A program made the position numbers and the translations under genes. Below the pieces are notes generated by a model. The model had not been told where the DNA came from. It was given only the letters and a program-made list of their open reading frames with translations, and ran no database searches. Positions 1-64,000 of a DNA stretch of 64,000 nucleotides are shown piece after piece; positions within the stretch are counted from its first letter, which is position 1, and every line of letters starts with the position of its first letter. This stretch comes from Malacoraja senta (taxonomy: Eukaryota), in assembly GCA_038087875.1 (NCBI GenBank), contig CM075988.1:372001-436000 (forward strand), written 5' to 3'.

Positions 1-204
1 CTGACAACTTTTTCGACTTCAAAAGCACACTTTTACCCCACTGTTGCCGCATTGTAGATCAACGGATAAAATTAATCCAGAAAAGTCCCAGAGGGACATG
101 GGCCAAAAGTGGGCAGGTGGGACTAGTGTAGATGGGACATGTTGGGCAGTGTGAGCATGTTGGGCCTGTTTCCACGCTGAATCACTCTACGGAAAATGCT
201 GCCA

Positions 205-668
205 AAACTCAACAGGTCCCACATTTGACTTTGCTACTCTTTTTCCCTCAACATATCTAAATAAGCTTTTACTGTCCTTCTTTATATTCCTGGCTAGGTT
301 CCCTTCATACTTCTGCCCGTATTGCCCGTTTTGTTTCCTTCTGTTCTATGAAAGTTTTCCAATCCTCTGGCTTCCAGCTACTCTTTGCCGTGTTATACAT
401 CTTTTCTTTTAGTTTTATTCTATCCCTAACTTCTCTTGTCAGCCACGGTTGCCTCCTACTCCCCTTAGAATCTTTCTTCCTTTTTGGAATTAAATGATCC
501 TGCGTCTTCCGGATTATGCCCAGAAATTCCTGCCATTGCTGTTCCACCGTCATTCCTGCTAGGATCCCTTTCCAGTCTACCTTGGCCAGCTCACCTCTCA
601 TGCCTTCATAGTCCCCTTTGTTCAACTGCATCACCGACACTTCCGATTTAACCTTCTCCTTCTCAAAT
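205..668 (-). mobile_element. CR1 LINE fragment (ORF2 region between endonuclease and RT)
   Basis: ORF 305-640 reads DYEGMRGELAKVDW...PWLTREVRDRIKLKEKMY, typical of the CR1 ORF2 tether. Confidence 0.85.
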
Positions 669-671
669 TGC

Positions 672-1088
672 AGAGTAGACTGGGTCTGTATTCCATGGAG
701 CGCAGGAGGATGAGTGGGATCTTATAGAGGTGTATAAAATCATGAGAGGAATAGATCGGGTAGATGCACAGAATCTCTTGCCCAGAGTAGGGGAATCGAA
801 CACCAGAGGACATAGGTTCAAGGTGAAGGGCAAAAGAATTAATAGGAATCTGAGGGTAACATTTTCACACAAAGGGTGGTGGGTGTATGGACAAGTTGCC
901 AGAGGAGGTAGTTGAGGCAGGGACTATCCCAACGTTTAAGAAACAGTTAGACAGGTACATGGATAGGACAGGTTTGGAGCGATATAGACCAAGCGCAGGC
1001 AGGTAGGACTAATGTAGCTGGGACATGTTGGCCGGTATGGGCGTTGGGCCGAAGGGCCTGTTTCCACGCTGTATCACTCTATAACTCT
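672..1088 (+). mobile_element. CR1 LINE 3' end
   Basis: YKIMRGIDRVD...TRGHRFK C-terminus; 3'UTR GGGCCGAAGGGCCTGTTTCC and short tandem tail. Confidence 0.85.
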
Positions 1089-1139
1089 TCCAACAATACC
1101 CTTTTTATATTTCAGATTTGCTACATCTTAGTTTGGTTC

Positions 1140-1402
1140 GAAGATAGTGTAGAAATGGGCCCTACCACCTATTGAGTCCACGGCGACTATTGACCAGCCG
1201 TTCATACTAGTTCTCTATTATCCCACTTTCCAACCTACTCCCCATACACTAGAGGTAATTTACAGAGGGCCAATTAACCTACAAACCCGCATGTCGTTGG
1301 ATTCTTGAGGCAAACCGCAGCACTCGAAATAAATCCACGGGGTCACAGGGAGAGCGGCAAAATTAAAAGTCAGGACCCGAGATCAGGATGAAACCCGTGT
1401 CT
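1140..1402 (-). mobile_element. tRNA-derived HE1/V-SINE-like SINE, degraded
   Basis: Similar to copies at 2910-3205 and 16931-17205 (AATTAACCTACAAACC...GGTCACAGGGAG); degenerate B-box near 1385-1397. Confidence 0.65.
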
Positions 1403-1701
1403 GTTAAACAAAGTTATCATTTATTGTTGAAACCACGTCATCAGACAAAGGATCGTGACCTGAAACGTTTACTTTGTTAATCTTGCCTCAGATGCTGCCT
1501 GGCCTTTTTATATTTTTCTATCTTTTTCATTCCCTTCTCTGAACACAAGTTGATTGAACGCAGCTGCTTTGCGCGTACTTTAGTTCCTCCGGATCGAGAC
1601 GGTGACAAGAGGCACATAGAGCCTGTGGCAAAGGTGTTCAATTCAGGCTCGGTATCGGAAAGTGATGAAGATGCCCCGACCTCTTACAATCTGGCACGTA
1701 C

Positions 1702-1788
1702 CGCAGTCTCTGTATTTTACAGTCGGTGTTCCTCAGAGCCGCAGACACCACCTTCACTCCAGAGTCTCCCAGTTTATTGTTCTCCAAT
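1702..1788 (-). CDS. NLR exon: single 29-aa ribonuclease-inhibitor-type LRR
   Basis: 87 nt, phase 2/2, bounded by ttctgtttag and gtacgt; encodes LENNKLGDSGVKVVSAALRNTDCKIQRL. Confidence 0.85.
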
Positions 1789-1877
1789 CTAAACAGAAGC
1801 AGAGTGAGAATCTGATTTAGACCCCCAGCCCCAACAGAACTCTCCCACTTGGACGATAACATTTATAATCTCGTGTC

Positions 1878-2040
1878 GGAAGGAACTGCAGATGCTGGTT
1901 TAAACCGTAGACACAAAAAGCTGGAGTAACTCAATGGGACAGGCAGCATCTCTGGAGAGAAGGAATGGGTGACGGTTCGGGCCGAGACCCTCTTCAGACT
2001 GGAGAAGGGTCACAACCCAAAACGTCATCCGTTTCCCCAG
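1878..2040. mobile_element. Penelope terminal-repeat (pLTR)-derived short element, head-to-head pair
   Basis: GGAACTGCAGATGCTGG...GGAGTAACTCA...GGCAGCATCTCTGGAG...CTTCAGACT, followed by an inverted copy; same motif ends the GIY-YIG Penelope at 8.3 kb. Confidence 0.7.
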
Positions 2041-2909
2041 GGTGAACTGATGCTCTCACGCCATAATCTTCACGTCCGGCACATCAGATTCATCCGTGTC
2101 ATACTTTGGGTGAATCACTTTGGAAAAAGGCATCAGCTGTTAAACATTCCCGCTGGGTTTAAGGGACTCCCAGTGGAATTTCCCAGCATCAAATTCTAAA
2201 TTTCCCCGAGTCCCGAGATTTGTGAGTATCTGGTGCAGCGGATACTCTGGGTGTGGCCAGTCCACCTGAATAGGCCAGTTTTTGTACATTCCCTGGGCGA
2301 GCGGTTCCTCATATACAGGGTACAAGTGACAGGAAATACAGTCCTGTTTACCCAGCTACTCGGGAAGGCACGGAGTGTTTATCTGCTCCCGGGATAAACT
2401 CCCTTGCTCAGTGTCATTTCCTACCAAACATTGGTGCTCTGTACAATTGGTTGATGGTCTGGTCCTTAATCTGAGAACGTTGAAGCCAGAGATGAGGAGC
2501 CGATGGGTGGGTGGGTGAGTTGGGTTGTGTGATGAGCTGTACCCTTACTGACTGGAGGTAACGTTCAACCCTCGTGGAGAGCTGAGCTCGTCCACTGCCA
2601 GTTGACTGTCCAACATGAACCATTCTGCTGAATCGAGCCACCTCCTCAGACTGAAGGTGGGCTGGTTGGACACACCGGCCGCAGATAATGCCAGTCGAAC
2701 TGCAGTAACGGTGAAAAGAAGCCTCGCCAATGGAAATGCCGGAGGCAGAGAAACACAGATATTAAAATGTTTCTTTTATAAAGAACTCTATAATTATCTT
2801 ATCGGGAACTAACCAATATGACCTTCACTGGGAGCAGCAGTCATTGGGAAGATACTGGCCGGGCCTCTGGTTATTGGGAACTGCTGAGTTGAATCAGTTT
2901 TGAAACAGA

Positions 2910-3205
2910 TTAGTTTAGTTTGGTTTAGTTAAGAGATACAGTGTGAAATCAGGCCCTTCGGCCAACCAAGTCCGCGCCGACCAGCGATCCCGCACACTAA
3001 CACTATCCTGCACACGTTAGAGACTATTTATAATGATACCAAGCTAATTAACCTACAAACCTGTACATCTTTGGTGTGTGGGAGGAAACCGGATCAACCA
3101 GAGAAAACCCACGCGGTCACAGGGAAAACGTGAGAATGTCTCCAGCACCCGTAATCAGGAAATCAGGATCGAACTCGGGTGTCTAGTGCTGTGAGGTAAA
3201 ACCAA
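2910..3205 (-). mobile_element. HE1/V-SINE-like SINE
   Basis: B-box-like GAGTTCGATCC on minus strand (about 3166-3176), central core, CR1-like 3' end and (CTAAA)n tail. Confidence 0.75.
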
Positions 3206-3215
3206 TGAAACTTAC

Positions 3216-4941
3216 CCCAAATCCTGGCAAAGGTGCAGCTGGCGTTGCAACCGCTGGAGGCCTTCACACTGAATATTACAGCTGCGGAGATCCATGTATT
3301 TGATTGTATCACAGAGAGCAATGATATGCGACAGGATCTCGCAGTCAATCGGTGTCAGTCGCACTCCACGAAATGAAAGTGTCTCCATTGATCCCAGTGT
3401 GGCCTGAGCCAGTGCAGTATTCTGAGACTCAGACAGGTAGTGTAATGTGTTCAAGAGACTCCTTTTACCAGCTTTACTTCCTGTGTTTCCAATCTGACAC
3501 TTCACAACCTCCATCATCCAGGTAATCACTCGGCACGTTGTTTCTTGAGGAAATGGACCCAGAAACTCCTCCAGGTTCCCAGAAGACTCTGGAGAGGAGA
3601 GACCAGCGACAAAACGGAGAAATACCTCAAATCTCCCATCTGTGGTGCTGTAGATTTCAGTCAGGAATTTCACCATATCCCCAGAATCTGGAGTCAGGAA
3701 TTGTGCGATGGCCGCTACAAACTCTTGGATGCTGAGGTGTGGGAAGGTGTACACCACGCTCGGGCCAGAACACTCTCTCTGCAAGAGTTTCATCAAGAAC
3801 TGGGAAGGCTGCAGATTGTATTTGATCAAATCTCCATCTGTGAACACTATGACCTGCTCAGACACTGCCGTCAAGGCCATCTGACCAACTCTATGTAACA
3901 CGTCACGGGGGCTCTCAGTTTCACAACTGTGTGCTCTTAGGATGTTGTAAGTGTAGCAAGAATATAGTTGGGTGATGGTCTTGGGAATTTGCTGTTGGTC
4001 CCCGTGTCCTTGTGTGAAGAAGGGGCCCAGTGTCAGGCCAAGGATCCAGCAGTAGGAGGGGTTGTAGGTCATGGTGTACAGGATCTCGTTCTCCTTCACG
4101 TGATTGAAAACAGCTGCTGCCACCGTCTGATCTTCAAAAAGCCTGTTGAAATATTCTCTCCTTTCACCATCAACCAATCCCAGTATTTCTATCCACACAC
4201 TGATCTCTGCCTTTTCCAATAAATGTATTGCGGTGGGGCGGGATGTCACGAGCACTGAACACTCTGGGAGCAGCTTGTGTTGGATTAAACTGAATACAAT
4301 CGCAGACACCTCGCAAGAGAATTTGGGATCTGTGCACATGTGCTGAGGTTCTGTGTCTTCCTGACGGCGAACAAAACCAACTGTGTCCTTGAATTCATCC
4401 AAACCATCGAATATAAACAGCAACCACTCTGGATTTTCCCACAGCTTTTCCAGAATATTACTCAAGTAGGGATACTGATGCAGAATCATATCCGTCAAGC
4501 TTAAACTACAGTCAATAAGGTTTAAATCCCGAAAGTTGAATCGGAAGACAAACTGGAACTGTTGGAATATTTTGCCTGTGGCCCAGTTATAAACAATCTT
4601 TTGCACCATTGTAGTTTTGCCGACTCCTGCAACACCCGCCAGGGCAGATGAAATCCCAGATTTGTGTTGATTCTGGAAAAAGCTGCTCTGGAACAATTGA
4701 TCAATCTGGATTTTTTTTGATATTCCAGGGAGACTTTTCTCTCTCCAGTCGTCATGGTCCTCACTTCCTGCCAGCATCTCATGTCCCACCAGTCTCCGAT
4801 CTCGAACAGTGGAAATGACCGTGAGCTCAGCGTATTTATCAATCAGCTGCAAAACCTTGACATTGCCATTTCTCAGGACAATGCTGACGTTAAGCTTCTC
4901 CGTCTGCACTCGCAGTGTTTCCCTGTGTTTCTGTTGGGCAT
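3216..4941 (-). CDS. NLR main exon: FISNA-like region, NACHT NTPase, helical domains and first LRRs
   Basis: Open frame with Walker A GVAGVGKT, Walker B LFIFDGLDE, VTSRP and FPHLSIQEFVAA; acceptor aataaag before 4941 (phase 1), donor gtaag after 3216 (phase 2). Confidence 0.93.
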
Positions 4942-5091
4942 CTTTATTTGAAAAAATGGTACATCTTCTGAAGCATAATTTGACAATCTCTGTAATTACG
5001 CTTTCCCTGCTATCTTAACTGAACTGATATATTTTACACTGCTTTCATATGCGTGGCGGATTCGATTCCAGAACACAACTTGAATGTATAC

Positions 5092-6150
5092 ACAACGGGT
5101 CCTTTTCAGAATGGCAGGCAGTGGCGAGTGGAGTGCCGCAAGGCTCGGTGTTGGGGCCGCAACTGTTTACCATATATATTAATGATTTGGAAGAGGGAAT
5201 TAGGAGCAACACTAGCAAGTTTGCGGATGACACAAAGATGGGTGGCAGTGTGAACTGTGAAGAGGATGTTAGGAGGTTGCAGGGTGACCTGGACAGGTTG
5301 AGTGAGTGGGCAGATGTGTGGCAGATGCAGTATAATATAGATAAATGTGAGGTTATCCACTTTGGTGGCAAAAACAAGGGGGCAGATTATTATCTCAATG
5401 GGGTTAGGTTAGGTAAGGGGGAGGTACAGCGAGACCTGGGTGTCCTTGTACACTGGTCACTGAAAGAGCGTGCAGGTACAGTAGGCAGTGAAGAAAGCTA
5501 ATGGAATGTTGGCCTTCATAACAAGAGGATTTCAGTATAGGAGTAGAGAGGTTCTTCTGCAGTTGTATAGGGCTCTGGTAAGACCACATCTGGAGTATTG
5601 CGTACAGTTTTGGTCTCCTAATTTGAGGAAGGACATCCTTGTGATTGAGGCAATGCAGCGTAGGTTCACGAGATTGATCCCTGGGATGGCGGGACTGTCA
5701 TATGAGGAAAGATTGAAAAGACTTAGGTTTGTATTCACTGGAGTTTAGAAGGATGAGGGGGATCTTATAGAAACATATAAAATTATAAAAGGACTGGACA
5801 AGCTAGATGCAGCAAAAATGTTCCCAATGTTGGGCGAGTCCAGAACCAGAGGCCACAGTCTTAGAATAAAGGGGAGGTCATTTAAGGCTGAGGTGAGAAA
5901 AAACATTTTCACCCAGAGAGTTGTGAATTTGTGGAATTCCTTGCCACAGAGGGCAGTGGAGGCCAAATCACTGGATGGATTTAAGAGAGAGTTAGAAAGA
6001 GCTCTCGGGGCTAGTGGAAACAAGGGATATGGGGAGAAGGCAGGCACGGGTTATTGATTGGGGACGATCAGCCATGATCGCAATGAATGGCGGTGCTGGC
6101 TCGAAGGGCCGAATGACCTCCTCCTGCACCTATTTTCTATGTTTCTATGT
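5092..6150 (+). mobile_element. 5'-truncated CR1 LINE in NLR intron
   Basis: [15 protein letters not shown] and [15 protein letters not shown] motifs with frameshifts; (CTATGTTT) tail. Confidence 0.92.
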
Positions 6151-6522
6151 ATATCGTCCCAAATTCGGGCGGCCGTGTAATGAAGCAGGCAAGTTCTGTT
6201 CACCCGACCTCCCTGTCCTCGAATGTACATGAGCTTTGGAAGAGTTTATTCATCATCCTAGTCCACCCACAGCCGCTACTGTGTCCGTCCCCTCACTCAA
6301 CATCACTACGCTCCTCTAATTGAGCCACTGGTTGCCTGCCGTGTCCTCTGGTTTTCATGGACTCACGCGGGATGTCACTCCCACCTCAGTTGCCAGATAT
6401 CATTTGCGTGAGTGTTTCAGGCAGGCAGTATCTCTGTTGCATTGATTACACCAGGTGATGACGAATGTGAATTGAATGGACCGTTGTCGTTTAGACGTTG
6501 AATCCGTTACCTGGGGTTTCAC

Positions 6523-6582
6523 CTGCTCTTCCATACAATGGGAAATTGTTGCTATTACTATACGTCGGGAACCTCGAGTCAC
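6523..6582 (-). CDS. Candidate NLR linker exon (60 nt)
   Basis: tgtgttcag acceptor and gtgaaa donor; phase 1/1 open frame GDSRFPTYSNSNNFPLYGRA. Confidence 0.5.
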
Positions 6583-6928
6583 CTGAACACAGGTAAATAA
6601 AACAGGTGGTAATGGTGGAATTTATTTGGATGGGTGGGAGTACGAGGGTTTACTGACATGATTTTATTGACTAGTAACATAAGGCGAGTGGTTGGTCATA
6701 TTCTGGACTCTCCTCCATTTTCAATCTACCTTTGCCATTGAAAAACAGTTCTATTCCTTACCTTGCAGCGCCCAGCCAATCTCGGGTGAACCTCCTGCCA
6801 TTTTTAAACGGGGAAGTTGCATAAAACCTGTTAAATGATTTCTCATTAATGAAAATGTCCATGTATGTTTTTGTCTAATATGCAATGATTGAATCTAAAA
6901 CTGAAATCAACTTCTGAAATGAGCTCAC

Positions 6929-7100
6929 CTGCTTCCCCTATTTCTTTTAGTATTTTGATCAACATTGGGTCCATGTTTTGTATTTGCACAAAGGTTTCCC
7001 ACATCACTCTCCGAGCCCGGGAACCTTTCTCCATCACTAGGTTCAGGAGAAGTTTGGAGCTGTCCATTCGGTCTCCCTTGCCAGCGAGCTCAGCAACTCT
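6929..7100 (-). CDS. NLR exon: second half of CARD-like death fold
   Basis: cttttggcag acceptor and gtgagc donor; phase 0/1; encodes SSKLLLNLVMEKGSRARRVMWETF...DPMLIKIL. Confidence 0.85.
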
Positions 7101-7350
7101 CTGCCAAAAGAAACAGTGGATATTTCTAAGCACTGACAGATTCACACAGACAGTGAGCAGGATACGACCTTCTCTATGAAGGGATCCATCCCCTTGTTGA
7201 TCTGGGCATAGTGATGACTCACCTGGCAGGGTGCTGATCTTGTCTGACCATGAGTTGTACATTGTGGGAGCAGAGAACAGTGAAGTACATTCACTTGTGG
7301 TTCCTGCAATGTTGGAATATTCCAAACTCACCCAGTCTGCTGGCACTCAC

Positions 7351-7517
7351 CCGATGCTCCCGTTCACTGAAATGCCCCTGGGATGTTAATGCCAAGCTGA
7401 TTCCATGCACCCCTCTTTCCATTGCCTTTTCCAGCCGGTTTCGGTAAATGGTCATCAAGTGGAACAATTTGAAATCATCCAAGTTGGTCAAGAGCTGAGA
7501 AACAGCAGCGGATGAAT
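7351..7517 (-). CDS. NLR exon: first half of CARD-like death fold
   Basis: tttcacag acceptor and gtgagt donor; phase 1/0; encodes SSAAVSQLLTNLDDFKLFHLMTIYRNRLEKAMERGV...HFSEREHR. Confidence 0.82.
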
Positions 7518-7889
7518 CTGTGAAAGGAAATGAAGAAAATGAAACACAACATGGACCTCCAAACTGACTCAACCATTCACTCAGGTATCAAACGACAAAC
7601 CTCCTTGCGCCATATCATGAAAGCCAAGCTGATAACCACATGCAGCACATTGTCTTGTTTCAGTGATGCACAGCCTATGATCTTCACAAAGCCTCATTCT
7701 ATATATCCATTACCACTTGTCATAACGTCCTCGAGCTGCACACCACAAAAACAGACCCTTCTCATCCATGTTGACGAAGATGCCTTATTTAAGTTTGTTC
7801 CAAAGGGCACATCTCCCTATCCATGTACTTTATCTGCAGACAACCCATTCTAGCCTTTCTACGATCATTTTCTTTGTTACCTTCATGTG

Positions 7890-8075
7890 CAGAAAGGAAC
7901 TGCAGATGCTGGTTTACGCCGAGGACAGATACAAAATGTTGGAGTAACTCAGCGGGTCAGGCAGCATCTCTGGAGAAAAGGAAGAGATGAGGTTTCGCAT
8001 CAAGAGCTTTCTTCAGAGTGAAGAGTGAAGAGATGCTGTCAGACCCGCTGAGTTACTCCAGTATTTTGTGTCTAC
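7890..8075. mobile_element. Penelope pLTR-derived inverted pair
   Basis: Same consensus as 1878-2040, with an inverted partial copy at 8030-8075. Confidence 0.65.
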
Positions 8076-8291
8076 CTGTCACCAGCCTCATCTGGAATCA
8101 CCTCGTTCAGCACCTGCCGTGCAACGCACCGACTGTTGGTCTCTTGTTAGCCACGTGACCCTTTGCTGCTTGGAGCTGAAATTAACACAAGTGAAAGGCT
8201 AGCAGAAGCGAACATGACTGTGGTAGGTAACAAACCCAGTTCCCTGCTGTTCACGGCGACCAAAATCCTCCCATCTATTCTTATCTTTTCT

Positions 8292-9345
8292 ACGTGGACA
8301 AAAATGCTGGAGAATCTCAGCGGGTGAGGCAGCATCTATGGAGCGAAGGAAATAGGCAGCGTTTCGGGTCGAGACCCTTCTTCAGACTGATGTGGGGGTG
8401 GGAAGAAAGGAAGAGGCCGAGACAGGGGGCTGTGGGAGAGCTGGGAAGGGGAGGGGAAAGAAGAGGAAAGCAGGGACTACCTGAAATTGGAAAAGTCAAT
8501 ATTCATACCGCTGGAGTGTAAACTACCCAAGCAAAATATGAGGTGCTGCTCCAATTTACAGTGGGCCTCACTCTGGCCATGAAGGAGTCCCAGTACAGAA
8601 AGGTCGGATTCAGAATGGGAGGGGGAGTTGAAGTGGTGAGTCATCGGGAGATCAGGTTGGTTATTGCGAACCGAGCGGAGATGTTAGGCGAAGCGATCGC
8701 CAACCCTGCACTTGGTCTCACCAATGTAGAGCAGCTGACACCTAGAGCAGCAGATGCAATAGATGAGGTTGGAGGAGGTGCAGGTGAACCTCTGCCGCAC
8801 CTGGAAAGACTGCTTGGATCCTTGAATGGAGTCAAATGGGTAGGTAAAGTGACAAGTGTAGCATTTCCTGTGGTTGCAAGGGAAAGTGCCAGGAGAGGGG
8901 GTGGTTTGGGTGGGAAGGGACGAATTGACCAGGGAGTTACAGAGGAAGCGGTCTCTGTGGAAAACCGAAAGGGGAGGAGATGGGAAGATGTGGCCAGTGG
9001 TGGGATCCCCCGTTGGAGGTGGCGTAAATGTCGGAGGATTATATGTTGTATGTGATGGCTGGTAGGGTGGAAGATGAGGACAAGGGGGACTCTGCCCTTG
9101 TTACGAGTGGGGGGGATGGGGAGTGAGAGCAGAGTCACGGGGTATACAAGAGACCCTGGTGAGAGCCTCATCTATAGTAGAAGAGGGGAACCCCGTTCCC
9201 TGAAGAATGAGGACATCTCCGATGCCCTGGTGTGGAACACCTCATCCTGGTTGCAGCTGCGGCGTAGACGGAGGAGTTGGGAGTAGGGGATGGAGTCCTT
9301 ACAGGAAGCGGGGTGGGAAGAAGTGTAGTCCAGATAGCCATGGGA
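8292..9345 (-). mobile_element. Penelope-like element fragment (RT thumb, GIY-YIG endonuclease, pLTR)
   Basis: YLDYTSSHPASCKDSIPYSQ, RVPLVLIFHP, NLIYCICC...LYIGET and GMNIDFSN across frameshifts. Confidence 0.9.
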
Positions 9346-9379
9346 TTTTATCTTTTCTTCGTGTGACTTAAGAGCCAAC

Positions 9380-9830
9380 AATGATCTCTAAAGTAGCAAC
9401 TGAAGTAGAGAGTGGCAATGATTCACAGGATGCTATGAAATTGGTTGCAGCTATTTGACTGGATAGACAAAGTTTCATGGTCTTGAAAAGGTGGAGACTG
9501 ATGGGGACCTGACTGAAGTTTACAAAACCATGAACAACTTGTTATGGTAGTTAGCGAGAAACTGCCAGCATCCTGCTCGCAACTGAGCAGAGGTTTGAGA
9601 TATGGTTGGGATGATTAAAGAGGACTTGAGGATAAATACCATGCAACAATTAGTTGTGATCTGGATTTCAGTAGGTGCGAGCCCATTGGAGACATTGAAG
9701 AAAGAAGTCTACAAGCATTTGAATTGACAATACGTACAACATTACAGGCAAAGTGCTGGCAAATGGGAGTAGTGTCGACAGGTGTTTGGAATGTGCAGGT
9801 CAGACCAAACCTTCTGCTTCTGTGTTATAT
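9380..9830 (+). mobile_element. Old degraded CR1 3' end
   Basis: Remnant R(L)MGDLTEVYK motif and CR1-like 3'UTR. Confidence 0.55.
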
Positions 9831-10211
9831 GACGACAAGTTTCACAATGTTCTCAAGGTGGAGTGTGAGCAGCCGGTTGTGCGGGTTTACACACATGACA
9901 CAGCTGGGAATATGGATGAGGTCCTATAGGGTCAATACAGGCAGTGAGATTAAATCTAGGACCTCAATCTCTGGATTGCCATTCGATGCACGTGGCTGAG
10001 GAGCTGGTGCAGGGAACAGTTCTGAATGTTGGACTATTGGGATCATGTCTGAGCACAGCTGTCCTTTAGAAGAGAGGAGGATTGTACAGGAATTGGAGGT
10101 GGACCACAATCATTGAAGGGACATTCACCAGTGCTACTCAGGAGCATTGAAATTAGAGTGGCTGCTGAGAGAATCAGTGTATTATGACCGCAAATGGCAG
10201 AAGTGATGGGA

Positions 10212-10366
10212 GAGTACACGTGAATACAGGTCAGTACAGGTGAGTACAGGTGAGTACAGGTTAATAAAGGTGAGTGCAGGTGAGTACAGGTGAATGCAGG
10301 TGAATGCAGGTGAGTGCAGGTGAGTACATGTGAGTACAGGTGAGTACAGGTGAGTACAGGTGAACA
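10212..10366 (+). repeat. 10-bp tandem repeat (CAGGTGAGTA), about 15 copies
   Basis: Read directly from sequence. Confidence 0.9.
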
Positions 10367-10454
10367 CCAGCAAGCCTCAAAGCAAAAATCGGCAGGGAGA
10401 AGTTAAGCAATATGGTGATGCTGATAGGCTGGTTATTTCAAAAAAAGTATAATG

Positions 10455-11396
10455 GAAAGAGGGAGGGGGGGGAAGAGAGGGGGAGAGAGAGAAGGGGAGA
10501 GAGAGAGAGGGGAGAGAGAGGGGGAGAGAGAGAGGGGGAGAGAGGAGAGAGAGAGGGGCATAGAGAGAGGGAGAGAGGGGGAACTGGGGGAGAGACGGGG
10601 AGAGGGATAGGGGGAGAGAGAGGGAGGGGGGAAAGAAGGAGGGGGAAAGAAAGGGAGAGACAGGGAGGGTGAGGGAGAGGGAAAGGGGAGGGAGGTAGAG
10701 AGAGAGAGAGGGGTGGGAGAGGGGGGAGAGAGAGAAGAGTAGGAAGAGGGGGGAGATGGGGGCAGAGGGGATGGAGAGAAAAAAAGAAGGAGGTGGAGAG
10801 AGAGGGGGGGGAGAAAGAGAGAGGGCAAGAGAGAGGGGGAGAGAGGGAGAGAGAGAGAGAGGGAGAAATGGGGAGTGGGGAGAGAGGAAAGAGAGAGATA
10901 GTGAGAGAGACACGAGAGGGGAGGGGAGAGGGAGAGAGAAAGGGGAAGGGAGAGAGCAAGATAGTGGGGAGAGGGCAAGAGGGAGAGGGGGGAGAGGGAG
11001 AGAGAGAGGGAGAGAGGTGAGAGAGAGGGGGGAGAGATGAGAGGGGAGGAGAGAGCGAGAGAGATAGAGAGAGGGGAGAGAAAGAGAGAAGGGGAGGAGA
11101 GAGGAGGGAGACAAGGGGGAGATGGAGAGAGGGGGAGAGACAAAAAGGAGGGGTAGAGAGCGTGTGTGGGGAGGGAGAGGGGAGAGAGGGGGACAGAGAG
11201 AGAGAAGGGAGAGACAGAAGGGGGAGAGAGAGGGTGGAGAGAGAGGGGGGGAGAGAGACAGATGGGGGAGAAAGAGGGGGGAGAGGGAGAGGTGGTGAGA
11301 GAAAGGGAGAGAGGGAGAGAGGGAGGGAGAGGGAGAGAGAGGGGGAGAGGGGGAAGAGAGAGTGGGGGGAGAGGGCAAGAGAGAGAGGGGGAGAGA
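10455..11396 (+). repeat. GA-rich polypurine low-complexity tract (others at 13115-13680, 26855-27185, 36015-36355; CT-rich tracts at 58715-58860, 59400-59680, 63670-63870)
   Basis: Read directly; source of the spurious Leu/Ser/Pro and Glu/Arg/Gly ORFs. Confidence 0.95.
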
Positions 11397-13113
11397 AACA
11401 TAGAAACATAGAAATTAGGTGCAGGAGTAGGCCATTCGGCCCTTCGAGCCTGCACCGCCATTCAATATGATCATGGCTGATCATCCAACTCAGTATCCCG
11501 TACCCTGCCTTCTCTCCATACCCTCTGATCCCTTTAGCCACAAGGGCCACATCTAGCTCCCTCTTAAATATAGCCAATGAACTGGCCTCGACTACCCTCT
11601 GTGGCAGAGAGTTCCAGAGATTCACCACTCTCTGTGTGAAAAAAGTTCTTCTCATCTCGGTTTTAAAGGATTTCCCCCTTATCCTTAAGCTGTGACCCCT
11701 TGTCCTGGACTTCCCCAACATCGGGAGCAATCTTCCTGCATCTAGCCTGTCCAACCCCTTAAGAATTTTGTAAGTTTCTATAAGATCCCCTCTCAATCTC
11801 CTAAATTCTAGAGAGTATAAACCAAGTCTATCCAGTCTTTCTTCATAAGACAGTCCTGACATCCCAGGAATCAGTCTGGTGAACCTTCTCTGCACTCCCT
11901 CTATGGCAATAATGTCCTTCCTCAGATTTGGAGACCAAAACTGTACGCAATACTCCAGGTGTGGTCTCACCAAGACCCTGTACAACTGCAGTAGAACCTC
12001 CCTGCTCCTATACTCAAATCCTTTTGCTATGAAAGCTAACATACCATTCGCTTTCTTCACTGCCTGCTGCACCTGCATGCCTACTTTCAATGACTGGTGT
12101 ACCATGACACCCAGGTCTCGCTGCATCTCCCCTTTTCCTAGTCGGCCACCATTTAGAAAATAGTCTGCTTTCCTGTTTTTGCCACCAAAATGGATAACCT
12201 CACATTTATCCACATTATACTGCATCTGCCAAACATTTGCCCACTCACCCAGCCTATCCAAGTCACCTTGCAGTCTCCTAGCATCCTCCTCACAGCTAAC
12301 ACTGCCCCCCAGCTTAGTGTCATCCGCAAACTTGGAGATATTGCCTTCAATTCCCTCATCCAGGTCATTAATATATATTGTAAATAGCTGGGGTCCCAGC
12401 ACTGAGCCTTGCGGTACCCCACTAGTCACTGCCTGCCATTGTGAAAAGGACCCGTTTACTCCTACTCTTTGCTTCCTGTTTGCCAGCCAGTTCTCTATCC
12501 ACATCAATACTGAACCCCCAATGCCATGTGCTTTAAGTTTGTATACTAATCTCTTATGTGGGACCTTGTCGAAAGCCTTCTGGAAGTCCAGATACACCAC
12601 ATCCACTGGTTCTCCCCTATCCACGCTACTAGTTACATCCTCGAAAAATTCTATAAGATTCGTCAGACATGATTTACCTTTCGTAAATCCATGCTGACTT
12701 TGTCCAATGATTTCACCACTTTCCAAATGTGCTGCTATCCCATCTTTAATAACTGACTCTAGCAGTTTCCCCACTACCGATGTTAGACTAACTGGTCTGT
12801 AATTCCCCGTTTTCTCTCTCCCTCCCTTCTTAAAAAGTGGGGTTATGTTTGCTACCCGCCAATCCTCAGGAACTACTCCAGAATCTAAAGAATTTTGAAA
12901 GATTATTACTAATGCATCCACTATTTCTGCAGCTACTTCCTTAAGTACTCTGGGATGCAGCCTATCTGGCCCTGGGGATTTATCGGCCTTTAATCCATTC
13001 AATTTACCCAAAACCACTTCCCGACTAACCTGGATTTCACTCAATTCCTCCAACTCCTTTGACCCGCGGTCCCCCTGCTATTTCCGGCAGATTATTTATG
13101 TCTTCCTTAGTGA
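11395..13113 (-). mobile_element. Young 5'-truncated CR1 LINE with open RT domain
   Basis: ORF 10438-13053: [41 protein letters not shown]; (CTATGTTT) tail. Confidence 0.95.
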
Positions 13114-13683
13114 GTGAAGTGGGTGAGAGAGGGGTAGAGGGGGAGAGAGGGGAAAAGGGGAGAGAGATGGGGAGAGAGGGGGAAGGAGAGAGAGAGGGGA
13201 AGGAGAGAGAGAGGGGCAGAGAGAGGGGGGAGAGGGTGAGAGAGGGGAAAAGGGGAGAGAGATGGGGGAGAGGGGAAGGAGAGAGAGGGGGAGAGAGGGG
13301 GAGAGAGGGGTGAGAGAGGGGAAAATGTGAGTGAGATGGGGAGAGAGGGGGAAGGAGAGAGAGAAGGGGAGAGAGAGGGGGGGATGGGAGTGGGAGGGGA
13401 GAGAGAAGGGGAGATAAAAAGAGAGAGAGGGGGTAGGGAGTGGGAAGGAGAGCGAGAGAGAGAGAGGGAGGGAGTGGGGGAGAGAGGGTGAGAGATGGTG
13501 AGAGAGGGGGAGAGAGAGACAGTGGGGGAGAGACAGAAGGGGAAGAGAGAGAGGGGGAGTGAGAGAGGATGGGAGAGAGAGATAGCAAGAGAGATATAGC
13601 GAGAGAGAGGGGGAGAGAGAGAGGGTAGAGAGAGAGAGAGGGGGTGTACAGAAGAGGAGGAGGAGAGAGAGAGAGAGAGAGAT

Positions 13684-14069
13684 GCTGGAGGATTAGGGGT
13701 GATATTATAGGAGTGTATAAAATCATGAAAAAATTAGATCGGGTGCATGCACGGAGTCTCTTGCCCAGAGTAGGTGAATCAAGGACCAGTGGACATAGGT
13801 TAAGGTGAAGGGGAAAAGATTTAATAGGAATCTGAGGGGTAACATTTTCACACAAAGAGTGGTGGGTGTATGGAACAAGGTGCCACATCAGTTAGTTGAG
13901 GCTGGGACTATCCCACCGTTTAAGAAACAGTTAGAGAGGTACATGGATAGGACCAATTTGGAGGGATATGGACCAAACTCGGGAAGGTGGAACGAGTGTA
14001 GCTGGGACATATTGGCCGGTGTGAGCAGGTTGGGCCGAAGGGCCTGTTTCCACGCTGTATCACTCTATG
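13684..14069 (+). mobile_element. CR1 3' end
   Basis: Same family as 672-1088. Confidence 0.85.
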
Positions 14070-14094
14070 AGCAGTGTTTATTTGGCATAACCAC

Positions 14095-16585
14095 ATCGGA
14101 CATGTAGGATTAATTTAAAGAACAGCTGATCTGAGCTCAGGACAGGCATGTTCCAGTAAGGAGGATGGGATGCAGATGTAAGGGAACCTTAGATGACCAA
14201 AGAGGTGGTACATTTGGTCAAAAGTTTAAAGGAAGCATTTGTAAATTTGAGAAGATTGAATCAGTTGGGGTCTTTGAGGAATTTAAATTAAGCAAGAAAG
14301 AACTCACGCAGGAGATTAGAGGCACAAATGGACCAGGAAATGTTATTAGCCAGTCGGATTAAAGAAAATACCAAGGTTTTTACGCGCAGATTACCAACAA
14401 GAAGGTAATCAAAACAATATGATAATCAAATGAAGATAGTGCCACTCGTGCTCGGTGGGACTTGATGTTTGGCATCGGAGGATGTCGGCACAATATGAAA
14501 GATTTGCATCTGTACTCACCACGGAGACGGACAGTGAGATCAGTGTGGAGAAATATTAATATGCTAAGGCAATTTGAGATCAAGAAAGAGGTGGTGTTAT
14601 GGCCCTTGGAGAGCGCCAAGGTTAGATGTACCCAAGGTTATTGTGAGGCATGAGAGGAAATTTCAGGGAATTTGACGATAATCTTTGTTAGCCATGGGTG
14701 AGGTCCGGAAGGACTGGATATTAGCCAATATTGTTCCTTTGTAGAGAAGTAGAGATAATCCAGAAATGTACAGACAGTGGTTGGAAAGATATTGGGTGGA
14801 TTCTTCGGCATAGGATTTACTCGAACTTGTTGGAGAATGGACTAATTCGGACTGTCGGCACTGCTCTATCCACGGCAGGTCTTGTCTTGCAAATGTGTGA
14901 GTTTTTTTCGGGAGGTAACAAAGGCGATAGATAAGGGTACGCTGGGATCTTATTTATGTATATTTTAGTTAAAGACCCTCATTCCTTGACTCCAGAGATG
15001 CTGCCTGACCCACTGAGTTACTCCAGCCAATTGTGTCTACGTATGGTATCCAGTGTCCTTTGGAGTGAGAACGGGCCTATTTATAGAAGACAGAGTTGTG
15101 GTTGAATGCTGTTATTCTAGCTCAAGGTCCGTGACCAGTGGATCCATGCTGTGATATTGCTGTTTGTGATACATATAAATGATTTGGAAGTTAATGTAGA
15201 TGGGATGATTAGGACCTTTGCAGATGCCACTAAAATCTGGGGTGTTGTGGACCTTTCTATGGAGATGGAGATTGTCAAAATATGGAGCAGAATATAGATC
15301 AGCTGTTGAAATGGGAAGAAATGGGAAGAGAAAGAGCAGATGGTTTAATGCAAGCAAGTTGAGGAGTTTTGGGAGGTCGAATGTAAAGGGGAAGTGTGAA
15401 GTTAACGGCAAGAGCCTTAACACCATTGATATTTAATGTACAGAAAGATCTTAAGGTACAAGTTGATGGATCCCTGTAAGTGGCAAAGCAAGTTCTAAAG
15501 AAGGCATGTGGTGTGTTTGCCTTCATCGGTAGGGCCTCTGAGCAAGTTGCTACTTTACAGTCATTTGGTTAACCCACATGTGGAGTATAAAAGGCCTGTC
15601 TCACGAGTCTGCGGTCATTGGCGGTGATACTGGAAGTATCTACCGCTCGTGGACCGCCAGAGACCGCGGGTTCGGTCAAACGACCACCGCCGGGGCCGTG
15701 CGGCGTTTGTCCCAACGGTGCTAAAAAAAAGTCAGCACTGTCCAAAAATAATTTCTTACCGCCACAGCCGCCGCCAGTGAGGCACGAGTGCGGCACGGTC
15801 TCCACCACAGCCGCCGCCAGTGAGGCACGAGCGCCGTGAGTCGAACTCTCACCGCCACAGCCGATGCCATTAAGGCAGGTATGCGGCACAGCCGCCGCCA
15901 CAGCCCCGCGATCCGAAAGACGTCATCGCGTAGCGTTGCGCGATGACGTAATCACCCGACGCCGCAAGCTTGTGGAACCGGCCGTACGGAGATCACTCGG
16001 CCCCCGCGCAGCATCTGTGCGGCGCTCTCACGGTTGACGTGCGGTCCCCTCGTCCGGCGACACCGCGCTTCACCGCCAATGACCGCAACACCGTGAGACA
16101 GAGCCTTTACATGCAAATTCTGGTTGGCCCATTACAGGAAGGATGCATTGGTTCCAGAGACATTTACCAGAATGTTCCCCAGATTCCAGGCTATTGGCCT
16201 TGAGGAAAGGTTGGACAGAATTTTTTTTGAGAGAATGTCGGAGGCTGTGGAGAGACTCCATATGGGGTTATAACATCGTGAGATTAGTCAAAACCCTTTT
16301 CCCAGGGTAGAAATGTCTAATATAAATAAATTGAAGGTGAGAGGGGTAAAGTTTAAATAATGTGGTGCGCAAGTTTTATTTACACAGAGTATCGGGTGCG
16401 TAGAATTTTCTGCCAGGGGTGGCGGCTGATACATTAGTGGGATCTGTGGGGCTTTTGGGTGGACAGGTGCACATGCAATGAATGGAGAGATATGGATCAC
16501 GTGCAGATTAGTTTCACTTGGCATCACGATTGGCGAGGATATTGTGAGAGGAAGGGCCTGTTCCTGTGCAGTACTATTCTACTAT
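14095..16585 (+). mobile_element. Old fragmented CR1, interrupted by a pLTR fragment and a MITE
   Basis: Remnants of PKDWILAN, INDL and FADATK plus CR1 3'UTR. Confidence 0.7.
15590..16108. mobile_element. GC-rich MITE (non-autonomous DNA transposon)
   Basis: TIRs AAGGCCTGTCTCACG / CGTGAGACAGAGCCTT, TA-flanked, interrupting a CR1; subterminal palindromy. Confidence 0.75.
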
Positions 16586-16642
16586 GACCCTCTGAATGCC
16601 CTTTCATAAATATGCTTACAAATATGATGTTGTTCATATATT

Positions 16643-17290
16643 ACAGAAGCAGAATTTGGCCATTCAGGCCATCAAGTCTACTCCATTATTCAATCATGGC
16701 TGATCTATATTTCCCTCTCAACCCCATTCACCTGCCTTCTCTCCATAATCCATGATGCCCGTACTAATCAAGATTCTGTCCATCTCCACATTGACAACCT
16801 CCACTGCCATATGTGGCAATGAATTGCGCAGATTCACTACTGAATAAAAAAAAATCCTCCTTGTCTCCTTTCTAAAGGTACATCCTTTTATTCTGAGGCT
16901 AGGGCCTCTGGTCCTAGACTCTCCCACTAGGCAGCACAGGGATAGAGCACCAGAGACCCAGGTTCGATCCTGATTATAGGTCATGTCTGTGCAGTTTGTA
17001 TGTTCGCCCTGTGACCTGCGTGAGTTTTCTCTGGGATTTCCACTTTCCTCCCACACGCTAAAGACGTAATTGGGTTGGAATAAATGTAAATTGTCCCTAG
17101 TGTGTGGTAGGATAGTGTTAGTGGCGGGGATTGCTGATCGGCGCAGACTCAATGGGCTAAAGGGCCTGTTTCCACGCTGTATCCTTAAACTAAACTAAAA
17201 AACGAAACTAGTGGAAACATTGTCTCCACATCCACTCTATCCAGGCCTTTTCGTTAAGTTTGTTGTTTCAATGAGAACACCCCCCTCATC
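16643..17290 (-). mobile_element. CR1 3' end split by a SINE
   Basis: GESRTRGPSLRIKG...VVNLRNSLP. Confidence 0.8.
16931..17205 (+). mobile_element. HE1/V-SINE-like SINE
   Basis: B-box GGTTCGATCC 16961-16970, CR1-derived tail with (CTAAA)n, ACTAG target duplication. Confidence 0.8.
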
Positions 17291-17384
17291 CCCTCGCCCA
17301 CCACTGGTCATTTCCTTGTAAATGAACACTATAAGCAATTTTCCTATAATAATTGACGTGCACTAAAATGTTTACTCTACTAAC

Positions 17385-17658
17385 CTGCGCCATGGAGAAT
17401 TGATGGAGGGTTGTTCATTGATAAATTTTGGTGAATAACAGGCAGTTCAATGGGAGCTACAACCCGGCACCAAGGGTCCTCTCTTGGAGCTGGTCTCTGA
17501 GCACGTCCACTGGATCTGTCTCCTGCTGACTGACCCACTTCCGTCGGAATGGGGTCATGATTGCGATATCCTTCAGTGGGACGGGTCCTTGTGGACTGAC
17601 CATGTGGCCTAGCTGAGAAACTTCCCTGTTGAATAGGTTTAGCTGAACTTGCCCCCAT
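17385..17658 (-). CDS. Candidate first coding exon of the NLR (91 aa, MGASSAK...; exon 17675-17385)
   Basis: tttgtattttacag acceptor, AAAATGG Kozak context, open frame, CAG|gttagt phase-1 donor compatible with the exon at 7517; unique sequence between repeats. Confidence 0.6.
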
Positions 17659-17999
17659 TTTAGTTCATTTGCAATCTGTAAAATACAAACTAGTTTAATA
17701 TACAGCGATGCAACAGGGAGTAAAACCATAGCCGTTAACCGGTGTAACTGAGGATTAATTACTAAACTCTGACATGAGTGGCTGCGTCAATACATTCCAC
17801 AATAACATCATTCCACTTGAAGGTTACCGGGCAACAGTGAAATTGCAGTTCAAAGTGCAAATAATCTTCACAATCTCGGAGTGACGAGAAAACACAAGCC
17901 ATGGTGCAGATAAGTGAAGACATACTGTGGGTAAACCAGACGTAATAGTCACAACTTTTGGGACTAATCCCTATAGGATTACAGATTGCCAGATTCTCC

Positions 18000-19445
18000 T
18001 GAATCCATCCATCCCCCACATCTTCCCATCTCCACCCCTTTTTGCTTTCCGCAGAGACCGTTTTCTCCGCAACTCCCTGGTTAACTCATCCATTCTCACC
18101 CAAACCATCCCCTCCCCAGGTACTTTCTGCTGCAACCGCAGGAGATGCAACACCTGTCCCTATACCTCCCCTCTCAACCCTGTCCAGGGACCCCAACAGT
18201 CCCTTCAGGAGGTTCACTTGCACCTCCTCCAACATCATCTACTGTATGCACTATTTATGTGTGTACTCCAATAAATCGTCAAGACATATATATCGTCAAG
18301 ATGGCAGACTGAGCGATCATTTTTCTGAACACCTTCGCTCAGTTCCCCTTGACCTACGTGATCTCCTGGTTGCCTTTTTATGGGCCTGTCCCACTTAGGC
18401 AATTTTTTAGGCGGCTGCCAGCGACTAGGACAATGGAATTCATCAAAGTCAGCACCTGGCGACAACCTACATCACCTGGCGACAACCTACATCACCTGGC
18501 GACAACGTACATCACCTGGCGACAACGTACATCACCTGGCGACAACGTACATCACCTGGCGACAACGTACATCACCTGGCGACAACCTACATCACCTGGC
18601 GACAACCTACATCACCTGGCGACAACCTACATCACCTGGCGACAACCTACATCACCTGGCGACAACCTACATCACCTGGCGACAACCTACATCACCTGGC
18701 GACAACCTACATCACCTGGCGACAACCTACATCACCTGGCGACAACCTACATCACCTGGCGACAACCTACATCACCTGGCGACAACCTACATCACCTGGC
18801 GACAACCTACATCACCTGGCGACAACGTACATCACCTGGCGACAACCTACATCACCTGGCGACAACCTACATCACCTGGCGACAACCTACATCACCTGGC
18901 GACAACCTACGACAGCCCAATTTGTCGCAACTGTCGCAGAAAATTGTTTAACATGTTGCCTGTAGTCGCCTAAAAAACACCTAAGTGGGACAGGCCCATA
19001 ACTCCCCTTGGCATTCTCACACTGACCTTTCTGTCTTGGGCCTCTTCCACTGTTAGAGTGGGGCCTAACACAAATTGGAGGATTTTGCTTTGGCAGCTTC
19101 CAACCCAGCGGTATGAATATTGATTTCTCTAACTTCAATGAACCCTTGCATCCCCTCTTTGTGTCCCGCCCCCATCCTAGTCCTTGTACTAGTCCTGCTG
19201 AGTTTCACTGTTTGTATCACTCGTTCACATAGCCAACAATGCACCATTGTGACCTCCACCTTTCCTTGATCATCGTTGCTAGCTTTGATTTGTACTTTTG
19301 CAGATCTCTCATTCATTTGTTCTGTACTTTTTCATATCCCTCTTTTCCCTTTCCCCTGACAGTCAGTATGAAGAATCGTCACCTATTCCTTCTCTCCAGA
19401 GATGCCGCCTGCCTGTCCCGCTGAGTTACTCCAGCTTTGTGTGTC
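18000..19445 (+). mobile_element. Penelope GIY-YIG and 3' fragment interrupted by a MITE
   Basis: HIFPSPPLFAFRRDR, CNRRRCNTC, FSEHLRSV and GMNIDFSN, then pLTR. Confidence 0.85.
18381..18998. mobile_element. MITE containing about 23 tandem copies of a 20-bp unit (CACCTGGCGACAACCTACAT)
   Basis: TIRs TGGGCCTGTCCCACTTAGG / CCTAAGTGGGACAGGCCCA flanked by TA; array at 18453-18910. Confidence 0.85.
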
Positions 19446-19704
19446 TCTTCCGAGTAGAGCACTGTCCAATACGATTGGAAACATCCTGCCCTTGTCACAC
19501 GCTGCTTGAACCCCCAAAACACAGCGGGTCATCCACTGCCCCCCACACCCCCGGGACCCGTCCTTCCCCGGTCAGGCACGGTGAGTCAGATCCCTGTACT
19601 GGGTGTTACAAGGTCGTTGTATGCTCGACCACCCACCAACGAGTCCACCACATCAATGAAACACACAGGAAATGGGCCGCTTCCTCTGCCAGCTGCAGAC
19701 TCAC

Positions 19705-19850
19705 CGACCGCCCGACCGATTCTTGCTTCTTGGGCCTCCAAAATATTCCAAATGGGATTTAAACTGGATCCCGAGCCCCTGCTGCTCATGCGGTATGTTT
19801 CACATCATCCTTCAGGACGACAGCTGACGCGCTCCCCTCTCCCACAAACC
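19705..19850 (-). other. Candidate NLR exon 1 (5'UTR with upstream ATG at 19789)
   Basis: TCG|gtgagt donor at 19704, downstream of an ISRE and GC box; 5' boundary is approximate. Confidence 0.5.
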
Positions 19851-19882
19851 CGCCTCCACCTCACTCAACTACCGATCCTCCT

Positions 19883-19902
19883 GGGAAACCGAAACCGAAA
19901 GT
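19883..19902 (-). promoter_or_regulatory. ISRE / triple IRF element
   Basis: GGGAAACCGAAACCGAAAGT (minus strand ACTTTCGGTTTCGGTTTCCC) matches GAAANNGAAA twice; GC box at 19849-19857. Confidence 0.7.
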
Positions 19903-19945
19903 CAATTCCTCGGCCAGATCATCAGCGGGGCGTCAGCGGGTAAAC

Positions 19946-20261
19946 GGCGGCTGAGTGAGTGAGTGGTCACAAGGAGGGGCGGCTGAGTGAGTGAGTGGTC
20001 ACAAGGAGGGGCGGCTGAGTGAGTGAGTGGTCACAAGGAGGGGCGGTCACAAGGAGGGGCGGCTGGGTGAGTGAGTGAGTGGTCACAAGGAGGGGCGGCT
20101 GGGTGAGTGAGTGGTCACAAGGAGGGGCGGTCACAAGGAGGGGCGGTCACAAGGAGGGGCGGCTGAGTGAGTGAGTGGTCACAGGGAGGGGCGGCTGAGT
20201 GAGTGAGTGGTCACAAGGAGGGGCGGTCACAGGGAGGGGCGGCTGAGTGAGTGAGTGGTCA
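19946..20261 (+). repeat. 32/16-bp GC-box minisatellite
   Basis: Unit CGGCTGAGTGAGTGAGTGGTCACAAGGAGGGG with 16-bp half units. Confidence 0.9.
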
Positions 20262-20469
20262 CGCAGCTGCAGCCACGTCCGCCGCCCCACAAACTTCAGT
20301 CCAAAGTTCACACTTGTCGCTAAGCTGCGGCTCGACCCGGTCCCACTTGAAACTTCCCTCGCTCCCTGTAAACCCCGGCCCCGCGTCGCCTCAAGACCTT
20401 CTCTCGGCAACATGGCTACGGGGACAGATCCCTTTCCTCGCCGACATGCAGAGACAGAGAACCGCTGCG

Positions 20470-21510
20470 GGCGGCACAGCCTCACAGGTTCTCACCTCCC
20501 CACCATCGAAGGGATTTAACCAGAGTCTTTGCCTCAAAAAAGGCATAATGAGAGACACACGCCACCCTTGCCATCGGGAAGAAAGTACAGGAGCCTGACA
20601 ACTGTAAGGGCGGGGTTCAGGAACAGCTTCTCCCCTGCAGCCATCAGGCTCATGTGTCCCAGATAGGACAATGACATTCTTGCTTGTTGCAGCACAACAG
20701 GATATGTAAACATAGTACAAAACAGTTCAGTGTGTCTATATAGCATAGACCATATATATACACATAAATAAACAGATAACGTGCTGTTATAGTTCCGAGT
20801 TTGTTTGATGGCAAGTTTAATAGCCTGATGGCTGTGGGGAAGCAGCTGTTCCTGAACCTGGTTGTTCCAGATTTCAGGCTCCTGTACCTTCTTCCCGATG
20901 GCAACGGAGAGATGAGTGTGGCCAGGATGCTGTGGCTCTTTGATGATGTTGGCAGCCTTTTTGAGGCAGCGACTGCAATAGATCCCTTCGATGGTGGGGA
21001 GGTCAGAGCCGATGATGGACTGGGCAGTGGTCACAACTTTCTGCATTCTTTTCCGCTCCTGGACGTTCAAGTTGCCGAACCAAACCATGATGCAACCGGT
21101 CAGCATGCTCTCTGCTGTGCACCTGTAGAAGTTCGAGAGAGTCCTCCTTGACATACCGACGCTCCGTAATTTTCTCAGGAAGTAGAGGCGCTGATGGGCT
21201 TCCTTTATGATTGCATCATTGTGCTGGGACCAGGAAAGATCTTTGGAAATATGCACGCCCAGGGATTTAAAGTTCTTGACCCTTTCTACCTCCGTCCCGT
21301 TGATGTAAACGGGATTGTGGGTCCCTATCCTACCCCTTCCAAAGTCCACAATCAGTTCCTTGGTTTTGCTGGTGTTGAGAGCCAGGTTGTTGTGCTGGCA
21401 CCATTTGGTCAATCGGTCGATCTCACTTCTCTACTCCGACTCGTCAACATCAGTGATTCGTCCCACAACAGTGGTGTCGTCGGTAAACTTGATTATGGAG
21501 TTCGCAATAT
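20470..21510 (-). mobile_element. Rex1/Babar LINE 3' half (minus, 20650-21510) with inverted plus-strand fragment at 20470-20650
   Basis: WCQHNNLALNTSKTKELIVDF, QRLYFLRKLR, FYRCTAESMLTGCI and LPSGRRYRS. Confidence 0.88.
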
Positions 21511-21629
21511 GTCCGATAAGTTCTGAACTACATGGACTTTTATTATTTTTACAGCACTATTATTGTTGTTTATGTGTATGTATGTGAGCCTGTATGTGTA
21601 TGTGTATATCTACACACCTAACCTTTTTT

Positions 21630-21934
21630 TCTTAACAACCCTTAACAACTTCTCCTTCTACTCCTCCCACTTCCTCCAGATCCAAGGCTTAGCAATGGGC
21701 ACCCGCATGGGCCCCAGCTATGCCTGCCTCTTTGTAGGGTAGGTTGAACAATCCCTGTTCCAGGCTTACACTGGCCCTATCCCCAAACTCTACCTCCGCT
21801 ACATTGACGACTGCATCGGTGCTACCTCCTGCACACATGCAGAACTCACTGACTTCATCAACTTCATGACTAATTTCCATCCTGCACTCAAATTCACTTG
21901 GACCATCTCCGACATCTTCCTACCGTTTCTCGAT
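21630..21934 (+). mobile_element. Penelope RT core fragment
   Basis: Translates [16 protein letters not shown]...YLRYIDDC...KFTW...LPFLD. Confidence 0.88.
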
Positions 21935-22125
21935 TGTAATGTAAATGCCTCGTGACTGAGGTCAAGTGACCTTCTAGAAGTTTCTGTTAGTTTTTGGAAA
22001 TAAACTCTTCTTGCAAGATGTGTATTCATTGTGCTAGTCACAACAGGGTTATACACAGACATTACATGGTGTTAGAAGTGAGGATGGAGGGACTCAAGCC
22101 ACCGGGACCAATCTCCATGCAAGAA
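21935..22125 (+). mobile_element. Gypsy-type 5' LTR (132 bp), tRNA-Leu PBS and gag start
   Basis: TGTAATGT...ACATTACA termini with internal AATAAA; PBS TGGTGTTAGAAGTGAGGAT 22067-22085; MEGLKPPGPISMQ. Confidence 0.75.
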
Positions 22126-22444
22126 GAAGAAAAATGAGCGACTGCGGGCCGAAAAAGAAGAAGAAAGCTCGGAGCGATCCGAGGACGGATAAACCAGTCC
22201 CAATGCTCGGTCAAAGGAAAGCAGGTGGGTGGAGGCAGTACCGTCCAAAGATTTAGGTGCAGGGATTTAGTTTCTGATCTTCTTCCTTGTGTCCGGCCAT
22301 CTTCTATATCACGTCTTTCCGGTCGGTCAGTGACGGTTGACGGTCGGTGGTTGCAGAATTGGCTACTTCAGTCAGTCACTGTGGTACAGTTTCTGTCGTC
22401 AGCATTGCCTGGGATGCGCCACGTGGAGGCTTCTGCTTGCATCC

Positions 22445-23950
22445 CAAGTTTCTGATGAATGAGGTAATCCCAAGGTTTGGTAGACCTACAGAAATCAGCT
22501 TTGACAACGGATTGGTTTTCATTCAGAGAGTAGTCAAGCTGGTGCTACAGGTCCTTAGAGCGAGGTATGTGTTTGGGTGTGTGTACCAACTGTAGTCACG
22601 GCATGGTGGAAAGAATCAATGGAACATTGAAGGCTAAGATAAATAAGATTTGTGTAACTACAAAGTTGAATTGGATCGATGCCCTGCCATTGGCACTGAT
22701 GAGATGTTGCATGCAAACTAACCGAATAACCCACATGAGATGCTTACTGGCCGACCCATGCCGGTGCCACAATGGAGAGGTTCTTACAAGGGACCGAGTT
22801 TGGAACAGTTAGAGGTAGAATTTAAGCAGTATATGCAACAGTTAATTATGATATACGTCTATTTATGCACAGGCAAAGCAAAAGCAGTTGGAGGTGGACC
22901 AGGAGGAAGGACCCTTTAAACCCAGAGACAAGGTGGATGTCTGAGCTTTCCGAACCACCCTCCGCTGTTCAGGTAGAAGGTTGATCTACCTGGTACCATC
23001 TCAATCCTTACATGAGGGCTGTCCCACAGGTACAACTCGATAATAGTCCCGAGGTAAGTGAACAGGAGGACAAAGAAGTGAGGGAAGAGCAGAGCTTTAA
23101 CAAGATAATAAATTAGGTTTTTGGAGACATTAGAGACTGGTGTAAATGAGGTCAGAATGAGGGGGTGTATGTCTTGTTTGGGGAACAATGCTGCACCTTC
23201 ATACTTAATAATACTAGCCCAGAGGGGTCTTTCACTAAAGCAATGGATAAGTTGAGAAATCTGAGAAAAGAGAACAAGCAGAGTGTGGGTTTTGGACATG
23301 ACGTCTTTAGTTGTCTGGAAAATATGTTAGGCGTTTGGGGAGCATGGCTGATTAAGTTGTGGGTGACTATTGGAGCTGCACTGCCGGGGGTTCTTGTGGT
23401 GCTATGTTGTGTCGTACCCTGTGTTAAGTTTTTTCTAATAAGAGCCACTGCCAAGCAGCTTTCGTTGATCCAGGATAAAGGTGAAACTGTTTCACCCGAA
23501 GATAGAATACTACGATGATGTGCAAAACACACCAGAGAAATATTAAACTATAGATTGTGAGGAGACCTGGACATTTTTTCCCAACCCTAGTATAGTGGGG
23601 GTGGGTTTTTGGCCCAGTTATCCAGGATTCCAGAGAAAGAACACCATAAAGTTGAGCATTACAAATTTAAGAACCCTGAGTTTAATTTGATGACCAATAT
23701 GTGCAGCTTGTGGTTTTCTTTTTCTGTGAGACCATTTTTGGTCTCAAAGAGGGGATATATAGTAAATATTATCCTCTATATTAAATGTATCTTACATAAT
23801 CTGTATTTAAAAGTAGTTTGTCAGTGGGGCCCGTTCTCAGGTCACAGGCCATTTGCTCTTTCATTATGACACATTCCTGAGCTCTGGTGTAGCACAAAGG
23901 GCTCAGGATTTATGACTGTTTAGTCATAAACAAAGGGCTCAGGATTTATG
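22445..23950 (+). mobile_element. Endogenous retrovirus remnant: integrase core, env TM, PPT and partial 3' LTR
   Basis: EVIPRFGRPTEISFDNG...GMVERINGTLK...WIDALPLAL; env (C)VLFGEQCCTFI plus a hydrophobic TM segment; PPT AAAGAGGGGA 23746-23755. Confidence 0.85.
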
Positions 23951-24287
23951 ACCCCCCCCCCCCAGCGCCGGCGAAAGCCGAGCACCAGCCATCAACGGGG
24001 ATACACTCAAAATGCTGCAGTAACTAACCGGGTCAGGCAACATCTCTGGAGCGTCTCGACCCGAAACGTCGCATATTCCTGTACTCCAAAGATGCTACCA
24101 GTCCCTCTGAGTTACTCCAGCATGTTGCGTCTATCTCCAGTGTAAACCAGCATCTGCAGTTCCTTCCTACAGAGCGACGCCTGTCCATGGGTGAAGCTGA
24201 GGTGGTGGGGAGAGGGATGGGGAGAGGGATGGAGAGAGAGAGATGGGGAGAGGGATGCGGAGAGGGATGGGGAGAGAGTTGGGGAGA

Positions 24288-27200
24288 GTTTGGATCTGTC
24301 TTCACTAAGGAGGACACAAACAATCTTCCTGATATAGTAGTGGCCAGAGGATCTGGGGTGACGGAGGAACTGAAGGAAATCCACATTAGGCAGGAAATGG
24401 TGTTGGATAGACTGATGCGACTGAAGGCTGATAAATCCCCAGGGCCTGATGGTCTGCATCCCAGGGTACTTAAGGAAGTGGCTCTAGAAATTGTGGATGC
24501 ATTGGTGATAATTTTCCAATGTTCTATAGACTCGGGATCAGTTCCTGTGGATTGGAGGGTATCTAATGTTATCCCACTTTTTAAGAAAGGCGGGAGAGAG
24601 AAAACGGAATTATAGACCAGTTAGCCTGACATCGGTGGTGGGGAAGATGATGGAGTCAATTATAAAAGATGAAATAGCCGAACATTTGGATAGCAGTAAC
24701 AGGATCGGTCCGAGTCAGCATGGATTTACGAAGGGGAAATCATGCTTGATTAATCTTCTGGAATTTTTTGAAGACGTAACTAGGAAAATGGACAAGGGAG
24801 AGCCAGTGGATGTAGTGTACCTGGACTTTCAGAAAACATTTGATAAGATCCCACATAGGAGATTAGTGGGCAAAATTAGGGGACATGGTATTCAGGGGTA
24901 GAGTGCTGACATGGATAGAGAAGTGGTTGGCAGACAGGAAACAAATAGTAGGAATTAACGGGTCCCTTTCAGAATGGCAGGCAGTGACTAGTTGTGTACC
25001 GCAAGGCTCGGTGCTGGGACCGCAGCTATTTACAATATGCATCAATGATTTCGATGAAGGGATTCAAAGTAACATTAGCAAATTTGCAGATGACACAAAG
25101 CTGGGTGGCAGTGTGAACAGTGAGGAGGATACATAGATACATAGAAAATAGGTGCAGGAGTAGGCCATTTGGCCCTTCGAGCCTGCACCGCCATTCAATA
25201 TGATCATGGCTGATCATCCAACTCAGTATCCCGTACCTGCCTTCTCTCTATACCCCCTGATCCCTTTAGCCACAAGGGCCACATCTAACTCCCTCTTAAA
25301 TATAGCCAATGAACTGGCCTCAACTACCCTCTGTGGCAGAGAGTTCCAGACATTCACCACTCTCTGTGTGAAAAAGTTTTTCCTCATCTCAGTCTTAAAG
25401 GTTTTCCCCCTTATCCTTAAGCTGTGACCCCTTGTCCTGGACTTCCCCAACATCGGGAACAATCTTCCTCCATCTAGCCTGTCCAACCCCATAAGAATTT
25501 TGTACGTTTCTATAAGATCCCCTCTCAATCTCCTAAATTCTAGCGAGTATAAGCCAAGTCTATCCAGTCTTTCTTCATATGAAAGTCCTGACATCCCAGG
25601 AATCAGTCTGGTGAACCTTCTCTGCGCTCCCTCTATGGCTATAATGTCCTTCCTCAGATTTGGAGACCAAAACTGTACGCAATACTCCAGGTGTGGTCTC
25701 ACCAAGACCCTGTACAACTGCAGTAGAACCTCCCTGCTCCTATACTCAAATCCTCTTGCTATGAAGGCCAACATACCATTCGCTTTCTTCACTGCCTGCT
25801 GCACCTGCATGCCTACTTTCAATGACTGGTGTACCATGACACCCAGGTCTCGCTGCATCTCCCCATTTCCTAATCGGCCACCATTTAGATAATAGTCTGC
25901 CTTCCCGTTTTTGCCACCAAAGTGGATAACCTCACATTTATCCACATTATACTGCATCTGCCAAACATTTGCCCACTCACCCAGCCTATCCAAGTCACCT
26001 TGCAGTCTCCTAGCATCCTCCTCACAGCTAACACTGCCCCCCAGCTTAGTGTCATCCGCAAACTTGGAGATATTGCCTTCAATTCCCTCATCCAGGTCAT
26101 TAATATATATTGTAAATAGCTGGGGTCCCAGCACTGAGCCTTGCGGTACCCCACTAGTCACTGCCTGCCATTGTGAAAAGGACCCGTTTACTCCTACTCT
26201 TTGCTTCCTGTTTGCCAGCCAGTTCTCTATCCACATCAATACTGAACCCCCAATGCCATGTGCTTTAAGTTTGTATACTAATCTCTTATGTGGGACCTTG
26301 TCGAAAGCCTTCTGGAAGTCCAGATACACCACATCCACTGGTTCTCCCCTATCCACGCTACTAGTTACATCCTCGAAAAATTCTATAAGATTCGTCAGAC
26401 ATGATTTACCTTTCGTAAATCCATGCTGACTTTGTCTAATGATTTCACCACTTTCCAAATGTGCTGCTATCCCATCTTTAATAACTGACTCTAGCAGTTT
26501 CCCCACTACCGATGTTAGACTAACTGGTCTGTAATTCCCCGTTTTCTCTCTCCCTCCCTTCTTAAAAGTGGGGTTATGTTTGCTACCCGCCAATCCTCAG
26601 GAACTACTCCAGAATCTAAAGAATTTTGAAAGATTATTACTAATGCATCCACTATTTCTGCAACTACTTCCTTAAGTACTCTGGGATGCAGCCTATCTGG
26701 CCCTGGGGATTTATCGGCCTTTAATCCATTCAATTTACCCAAAACCACTTCCCGACTAACCTGGATTTCACTCAATTCCTCCAACTCCTTTGACCCGCGG
26801 TCCCCTGCTATTTCCGGCAGATTATTTATGTCTTCCTTAGTGAGTGAAGTGGGTGAGAGAGGGGTAGAGGGGGAGGAGAGGGGAAAAGGGGAGAGAGATG
26901 GGGAGAGAGGGGGAAGGAGAGAGAGAGGGGCAGAGAGGGGGGAGAGGGGTGAGAGAGGGGAAAAGGGGAGAGAGATGGGGAGAGGGGGAAGGAGAGAGAG
27001 GGGGAGAGAGAGAGGGGGAGAGAGAGGGGGGGAGGAGGGGTGAGAGAGGGGAAAATGTGAGTGAGATGGGGAGAGAGGGGGAAGGAGAGAGAGAGGGGGA
27101 GAGAGGGGGGGATGGGGAGTGGGAGGGGAGAGAGAAGGGGAGATAAAAAGAGAGAGAGGGGGGTAAGGGGAGGGAATGAGAGCGAGAGTCCTGACATCCA

Positions 27201-28778
27201 GGAATCAGTCTGGTGAACCTTCTCTGCGCTCCCTCTATGGCTATAATGTCCTTCCTTAGATTTGGAGACCAAAACTGTACGCAATACTCCAGGTGTGGTC
27301 TCACCAAGACCCTGTACAACTGCAGTAGAACCTCCCTGCTCCTATACTCAAATCCTCTTGCTATGAAGGCCAACATACCATTCGCTTTCTTCACTGCCTG
27401 CTGCACCTGCATGCCTACTTTCAATGACTGGTGTACCATGACACCCAGGTCTCGCTGCATCTCCCCATTTCCTAATCGGCCACCATTTAGATAATAGTCT
27501 GCCTTCCCGTTTTTGCCACCAAAGTGGATAACCTCACATTTATCCACATTATACTGCATCTGCCAAACATTTGCCCACTCACCCAGCCTATCCAAGTCAC
27601 CTTGCAGTCTCCTAGCATCCTCCTCACAGCTAACACTGCCCCCCAGCTTAGTGTCATCCGCAAACTTGGAGATGTTGCTTTCAATTCCCTCGTCCAGATC
27701 ATTAATATAAATTGTAAATAGCTGGGGTCCCAGCACTGAGCCTTGCGGTACCCCACTAGTCACTGCCTGCCATTGTGAAAAGGACCCGTTTACTCCTAAT
27801 CTTTGCTTCCTGTTTGCCAGCCAGTTCTCTATCCACATCAATACTGAACCCCCAATACCGTGTGATTTAAGTTTGTATCCTAATCTCTTATGTGGTACCT
27901 TGTCGAAAGCCTTCTGAAAGGATGCCATGAGAATGCAGGGTGACTTGGACAGGTTGGGGGAGTGGGCAGATGCATGGCAGATTAAGTTTAATGCGGATAA
28001 AATGTGAGGTTATCCACTTTGGTAGCAAAAACAGGAAGGCAGATTACTATCTAAATGGCGTCAAGTTGGGAAAAGGGGAAGCACAACGGGATCTGGGGGT
28101 CCTTGTTCATCAGTCTATGAAAGTAAGCATGCAGGTACAGCAGGCAGTGAAGAAAGCGAATGGCATGTTGGCCTTTATAAGGAGGAATCGAATATAGGAG
28201 CAAAGAGGTCCTTCTGCAGTTGTACAGAGCCCTAGTGAGACCACACCTGGAGTATTGTGTGCAGTTTTGGTCCCCTAATTTGAGGAAGGACATTCTTGCT
28301 ATTAAGGGGTGTCATAGGTTTACAAGGTTAATTCCCGGGATGGCGGGACTGTCATATGCTGAGAGAATGGAGCAGCTGGGCTTGTACACTCTGGAGTTTA
28401 GAAGGATGAGAGGGAATCTCATTGAAACATATAAGATTGTTAAGGGTTTGGACACGCTGGAGGCAGGAAACATGTTCCCGATGTTGGGGGAGTCCAGAAC
28501 CAGGGGCCACAGTTTAAGAATAAGGGGTAAGCCATTTAGAACGGGGATGAGGAAACACTTTTTCTCACAGAGAGTGGTGAGTCTGTGGAATTCTCTGCCT
28601 CCGGATGCTTTCAAGAGAGAGCTAGATAGGGCTCTTAAAAATAGCGGAGTCAGGGGATATGGGGAGAAGGCAGGAACGGGGTGCTGAGTGGGGATGATCA
28701 GCCATGATCACATTGAATGGCGGTGCTGGCTCGAAGGGCCGTATAGCCTACTCCTGCACCTATTGTCTATTGTCTATT
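24288..28778 (+). mobile_element. CR1 LINE (24288-25130 plus 27918-28778) split by an opposite-strand CR1 block
   Basis: RT is collinear across the insertion (…GAGGAGGAT | AGGATGCCATG…); (CTATTGT) tail. Confidence 0.9.
25131..27916 (-). mobile_element. Mosaic CR1 block: 25131-26853, GA tract, then 27188-27916
   Basis: ORFs 25223-26593 and 26837-27928 are CR1 RT; (CTATGTAT) tail at left end. Confidence 0.92.
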
Positions 28779-28913
28779 GAGAGTTGGGGAGAGGAACTCG
28801 CTATCGCGGCATCACTGTAGGTCCCGGACACCCCGTCTCCGCAAGAACTCCCCGGCGCTAGGACAACCCTCCACCCCCCCCCACATTGCCCCGCTCCAGG
28901 CACGTCTTTCACC

Positions 28914-29330
28914 CAGGGCCGTCTTACAGCAATATCAGCCCCGGGCAAAGCAGTGCACTGGGGCCCCTCACCTACACAACCACTCACAGGAATAAAAATG
29001 TAAATGGTCGATAAAATTAAAGCCCGTTCAAACGCTGCTGCCCCATTATGCTGCAAAGCTGGTTTTTAATAAGTTTCAGTCTTGACAATGCCGTTCTCCT
29101 GCACAGTTGCTTACCATCATGCACATGAACACTCTGAGTGTAATTTCAACATTGGGAAACACAGATTTCAAGTTGTCCGAAATTAGTTTGATCCTCTTCT
29201 TCCGATCCGTCATATCTAGTAAGACGCACACATTGCTTTCGTTCCCGTTTTTTCACGTCACTACATTAGTGCATTAGGTGTTTGCAAAGTCATCTTCACT
29301 AGTCATAGACTATGCGCTTGTGAAATCAAG
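28914..29330 (-). mobile_element. hAT transposon 3' remnant
   Basis: CAGGGCCGTC terminus; minus strand 29060-29190 reads SVFPNVEITLRVFMCMMVSNCAGER/LSRLKLIKN (hAT dimerisation domain). Confidence 0.75.
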
Positions 29331-30949
29331 CACAGGTTGCGTGATTGCATCGAAGAGCCGAGGTCAATCCGCCGGAGTGCAAGGGACCGCAGCAGACATG
29401 GGAAGAGTCAGGCAAGGCAGATTCAGGAAAATCAGTAGCCATTTTCTAAGTACACTAAAAACAAGAGGGTAAATAGGGAGAATTGCATGTTGGAAGGAAT
29501 TATGTGTTTAAACTTTTTTTATTCAAAGTAAACTTTATTCAGAGTAAAAAAATATATACAATACAGGAACTGTGCAAAAATTCTTCTGACATTCTCGGAG
29601 GCTATACATACATTCAATGCATCGTTACGTAGTGTTTACACAATTTTACCCCCCCCATCCTTGCCACTCATGTGGCCTCCTGGGGTGAAATCGTTCCCTC
29701 ACAGTAAGTAGTAAGTAAGTAAATTGTATTTACATAGCACGGATATATTCCCCCACCTACCTTGGACACCGGTCACCAGCCCGCTCCGTTTGTCACTGTG
29801 TTTCCGGGCGTGTAGATGGACGGGGTGATGGGGTGACTGCCCCGGGAGCAGTACTCGGTCAGTGAGACGGGGTGGCACACGTAGTACCCCATGACCCAAG
29901 GGAGGGCAGAGCGCCCGGGGTGGGTGGGGTACGCCATTGTGGGGAGGGGGGAGAGAGGGGTGTTGGGGCGGGAGGGTGGTGTTGAGCAAGAGGGGGGTGT
30001 TGCGCTGGAGATGTTGGCATGCAGGGAGGTGTGGTTGGCACCAATATTGCTGCTGGAGTCGATGGGTGCAGTGGGTGGCGGCCATTTGGCCCATTGAGCC
30101 TAGCCAGTCTCTTTGAACCATCACCCTCCTAGGACCCCTTTTACCTTGTGGAGGAAGGAACTGCAGATGCTGGTTTATACCGAAAATAGAAACTCAGTGG
30201 ATCAGGCAGCATCTCTGAAGAAGGGCCCTGACCCCAAATGATAGGGCACCCATACATTTTCTCCAGAGATGCTGCCTTACTGAGTTACTCCAGCATTTTG
30301 TGTCTATCTCCTCTATTGCCTTGCCCTTCCTCCCAGACTTCTACAAGGTTTCCCCTTCAGTGCTAGGCCCAGCCCTCTTTGTGAAGGGTCTCCTGAAGCG
30401 CTGTCTCTCCACTCTCTGCCGATTGCCGCTGGTGTGATCACCCGAAGTCCATGTTGTACATCTCTTGGAACAACTTCTCCTTGTTTGTTCCACCACAGGA
30501 TTGTGAACATGCTCTCAGTCTCCTACTCCCCTCCCCTGCAACGTAAATAGCCCGAGAGTCTACGCATGAACTCTTGACATCCTTCCTGGTGTGAGACCAG
30601 AGCTGACCCAGGAATCTATCCTGGGTTAGCCAGTGTTTGGCATGGCAGCTCTCTGTGTTCTTTGTCCCTGATTCCTCTATAAATAGGAGGAGGGTTGGGT
30701 TGTTCAGCAGCGTTCTCCATTAGTCCGACCCCTTGACCTCGTGCCCTCAGACTCCGGGCAACTCCTCCCATCGCTCGCTTCCACATGGCTCGTGTGTGAG
30801 TGTGGGAAGGCTCCACTCTCCCTCCACCCCATCCCCCCACCCCTCCTTCACGTTCACCAGCCTGCAAGCCCGCCCCCTACTGCGGTGAGTTGCTGACCGC
30901 CCCCCCCCCCTCCCGGTGTGTTACCGGTGAGTTGGTGCTTCCTGCAGAC

Positions 30950-31590
30950 ACTGAACCGTCCGTGTCGTTCACTAAGGTACATCCGCTGGGTTGGCCATTA
31001 ACTCTCAGTCAGCAATATTTCCTGACAGACATCTCGCTCTGCTGGGAGGTCAACAAAGCTCGGGCAGACCAAAGAGCATGTCACACCGAGTTGATGACCT
31101 TCCAGGAGCACTTGATGTCCATCTCTGAATGTGTGCCTGTGAACAGTCCGTCATGACAGGGATCCTTGCAAACTTCGCCAGACTTTCTTTGCAAATCACC
31201 ACTCTGCGAAGAGGTGGGCAACCGTCTCCTCTCCATAGCAGTTGTCCTGAGGGCAGCGTGCGCTGGTAGTGAGGTTCCGACGGTGCAGGAAGGATCTGAC
31301 TGGCAGGGCTCACCTCACCGCCAGCCAAGCCAGGTCTTGGTGCTTGTTGGTGAGTTCTGGCGATGAGTCATTTCGCCAGACGAAGCTGGGCAGTCTGCTC
31401 TGGGAACCACGCCACAGGATCCATGGAGCCATTTCCCTGCAGTGCCTGCAGGACGTTCCGTGTTGACCACTGCCTGATGGAGGTGTTGGTCCGGAATAAC
31501 CTTTCCACGAACGACAGAAGGTGCGGCAATGTCCAGCTGACTGGCACATTGCGTGGCATCTGCACCAGGCCCATCCTTCGCAACAAGTAA
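30950..31590 (-). mobile_element. Tx1/L1-clade ORF2 C-terminal fragment
   Basis: SPELTNKHQDLAWLAVR, ALPVRSFLH and CPQDNCYGEETVAHLFA zinc knuckle. Confidence 0.8.
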
Positions 31591-31607
31591 AAAGGATGAA
31601 GGAGCAC

Positions 31608-32270
31608 CAGTGGATGTTGTGTATCTGCAAAATTAGAACACATGGTATTGGAGGTAGGGTATTGTCATGGACAGAGAATTGGTTGGCCACAACTATTTAC
31701 AATATATATCAATGATTTAGATGATGGGATTAAAAGTAGCACCAGGAAATTTGCAGATGACACAAAGCTGGGTGGCAGTGTGAACAGCGAAGAGGATGCT
31801 GGGAGGTGCAGAGTGACTTGAACAGGTTGAGTGAGTGGGCAGATGCGTGGCAGATGCAGTATAATGTATAATGTGAGGTTATCCACTTTGGCAGCAAGAA
31901 CAATGAGGCAGATTATTATCTCAATGGTGCAAGATTAGGAGAAGGGAAGTGCACGAGACCTGGGTGTCCTTGTACACCAGTCACTGAAAGTAACATGCAG
32001 GTTCAGCAGGCAGTGAAGAAAGCTAATGGCATGCTGGCCTTCATAACGAGAAGAGTTGAGTATAGGAGCAAAGAGGTCCTTCTGCAGTTGGAACAGGGCC
32101 CAGGTGAGACCACATCTGGAGTATTGTGACATCCTTGCTATTGAGGGAGTGCGGCGTAGGTTCACGAGGTTAGTCCCCGGGATGGCGGGACTGTTAAATG
32201 GGGAAAGATTGGAAAGACTGGGCATATTCACTGGAATTTGAAGGATGAGGGGGGTTCTTATAGAAACATA
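31608..32270 (+). mobile_element. Internally deleted CR1 RT fragment
   Basis: [15 protein letters not shown] and VRPHLEYC remnants. Confidence 0.85.
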
Positions 32271-32271
32271 T

Positions 32272-32884
32272 CTATCTATCTATACTAGGACCAAAACTCT
32301 CATCTTAACCACTTCCGGTCTGCGTTGTAATTAAATTTGCACAAAAATGCTACGCTATATCACTAGGATATTTTCGCCACCTTACTCACCATTCTCCTCT
32401 GCTCCAAGCCACCAGGTTTTGTTCTGATCGGTGAAATATTAGAAAGTTATGAAGGTTTAAAAAATCGTGAGATCAGCAGATTGGTCTTCTCACCTGTCAG
32501 TCAATGAAGGTAACGCCCCTTCCGGGGCGAGGAGTATAAAGCACCAGGCCAGGCCTGAGTCAGTCAGCCCGGAAGCCGTGAGTGAGAGTTGAGTCCAGAA
32601 CTGTGAGTCCACCAGCCATGAGTGAGTGAACTGAGGAGTCCACCAGCCGTGGGTGAGTAAACTGTGAGCCCACCAGCCGTGAGTGAGTGAACTGTGAGTC
32701 CAACAGCTGTGCTGAGTCCGGAAGTCATGCTCAGTCCAGTGGTCGCGCTCAGTCCAGTGGTCGCGCTCAGTCCAGAGGTCGCGCTCACTCCGGAAGTCAG
32801 GCCTGAGTCCAAGGCCGCGCTCAGTCCTGATGTCGGGCGTGAGTATAGTCAAGAGAGTTTTACTGTCATACTAGACCCGTTGGG
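32272..32884 (+). mobile_element. Possible non-autonomous Helitron-like repeat with internal ~30-bp and 18-bp tandem arrays
   Basis: Starts TCTATCTATACTA; arrays at 32600-32715 and 32720-32830; runs into the gap, so class is uncertain. Confidence 0.35.
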
Positions 32885-33084
32885 NNNNNNNNNNNNNNNN
32901 NNNNNNNNNNNNNNNNNNNNNNNNNNNNNNNNNNNNNNNNNNNNNNNNNNNNNNNNNNNNNNNNNNNNNNNNNNNNNNNNNNNNNNNNNNNNNNNNNNNN
33001 NNNNNNNNNNNNNNNNNNNNNNNNNNNNNNNNNNNNNNNNNNNNNNNNNNNNNNNNNNNNNNNNNNNNNNNNNNNNNNNNNNNN
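32885..33084. other. Assembly gap (200 N)
   Basis: N run. Confidence 1.
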
Positions 33085-33269
33085 CTTCCACAGATATGGT
33101 TCCCAAATTTGCTCTCAACACTCCAAATGTGCCTGACCGGAGCCTGAATGAGCCTCAGCATTACATCTGTCTTTCTATTCTAGCCCTCTTGACATAAATG
33201 ACGTTTTGGGTGGAGACCATTCTTCAGACTAGGGTCACGGGAGAGGGAAACGAGAGATATAGACGGAGA

Positions 33270-35852
33270 AGCATCAGCATGGTCATGGGCTGTTCTTGAT
33301 GTCCACATGCCACCGGCAGGAACCCCCTGGGACCGTACATCAGCTCGGCTGAGGAAGTTGCCAGGTCCTCCTTTGGGGCAGTGCGTATACCTAGCATGAC
33401 CCACGGCTATTCGTCCATCCAGTCTGGGCCCGTGAGCCGTGCCTTGAGGGATGTGCTGGTGAAAACGTTCCACTAGGCTGTTTGCTTGCGGGTGGTAGGT
33501 AGGCCATTATGAGGTGCAACTTAGTGCCAAGCAGCTGGGCCATTGCTGATCACAGCCCAGAGGTTAACTGTGCACCTCTGTCGGAGGAGATATCCACCGG
33601 ACGCTAAAGCGGCGATCCAGTGCGCGATGAGGTCACGTGCACAGGTCGCAGTGGAGGTATCCGAGAGCGGGATGGCTTCCGGACATCTCGTGAATCTGTC
33701 CACGATGGTGAAGAGGTGGGTGACACCTCTGAATGGGGGCAGTGGTCCAACGATGTCGACATGGAAGTGGTCGAAACGCCGGTGTGTCAGGGCAAAGTTC
33801 TGCAGCGGAGCCTTGATGTGTCGCTGAATCTTGGAGGCTTGACAGGTGATGCACGCTCTGGCCCAGTTGCCGACCTGTTTGCACACCCCTGCCACATGAC
33901 CTTGGCTGCCACCAGTGCTGTTGTTGCCCGGATAGAAGGGCGAGCTAGGCTGTGAACCATGTCGTACATCCGGTGGAGCCTGGCAGCGGAATGATGGGTC
34001 TTAGCTGTCCCGTAGACTGGTCACAGAGGAGTGTACTGTCAGCGGGCCCGAATCGCACATCCTCCAACAGCAGGCCTGTGATGGCAGTAGGCGAGCATCT
34101 CTTCAACCTCTCGCTGGGCGGTCACCATGGCTGTGTAGTCGACACCTGGGGCCAGAGGGTGGATGACATTGATGGCAGTGCGGGACAACGCATCTGCGAC
34201 CTGGTTGCTCTTGGCTGCAATGTGCTGGGCGCAAGTCGTGTATTCTCAGATGTAGGTCAGGTGGCACTGCTGTCCAAGGATCAGACACTTTGGCAAAGGC
34301 AAACGTGAGTAGCTTGTGGTCGGTGAAAGCTGTGAAATCCCTGCCCTCGATGAAGTAGCGAAAATGCCGGATGGCCAGGTAGAGAGCGAGGAGTTCCCGA
34401 TATAAAGCGCTGTATTTCTGCTCGGGGCTTCGCAGCTGACAACGTAGAAGGTGAGGGCCTGCCAGCTATCAGTTGTTCCAGAACTCTGCCCAGATCCGTC
34501 GACCGTGAGAGCTGTTGGTGCGTTGACCCGTGGATGTACCAGCATCGTTGCGTTTGCCAGCACCTCCTTGGCGTTGTTGAACGAGGTCGTGGCCGCGTCG
34601 TCCCAAACGGGCTTTTTCGGATGGAATAGCGTTTGCATGAATCTGGCACGAAGCGGTGGTAGAAGTTGACCATGCCGACAAACTCTTGGAGTCCCTTCAC
34701 AGTAGAGGGTTTGGCAAACTTGCGAATGGCCTCGACCTTGGTCGGGAGCAGGACCGCTCCGTGCTGGTGGATGTGGTGGCCGAGGAAGTTGATGGAAGTG
34801 AGGCCAAACTGACACTCGGCAAGGTTGATAGCCAGGCCATGCTCGTTGAGCCTCTGGCCGAGCTGCTGGAAGATATCGTCGAGGTAGATGAACACAAAGC
34901 CCACCGTGTCCATGAGCCGTTGGAAAGCTTGGGCGGTGTTCTTGAGGCCGAAAGGCATGTGCAGGAACTGAAAGAGCCCGAACGGGGTAATGAGGGCCGT
35001 CTTGGGGGATGTCGACTGGGTGGACCGGAATCTGATGGTAGCCTCATACCAGGTCGATCTTGGAAAATACCTTGGCACCGTCCAGGTTTGCCGTGAAGTC
35101 CTGGATGTGAGGGACAGGGGAGGAGCAGGCGGATGTTCTAGGGCATCTGCTCGAGGAAGATCTGTTCGAAAAGGAGGCAGGTCTTGTGTCCATCCATCAG
35201 GGTGAGCATTTTGTTCATGAGCGCGGATGGTTTGCAGTCGCCAAGGCCAACCATGTGCAGGAGGTTTGCCACCCTGTCGCAGCGGCTGAGACCGAATGTG
35301 TCCTTGAGGAACGCCTTGATCCATTCGTACTTGTTGTTGGCTGGTGGCTGGCGAAGGTAATCGATGAGGCGCCCAGCGGTTTCCTGGTCCAGCGCACTGA
35401 CTACGTTGTAGTACTTGGTGACGTCGGCAGTTATCTTGCGGATGTGGAATTGGGCTTCGGCCTGTTCAATCCACACCTGGAGCTGTGATGTCCAGAAGGT
35501 GGGCAGTTTGAGTGAAACTGCATTCTGCTGATCTGGGATGTCTCCTCCAGGCATGATGAAATCCAAGAGGCCGTTTTGGATCATCGGAGGGGGGGGGGGG
35601 GGGGGGGTCACCACTGAAGTGGTTCACGTGTTGCACAAACTCTCATTTAATATTTAAACACACAGCTTAATATTAGTACAAAAGCAATGGCTGCCAAGTG
35701 AAGTCTAGCTCCGTCATCTGCTGCACCCCATCACCTGACCACCCTGATCGACATTGATTGGTCGGCCCAGATCACACCAGTTCACGTCAGATCTCGAGCT
35801 CGACAAATGAAGGTTCAAGACCAAAGTTGCTTGGCCACAAGATGGCGCCACA
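33270..35852 (-). mobile_element. Degenerate Ty3/Gypsy LTR retrotransposon (5' LTR 35852-35615, tRNA-Trp PBS, gag, RT-RH-IN; protease region deleted, no 3' LTR)
   Basis: PBS TGGTGACCCC; gag VSLKLPTFW...AEAQF; RT KTALITPFGLF..MPFGLKN..YLDD; IN CITCQ...HVDIVGPLP...VDRFTR. Confidence 0.92.
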
Positions 35853-36590
35853 ATGTGTAGATTTGATTACATTTAGTTTAGCTTAGTTAAATATAGTTTT
35901 GTTTAAGTTTATTTTATTTTAATTTAGTTTTGAGTAGTTTTACCTTAGTTTAGCATACTGTCGTGTAGAATAGATTAGTTTAGTGCTACTTTAGTTCCAG
36001 TTTAATTTTTGCTGGGAGAAAGGGGGAGAGACAGAGGAGGAGAGTGGAGAGTGGAGAGTGGAGAGTGAGAGGGGGAGATTCACTGTGCTGGTTGGACAAG
36101 GAGAGAGGGGGGAGAGGGGAAGGGAGAGACAGAAAGAGGGATGAGAGTAAGCTGAGGAGGGAGAAGAGGGAGGAAGAGAGAGAGGGATGGGAAATCCACT
36201 GTACATGTAGGGCAAGGAGCGAGGCGGAGGGGAACAGAGGGGAGAGGGTGGGAGATCCACTATGCGGGTAGGGAGAGGAGAGGGGTGGGAAAGAGAGGGG
36301 GAAGGGAGAGTGGGCCGAGAGAGAGTGGGGAGGGGGAAGAGAGGGATGGGAGATCCATAGAAACATAGAAAATATTTGCAGGAGTAGGACATTCATCCTT
36401 TCGAGCCAATAGGATCATGGCTGACCATCCAAAATCAGTATTCCACAGACTTACAACTCTCTGGGTGAAAAAGTTCTTTCTCATCTCAGTCTTAAATGGG
36501 CCTACCCCTTATTCTTACACAGTGACCCCTGGTTCTGGACTCCTCCAACATCGGGAACATTTCTCCTGCATCTAGCCTGTCCAATCCCTA

Positions 36591-39500
36591 AAGCAACACT
36601 CATAGGGGTGTATTATAGACCGCCAAATGGGGAGCGAGAATTGGAGGAGCAAATATAAGGAGATTGCAGATATTAGTATTAAGCACAAGGTAGTGATTGT
36701 GGCAGATTTCAATTTTCCACACATAGACTGGGAAACACATTCTGTAAATGGGCTGGATGGTTTGGAGTTTGTAAAATGTGTGCAGGATAGTTTTTTGCAG
36801 CAATACATAGAAGTACCTACTAGAGAAGGGGCAGTGCTGGACCTCCTGTTAGGAAATGAGACGGGTCAGGTGGCAGAGGTATGCGTTGGGGAACAGTTCG
36901 GGACCAGTGATCACAATACCATTAGTTTCAATATAATTATGGAGAGGGTCAGAACTGGACCTAGGGTTGAGATTTTTGATTGGAGAAAGGCTAACTTTGA
37001 GGAGATGCGAAAGGATTTAAAAGGAGTAAATTGGGACAGTTTGTTTTATGGGAAAGATGTGGAAGAGAAATGGAGGACTTTAAAGGTGAAATTTTAAGAG
37101 TACAGAATCGGAGGAGGCGCTGTCCTGAACGGCTGCCTGTCCTGCAGCTGTCCGTCTTTTTCCCTTCTTTTTTTAAATTATTAATAGTACGTTTAGTGTG
37201 TAGTCAGGGGGCCTAATCTTTTTATGTGTGGTGGGGGGGAAGGGGGAAACTGTTTTTCGAGTCCCTACCTGGTCGGAGGGGTTGCCTTCCTCCGAGCAGC
37301 GCCTTCAACCTGTCCTTGCGGCCTACCAGCGGGTCCTGGAGCGGCGTTTCCCTGGGGGACCTGGCCAGAACACCAGCTTTGGCGGCGGAGCAGAACATCG
37401 GCTTTGGCGGCGGTGCAGTGCTGGAGCGCTGTCGTGGAGCGGGCGATGCCTTTCCTGGGTCGCCGCGCTGGGACTCCAGTTTGCTGGGACCGCCGATGGG
37501 AACATCGTGGAGCCACGGTTCTGTGGAGCGGCCAGCTGCGACGCTGAACGTTACATCTCGGAGCCTGGGCGAGAATATCGGGCGCCGTGGCGGGACTGTG
37601 GAGGCCTCAGTGGGCCCGACTCTGGGTGGACAAGAGGATGGGGACTGGACTTTGTGCCTTCCCCCACAGTGGGAACCATTGTGGGGGGATGTTTTTGTGT
37701 TGAACTTCTTTTTGAACACTATGTTGTATTTTTATTAGTGTGCTGCACGGACATCTGAATTTCCCCTGAATAAGGGGATTAATAAAGTCTTATCTTATCT
37801 CTTATCTTTATGTCCCTGTTCAGTTGAAAGGAAATAGTAAAAATTGGAAAGAGCCATGGTTTTCAAGGGAAATTGGACACTTAGTTCGGAAAAGAGAGAG
37901 ATCTACAATAATTATAGGCAGCATGGAGTAAATGAGGTGCTTGAGGAGTATAAAAAATGTAAAAAGTGCCTTAAGAAATAAATTAGAAAAGCTAAAAGAA
38001 GATATGAGGTTGCTTTGGCAAGTAAGGTGAAAGTAAATCCAAAGGGTTTCTACAGCTATATTAATAGCAAAAGGATAACGAGGGATAAAATTGGTCCATT
38101 AGAGAGTCAGAGTGGACAGCTATCTGCAGAGCCAAACGAGATGGGGGAGATATTGAACAATTTATTTTCTTCGGTATTCACCAAGGAGAAGGGTATTGAA
38201 TTATGTGAGGTAAGGAAAACAAGTAGAGTAGCTATGAGATTCAAAGAAGAGGAAGTACTGACACTTTTGAGAAATATAAAAGTGGATAAGTCTCCAGGTC
38301 CGGACAGGATATTCCCTAGGACATTGAGGGAAGTTAGTGTAGAAATAGCAGGGGCTATGACAGAAATATTTCAAATATCATTGGAAACGGCAATAGTGCC
38401 GGAGGATTGGCGTACTGCGCATGTTGTTCCATTGTTTAAAAAGGGGTCTAAGAGTAAACCTAGCAATTATAGACCTGTTAGTTTGACGTCAGTGGTGGGC
38501 AAATTAATGGAAAGGATACTTAGAGATAATATATATAAGCATCTGGATAAACAGGGGCTGATTAGGAACAGTCAACATGGATTTGTGCCTGGAAGGTCAT
38601 GTTTGACTAATCTTCTTGAATTTTTTGAAGAGGTTACTCGGGAAATTGATGAGGGTAAAGCCGTGGATGTTGTATATATGGACTTCAGTAAGGCCTTTGA
38701 CAAGGTTCCTCACGGAAGGTTGGTTAAGAAGGTTCAATGGTTGGGTATTAATGGTGGAGTAGCAAGATGGATTCAACAGTGGCTGAATGGGAGATGCCAG
38801 AGAGTAATGGTGGACGGTTGTTTGTCAGGTTGGAGGCCAGTGACTAGTGGGGTGCCACAGGGATCTGTGTTGGGTCCACTGTTGTTTGTCATGTACATCA
38901 ATGATCTGGATGATGGTGTGGTAAATTGGATTAGTAAGTATGCAGATGATACTAAGATAGGTGGGGCTGTGGATAATGAAGTAGATTTTCAAAGTCTACA
39001 GAGAGATTTATGCTGGTTGGAAGAGTGGGCTGAAAGATGGCAGATGGAGTTTAATGCTGATAAGTGTGAGGTGCTACATCTTGGCAGGACAAATCAAAAT
39101 AGGACGTAAATGGTAGGGAATTGAAGAATGCAGGTGAACAGAGGGATCTTGGAATAACTGTGCACAGTTCCTTGAAAGTGGAATCTCATGTAGATAGGTT
39201 GGTAAAGTAAGCTTTTGGTGTGCTGGCTTTTATAAATCAGAGCATTGAGTATAGAAGTTGGGATGTAATGTTAAAATTGTACAAGGCATTGGTGAGGCCA
39301 ATTCTGGAGTATGGTGTACAATTTTGGTCGCCTAATTATAGGAAGGATGTCAACAAAATAGAGAGAGTACAGAGGAGATTTACTAGAATGTTGCCTGGGT
39401 TTCAGCAACTAAGTTACAGAGAAAGGTTGAACAAGTTAGGGCTTTATTCTTTGGAGCGCAGAAGGTTAAGGGGGGACTTGATAGAGGTCTTTAAAATGAT

Positions 39501-39852
39501 GAGAGGGATAGACAGAGTTGACGTGGATAAGCTTTTCCCACTGAGAGTAGGGAAGATTCAAACAAGGGGACATGACTTGAGAATTAAGGGACAGAAGTTT
39601 AGGGGTAACATGAGGGGGAACTTCTCTACTCAGAGAGTGGTGGCTGTGTGGAATGAGCTTCCAGTGAAGGTGGTGGAGGCAGGTTCGTTTTTATCATTTA
39701 AAAATAAATTGGATAGTTATATGGACGGGAAAGGAATGGAGGGTTATGGTCTGAGCGCAGGTAGATGGGACTAGGGGAGAATACGTGTTCGGCGCGGACT
39801 AGAAGGGTCGAGATGGCCTGTTTCCATGCTGTAATTGTTATATGGTTATATG
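36591..39852 (+). mobile_element. Long CR1 (endonuclease C-terminus to 3' tail)
   Basis: YRPP, VADFN, LDLLLG and SDHN; RT ORF 38015-39109 with YADD; (TTATATGG) tail. Confidence 0.93.
37109..37806 (+). mobile_element. Non-coding GC-rich retroposon with Rex1-like 3' tail inserted in CR1
   Basis: Interrupts CR1 at GAATC|TTTATG; ends AATTTCCCC..GGGGATTAATAAAG(TCTTA)n. Confidence 0.65.
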
Positions 39853-41094
39853 TTTCTATTAAATCCCCTCCTATCCTAAATTCCAGTGAATATAAGCCCA
39901 GTCGGTCCATTCATTCATCACATGTCAGTCCCACCATCTCGGGTATTAACCTGGTGAATCTACGCTGCACTCCCTGAATACCAAGAATGTCGTTCCTGAA
40001 ATTAGGAGCCCAAAACTGCACACAATACTCCAGCTGTGGTCTCACCGGGGCCCTGTACAACTGCAGTGGGACCTCCTTGCTCCTACACTCATTCTCTCGC
40101 AATGAAGGCCATCATGCCAGTGGCTTTCTTCACTGCCTGCTTTACCTGCATGCTTACTTTCAGTGACTGATGTACAAGCACACCCAGGTCACGTTGCTCC
40201 TCCCCTTTTTCTAATCTGATACCATTCTGATAATATTCTGCTTTCTTGTTCTTGCCACCAAAGTATATAACCTCACATTTATCCACATTAAACTGCAACT
40301 GCCCACTCACCCAACCTATCCAAGTCACCTTGCAGCCGCATAGCATCCTCCTCACAGCTCACCCTGCCACCCAGCATTGTGTCATCCACAAACTTGGAGG
40401 TTACATTTAATTCCTTTGTCTAAATCGTGAATATATATTGTGAATAATCCACCGTGCAGGTAGGCCGAGGAGAGAGGGGGAGGGGGAGAGAGGTGGCAGA
40501 TCCAGTGTACAGGTAGAGCGAGTTCAGTTTATTTTAAATCTGGTTTCAGTTTATTGCAGTTTTGTTTAAGTTTAGTTTAAAAATGAGAGGGGGACAATAA
40601 TTGTAGTGGTTTAGACTTACTTTTGTTTTGTTTAGAGAGAAGGAGTGGGGAGAGTTCAGTGTCGTTTTATTTAGTTTCAGTAGAGTTTTAGCTTAGCTTA
40701 CGTTTAGTTTAGTTTAATGTAATGTTGTTTAGTTTTAATGTGGAGGAAGGGACTGCTGATCCCGGTTTAAACCGAAGATAGACACAAAGTGCTGGAGAAA
40801 CTCAGCAGGCAGCATCTCTGGAGAGAAGGAATGGGTGAATTTTCGGGTTGAGACCCTTCTTCAGGCTGAGAGTCGGAGGAAAGGGAAACAAAAGATCTCT
40901 CGTTTCCATTTCCCCCTACGGTCTGAATGTCACCCATTCGTTCTCTCCAGAGATGCTGCCTGTCCCATTGAGTTACTTCAGTGCTTTGTGCCTATCTTCT
41001 GTTGTTTGTGTAGTTTCGAGTAGTTTAGATTAAATTAGTTTTTTTTTTGTGTAATTTAGTTTTGCTTTAGTTTAGAGTCAAAGAGTCATACTCA

Positions 41095-42385
41095 TAGATA
41101 CGATACGATACGATAGGATAGAACTTTCTTTATCCCTGGAGGGGAATTGATCTGCCAATAGCCATAAAACACAAAAGACATGAAACATTAAATTAAAGTG
41201 ACGAGTGGAAATGATTCGGAATATATATTGTGAATTGGGGGGGGGGGAGGGGGGAAAGGGAGTCCCTCTACCCCATGATAGAAGGGGGGGGTAGTTGTAC
41301 AGTTTGATAGCCAGAGCGAAGAAGGATCTCCTGTGGCATTCTGTGCTGCATCTTGGTGGAACCAGTCTGTTGCTGAAGGTATTCCTCAGGTTGACCAGTG
41401 TGTCATGGAGGGGAGTGAGCTGTATTGTCCAATGTGCTCCGCAGTTTGAGTAGCATCCTCCCCTCCAAGACTACCTCCCATGACTCAAACTCCGCTCCCA
41501 GGAAGAAGCCAGCCTTCTTGATGAGTTTGTTAATTCTATTGGTGTCTACAACCTTCGCCCTGCTGCCTCAGCACACGGCAGCGTAGAAGATGGCGCTGGC
41601 TACCACAATTGGTGGTCAGCATCTTACTGCCGACATCGAAGAATTTAGGAGATTGAGAGGGGATCTTATAGAAACGTACAAGATTCTTATGGGGTTGGAC
41701 AGGCTAGATGCAGGAAGATTGTTCCCGATGTTGGGGAAGTCCAGGACAAGGGGTCACAGCTTAAGGATAAGGGGAAAATCCTTTAAGACCGAGATGAGGA
41801 TAAACTTTTTCACACAGAGAGTGGTGAATCTCTGGAACTCTCTGCCACAGAGGGTAGTTGAGGCCAGTTCATTGGCTATATTTAAGAGGGAATTAGATGT
41901 GGCCCTTGTGGCTAAAGGGATCAGGGGGTATGGAGAGAAGGCAGGTACGGGATACTGAGTTGGATGATCAGCCATGATCGTATTGAATGGCGGTGCAGGC
42001 TCGAAGGGCCGAATGGCCTACTCCTGCACCTAATTTCTATGTATCTATGTATCTATGAGCCTTCTCAAAAAGGGCAACCGGCTCTGTCCCTTCTTTTAAA
42101 GAGCCTCAGCATTCCTGGACCAATCCAGTTTACTGTCCAGGTCACTCCAAGGTATTTGTACTCCCTGGTAAACTGAACATCCACACTATTGATGGAGACA
42201 GGGGACAGGGGGTGTTCCTCTCCTCCTAAAGTCCACCACTGACTCCTTAGTCTTGTTGGTGTTGAGCTGCAGGTTATTCAGCCCACACCACTCAACAAAG
42301 TCGTTGACTACACCTTTGTATTCAGCTTCCCTCCCCTCACTGATGCAGCCCACAATTACAGTCATCTGAAAACTTCTGCAGGTGG
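41095..42385 (-). mobile_element. Rex1/Babar LINE fragment interrupted by a plus-strand CR1 3' end (41641-42057)
   Basis: EWCGLNNLQLNTNKTKESVVDFRR; (GATAC)n tail at 41097. Confidence 0.82.
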
Positions 42386-42717
42386 CAGAATCATACAGCA
42401 TGGAAACAGGACCTTTGGTCCAACTTGCCCACACCAAGCAACATGTCCCATCTATGCTAGTCCCACCTGCTTACATATGGCCCATATTCCTCTAAACCTG
42501 TCCTATCCATGTATCTCTCTAAAAGTTTCTTTAAAATTATGATAGTACTTGCCTCAACTATCCCCTGTGGCAGCTCGTTCCTTACACCCACCAGCATTTG
42601 TGTGAAAAGATTACCCCTCAGGTTCCTAGTAAATATTCCCCCCTTCAGCTTGAATATATGTCCCTTGGTTCTCGATTCCCCTACTCTGGACAAGAGACTC
42701 TGTGCATCTACCCGATC

Positions 42718-45275
42718 TATAGAAACATAGAAACATAGAAATTAGGTGCAGGAGTAGGCCATTCGGCCCTTCGAGCCTGCACCGCCATTCAATATGATCA
42801 TGGCTGATCATCCAACTCAGTATCCCATACCTGCCTTCTCTCCATACACTCTGATCCCTTTAGCCACAAGGGCCACATCTAACTCGCTCTTAAATATAGC
42901 CAATGAACTGGCCTCGACTACCCTCTGTGGCAGAGAGTTCCAGAGATTCACCACTCTCTGTGTGAAAAAAGTTCTTCTCATCTCGGTTTTAAAGGATTTC
43001 CCCCTTATCCTTAAGCTGTGACCCCTTGTCCTGGACTTCCCCAACATCGGGATCAATCTTCCTGCATCTAGCCTGTCCAACCCCTTAAGAATTTTGTAAG
43101 TTTCTATAAGATCCCCTCTCAATCTCCTAAATTCTAGAGAGTATAAACCAAGTCTATCCAGTCTTTCTTCTTAAGACAGTCCTGACATCCCAGGAATCAG
43201 TCTCGTGAACCTTCTCTGCACTCCCTCTATGGCAATTATGTCCTTCCTCAGATTTGGAGACCAAAACTGTACGCAATACTCCAGTTGTGGTCTCACCAAG
43301 ACCCTGTACAACTGCAGTAGAACTTCCCTGCTCCTATACAGGCTAGATGCAGGAAGATTGTTCCCGATGTTGGGGAAGTCCAGGACAAGGGGTCACAGCT
43401 TAAGGATAAGGGGGAAATCCTTTAAGACCGAGATGAGGAAAAACTTTTTCACACAGAGAGTGGTGAATCTCTGGAACTCTCTGCCACAGAGGGTAGTTGA
43501 GGCCAGTTCATTGGCTATATTTAAGAGGGAATTAGATGTGGTCCTTGTGGCTAAAGGGGTCAGGGGGTATGGAGAGAAGGCAGGTACGGGATACTGAGTT
43601 GGATGATCAGCCATGATCGTATTGAATGGCGGTGCAGGCTCGAAGGGCCGAATGGCCTACTCCTGCACCTATTTTCTATGTATCTATGTATCTATGTATA
43701 CTCAAATCCTTTTGCTATGAAAGCTAACATACCATTCTCTTTCTTCACTGCCTGCTGCACGTGCATGCCTACTTTCAATGACTGGTGTACCATGACACCC
43801 AGGTCTCGCTGCATCTCCCCTTTTCCTAGTCGGCCACCATTTAGATAATAGTCTGCTTTCCTGTTTTTGCCACCAAAATGGATAACCTCACATTTATCCA
43901 CATTATACTGCATCTGCCAAACATTTGCCCACTCACCCAGCCTATCCAAGTCACCTTGCAGTCTCCTAGCATCCTCCTCACAGCTAACACTGTCATCCAG
44001 CTTAGTGTCATCCGCAAACGTGGAGATATTGCCTTCAATTCCCTCATCCAGATCATTAATATATATTGTAAATAGCTGGGGTCCCAGCACTGAGCCTTGC
44101 GGTACCCCACTAGTCACTGCCTGCCATTGTGAAGAGGACCCGTTTACTCCTACTCTTTGCTTCCTGTTTGCCAGCCAGTTCTCTATCCACATCAATACAG
44201 AACCTCCAATGCCATGTGCTTTAAGTTTGTATACTAATCTCTTATGTGGGACCTTGTCGAAAGCCTTCTGGAAGTCCAGATACACCACATCCACTGGTTC
44301 TCCCCTATCCACGCTACTAGTTACATCCTCGAAAAATGCTATAAGATTCGTCAGACATGATTTACCTTTCGTAAATCCATGCTGACTTTGTCCAATGATT
44401 TCACCACTTTCCAAATGTGCTGCTATCCCATCTTTAATAACTGACTCTAGCAGTTTCCCCACTACCGATGTTAGACTAACTGGTCTGTAATTCCCCGTTT
44501 TCTCTCTCCCTCCCTTCTTAAAAAGTGGGGTTACGTTTGCTACCCGCCAATCCCCAGGAACTACTCCAGAATCTAAAGAGTTTTGAAAGATTATTACTAA
44601 TGCATCCACTATTTCTGGAGCTACTTCCTTAAGTACTCTGGGATGCAGCCTATCTGGCCCTGGGGATTTATCGGCCTTTAATCCATTCAATTTACCCAAC
44701 ACCACTTCCCGACTAACCTGGATTTCACTCAATTCCTCCAACTCCTTTGACCCGCGGTCCCCTGCTATTTCCGGCAGATTATTTATGTCTTCCTTAGTGA
44801 AGACGGAACCAAAGTAATTATTCAATTGGTCCGCCATATCCTTGTTCCCCATGATCAACTCACGTGTTTCTGACTGCAAGGGACCTACATTTGTTTTAAC
44901 TAATCTCTTTCTTTTCACATATCTATAAAAACTTTTGCAGTCAGTTTTTATGTTCCCTGCCAGTTTTCTTTCATAATCTATTTTTCCTTTCCTAATTAAG
45001 CCCTTTGTCCTCCTCTGCTGGTCTCTGAATTTCTCCCAGTCCTCCGGTATGCTGCTTTTTCTGGCTAATTTGTAGGCATCATCCTTCGCTTTGATACCAT
45101 CCCTGATTTCCCTTGTTATCCACGGATGCACTACCTTCCCTGATTTATTCTTTTGCCAAACTGGGATGAACAATTTTTGTAGTTCATCCATGCAGTCTCT
45201 AAATGTCTTCCATTGCATATCCACCGTCAACCCTTTTAGAATTAATTGCCCGTCAATCTTGGCCAATTCACGTCT
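42718..45275 (-). mobile_element. Young CR1 with open RT (ORF 43692-45266), itself split by an antisense CR1 3' end at 43339-43697
   Basis: Near-identical to 11395-13113; host resumes at CTCCTATA|CTCAAATCC. Confidence 0.93.
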
Positions 45276-45614
45276 CTGTCTATTCCGCTATGTCTATTCC
45301 GCTCATGATTTTATACAACTCCATAATATTACCCCTCAGCCTCCTGAGCAAGGAATTAAGTCCTAGCCTACTCAACCTCTCCCTGTAGCTCAGGCCGTCG
45401 AGTCCTGGCAACATCCGCGTAAATCTTCTCTGCACCTTTTCAAAATTGACTATATCCTTCCTATAGCAGGATGACCAGACCTGAACACAATACTCTAACT
45501 CTGGCCTCATCAATGTCTTATATAACTGCGATATAACCTCCCAACTTCTATACTCAATACTCTGACTGATGAAGGCCCTTGTGCCGAATGCATTCTTGAT
45601 CACCCAGTCTACCT

Positions 45615-47025
45615 AGAGTAAACCTAGCAATTATAGACATGTTAGATTGACATCAGTGGTGGGCAAATTAATGGAAAAGATACTTAGAGATAATATATAT
45701 AAGCATCTGGATAAACAGGGTCTGATTAGGAACAGTCAACATGGATTTGTGCCTGGAAGGTCATGTTTGACTAATCTTCTTGAATTTTTTGAAGAGGTTA
45801 CTAGGGAAATTGATGAGGGTAAAGCAGTGGATGTTGTCTATATAGACTTCAGTAAGGCCTTTGACAAGGTTCCATATGTAAGGTTGGTTAAGAAGGTTCA
45901 ATAGTTGGGTATTAATAGTGGAGTAGCAAAATGGATTCAACAGCGGCTGAATGGGAGATGCCAGAGAGTAATGGTGGATAATTGTTTTTCAGGTTGGAGG
46001 CCGGTGACTAGTGGGGTGCCTCAGGGATCTGTGTTGGGTCCACTGTTGTTTGTCATATACATCAATGACCTGGATGATGGTGTGGTAAATTGGATTAGTA
46101 AGTATGCAGATGATACTAAGATAGGTGGTGTTGGGGATAATGAAGTAGATTTTCAAAGTCTACAGAGAGATTTAGGCCATTTGGAAGAGTGGGCTGAAAG
46201 ATGGCAGATGGAGTTTAATGCTGATAAGTGTGAGGTGCTACATCTTGGCAGGACAAATCAAAATAGGACGTCCATGGTAATTGGTAGCGAATTGGGGAAT
46301 GCAGTTGAACAGAGGGATCTAGGAATAACTGTGCATAGTTCCCTGAAGGTGGAATCTCATGTAGATAGGGTGATAAAGAAAGCTTTTGGTGTGCTGGCCT
46401 TTATAAATCAAAGCATTGAGTATAGAAGTTGGGATGTAATGTTAAAATTGTACAAGGCATTGGTGAGGCCAATTCTGGAGTATGGTGTACAATTTTGGTC
46501 ACCAAATTATAGGATATATGTCAACAAAATAGAGAGAGTACAGAGGAGATTTACTAGAATGTTGCCTGGGTTTCAGCACCTAAGTTACAGAGAAAGGTTG
46601 AACAAGTTAGGTCTTTATTCTTTCGAGCGCAGAAGGTTAAGGGGGGACTTGATAGAGGTCTTTAAAATTATGAGAGGGATAGACAGAATTGACGTGGATA
46701 AGCTTTTTCTATGAGAGTAGGGAAGATTCAAACAAGAGGACATGATTTGAGAATTAAGGGACAAAAGTTTAGGGGTAACATGAGGGGGAACTTCTTTACT
46801 CAGAGAGTGGTAGCTGTGTGGAATGAGCTTCCAGTGGAAGTGGTGGAGGCAGGTTCGATTTTATCATTTAAAAATAAATTGGATAGGTATATGGACGGGA
46901 AAGGAATGGAGGGTTATGGTCTGAGTGCAGGTAGATGGGACTAGGTGAGAGTAAGTGTTCGGCACGGACTAGAAGGGCCGAGATGGCCTGTTTCCATGCT
47001 GTAATTGTTATATGGTTATATGGTT
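45615..47025 (+). mobile_element. 5'-truncated CR1 (same family as 36591-39852)
   Basis: RT motifs and (TTATATGG) tail. Confidence 0.92.
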
Positions 47026-47064
47026 ACCTGTGACACCACTTTCAGGGAACTATGTACCTGCACT

Positions 47065-48460
47065 ATGTACCAAAATACTATTTTAGAAACTTTCCAATCA
47101 GGTTTCAGGGCTCACCACAGCACAGAGTTTGCCTTGTTGAAGTTACACAATGACCTACTGGTCACCGTTGACTCCGGCGACTGTGCAATTCTGCTCTTTC
47201 TTGACCTCAGCGCAGCATTTGATACTGTCGACCACACCATCCTAATTGACCGTCTATGGTACGGGGTTGATATTGATGGCACTGCCCTGAGCTGGTTCAT
47301 CTCCTACCTCAAAGGTAGGAGTTTCTCTACCAACATAGGCAACTCTTTCTCCTCCCCCGCTAATCTCTGCTGTAGGGTTCCACAAGGTTCCATCCTTGGC
47401 CCCATTCTCTTCTCCCTGTATATGTTCCCCTTAGGCCAAGTCATTGAAAGGCACGGCATTTCCTTCCATTACTACGCAGACGATACACAACTCTATCTCC
47501 CCCTGAAGCCCAAAAACCAATCAAATCTGCTTAACCTTACCTACTGCCTCGAGGATATAAAGTGTTGGATGGCCCAGAACTTCCTCCAACTAAACGAGAG
47601 TAAGTCTGAGGTCATCTTTCTCGGCCCCTCGGACTCAATCAAAATGATAGCAGGCAGCCTTGACAGCCTTACCCCACTACTCAAGCCTCATGTCAAAAAC
47701 CTTGGCGTGATATTTGACTCGGCACCGAAATTTGACAAACAAGTCAATGCCGTGGTAAAAGCTAGCTTCTTTCAGCTTCGGACGATAGCTAAAATAAAAC
47801 AATTCCTCCAGTTTGATGACCTCGAAAAGATCATCCACACATTCATCTCCTCCCGCCTAGATTACTGCAACTCCCTTTACACTGGCATCAGCCAATCTTC
47901 CCTGTCCCGCCTGCAACTGGTCCTAAACGCCGCAGCGAGACTCCTGACGGGCACCCGAAAAAGGGACCACATCACCCCGATCCTGGCCTCTCTCCACTGG
48001 CTCCCTGTGCGGTTCCGTATAAACTTCAAGATCCTCCTCCATGTCTACAAAGCCCTCAATGGGCTTGCCCCCACCTACATAAAAAGTCTTCTCACCCACC
48101 ACTTCACCTCCAGGCCCCTCAGATCGGCCGACTTGGGGTTGCTGAATATCCCACGGTCTAGGCATAAGCTCAGGGGTGACCGCGCCTTTGCGGTTGCAGC
48201 CCCTAGACTGTGGAACAGCATCCCCTTTCCCATCAGAACTGCCCCCTCCATCGACTCTTTTAAGTCGAGACTAAAAACCTATCTATACTCCCAAGCCTTT
48301 CCTGACATCCTCTGAGTGAGGGCTACATGTATATATGTATGTAGTTTGTTTTGTTTATGCTATTCTTATAACAAATGTAAAGCACTTTGGCCAACGAGAG
48401 TTGTTTTTTAAATGTGCTATATAAATAAATGTGACATGACATGTGACTTGACTTGACTTG
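47065..48460 (+). mobile_element. L2-clade LINE, 5'-truncated, with open RT frame
   Basis: FQSGFRAHHSTE, LDLSAAFDTVDH, PQGSILGP, YADDTQLY, SRLDYCNSL and LHWLP; (GACTT)n tail. Confidence 0.93.
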
Positions 48461-48643
48461 CCCTCCTCGATCCCTCTGCTCACAGTCACTGGGAAGGTCC
48501 AGCCCATGTTAGGCATTCTAAATGTCTTTCAATGTAACTCCCAGCTTCTGTACTCATTGCCCTGACCGATGAAGGCCAATGTGCCAAAAGTATTCTTGAC
48601 ATGACCTGATGTCTTTCAAAATCACCTGGGAGCTCAGGAACAC

Positions 48644-48732
48644 AAAATTCCCCGTATTGTGGAGAATTCCGAGAATATTTGGGGACTTGCCCAGTAATCT
48701 CATTGTCAACAAGATTGTAAAGTTTCACTTTT
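48644..48732 (+). promoter_or_regulatory. Candidate cytokine-responsive motif cluster (kB-like, GAS, ISRE-like)
   Basis: AAAATTCCCC, TTCCGAGAA 48667-48675, GGGGACTTGCC 48681-48691 and AGTTTCACTTTT 48721-48732 in a small non-repeat island. Confidence 0.4.
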
Positions 48733-48854
48733 ACTTGTGAGTGAGTAAGGAGACAGTTTATTGGAACATTGAACAGTACAGTTCTATGTCGACGAGATAT
48801 CGAGATATCCCTGCACTGTACTTCTCTGACTAGTAGCACTGTTTGTGAAGTTGA

Positions 48855-51480
48855 ACACAAAAGACTGGAGTAACTCAGCGGGTCACGCAGCATCTCTAGA
48901 AAAGAGGAATAGATGACGTTTCCGGTTTGAACCCTTCTTCCGACTGCTTTTTTGAAGTTGAATGGATACCGAACATGAATGTCTAATCATTCATCTGGAT
49001 GAAAAAATGTCTGAAGAACGGTCTTGACCCAAAATGTCACCTATTCCTTTTCTCCTGAGATGCTGCCTGAGCCACTGAGTTCCTCCAGTGTCTAACTTCT
49101 TTGAAAAAAATTGAGGCCTGAATCCAGAGTTTCAATATATCTCATAGCACTGGAGAGCTTCACACCAGCAGCGTTCATGTTAAAAATATGTAGTGGTCCA
49201 GCACATCATTCTTTGACATTTCCGCCAGCTACTGCATGATTGCACCAACAATCACATCTTCCCCTCCGCACCCCGTTCTGTTTTCCGCAGGAAACACTCT
49301 CTCCATGACTCCCTCTTTGCTCATCCTTGCCCATCCATTCATCCCCCTCTGGAAACGTTCTCCCATTCTCATCTATTGTGTTTGGTGCTCTTGACGTGGC
49401 TCCTTTACATTAGTGAGACTAAACAAAACTTAGTGACAGCTTTGCTGAGTATGTGGGAAGAAATTGCAGATGCTGGGTTTTTTCTGAATATAGACACGAA
49501 TAGCAGGAGTAACTAAGTGGGTCAGGAAAGCATCTCTGGAGACAAAGGAATGTGTGATGTTTCAGGTCGAGACCCTTCTTCACCTTTGCTGAGTACCTGC
49601 GCTCTCTGCACTGTGGCCATCTGGATCTCCCAATTGTCAGCCATTTTAATTCTCCTGATCATTCCCATACTGACAGGTCTATCCCTGGTCTCCTCCACTG
49701 CCAGGTTGGGGTCTGACACAAACTAGAGGAGCAGCAACTCAGATTCCACCTGGGCAGTCTACAACCTGTAGACATATTCCATTCTCCAGGATCAGGTGAC
49801 ACACATCCCAATTTGTCCCTTTCCCTCCTCTCCTATCTACCCTAGTGCTCTCTCATATTCCCTTCTTCCCACTTTAACCCAAAGCCCTCTATCTCCTTCT
49901 TTCTTTCCCTCTTGCCCACACGCTCCTCTTCTTTCTTCCTGTCCTCCCCTCCCCCTGTAGTTCCCATCTGCCACCACAGCTTATTCAGTCCATTCATCAC
50001 CTTCCCTTCCCAACCAATTCCAAAAACTGCAGCCCTTTGTTCCCCATTCATCACTTCCCAGCATCAGTCACTACTCCACCCTTCCCTTCCCTTCCCGTGC
50101 CTCCCCCCCCCCCCCCCCCCCCATCTGACCATTATCTGCTATTCAAACCCATCTCACCTGAAAGGACACAAAGTGCTGGAGTAACTCAGCAGGTCAGGCA
50201 GCATCTCTGAAGAACATGGATGATTGACGATTTTTCAGACTTATTGTAGGGGGGAGATCAAAGTTGGAAGCGGGGAGGGGCAGGACAAAGTGTGGCAGGT
50301 AATAGGTAGACCCAGACGAGGGGGCCGCAGGTGGGGGGTGAATAGAGGTGGGAGTTCAGGTGGGGCTTTGGGGAGGGGTGGTTGAAATGGGGAGGTGTGG
50401 GGGAGAAAGAGGGTATGTGAGGGGTCGGTTAGAGTTTACCTACAATTGGCAAATTTGATGTTCATACCCTCGGATTGTAAGCAAACCAGCAGAATATGAA
50501 ATGCCCCCTCACCTCCCCTCCACTCTGCTCCCCTCCCCTCCCCTCCCCTCCCTTCCCCTCCCCTCCATGCGATGGGTTTATGCGATCAGCCCTCGCATAA
50601 TCCCACCACTGGCCACATTTTCCCATCTCCACCCCTTTCTGCTTTCCGCAGGGACCGATCCCTCCGCAACTACCTGGTCAACTCGTCCCTTCCCCCCAAA
50701 CCACCCCCTCCCCAGGTACTTTCCCCTGCAACTGCAGGAGATGCAACACCTGTCCCTTTACCTCCCTCGACTCCATCCAAGGACACCAACAATCTTTCCA
50801 GATGAGGCAGAGGTTCACTTGTACCTCCTCCAACCTCATCTACTGTTCCAGATGTCAACTTCTGTACATCGGCGAGACCAAGCGCAGGCTTGGCGATCAT
50901 TTCGCTGAACACCTCCACTCAATCCGCCTTAACCAAGCTTAGCTCCCGGTGGCCCAGTACTTCAACTCCCCCTCCCATTCCCAATCTGACCTTTCTGTCC
51001 TGTGCCTCCTCCATTGCCAGAGTAAGTCCCAGCGCAAATCGCACCTCATATTTCGCTTGAGTAGTTTACACCCCAGCGGTAAGAACATTGACTTCAGAGA
51101 GCCCTTGCTTTCTCTCTCCATCCCCTTCCCTTTCCTGTTCTCCCTCTAGTCTTTCTGTCTCCGCTTACATTCTATCTTTGTCTCACCTGCCCCCCCCCAA
51201 CATCAGTATGAGGAAGGGTCTCGACCCAAAACGTCGCCCATTCCTTGTTTCCAGGGATGCTTTCACCCGCTGAGTTATTCCAGCATTTTGTGTCTACCTG
51301 TTACCTGCCAAGCTTTGTCCTGCCTCTCCCCTCTTCCAGCTCCCCCCCCTCCCCGAAATCACTGAAGAAGGGTCTCCACCTGAAAAGTCATCTATCCATC
51401 TCCTCCAGAGATGCTGAGTTACTCCAGCACTTTGTGTCCTATTGTGTATTAACCAACATCCGTTGTTCCCTATTTCCACT
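48855..51480. mobile_element. Cluster of Penelope fragments and pLTRs, including GIY-YIG 50590-51100 (+) with an inverted 3' end at 50160-50500 (-)
   Basis: HIFPSPPLSAFRRDRSLR, CNCRRCNTC and LYIGETKRRLGDHFAEH; multiple pLTR consensus copies. Confidence 0.85.
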
Positions 51481-51759
51481 TGTTGCTTGCTCCTGCCCCA
51501 CCCCATCGCTCACTCTATACTGGCGGTAGGGTGTGAATCGAAACTTGGACTTTCATTTCGCTGACTCTGCCTGACCCGCTACGTCCTCCATCTGCCTCTT
51601 TATCTTTACTACCGATTGCAGCAGGCTTTCTCCGAGGTGAGTAAAGTTCGGGTAGTTTAAAAAGAGTGTCAAGAGTCAGCCTGGGGCAATTACCTGGAAG
51701 ATCGCAGAGCAGCAGCAGACAGACCAGTGAGTGAGTGGGAAACGAAGAAAGGCAGAACA

Positions 51760-53700
51760 GTTAAACGAGTACTTTAGTTAAGTCTTCACCAAGGAAGACA
51801 CAAACAATCTCCCGGAAATACTCGGGGACCAAGGATCTAGTGGGAGGGAGGAACTGAAGGGAATCCACATTAGTCAGAAAATGGTGTCGGGTAAATTGTT
51901 CGGACTGAAGGCAGATAAATCCCCAGGGCCTGATGGAATGCATCGCATAGTAATCAAGGAGGTGGCCTTAGAAATAGTGGATGCATTGGTGATCATTTAC
52001 CAAAGTTCTCTCGACTGGATCAGTTCCTGTGGACTGGAGGGTAGCCAATTTCTACACTTTTTAAGAAAGGAGGGAGAGAGAAAATGGGGGATTATAGCCC
52101 AGTTAGCCTTACATCGGTATTGGGGAAGATGCTTTAGCCGATTATTAAAGATGTTATAGCAACGCATTTGGAAAGCAGTGACGGGATCGGTCAAAATCAG
52201 CATGGATTTATGAAGGGAAATCATGCTTGACTAATGTTCTGTAATTTTTTGAGGCTGTAACAAGTAGAATGGATAAGCGAGAGCCAGTGGATGTGGTGTA
52301 TCTGGACTTTCAAAAAGCCTTTAACAAAGTCCCACACAAGAGATTAGCGTGCAAAATTAGAGCGCATGGTGTTGGGGGTAGGGTATTGACATGGATAGAG
52401 AACCGGTTGGCAGACAGGAAGTAAAGAGTAGGAACTAACGGGTCCTTTTCAGAATGGCAGGCAGTGACTAGTAGGGTGCCACAAGGCTCGGTGCTGGGAC
52501 CCCAGTTGTTTACAATATATATTAACGATTTAGACGAGGGAGTTAAATGTAACATCTCTAAGTTTACGGATGACACAAGGCTGGGTGGCAGTGTGAGCTG
52601 CGAGGAGGATGCTATGTGGCTGCAGGGTGACTTGGACAGGTTGGATGAGTGGGCAAATGCATGGCAGATGTAGTATAATCTGGATAAATGTGAGGTTATC
52701 CACTTTGGTGGCAAGAACAGGAAGGCAGATTATTATCTGAGGTCCCGACCATGGGGGAAAATGGAGGAGGACTGGCCAATTGTTGTGCCTTCCACCACAG
52801 TAATGAATGCTGTGGTGGGTGTTTGTGTTAAAATGTTTGTGTATTTTTGTGTGTTCTTTATCATTGTACCGCTGCTGGCAAATTCATTTCACTTGCACTT
52901 TATGTGCAATGTGACGAATAAAACTGATTGTACTGATTGATTGTATCTGAATGGTTTATGATTAGGAAAAAGGAAGGTGCAACGAGACCTGGGTGTGCTT
53001 CTACATCAGTCAATGAAAGTAAGCATGCAGGTACAGCAGGCAGTGAAGAAAGCTAATGGCATGTTGGCTTTCATTGAGAGAGGATTTGAGTTTAGGGACA
53101 AGGATGTCCTACTGCAGTTGTACAGGGCAATGGTGAGACCGCACCTGGAGTATTGTGTGTAAATTTGGTCTCTTAATTTGAGGAAGGATATTATTGCTAT
53201 TGAGGGAGTGCAGAGTAGCTTCACCAGGTTAAGTCCCGGGATGGCAGGACTGACGTATGATGAAAGAATGGGTCGACTGCGCTTGTATTCACTGGAATTT
53301 AGAAGAATGTGACGGGTGATCTTATAGAAACATATGAAATTCTGAGAGGTTTGGACAGGGAAGATGCAGGAAAAATGTTCCCGATGTTGGGGGTGTCTAG
53401 AACCAGGGGTCACAGTTTAAGAATAAGGGTTGGCCATTTGGGACTGAGATGAGGAAAAACTGTTACACACAGAGAGTTGTGAATCTGTGGAATTCTCTGC
53501 CACAGAAGGCAGTGGAGGCCAATTCACTGGATGTTTCTAAGATAGTTAGATTTAGCTCTTAGCGCTAAGGGAATCAAGGGACAAGGGGAAAAAGCAGGAA
53601 TGGAGTACTAATTTTGGATGATCAGCCACAATCATATTGAATGGCAGTGCAGGCTCGAAAGGCCGAATAGCCTACTCCTGCACCTGTTTTTTATGTTTCT
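51760..53700 (+). mobile_element. Degraded CR1 with a short retroposon 3' end inserted at 52741-52943
   Basis: RT motifs with stops; insert flanked by TATCTGA duplication. Confidence 0.88.
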
Positions 53701-53764
53701 AAGCACAAGAACAGGCCCTTCGGTCCCACTTGCCCACGCCGACAAACATGCTCCATCCATACAT

Positions 53765-55748
53765 GTCTATGATTTTATTCCTTGGAGTGCAGGAGGATGA
53801 GGGGTGATCTTATGTACAAAATCATGAGAGGAACATATTGGGTAGACACAGAGTCTCTTACCCAGAGTAGGGAAATCAAGAACCAAGGGACATAGATCTA
53901 AGGTTAAGGGGGGAAGATTTAATAGGGACAATTTTTTCACACAAATGCCGGTAGGTGTATGGAACGATCTGCCAGAGGAGGTAGTTGAGGCAGGGAATGT
54001 CGCAACATTTAAGACGCATTTTTGACAGGTACATGGATAGGTCAGATTAAGAGGGATATGGACCAAACGCAGGTAGGTGGGATTAGTAGATGGGACATGT
54101 TTGTCGGTGTGGAAAAGTTGGGCCGAAGGACCTGTTTCCGTGTTGCATGCATCTATGACTCTGTGACCCAATGTCTTTAGTCCCACTTGCCTGACAGGAT
54201 TGAAGAGTTGTGAATTGTGAAGCCAGAAGAATGAATGTAGGATGAGGGGCAGAGGAAGAGAGAGAGTGTGTGAGTGTGTAAGTGTTTGAGACAGAGACAA
54301 AAGGATGGGATAGTGTGGAGGGAGCTTTACTCTGCATGTATCTGACCCCCGGGAGCAGTGTGTGATGGGACAGTGTGGAGGGAGCTTCTCTTTTTTTCCT
54401 TCTTAACAAGGACTTTATCCAGTATTTGCATTTTACAGTGTACCAGAAGGTACAAAACCTTTCAATAGTCACATTACATTTGGAAAGTGGTGAAATCATT
54501 GGACAAAGTCAGCATGGATTTATGAAAGGTAAATCATGTCTGACGAATCTTATAGAATTTTTCGAGGATGTAACTAGTACAGTGGATAAGGGAGAACCAG
54601 TGGATGTGTTATATCTGGACTTTCAGAAGGCTTTCGACAAGGTCCCACATAAGAGATTAGTGTACAAACTTAAAGCACATAGTATTGGGGGTTCAGTATT
54701 GATGTGCATAGAGAACTGGCTGGCAGACAGGAAGTAAAGAGTAGGAGTAAACGGGTCCTTTTCAGAATGGCAGGCAGTGACTAGTGGGGTACCGCAAGGC
54801 TCAGTGCTGGGACCCCAGCTATTTACAATATATATTAATGATTTGGACGAGGGAATTGAATGCAACATCTCCAAGTTTGGGGAATGACACGAAGCTGGGG
54901 GGCAGTGTTAGCTGTGAGGAGGATGCTAGGAGGCTGCAAGGTGACTTGGATAAGTTGGGTGAGTGGGCAAATGCATGGCAGATGCAGTATAATGTGGATA
55001 AATGTGAGGTTATCCACTTTGGTGGCAAAAACAGGAAAGTAGACTATTATCTGAATGGTGGCCGATTAGGAAAAGGGGAGATGCAACGAGACCTGGGTGT
55101 CATGGTACACCAGTCATTGAAAGTAGGCATGCAGGTGCAGCAGGCAGTGAAGAAAGCGAATGGTATGTTAGCATTCATAGCAAAAGGATTTGAGTATAGG
55201 AGCAGGGAGGTTCTACTGCAGTTGTACGGGGTCTTGGTGAGACAACACCTGGATTATTGCGTACAGTTTTGGTCTCCAAATCTGAGGAAAGACATTCTTG
55301 CCATAGAGGGAGTACAGAGAAGGTTCACCAGACTGATTCCTGGGATGTCAGGACTTTCATATGAAGAAAGACTGGATAGACTCGGCTTGTACTCGCTAGA
55401 ATTTAGAAGATTGAGGGGGGATCTTATAGAAACTTACAAAATTCTTAGATTAGACAGGCTAGATGCAGGAAGATTGTTCCTGATGTTGGGGAAGCCCAGA
55501 ACAAGGGGTCGCAGTTTAAGGATAAGGGGGAAGTCTTTTAGGACCGAGATGAGAAAAACATTTTTCACAGAGAGAGTGGTGAATCTCTGGAATTCTCTGC
55601 ACAGAAGGTAGTTGAGGCCAGTTCATTGGCTATATTTAAGAGGGAGTTAGATGTGGCCCTTGTGGCTAAGGGGATCAGGGGGTATGGAGAGAAGGCAGGT
55701 ACAGGATACTGAAGGGCCGAATGGCCTACTCCTGCATCTATTTTCTAC
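53765..55748 (+). mobile_element. Two further CR1 3' fragments (53765-54165 and 54476-55748)
   Basis: ORFs 54375-54737 and 54784-55611; CR1 3'UTRs. Confidence 0.88.
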
Positions 55749-55749
55749 A

Positions 55750-56100
55750 TCAGGCAATCGTTATAATACAATAGTGCCATCTTTATCAACAATATGCTCG
55801 GCCCCCGCGCCGACCAGCTTTCACAGAAGGCTTCTAGAGACTCCGTGGGCACCGCGAGTTCCCTCTCCAGGGACACGCTGGCAGGGACACAGGCCTGGAA
55901 CAGGGGCAGGCAGCCAACTCTAGTGTGATCATTGACTACCCGCAGACTGGACCGGTGAATGGCCATCTTGGCCAGGCCCAGGAGCAAACCGACAGGCAGA
56001 TCCCACCCTACCGATCGACCCTCCCCACTCTCTGCCTTGTGCCCAAATACCAAAACCATAGGACTAAAATGCAACCAAAACTTGAGGAGCAGCCCCTTCA
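55750..56100 (-). mobile_element. Tx1-clade ORF2 C-terminal fragment
   Basis: LLLGLAKMAIHRS...CLPLFQA...VSLERE...AFCESW. Confidence 0.7.
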
Positions 56101-56225
56101 GATATGGGAGCTTCACTGTGCGTGTATCTGACCCCCAGGAGGACTGTGTAACGGGACAATTGTTGTTTTGTTTTACTTTCTGAAGCAGAATCACAGGAAA
56201 CATTTGCCTTCCCCTCCACTGCTCC

Positions 56226-56425
56226 NNNNNNNNNNNNNNNNNNNNNNNNNNNNNNNNNNNNNNNNNNNNNNNNNNNNNNNNNNNNNNNNNNNNNNNNNNN
56301 NNNNNNNNNNNNNNNNNNNNNNNNNNNNNNNNNNNNNNNNNNNNNNNNNNNNNNNNNNNNNNNNNNNNNNNNNNNNNNNNNNNNNNNNNNNNNNNNNNNN
56401 NNNNNNNNNNNNNNNNNNNNNNNNN
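56226..56425. other. Assembly gap (200 N)
   Basis: N run. Confidence 1.
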
Positions 56426-58715
56426 CAAATGCTTTCTAAAAGTCCAGGTACACGACATCCATTGAGACTCCCTTGGCCATTTTCCTAGTTACATCCTTAA
56501 AAAATTCCAGAAGATTAGTCAAGCATGATTTCCCCTTCGTAAATCCATGCTGACTCGGACCGACCCTGTTACTGCTATCCAAATGTGGCGCTATTTCACC
56601 TTTTATGATTGACTCCAGCATCTTCCCCACCATCGATGTCAGGCTAACTGGTCTATAATTCCGTTTTCTCTCTCCCGCCTTTCTTAAAAGTGGGATAACA
56701 TTAGCTACCTTCCAATCCACAGGAACTGATCCTGAATCTACAGAACATTGGAAAATTATCACCAATGTGTCCACAATTTCTAGAGCCACTTCCTTAAGTA
56801 CCCTGGGATGCAGACCATCAGGCCTCGGGGATTTATCAGCCTTCAGTCCCTTCAGTCTACCCAACACCATTTTCTGCCTAATGTGGATTTCCTTCAGTTC
56901 CTCCGTCACCCCAGATCCTCTGGCCACTAGTACATCAGGAAGATTGTTTGTGTCCTCCTTAGTGAAGACGGGTCCAAAGTACCTGTTCAACTTATCTGCC
57001 ATTTCCTTGTTCCCCATAATAAATCACCCTTTTCAGTCTTCAAGGGTCCAACTTTGGATTTAACAAATTTTTTCCTCTTCACATACCTAAAGAAGCTTTT
57101 ACTATCCTCCTTTATATTCTTGGCTAGCTTACCGTCGAACCTCATCTTTTCTCCCCATATTGCCTCTTTAGTTATCTTCTGTTGCTCTTTATGTTACCCA
57201 ATCCTCTGGCTTCCTGCTCATGCTATGTTGTACTTCTTCTCTTTTATTTTTATACTGTCCCTGATTTCCCAAGTCAGCCACGATCGCCCCTTACTCCCCT
57301 TGGAATCTTTCTTCCTCTTTGGAATGAACTGATCCTGCATCTTCTGTATGATCCCAGAAATACCTGCCATTGTTGTTCCACTGTCATCCCTGCTAGGGTA
57401 TCTTTCCAGTCAACTTTGGCCAGCTCCTCCCTCATGGCTCCATAGTCCCCTGTGTTTAACTGTAATGCTGAAACCTCAGATTTACCCTTCTCCCCCTCAA
57501 TAGATTAAAACTTATCATATTATGGTCACTTCTTCTGCAGTTGTATAGGGCTCTGGTGAGACCACATCTGGAGTATTGTGTACAGTTTTGGTCTCCTAAT
57601 TTGAGGAAGGACATCCTTATGATTGAGCAAATGCAGCGTAGGTTCACGAGATTGATCCCTGGGATGGCGGGACTGTCATATGAGGAAAGATTGAAAAGAC
57701 TAGGCTTGTATTGACTGGAGTTTAGAAGGATGAGGGGGATCTTATAGAAACTTGTAAAAGGACTGGACAAGCTAGATGCATGAAAAATGTTCCCATTTTG
57801 CCTTCTCCCTGGTAGGCTCCAGTACAAGTTGCTCTAAGAATCCATCACGGAGGCACTCCACAAACTCCCTTTCTTAGAGTCCAGTACCAACCTGATTTTC
57901 CAGTTTACCTGCATGTTGAAATCTCCCATAATAACCGTAGCATTACCTTTACGACATGCCAATTTTGACTCTTGATTCAACTTGCACCCTATATCCAGGC
58001 TACTGTTTGGGGGCCTGTAGATAACTCCCATTGGGGTCTTTTTACCCTTACAATTCCTTAGTTCTATCCATACTGACTCCACATCTCCTGTTTCAATATC
58101 ACCCCTTGCAAGGGACTGAATTTCATTCCTCACCAACAGAGCTACCCCAACCCTTCTGCCCACCTGTCTGTCTTAGGAGGTATACCCTTGAATATTCAGT
58201 TTCCAGCCCTGGTTCTCTTGCAGCCATGTCTCTGTAATTCTCACAACATCATACTTGCCAATTTCTAACTGAGCCTCAAGCTCGTCCACTTTACTTTGCG
58301 CATTCATATACAACACTGTGACTGTGGTATTCACCTCCCTCCCCTCTCACACCGCTCACAATTGGCCTGATCTTACTCTCTTATCCCTTCTTGAACTTTC
58401 CTTCCCACTAACTTTTGTAACTTTTCCTCTACTCACTTACACTTTAACTCCATCTTTACACTCCGAATTTGTCAATCCTTCCCCCACTATTTAGTTTAAA
58501 CCCACACGTGTAGTACTAGCAAACCTGCCTGCCAGAATGTCGGTCCCCCTCCAGTTAAGGAGAAACCCGTCCCTTTTGTTCAGGTCACCCCTACACCAGA
58601 AGAGATCCCAGATAAAGCGAAATCCTTGCTCCCTGCACCAGCCACCAGCCACACATTCAGATCCCCTGTCTCCATGTTCCTGCCCTCACTAGTATGAGGT
58701 ACAGGAAGCAATAGA
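56426..58715 (-). mobile_element. CR1 5'/middle part: ORF1 esterase (SGNH-like) C-terminus, endonuclease and RT start; plus-strand CR1 fragment inserted at 57530-57797
   Basis: GVALLV..ESVWIEL..GVIYRPP..MGDFN; DLNKRDGFLLNWRGTDILAGRF; KSP.PDGLHPRVLKE. Confidence 0.88.
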
Positions 58716-58918
58716 GTCTCTCCTTCCCCTAGTCTCTCTCTCTCCCTCTCTCTCTCCCCAGTCTCTCTCTCCTTCCCGAGTCTCTCTCTTCCCGTCTGTC
58801 TATCCTTCCCCTGGTCTCTCTCTCTCTCCAGTCTCTCTCTTCCCCACTCTCTTTCTCAGTCTATTCTGACCTCTGACCAGTTGTTTGACCTCTGTCTTCT
58901 CTCTCTCTTTCCGTCCAG

Positions 58919-59273
58919 TTCTCCAGAGTGACCGGTCACTCCCCGGCTCTCGTGGTGACCCCTGCCCCGGGATCGTTGACCCCTGACCCAGCCAGGTTGA
59001 CCCCTCGTGCCGGACACGCCGATGCCTGGGTTCCGGCACCTTCCACGCGCCGCTCTCTGAACCTGGACACCTGCGGCGGCCGGAGGGCTGACCTTTGACC
59101 TGACCTGCAACCCATCACTCTCTGACCTGTGGCGACAGATCGAGCAGCAGGCGGGAGTCTCCCCAGGGGAGGCTGTTGTCTACCTGGGGTCGAGACCCCT
59201 GTTGGAGGCCGACATGCGGAACCTTCCAGAATACGCCCCACTCCTCCTCGTCCGCAAGGTGTTCGGGGGCTGA
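58919..59273 (+). CDS. Terminal exon encoding a Pro-rich linker and a ubiquitin-like domain ending Gly-Gly-stop (1-nt frameshift at 59085-59087: pseudogene or consensus error)
   Basis: Polypyrimidine acceptor ctttccgtccag; SLNLDTCGGRR/LTFDLTCNPSLSDLWRQIEQQAGVSPGEAVVYLGSRPLLEADMRNLPEYAPLLLVRKVFGG*; AATAAA at 59703-59708. Confidence 0.65.
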
Positions 59274-59981
59274 TCCCTGACCCCAGCTACGGCCCCTGAC
59301 CACAACCTCCCTCTGACCTTTCACCTTCACCCTGAACCCACCCTTGAACAACACCCTCCCGTGACCCTAACTCTAATCTCCTCCTTTGACCCCCGACTTC
59401 AACCTTGATTCCTCTAGCCCTTCTCTCTCTCCCCTCCAACCCTCTCCTCCACTCTCCCCCAACCCTCTCCTCCACTATCCCCCTTCCACTCAACCCTCTC
59501 ACCTCTCCCCTTTCCCACAACTCTCTTCCCTTTCCTTCTCCCCATTTCCTGCTCTCCCCTTCTTCCCCTATCCCCTTCTCTCCTATTCCCCAGAACTCTC
59601 TCTCTGCCCCCCACATCCCCGTCCCACCCTCTCCCTCTCCCCTCCCCTCCCCACCAACCCTCTCCCTCTCCTCTCTTGATGTTGAATCCTGATTGATGCC
59701 TCAATAAACAGAGTTGGTCTAATCCTTGTCTTGTGTCATGTAGTGTGTGAACCCTCACACCCAGGGCCAGCTTTAGGAGGTACGGGACCCAATTGGGAAA
59801 ATGTCTCGTAGCAATATAAATAAATAATTATAAATGAGTCACGTGTCGTGAGTAATATGACAATTCGGGGGAGAGATCCTTTCACAGCGTGTGAGGATTC
59901 TAGCCAGGGGTAAAGTTGCGAGGAGGGAAGGAGCGTTGAGAAGGAGGGGGTCGGGTTCATGCCAGTAACTTGCTCACTCAC

Positions 59982-60059
59982 CGCTGCCGCGGCGCTCCGG
60001 GAGCCACCGCATTGTGACCGGGGAGGGAAGCAGCTCGCGTGGCTACGAGCGGCCGCCAT
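59982..60059 (-). CDS. Candidate first coding exon of an unidentified gene in a CpG-rich island
   Basis: GTGATGGCGGCCGC start, 26 codons MAAARSHASCFPPRSQCGGSRSAAAA, GCG|gtgagt donor. Confidence 0.45.
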
Positions 60060-61117
60060 CACCGGCCAGCGGAACCGACTGCATCTCAGCGCCTTCTGTC
60101 GGCACGCTCACCTCTGGCAGTGCTCTCCGTCTGAACAGTGAGGGGACCGGCTCAAGACCAAAGATCATAGAGCGGAGTGGTCAGCGGGTGATGGATAACA
60201 TCACAGCGGGCGGTGGAGCTTACTCTTGTGTCAGCGCGAACAAGGGATCAATTGAGGTTACTCGCACTGACATATGGAGTAAGCTCCACCTCCCGCTGTC
60301 CTGTTATCCATCGCCCGCTGACCTCCTCCTTCTCAACCCTCCTGCCCTCCCCGTAACTTTACCCCTGGACAGACTACCCACATGCTGTGAAAGGAACTCT
60401 CCCCTCTCCCCCCCCCAGCAGCGCTTCCTTTTACAGCCGCTTCCCATCAGCTGCTAGCAATGAGGGATAGACTTGGCTGTACCGCAGTACAACAACATCG
60501 TTCTTGATGTTGCTGTACTGAGGGATAATGAAGTCTATCTTTCTTGGCTAACAACCTACCTTTGGCCTCCAAGATGCGGGTACATTTTCTAGCAATGGCA
60601 CAAAATTTTGAGATTTTAAAAATCAAGTCTGCAATTTTCTCTAACTCTGAAATTGGAGATAGACAAAAGCTGGAGTAGCTCAGCAGGACAGGCAACGCAG
60701 CGACTCTGGAGAGAAGACCCTTCTTCAGACTGAACTGAACTCTCGTCGGTGAGAGTACTTGTGATTGTCTGAAGAAGGATCTCAACCAGAACCGCAACCC
60801 TCTCCCCAGAGCCCCTGCCCGTCCCGCTGAGCCACCACAGACAGGGAGTTGAAGGTAGACACAGGGGGGTCCACCTTCAACTTCAGAGCCAAACAAAAAA
60901 CACAGAGTGCTGGAGGAACTCAGCGGGCAAGGCAGCACCCGCGGAGGGAACATATCACTTATCAGGAGCCGCCACGGGACAGGACACTTCCCCCCCCCCT
61001 CCCCCCAACAGAAAAGAACCGCAGATGCAGCCATCACCGCAAAACGTCTAAGAAGGAACTGTAGATGCTGGAAAATTGAAGGAAGACAAAAATGCTGGAG
61101 AAACTCAGCAGGTGTGA

Positions 61118-63250
61118 AGCCGTCCCACTGTGCGAGTTCACCCAAGAGCTCTCCCGAGTTTAAAAAAATCAAAACTCGTGGTAAACACGTAGAATGAACG
61201 TAGCGGGTACGTCGGAGCTCGGGACGTTTCGATAGACAATAAACAATAGGTTCAGGAGCAGACCATTTGGCCCTTCCATTCAATGTGAACATGGCTGATC
61301 ATCCACAATCAGTACCCCGTTCCTGCCTTTTCCCATATCCCCTGACTCAGCTATTTTTAAGAGCGCTATATAGCTCTCTCTTGAAAGCATCCAGAGAACC
61401 TGCCTCCACCGCCCTCTGAGGCAGAGAATTCCACAGACTCACCACTCTCTGTGAGAAAAAGTATTTCCTCATCCCCGTTCTAAATGGATTACCCCTTATT
61501 CTTAAACTGTGGCCCCTGGTTCTGGACTCCCCCAACGTCGGGAACATGTTTCCTGCCTCTAGCATGTCCAAGCCCTTACCAATCTTATATGTTTCATTGA
61601 GATCTCCTCTCATCCTTCTAAACTCCAGAGTGTACAAGCCCAGCTGCTCCATTCTCTCAGCATATGACAGTCCCGCCATCCCGGGAATTAACCTTGTAAA
61701 CCTATGCTGCACTCCCTCAATAGCAAGAATGTCCTTCCTCAAATTACGGGACCAAAACTGCACACAATACTCCAGGTGCGGTCTCACTAGAACTCTGTAC
61801 AACTGCAGAAGGACCTCTTTGCTCCTATATTAGATTCCTCCTGTTATAAAGGCCAACATGCCATTTCTTAGCGCTAACGGCAGGTACTCGGGAAACGTGG
61901 TAACTCGTGAAGATTTTCAACATGTTGAAAAATGTCCACATGTAAAATATACGCAGGATGTAAAAATGTGATACTTTTTAACACGTAGTCATACCGTAGT
62001 AGCTCGTGAGTTTACCGTAGTAGGACCTGGTGTCCTATATCACTATTGTATGTTCATGATGGCAAATAAGAATACTCTGTATATTCATTACCTTTGAATT
62101 GTAGTTTTATGTAATCCTCCCATAATTTCTGTTCCATTTCACAATATCTATCAGACATACAGAATGTTGCAAGGTAATATCTTGCCCAAACTCTGTGTAT
62201 CTTTCTATCTCAATAAATATCATAAAATATGCCATTGTTTCAGCCACATTATGACAAAATATAGAATGTAGGTTATTTGTTATCAGTCACCCCCATCCCA
62301 GAAAAACAGTACTTAAAGATGAACATTTGTTTTACTAATTTACGAGCATGTACCATACAGAGTCCGTTGATCCATATCCAACAAACTATTGTGATAATTG
62401 CATAAAAGGTATTATTGTCTAAAAATTTGGTGTGGAATGATAATCCATCTCAGTACTCATTTAGGCAAGTCCCAAGCTATAGATACTTTTCCCCCACCCC
62501 CAATCCCCCTCGCCCGATCTTCATTGAACCTAGCATTTGACCGATCTTTTACTCAGCTGCTGTAACGTTTCCTTCCTATGCAAATCTCTGTGTAGCATCT
62601 CTGTCCCTATCTTCCAATTCCACTTTGAAATAAAATACAACTTTTGACTTAAAAATTTCGCAGCAGGATCGCTATATAAATGCAAATATATGGTATTTTA
62701 TCCTAGCATTCCCCCCCCCCCTTACCACCTCACAAGAAGCGTAACTTGAAGCGTTTGCATTTGGAGAAGTTCGATATGGACCAGGAATGAAAATTAATAG
62801 CTATGAATCGATTAACAGCGAGCTACGAGGTGAGATTGAAACACCTGTCAGAGGGCTAAGAAACAATCCTGAGTTGACGGCATATTGTTTAAGTGACCAT
62901 CTTGCAGCGACCTCACCATATTCTGGTTAAATATTTCACTTTGAAATTATATTCATTTATAACCGTTTGTAACATCAGTAACCACCTCAATGTTAATGCG
63001 TTTAGTACCGGGTATGCTTGAAACTATTTATTGTAATGTACTGTATCTTTAAAAAAAAAACTATATCAACCAAGTGTGAAAATTACACTGAATCGAACGA
63101 TGATTGAAAATGCGTGGGAATCGACTAATTTTTAAGTCGAAAGTTGTATTTTATTTCAAAGTGGGAATTTGAAGATAGGGACAGAAATGCTACACAGAGA
63201 TTTTAAACTCGGGAGAGCTCTTGGGTGAACTCGCACAGTGGGACAGGGCT
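61118..63250. mobile_element. PIF/Harbinger-like non-autonomous DNA element inserted in a Penelope pLTR, containing a minus-strand CR1 3' end (61232-61866)
   Basis: About 48-bp TIRs (AGCCGTCCCACTGTGCGAGTTCACCCAAGAGCTCTCCCGAGTTTAAAA and inverse) with TGA duplicated on both sides. Confidence 0.8.
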
Positions 63251-64000
63251 TGAGGCAGCATCTATGGAGCAAAGGAATTAGCCAACGTTTCGGGCCGGGT
63301 CTGAAGAAGGGTTTCGACCCGAAATGTTGCATATTTCCTTCGCTCCATAGAGGGGGGGGGGGGGGGTGGTGCAGGGAGTCAGATAGACTGTGCAATGACA
63401 GGGGGGGATCCCAGTGTGAGAGTGAGTCACCACCTGCGTACAGCGTTCCCACATCCCTCTTTTCCACCAAGCAAGGCACACTCCTCTCTCCCCTCTGCTC
63501 TCTCCCCCTTTCCTTCTCTCATCCTCCCCCCCTCTCTAAAGAAGGAGGCAGAGGGAGGGGGAGGGAGGTAGTGAGAGGTAGGGAGAGGGAGATTTAAAGG
63601 GTAACTGGTTTTGGTCTCCAATCACCTTACAAAGGGCAGCCAACAGTTGTGGTGAGGCAGAAGGGAGAACTCCCTCTCTCTCCAATTGTCTCTCTCTCTC
63701 CCCTTCTCTCTCTCCCCCCTCTCTCTCTCCCCCCTCTCTCTCTCCCCCTTCTCTCTCCAATTCTCTCTCTGCCCCTCTCCATCCTCTCTCTTCTCTCCAA
63801 TTCCCCCTCTCTCTCTCTCCCCCCTTCCTCTCTTCTCTCTCCAATTCTCCCTCCCCCACTCCTCTTCCCCCAGCCACGTTTACATCTACAGTTCACTCCA
63901 CGAGTGTGTGTGTGTGAGCCGAGCAGTGTTTCTCATTCTGACTCTGCTCCGTGAGCTGCTCATATTGACAGTAATCGTGTCCAACTCTTAACTGAAAACG

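Follow-up and report, generated by a model that had tools for sequence, protein, structure and literature searches.

Positions 58919 to 59273 on the plus strand of the window, as the analysed stretch of 64,000 nucleotides of Malacoraja senta DNA is called here, probably form the terminal coding exon of a small skate gene. Its product is predicted to combine a disordered N-terminus with a 72-amino-acid ubiquitin-like (UBL) domain and may serve as a modifier that is conjugated through its terminal Gly-Gly. We are confident that the exon belongs to a real family of coding UBL genes. The protein may also actually be conjugated, a reading of its C-terminal end that we regard as tentative and on the doubtful side. 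The domain, as judged from sequence statistics and from its predicted fold, is a very divergent beta-grasp UBL, and the proposal of the first-pass annotation that a divergent UBL domain lies here is supported by both.

Exon structure and reading frames

The exon is preceded by the splice acceptor and polypyrimidine tract of a terminal exon (58896..58918, plus strand), which are apparent from the sequence and from the ends of contigs. The acceptor, tttccgtccag, is strong and closes a long pyrimidine tract at 58918, and the exon opens with TTC at 58919. The first frame from 58919 begins with FSRVTGHSP, continues through STRRSLNLDTCGGRR, ends in CGGRRADL and reaches a stop at 59096-59098. The next frame (+1 base), open from 59061, reads LTFDLTCNPSLSDLWRQIEQQAGVSPGEAVVYLGSRPLLEADMRNLPEYAPLLLVRKVFGG; it includes the segment from LTFDL to LLLVRKVFGG and is followed by TGA at 59271-59273. 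Reading AGGG (59084-59087) as one step fuses the two frames into a read-through product of 117 amino acids (P0001). The surplus base lies in the GGG at 59085..59087 (plus strand), where alignment to the paralogue on contig C2039 shows GG, and the resulting frameshift falls inside the first hairpin of the domain. The acceptor, both frames, the removal of one G and an AATAAA about 430 nt downstream had all been described correctly from the sequence.

The N-terminal coding part (58919..59053, plus strand; exon residues 1-45) is proline-rich and, judging from pLDDT, probably disordered, and the N-terminal ~45-55 residues are free of lysine. The UBL-domain coding part (59054..59270, plus strand) comprises 72 amino acids from SLNLD to KVFGG, is frameshifted inside, and is supported by similarity statistics, the structural model and dN/dS. 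Gly-Gly is followed immediately by the TGA stop (59271..59273, plus strand), an end that is the same in the C2039 copy and in the orthologous protein P0002. A count of lysines in the product gives one, as had been claimed for the domain; it lies within the tail R-K-V-F-G-G and corresponds by alignment to ubiquitin position 72. The 3'UTR is C/T-rich and extends over 59274..59725 on the plus strand (the end coordinate is estimated), with AATAAA at 59703-59708, 430 nt past the stop. Tandem arrays are present in this 3'UTR (TRF), and homology to C2039 extends to 59741. Rfam gave no match in the exon.

The composition of the region limits what can be read from its open frames. Three head-to-tail units of 21 nt (58955..59017, plus strand), each starting with xTGACCCCT and encoding (V/L)TPxxxx, are evident from the TGACC pentamers at 58956, 58977 and 58998, whose spacing is exactly 21 nt; TRF did not report a 21-nt array at 58955..59017. 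Over 580 nt there are 17 copies of TGACC, with 0.78 expected; they are spread over the intron, the coding sequence and the 3'UTR, including the codons of strands 1-2, so that part of the reading frame sits on repeat-like DNA. The GC skew is -0.37 for 58001-60000, with a C/T-rich plus strand. Stop-to-stop open reading frames of at least 30 amino acids that overlap 58000-60500 number 57, and three minus-strand frames of 104-116 amino acids lie over the same bases. Since the region is C/T-rich and many frames are open, openness of a frame alone proves little.

A paralogue and an orthologue

The first-pass annotation had named mapping to a high-copy repeat as an outcome that would speak against the gene, and this outcome was absent. 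In a DNA search of the 1.94-Gb assembly of the skate itself, only the window and G000:C2039:24707-25106 matched. In sequencing run X1, the summed word depth was 58-337 over 58761-59795 versus 10^5-10^6 across nearly all of 54000-58760, an upstream stretch made up of LINE fragments. The locus is low-copy and is not a repeat. A protein-level genome search returned three strong matches, which represent two loci, and four chance-like ones (E 0.11-7.7).

The C2039 copy has 92% DNA identity to the window, and 400 of its bases cover 401 query bases. Its copy of the exon (G000:C2039:24737-25084) is open throughout and ends in KVFGG followed by a stop. The alignment has a one-base gap exactly at the window GGG, and both C2039 and the skate Rhinoraja longicauda continue in frame as R-LTFDL. 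Thus the paralogue and the Rhinoraja orthologue are both free of the extra G, in agreement with the idea that a one-base frameshift hides the domain in the window.

A search of 5.8 billion proteins gave one match at E ≤ 10 (28 candidates), the R. longicauda protein LOC144592290 (P0002), which is annotated as "uncharacterized protein". It has 127 amino acids and matches with E 7e-57 and 85% identity over 100% of the read-through. P0002 consists of the 10 upstream residues MTAIAMYREV, then the homologue of the exon, and ends in KVFGG. It is the orthologue and shares the N-terminal region, the UBL domain and the stop after KVFGG with the read-through product. Unlike the window copy, it is intact, carries 10 extra residues from an upstream exon, and has an in-exon ATG where the window has GTG.

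The stop directly after Gly-Gly, whose conservation had been put forward as a check, is kept in all three family sequences (window, C2039 and Rhinoraja); these three are close (84-89% identical), so the conserved Gly-Gly says little. No relatives outside the family were found by sequence in the phmmer search with P0002, the search for longer proteins or the search with the UBL part only, and the family has so far apparently been seen only in skates. In NCBI, it is represented by the unnamed prediction alone, with no name, function or Pfam domain attached. The earlier suggestion of an undescribed chondrichthyan modifier has to be qualified, as the family was already present as a predicted protein and has been seen in skates only. 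In the portions of the literature open to full-text search, no paper on such a skate UBL was found.

State of the window copy

The in-exon GTG of the window stands where C2039 and Rhinoraja have ATG (A-V in the window, A-M in the others, followed by V-T-P). In addition, the window has a Tyr codon at 59227-59229; the codon is one for His in C2039, in Rhinoraja and in all four sequencing runs aligned to this stretch (59228 A>G). Run X10 contributes a contig with 270 letters over 58982-59252 (271 bases); it has one gap, whose place is not given, and is compatible with GG. When residue changes were assigned by eye, six were specific to the window and seven to C2039; these numbers are about equal and give no sign of long decay. 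The extra G and the lost ATG together suggest that the paralogue in the window either was disabled recently or is intact and mis-assembled. We lean slightly towards a real frameshift in a recently disabled paralogue; an assembly error in a copy that is intact is a good possibility as well.

Similarity to the ubiquitin family

Standard profile searches do not recognise the domain. Pfam gave no match at E ≤ 10 for the two separate pieces or for the read-through P0001, so the proposed Pfam check of the corrected peptide turned out negative for ubiquitin, and P0002 had no match at E ≤ 0.01. A whole-genome scan with PF00240 returned 113 matches, none of them at C12:430919-431273 (the window copy) or on C2039. 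The domain falls below the PF00240 gathering score of 25.4 bits and so outside Pfam's definition of that family. Profile comparison with hhalign of the family against five UBL domains from the same genome gave a probability of 5.5% (P 0.007). When the family profile was compared with the PDB, DNA polymerase III psi (E 0.048) outranked a designed ubiquitin (E 0.093).

Single-sequence searches gave positive results. In a phmmer search of the PDB with the read-through, ubiquitins made up six of the 11 matches at E ≤ 10, and the best, a polyubiquitin at E 0.0068, spans the frameshift. An exhaustive phmmer search of 1.84 billion representative proteins with P0002 returned 13 matches at E ≤ 0.001, namely the query and 12 others. 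All eight of these that were scanned carry 7-18 PF00240 stretches (multi-ubiquitin proteins; E 6e-9 to 4e-4), and the four that were not scanned align mainly to the proline-rich N-terminal part.

Smith-Waterman alignment with 500 shuffles was used to compare the 72-residue domain with ubiquitin, an ISG15-like gene, a di-UBL family and FAU/FUBI from the same genome. For the C2039 domain, z was 9.3 with FUBI, 8.3 with the C-terminal domain of the ISG15-like gene and 6.8 with ubiquitin, scores reached by none of the 500 shuffles, and across comparisons with these three z ranged from 6.8 to 9.7. The aligned residues stay in register from strand 1 onwards, and the terminal Gly-Gly falls on Gly-Gly. 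The end-to-end alignment to ubiquitin that the first-pass annotation had made by eye is reproduced, in register and at a score that none of the 500 shuffles reached. The N-terminal domain of the ISG15-like gene and one di-UBL domain did not give significant Smith-Waterman scores. A hidden Markov model built from five UBLs of the same genome gave the three family domains 5.8-9.3 bits, whereas the highest-scoring of 2000 shuffles reached 4.6. A second model, built from the phmmer matches, scored the family domains at 18-20.5 bits; this model is partly circular because its members were chosen by likeness to the query. Features from the ESM protein language model gave 0.89-0.91 to ubiquitin clusters, which is a lead only.

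Predicted fold

An AlphaFold2 model computed from the family rows alone (n=4) is of low confidence, with a mean pLDDT of 47.8 and residues 1-43 below 50. Its elements are strands at 46-50 and 56-60, a helix at 67-78, strands at 86-89 and 92-94, and a helix at 96-100, which is the order of ubiquitin. In a Foldseek search with this model, the top rows were ubiquitin chains at E 0.05-0.6, none of them significant. A model of the 72 residues with UBL rows from the same genome added (15 rows) reached pLDDT 83.4 and pTM 0.66 and has the order strand-strand-helix-strand-strand-helix-strand. Compared with ubiquitin, its TM score is 0.80-0.85 and its rmsd about 2 A, and in a structure search 398 of at least 500 matches had E ≤ 0.001. 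The 72-residue model is partly circular because ubiquitin-family rows were in its alignment. The family-only model shows the ubiquitin order as well, so the topology is independent of those rows. The structure prediction that had been suggested as a check yields the beta-grasp order of elements in both settings, at a low pLDDT of 47.8 from the family alone and at 83.4 with ubiquitin-family rows.

Constraint and probable transcription

The two skate copies differ unevenly along the locus. In the UBL part (codons 46-117), the window and C2039 have 11 differences in 216 nt, six of them synonymous, which gives a dN/dS of 0.29 (binomial p 0.047), a value resting on the small numbers of these 11 differences. 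In the N-terminal part, which the window, C2039 and Rhinoraja all keep open in one common frame, 14 of 135 nt differ (10 non-synonymous and four synonymous changes) and dN/dS is 0.98. Identity is 123/156 in the initial 150 nt of the 3'UTR and 83/107 in the 100 nt at the intron end. Differences therefore amount to 5% in the UBL part and 10% in the N-terminal part, whereas the near 3'UTR and the intron end reach about 21-22%.

Contigs from sequencing runs bear on transcription. Run X1 has a 1069-nt contig over 58842-59839 that differs at 14 letters and, since it reads across the acceptor, is genomic. Runs X4 and X5 come from one other organism, a related species, and from one study. The X4 contig has 972 nt at depth 467 and the X5 contig 1030 nt at depth 113; their type is unrecorded, with the tag 'RNA? 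(probably DNA)'. Both match 58920-59612 only (repeats were skipped beyond 59612), and they carry 252 and 278 further upstream letters, respectively, which fit nothing in 54000-58919. That similarity ends at the acceptor suggests splicing. Since the intron end is conserved between the paralogues, a genomic contig should have run on across it. The related species thus probably expresses the gene as a spliced RNA of about 1 kb, as far as these contig ends can tell. In a search of sequencing runs, no RNA run was among the holders listed, and most rows had small shares (0.14-0.19). A transcript of about 1 kb together with an orthologue of 127 amino acids points to a small protein and not to the tail of a large one.

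Upstream exon and genomic surroundings

The exon in the window has no start codon of its own, and the earlier conclusion that an upstream exon is required fits both the 10 additional residues of the Rhinoraja model and the 252-278 additional letters upstream of the acceptor in the related-species contigs. A degenerate pattern of the first 10 residues of P0002 had no match in the window with up to 3 mismatches, and a six-frame scan that required at least 6/10 identities with these residues was likewise negative for both the window and 30 kb of C2039. When C2039 was aligned to the window with BLAST, no collinear low-copy block appeared upstream. The block 55802-56217 was considered as an upstream exon and rejected, as its bins of very high word depth mark it as a repeat. 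A CpG island at 15501-16300, considered as a candidate promoter, has its C2039 homologue downstream of the copy there and in the other relative orientation, and so is not a shared first exon. The search for longer relatives (224-2000 amino acids) gave none among 946 candidates at E ≤ 1, which is weak evidence.

The window consists mostly of open reading frames of LINE and LTR retroelements, plus one minus-strand NLR gene (ORF 3215-5014) in which a domain scan identified NACHT, NOD2_WH and NLRC4_HD2. The 20 kb on each side on C12 and 30 kb of C2039 (14000-43999) contain transposon reading frames and one LRR exon only.

Comparison with known ubiquitin-like proteins

The domain matches no named UBL closely, as had been noted from the sequence. 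Its best pairwise match is FUBI of the same genome (L025:1604-1678 and 3330-3476), with 17/63 identical residues and an alignment that extends to the terminal Gly-Gly. FUBI of this genome is likewise poor in lysine. However, FUBI is fused to the ribosomal protein eS30 and then cleaved, whereas the skate UBL has a stop after Gly-Gly, and FUBI lacks the long N-terminal extension of the skate product. FUBI is also much closer to ubiquitin, with a score of 114 compared to 48-51 for the skate UBL domain. A genome scan with PF04758 gave two matches at E ≤ 0.01, both at the FAU locus on C2.

The C-terminal domain of the ISG15-like gene (L013:429-893) has the second-best z and the best phmmer score (11.5 bits), and this gene and the skate UBL both end with Gly-Gly and a stop. 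In ISG15 genes, coding begins in a very short exon and continues in a single large one, a layout that the skate gene resembles. ISG15 contains two UBL domains and ends in LRLRGG, whereas the skate UBL has one domain and ends in RKVFGG. Against the N-terminal domain of the ISG15-like gene, the skate UBL domain scores z 1.4-2.3, which 18-55 of 500 shuffles reach, and the N-terminal part of the skate product, disordered according to the model (pLDDT <50 for residues 1-43), appears unrelated to that domain.

Ubiquitin and the skate UBL share the predicted fold, align end to end and both end in Gly-Gly, with an identity of about 18%; the skate domain is three residues shorter. Ubiquitin has seven lysines, whereas the skate UBL has its single one and no equivalents of Lys48 or Lys63. 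Unlike ubiquitin, the skate UBL is not made as a polyprotein or as a ribosomal fusion. The domain therefore seems to be about equally far in sequence from FUBI, the ISG15 C-terminal domain and ubiquitin, and to have no clear parent among them. FAT10 and URM1 are translated with a Gly-Gly end and need no protease before activation; FAT10, a mammalian protein, contains two UBL domains, and URM1 belongs to the sulfur-carrier branch. Set beside these two as they are generally described, the skate UBL resembles them in its free Gly-Gly end. To our knowledge, the vertebrate list of ubiquitin-like modifiers is short and is considered nearly closed.

Proposed mechanism and alternative explanations

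The product would be a stand-alone small protein of about 106-127 amino acids. Since Gly-Gly lies directly before the stop, no C-terminal processing would be needed, and the intact protein may be a type-I ubiquitin-like modifier that is ready for use as translated. Its free Gly-Gly carboxylate would be adenylated by an E1, after which an E2 and E3 would transfer the tag to lysines of targets. With a single lysine, chain formation on the protein itself would hardly be possible. The RKVFGG tail is unlike LRLRGG, which argues that the specificity of E1 and proteases differs from that for ubiquitin and ISG15. The most specific form of this proposal, a modifier of the skates' own that combines a stop after Gly-Gly, near absence of lysine, a disordered N-terminus and RKVFGG and is handled by an E1 and proteases distinct from those of ubiquitin and ISG15, is rather unlikely to be correct in full.

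The closest alternative accepts a real UBL protein and sees it as a non-conjugated binding module, for example in proteasome or ubiquitin-receptor docking, with Gly-Gly as an ancestral relic. We regard this as somewhat unlikely. The departure of RKVFGG from the LRLRGG of both ubiquitin and the ISG15-like gene of this genome would suit such a module, as would the replacement, in the alignment, of the residues that form the Leu8-Ile44-His68 patch of ubiquitin; the surroundings contain no dedicated enzyme gene, only transposon reading frames and the NLR gene, and the conservation of Gly-Gly is limited to close relatives. Yet the stop comes right after Gly-Gly in each of the three sequences, and a small stand-alone product that ends there is atypical of non-conjugated UBL domains, which usually lack a terminal Gly-Gly and usually lie within larger proteins. 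An unlikely explanation is that the gene yields a functionless or decaying lineage-specific transcript: it would have arisen as a degenerate duplicate of an ISG15-like, FUBI-like or ubiquitin-like gene, would still be transcribed and would be drifting in both copies, the one in the window being broken already. The frameshift and the lost in-exon ATG of the window copy, an N-terminal part that evolves neutrally by its dN/dS, the position amid LINE fragments and C/T-rich arrays, the repeat-like TGACC composition throughout the exon, the failure of Pfam to recognise the domain and the lack of detected relatives outside skates are all consistent with decay. Nevertheless, the UBL part shows fewer changes than its flanks and a low dN/dS, C2039 and Rhinoraja retain the full frame and the stop after Gly-Gly, and changes have accumulated about evenly in the window and C2039. 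The contig depth in X4, at 467, also exceeds that of neighbouring LINE contigs (3.7-110); in X5 it is 113, with neighbouring LINE contigs at 5-241.

The first-pass annotation had also suggested the UBL tail of a larger immune protein, and a C-terminal UBL domain of a multi-exon protein (another immune protein or one like OASL, in which UBL domains end a large protein with an oligoadenylate-synthetase domain) whose upstream exons were missed is very improbable. The missing start codon, the 252-278 nt by which transcript-like contigs reach upstream and the presence of an NLR gene in the same window could be read in this way; however, no longer relative was detected among the 946 candidates (weak as that evidence is), the annotated Rhinoraja product has 127 residues with just 10 from upstream, contigs of about 1 kb allow at most about 90 further codons, and the NLR gene lies on the other strand at a distance of 54 kb. 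As for a chance open frame in C/T-rich low-complexity DNA whose likeness to ubiquitin is accidental, the many open frames, the TGACC-rich composition and the weak or negative results of Pfam, hhalign and the PDB profile search would be expected of it. This explanation is already close to refuted by scores that neither 500 nor 2000 shuffles reached, by alignments in register from strand 1 to Gly-Gly, by a ubiquitin order of elements that appears even when no ubiquitin rows are in the alignment, and by a frame conserved in three sequences.

Significance

In this assembly, a one-base indel hid the gene from annotation based on open reading frames. Should the protein be non-conjugated, it would be a minor addition to the catalogue of UBL domains. 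At the least, the family would illustrate how much divergence a beta-grasp modifier can undergo with its C-terminus kept. A stand-alone UBL that ends in Gly-Gly, is covered by no family model and is seen only in skates would be a testable candidate for a lineage-specific conjugation system. If it is indeed a distinct skate modifier, the set of UBL modifiers in vertebrates would gain a lineage-specific member.

Pentamer repeats around the UBL exon

The pentamer TGACC is concentrated around the UBL exon, the frameshifted terminal coding exon of a small ubiquitin-like gene (window 58919-59273, plus strand). On the plus strand of window 58841-59420 (580 nt), TGACC occurs 17 times against 0.78 expected, and 2000 shuffles gave at most 5 occurrences; the minus strand has a single TGACC. 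The 17 copies are divided among the end of the intron (3), the coding exon (9) and the 3'UTR (5), with the nine in the coding exon spread over all three codon phases and none of the 17 lying within 59130-59273. The second, intact copy of the exon, on contig C2039 of the same genome, has 16 TGACC in 584 nt. Positions 59089-59101 of the window read TGACCTTTGACCT, which is a direct-repeat-1 nuclear-receptor element in reverse complement.

Relationship of the window to the C2039 locus

The strongest CpG island in the window (15501-16300; CpG observed/expected 1.0-1.3, GC 0.55-0.64), in whose open reading frames no Pfam domain was found, has a low-copy counterpart at C2039:13154-13764 that is 71-72% identical. 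Relative to the local UBL copy, this counterpart is found on the opposite flank from the island in the window and is also inverted, which indicates that the two loci are rearranged, yet share more than the exon. A block at 55802-56217 shares 85% identity with C2039:26587-27014 and adjoins an assembly gap (200 N, 56226-56425) located 2.5 kb upstream of the UBL exon. The window contains another 200-N assembly gap at 32885-33084.

Other UBL genes in the genome

Outside the window, a large tandem array of UBL genes is present at G000:C4:6.14-6.39 Mb in the same assembly and on contig C5659. This cluster includes two-domain ISG15-like genes that end in LRLRGG-stop (for example, L013:429-893 in this genome) and a second di-UBL family that ends in RLRGG followed by ~12 residues, or in RLFG. 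Dozens of the genome's 113 matches to PF00240, the Pfam ubiquitin family, come from these genes.

Other features of the window

Downstream of the UBL exon, a CpG-rich stretch (59801-60400) encloses a long hairpin (60154-60350) that matched several plant microRNA-precursor models far under their gathering scores (for example, 61.9 bits for MIR1437, gathering score 168); the hairpin is probably an inverted-repeat transposon. At 18313-18970, all three plus-strand frames lack stops over 178-212 aa; matches to FATC and DUF6780 are weak (subthreshold or borderline), and the region looks like low-complexity sequence or a tandem repeat rather than a gene. A 600-aa open frame on the minus strand (3215-5014) encodes NACHT (E 2e-37), NOD2 winged-helix and NLRC4 HD2 domains, and further along that strand, just beyond the window, is a leucine-rich-repeat exon (L021:9519-9851, minus strand). 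Together, the frame and this exon constitute an NLR-type innate immune gene.
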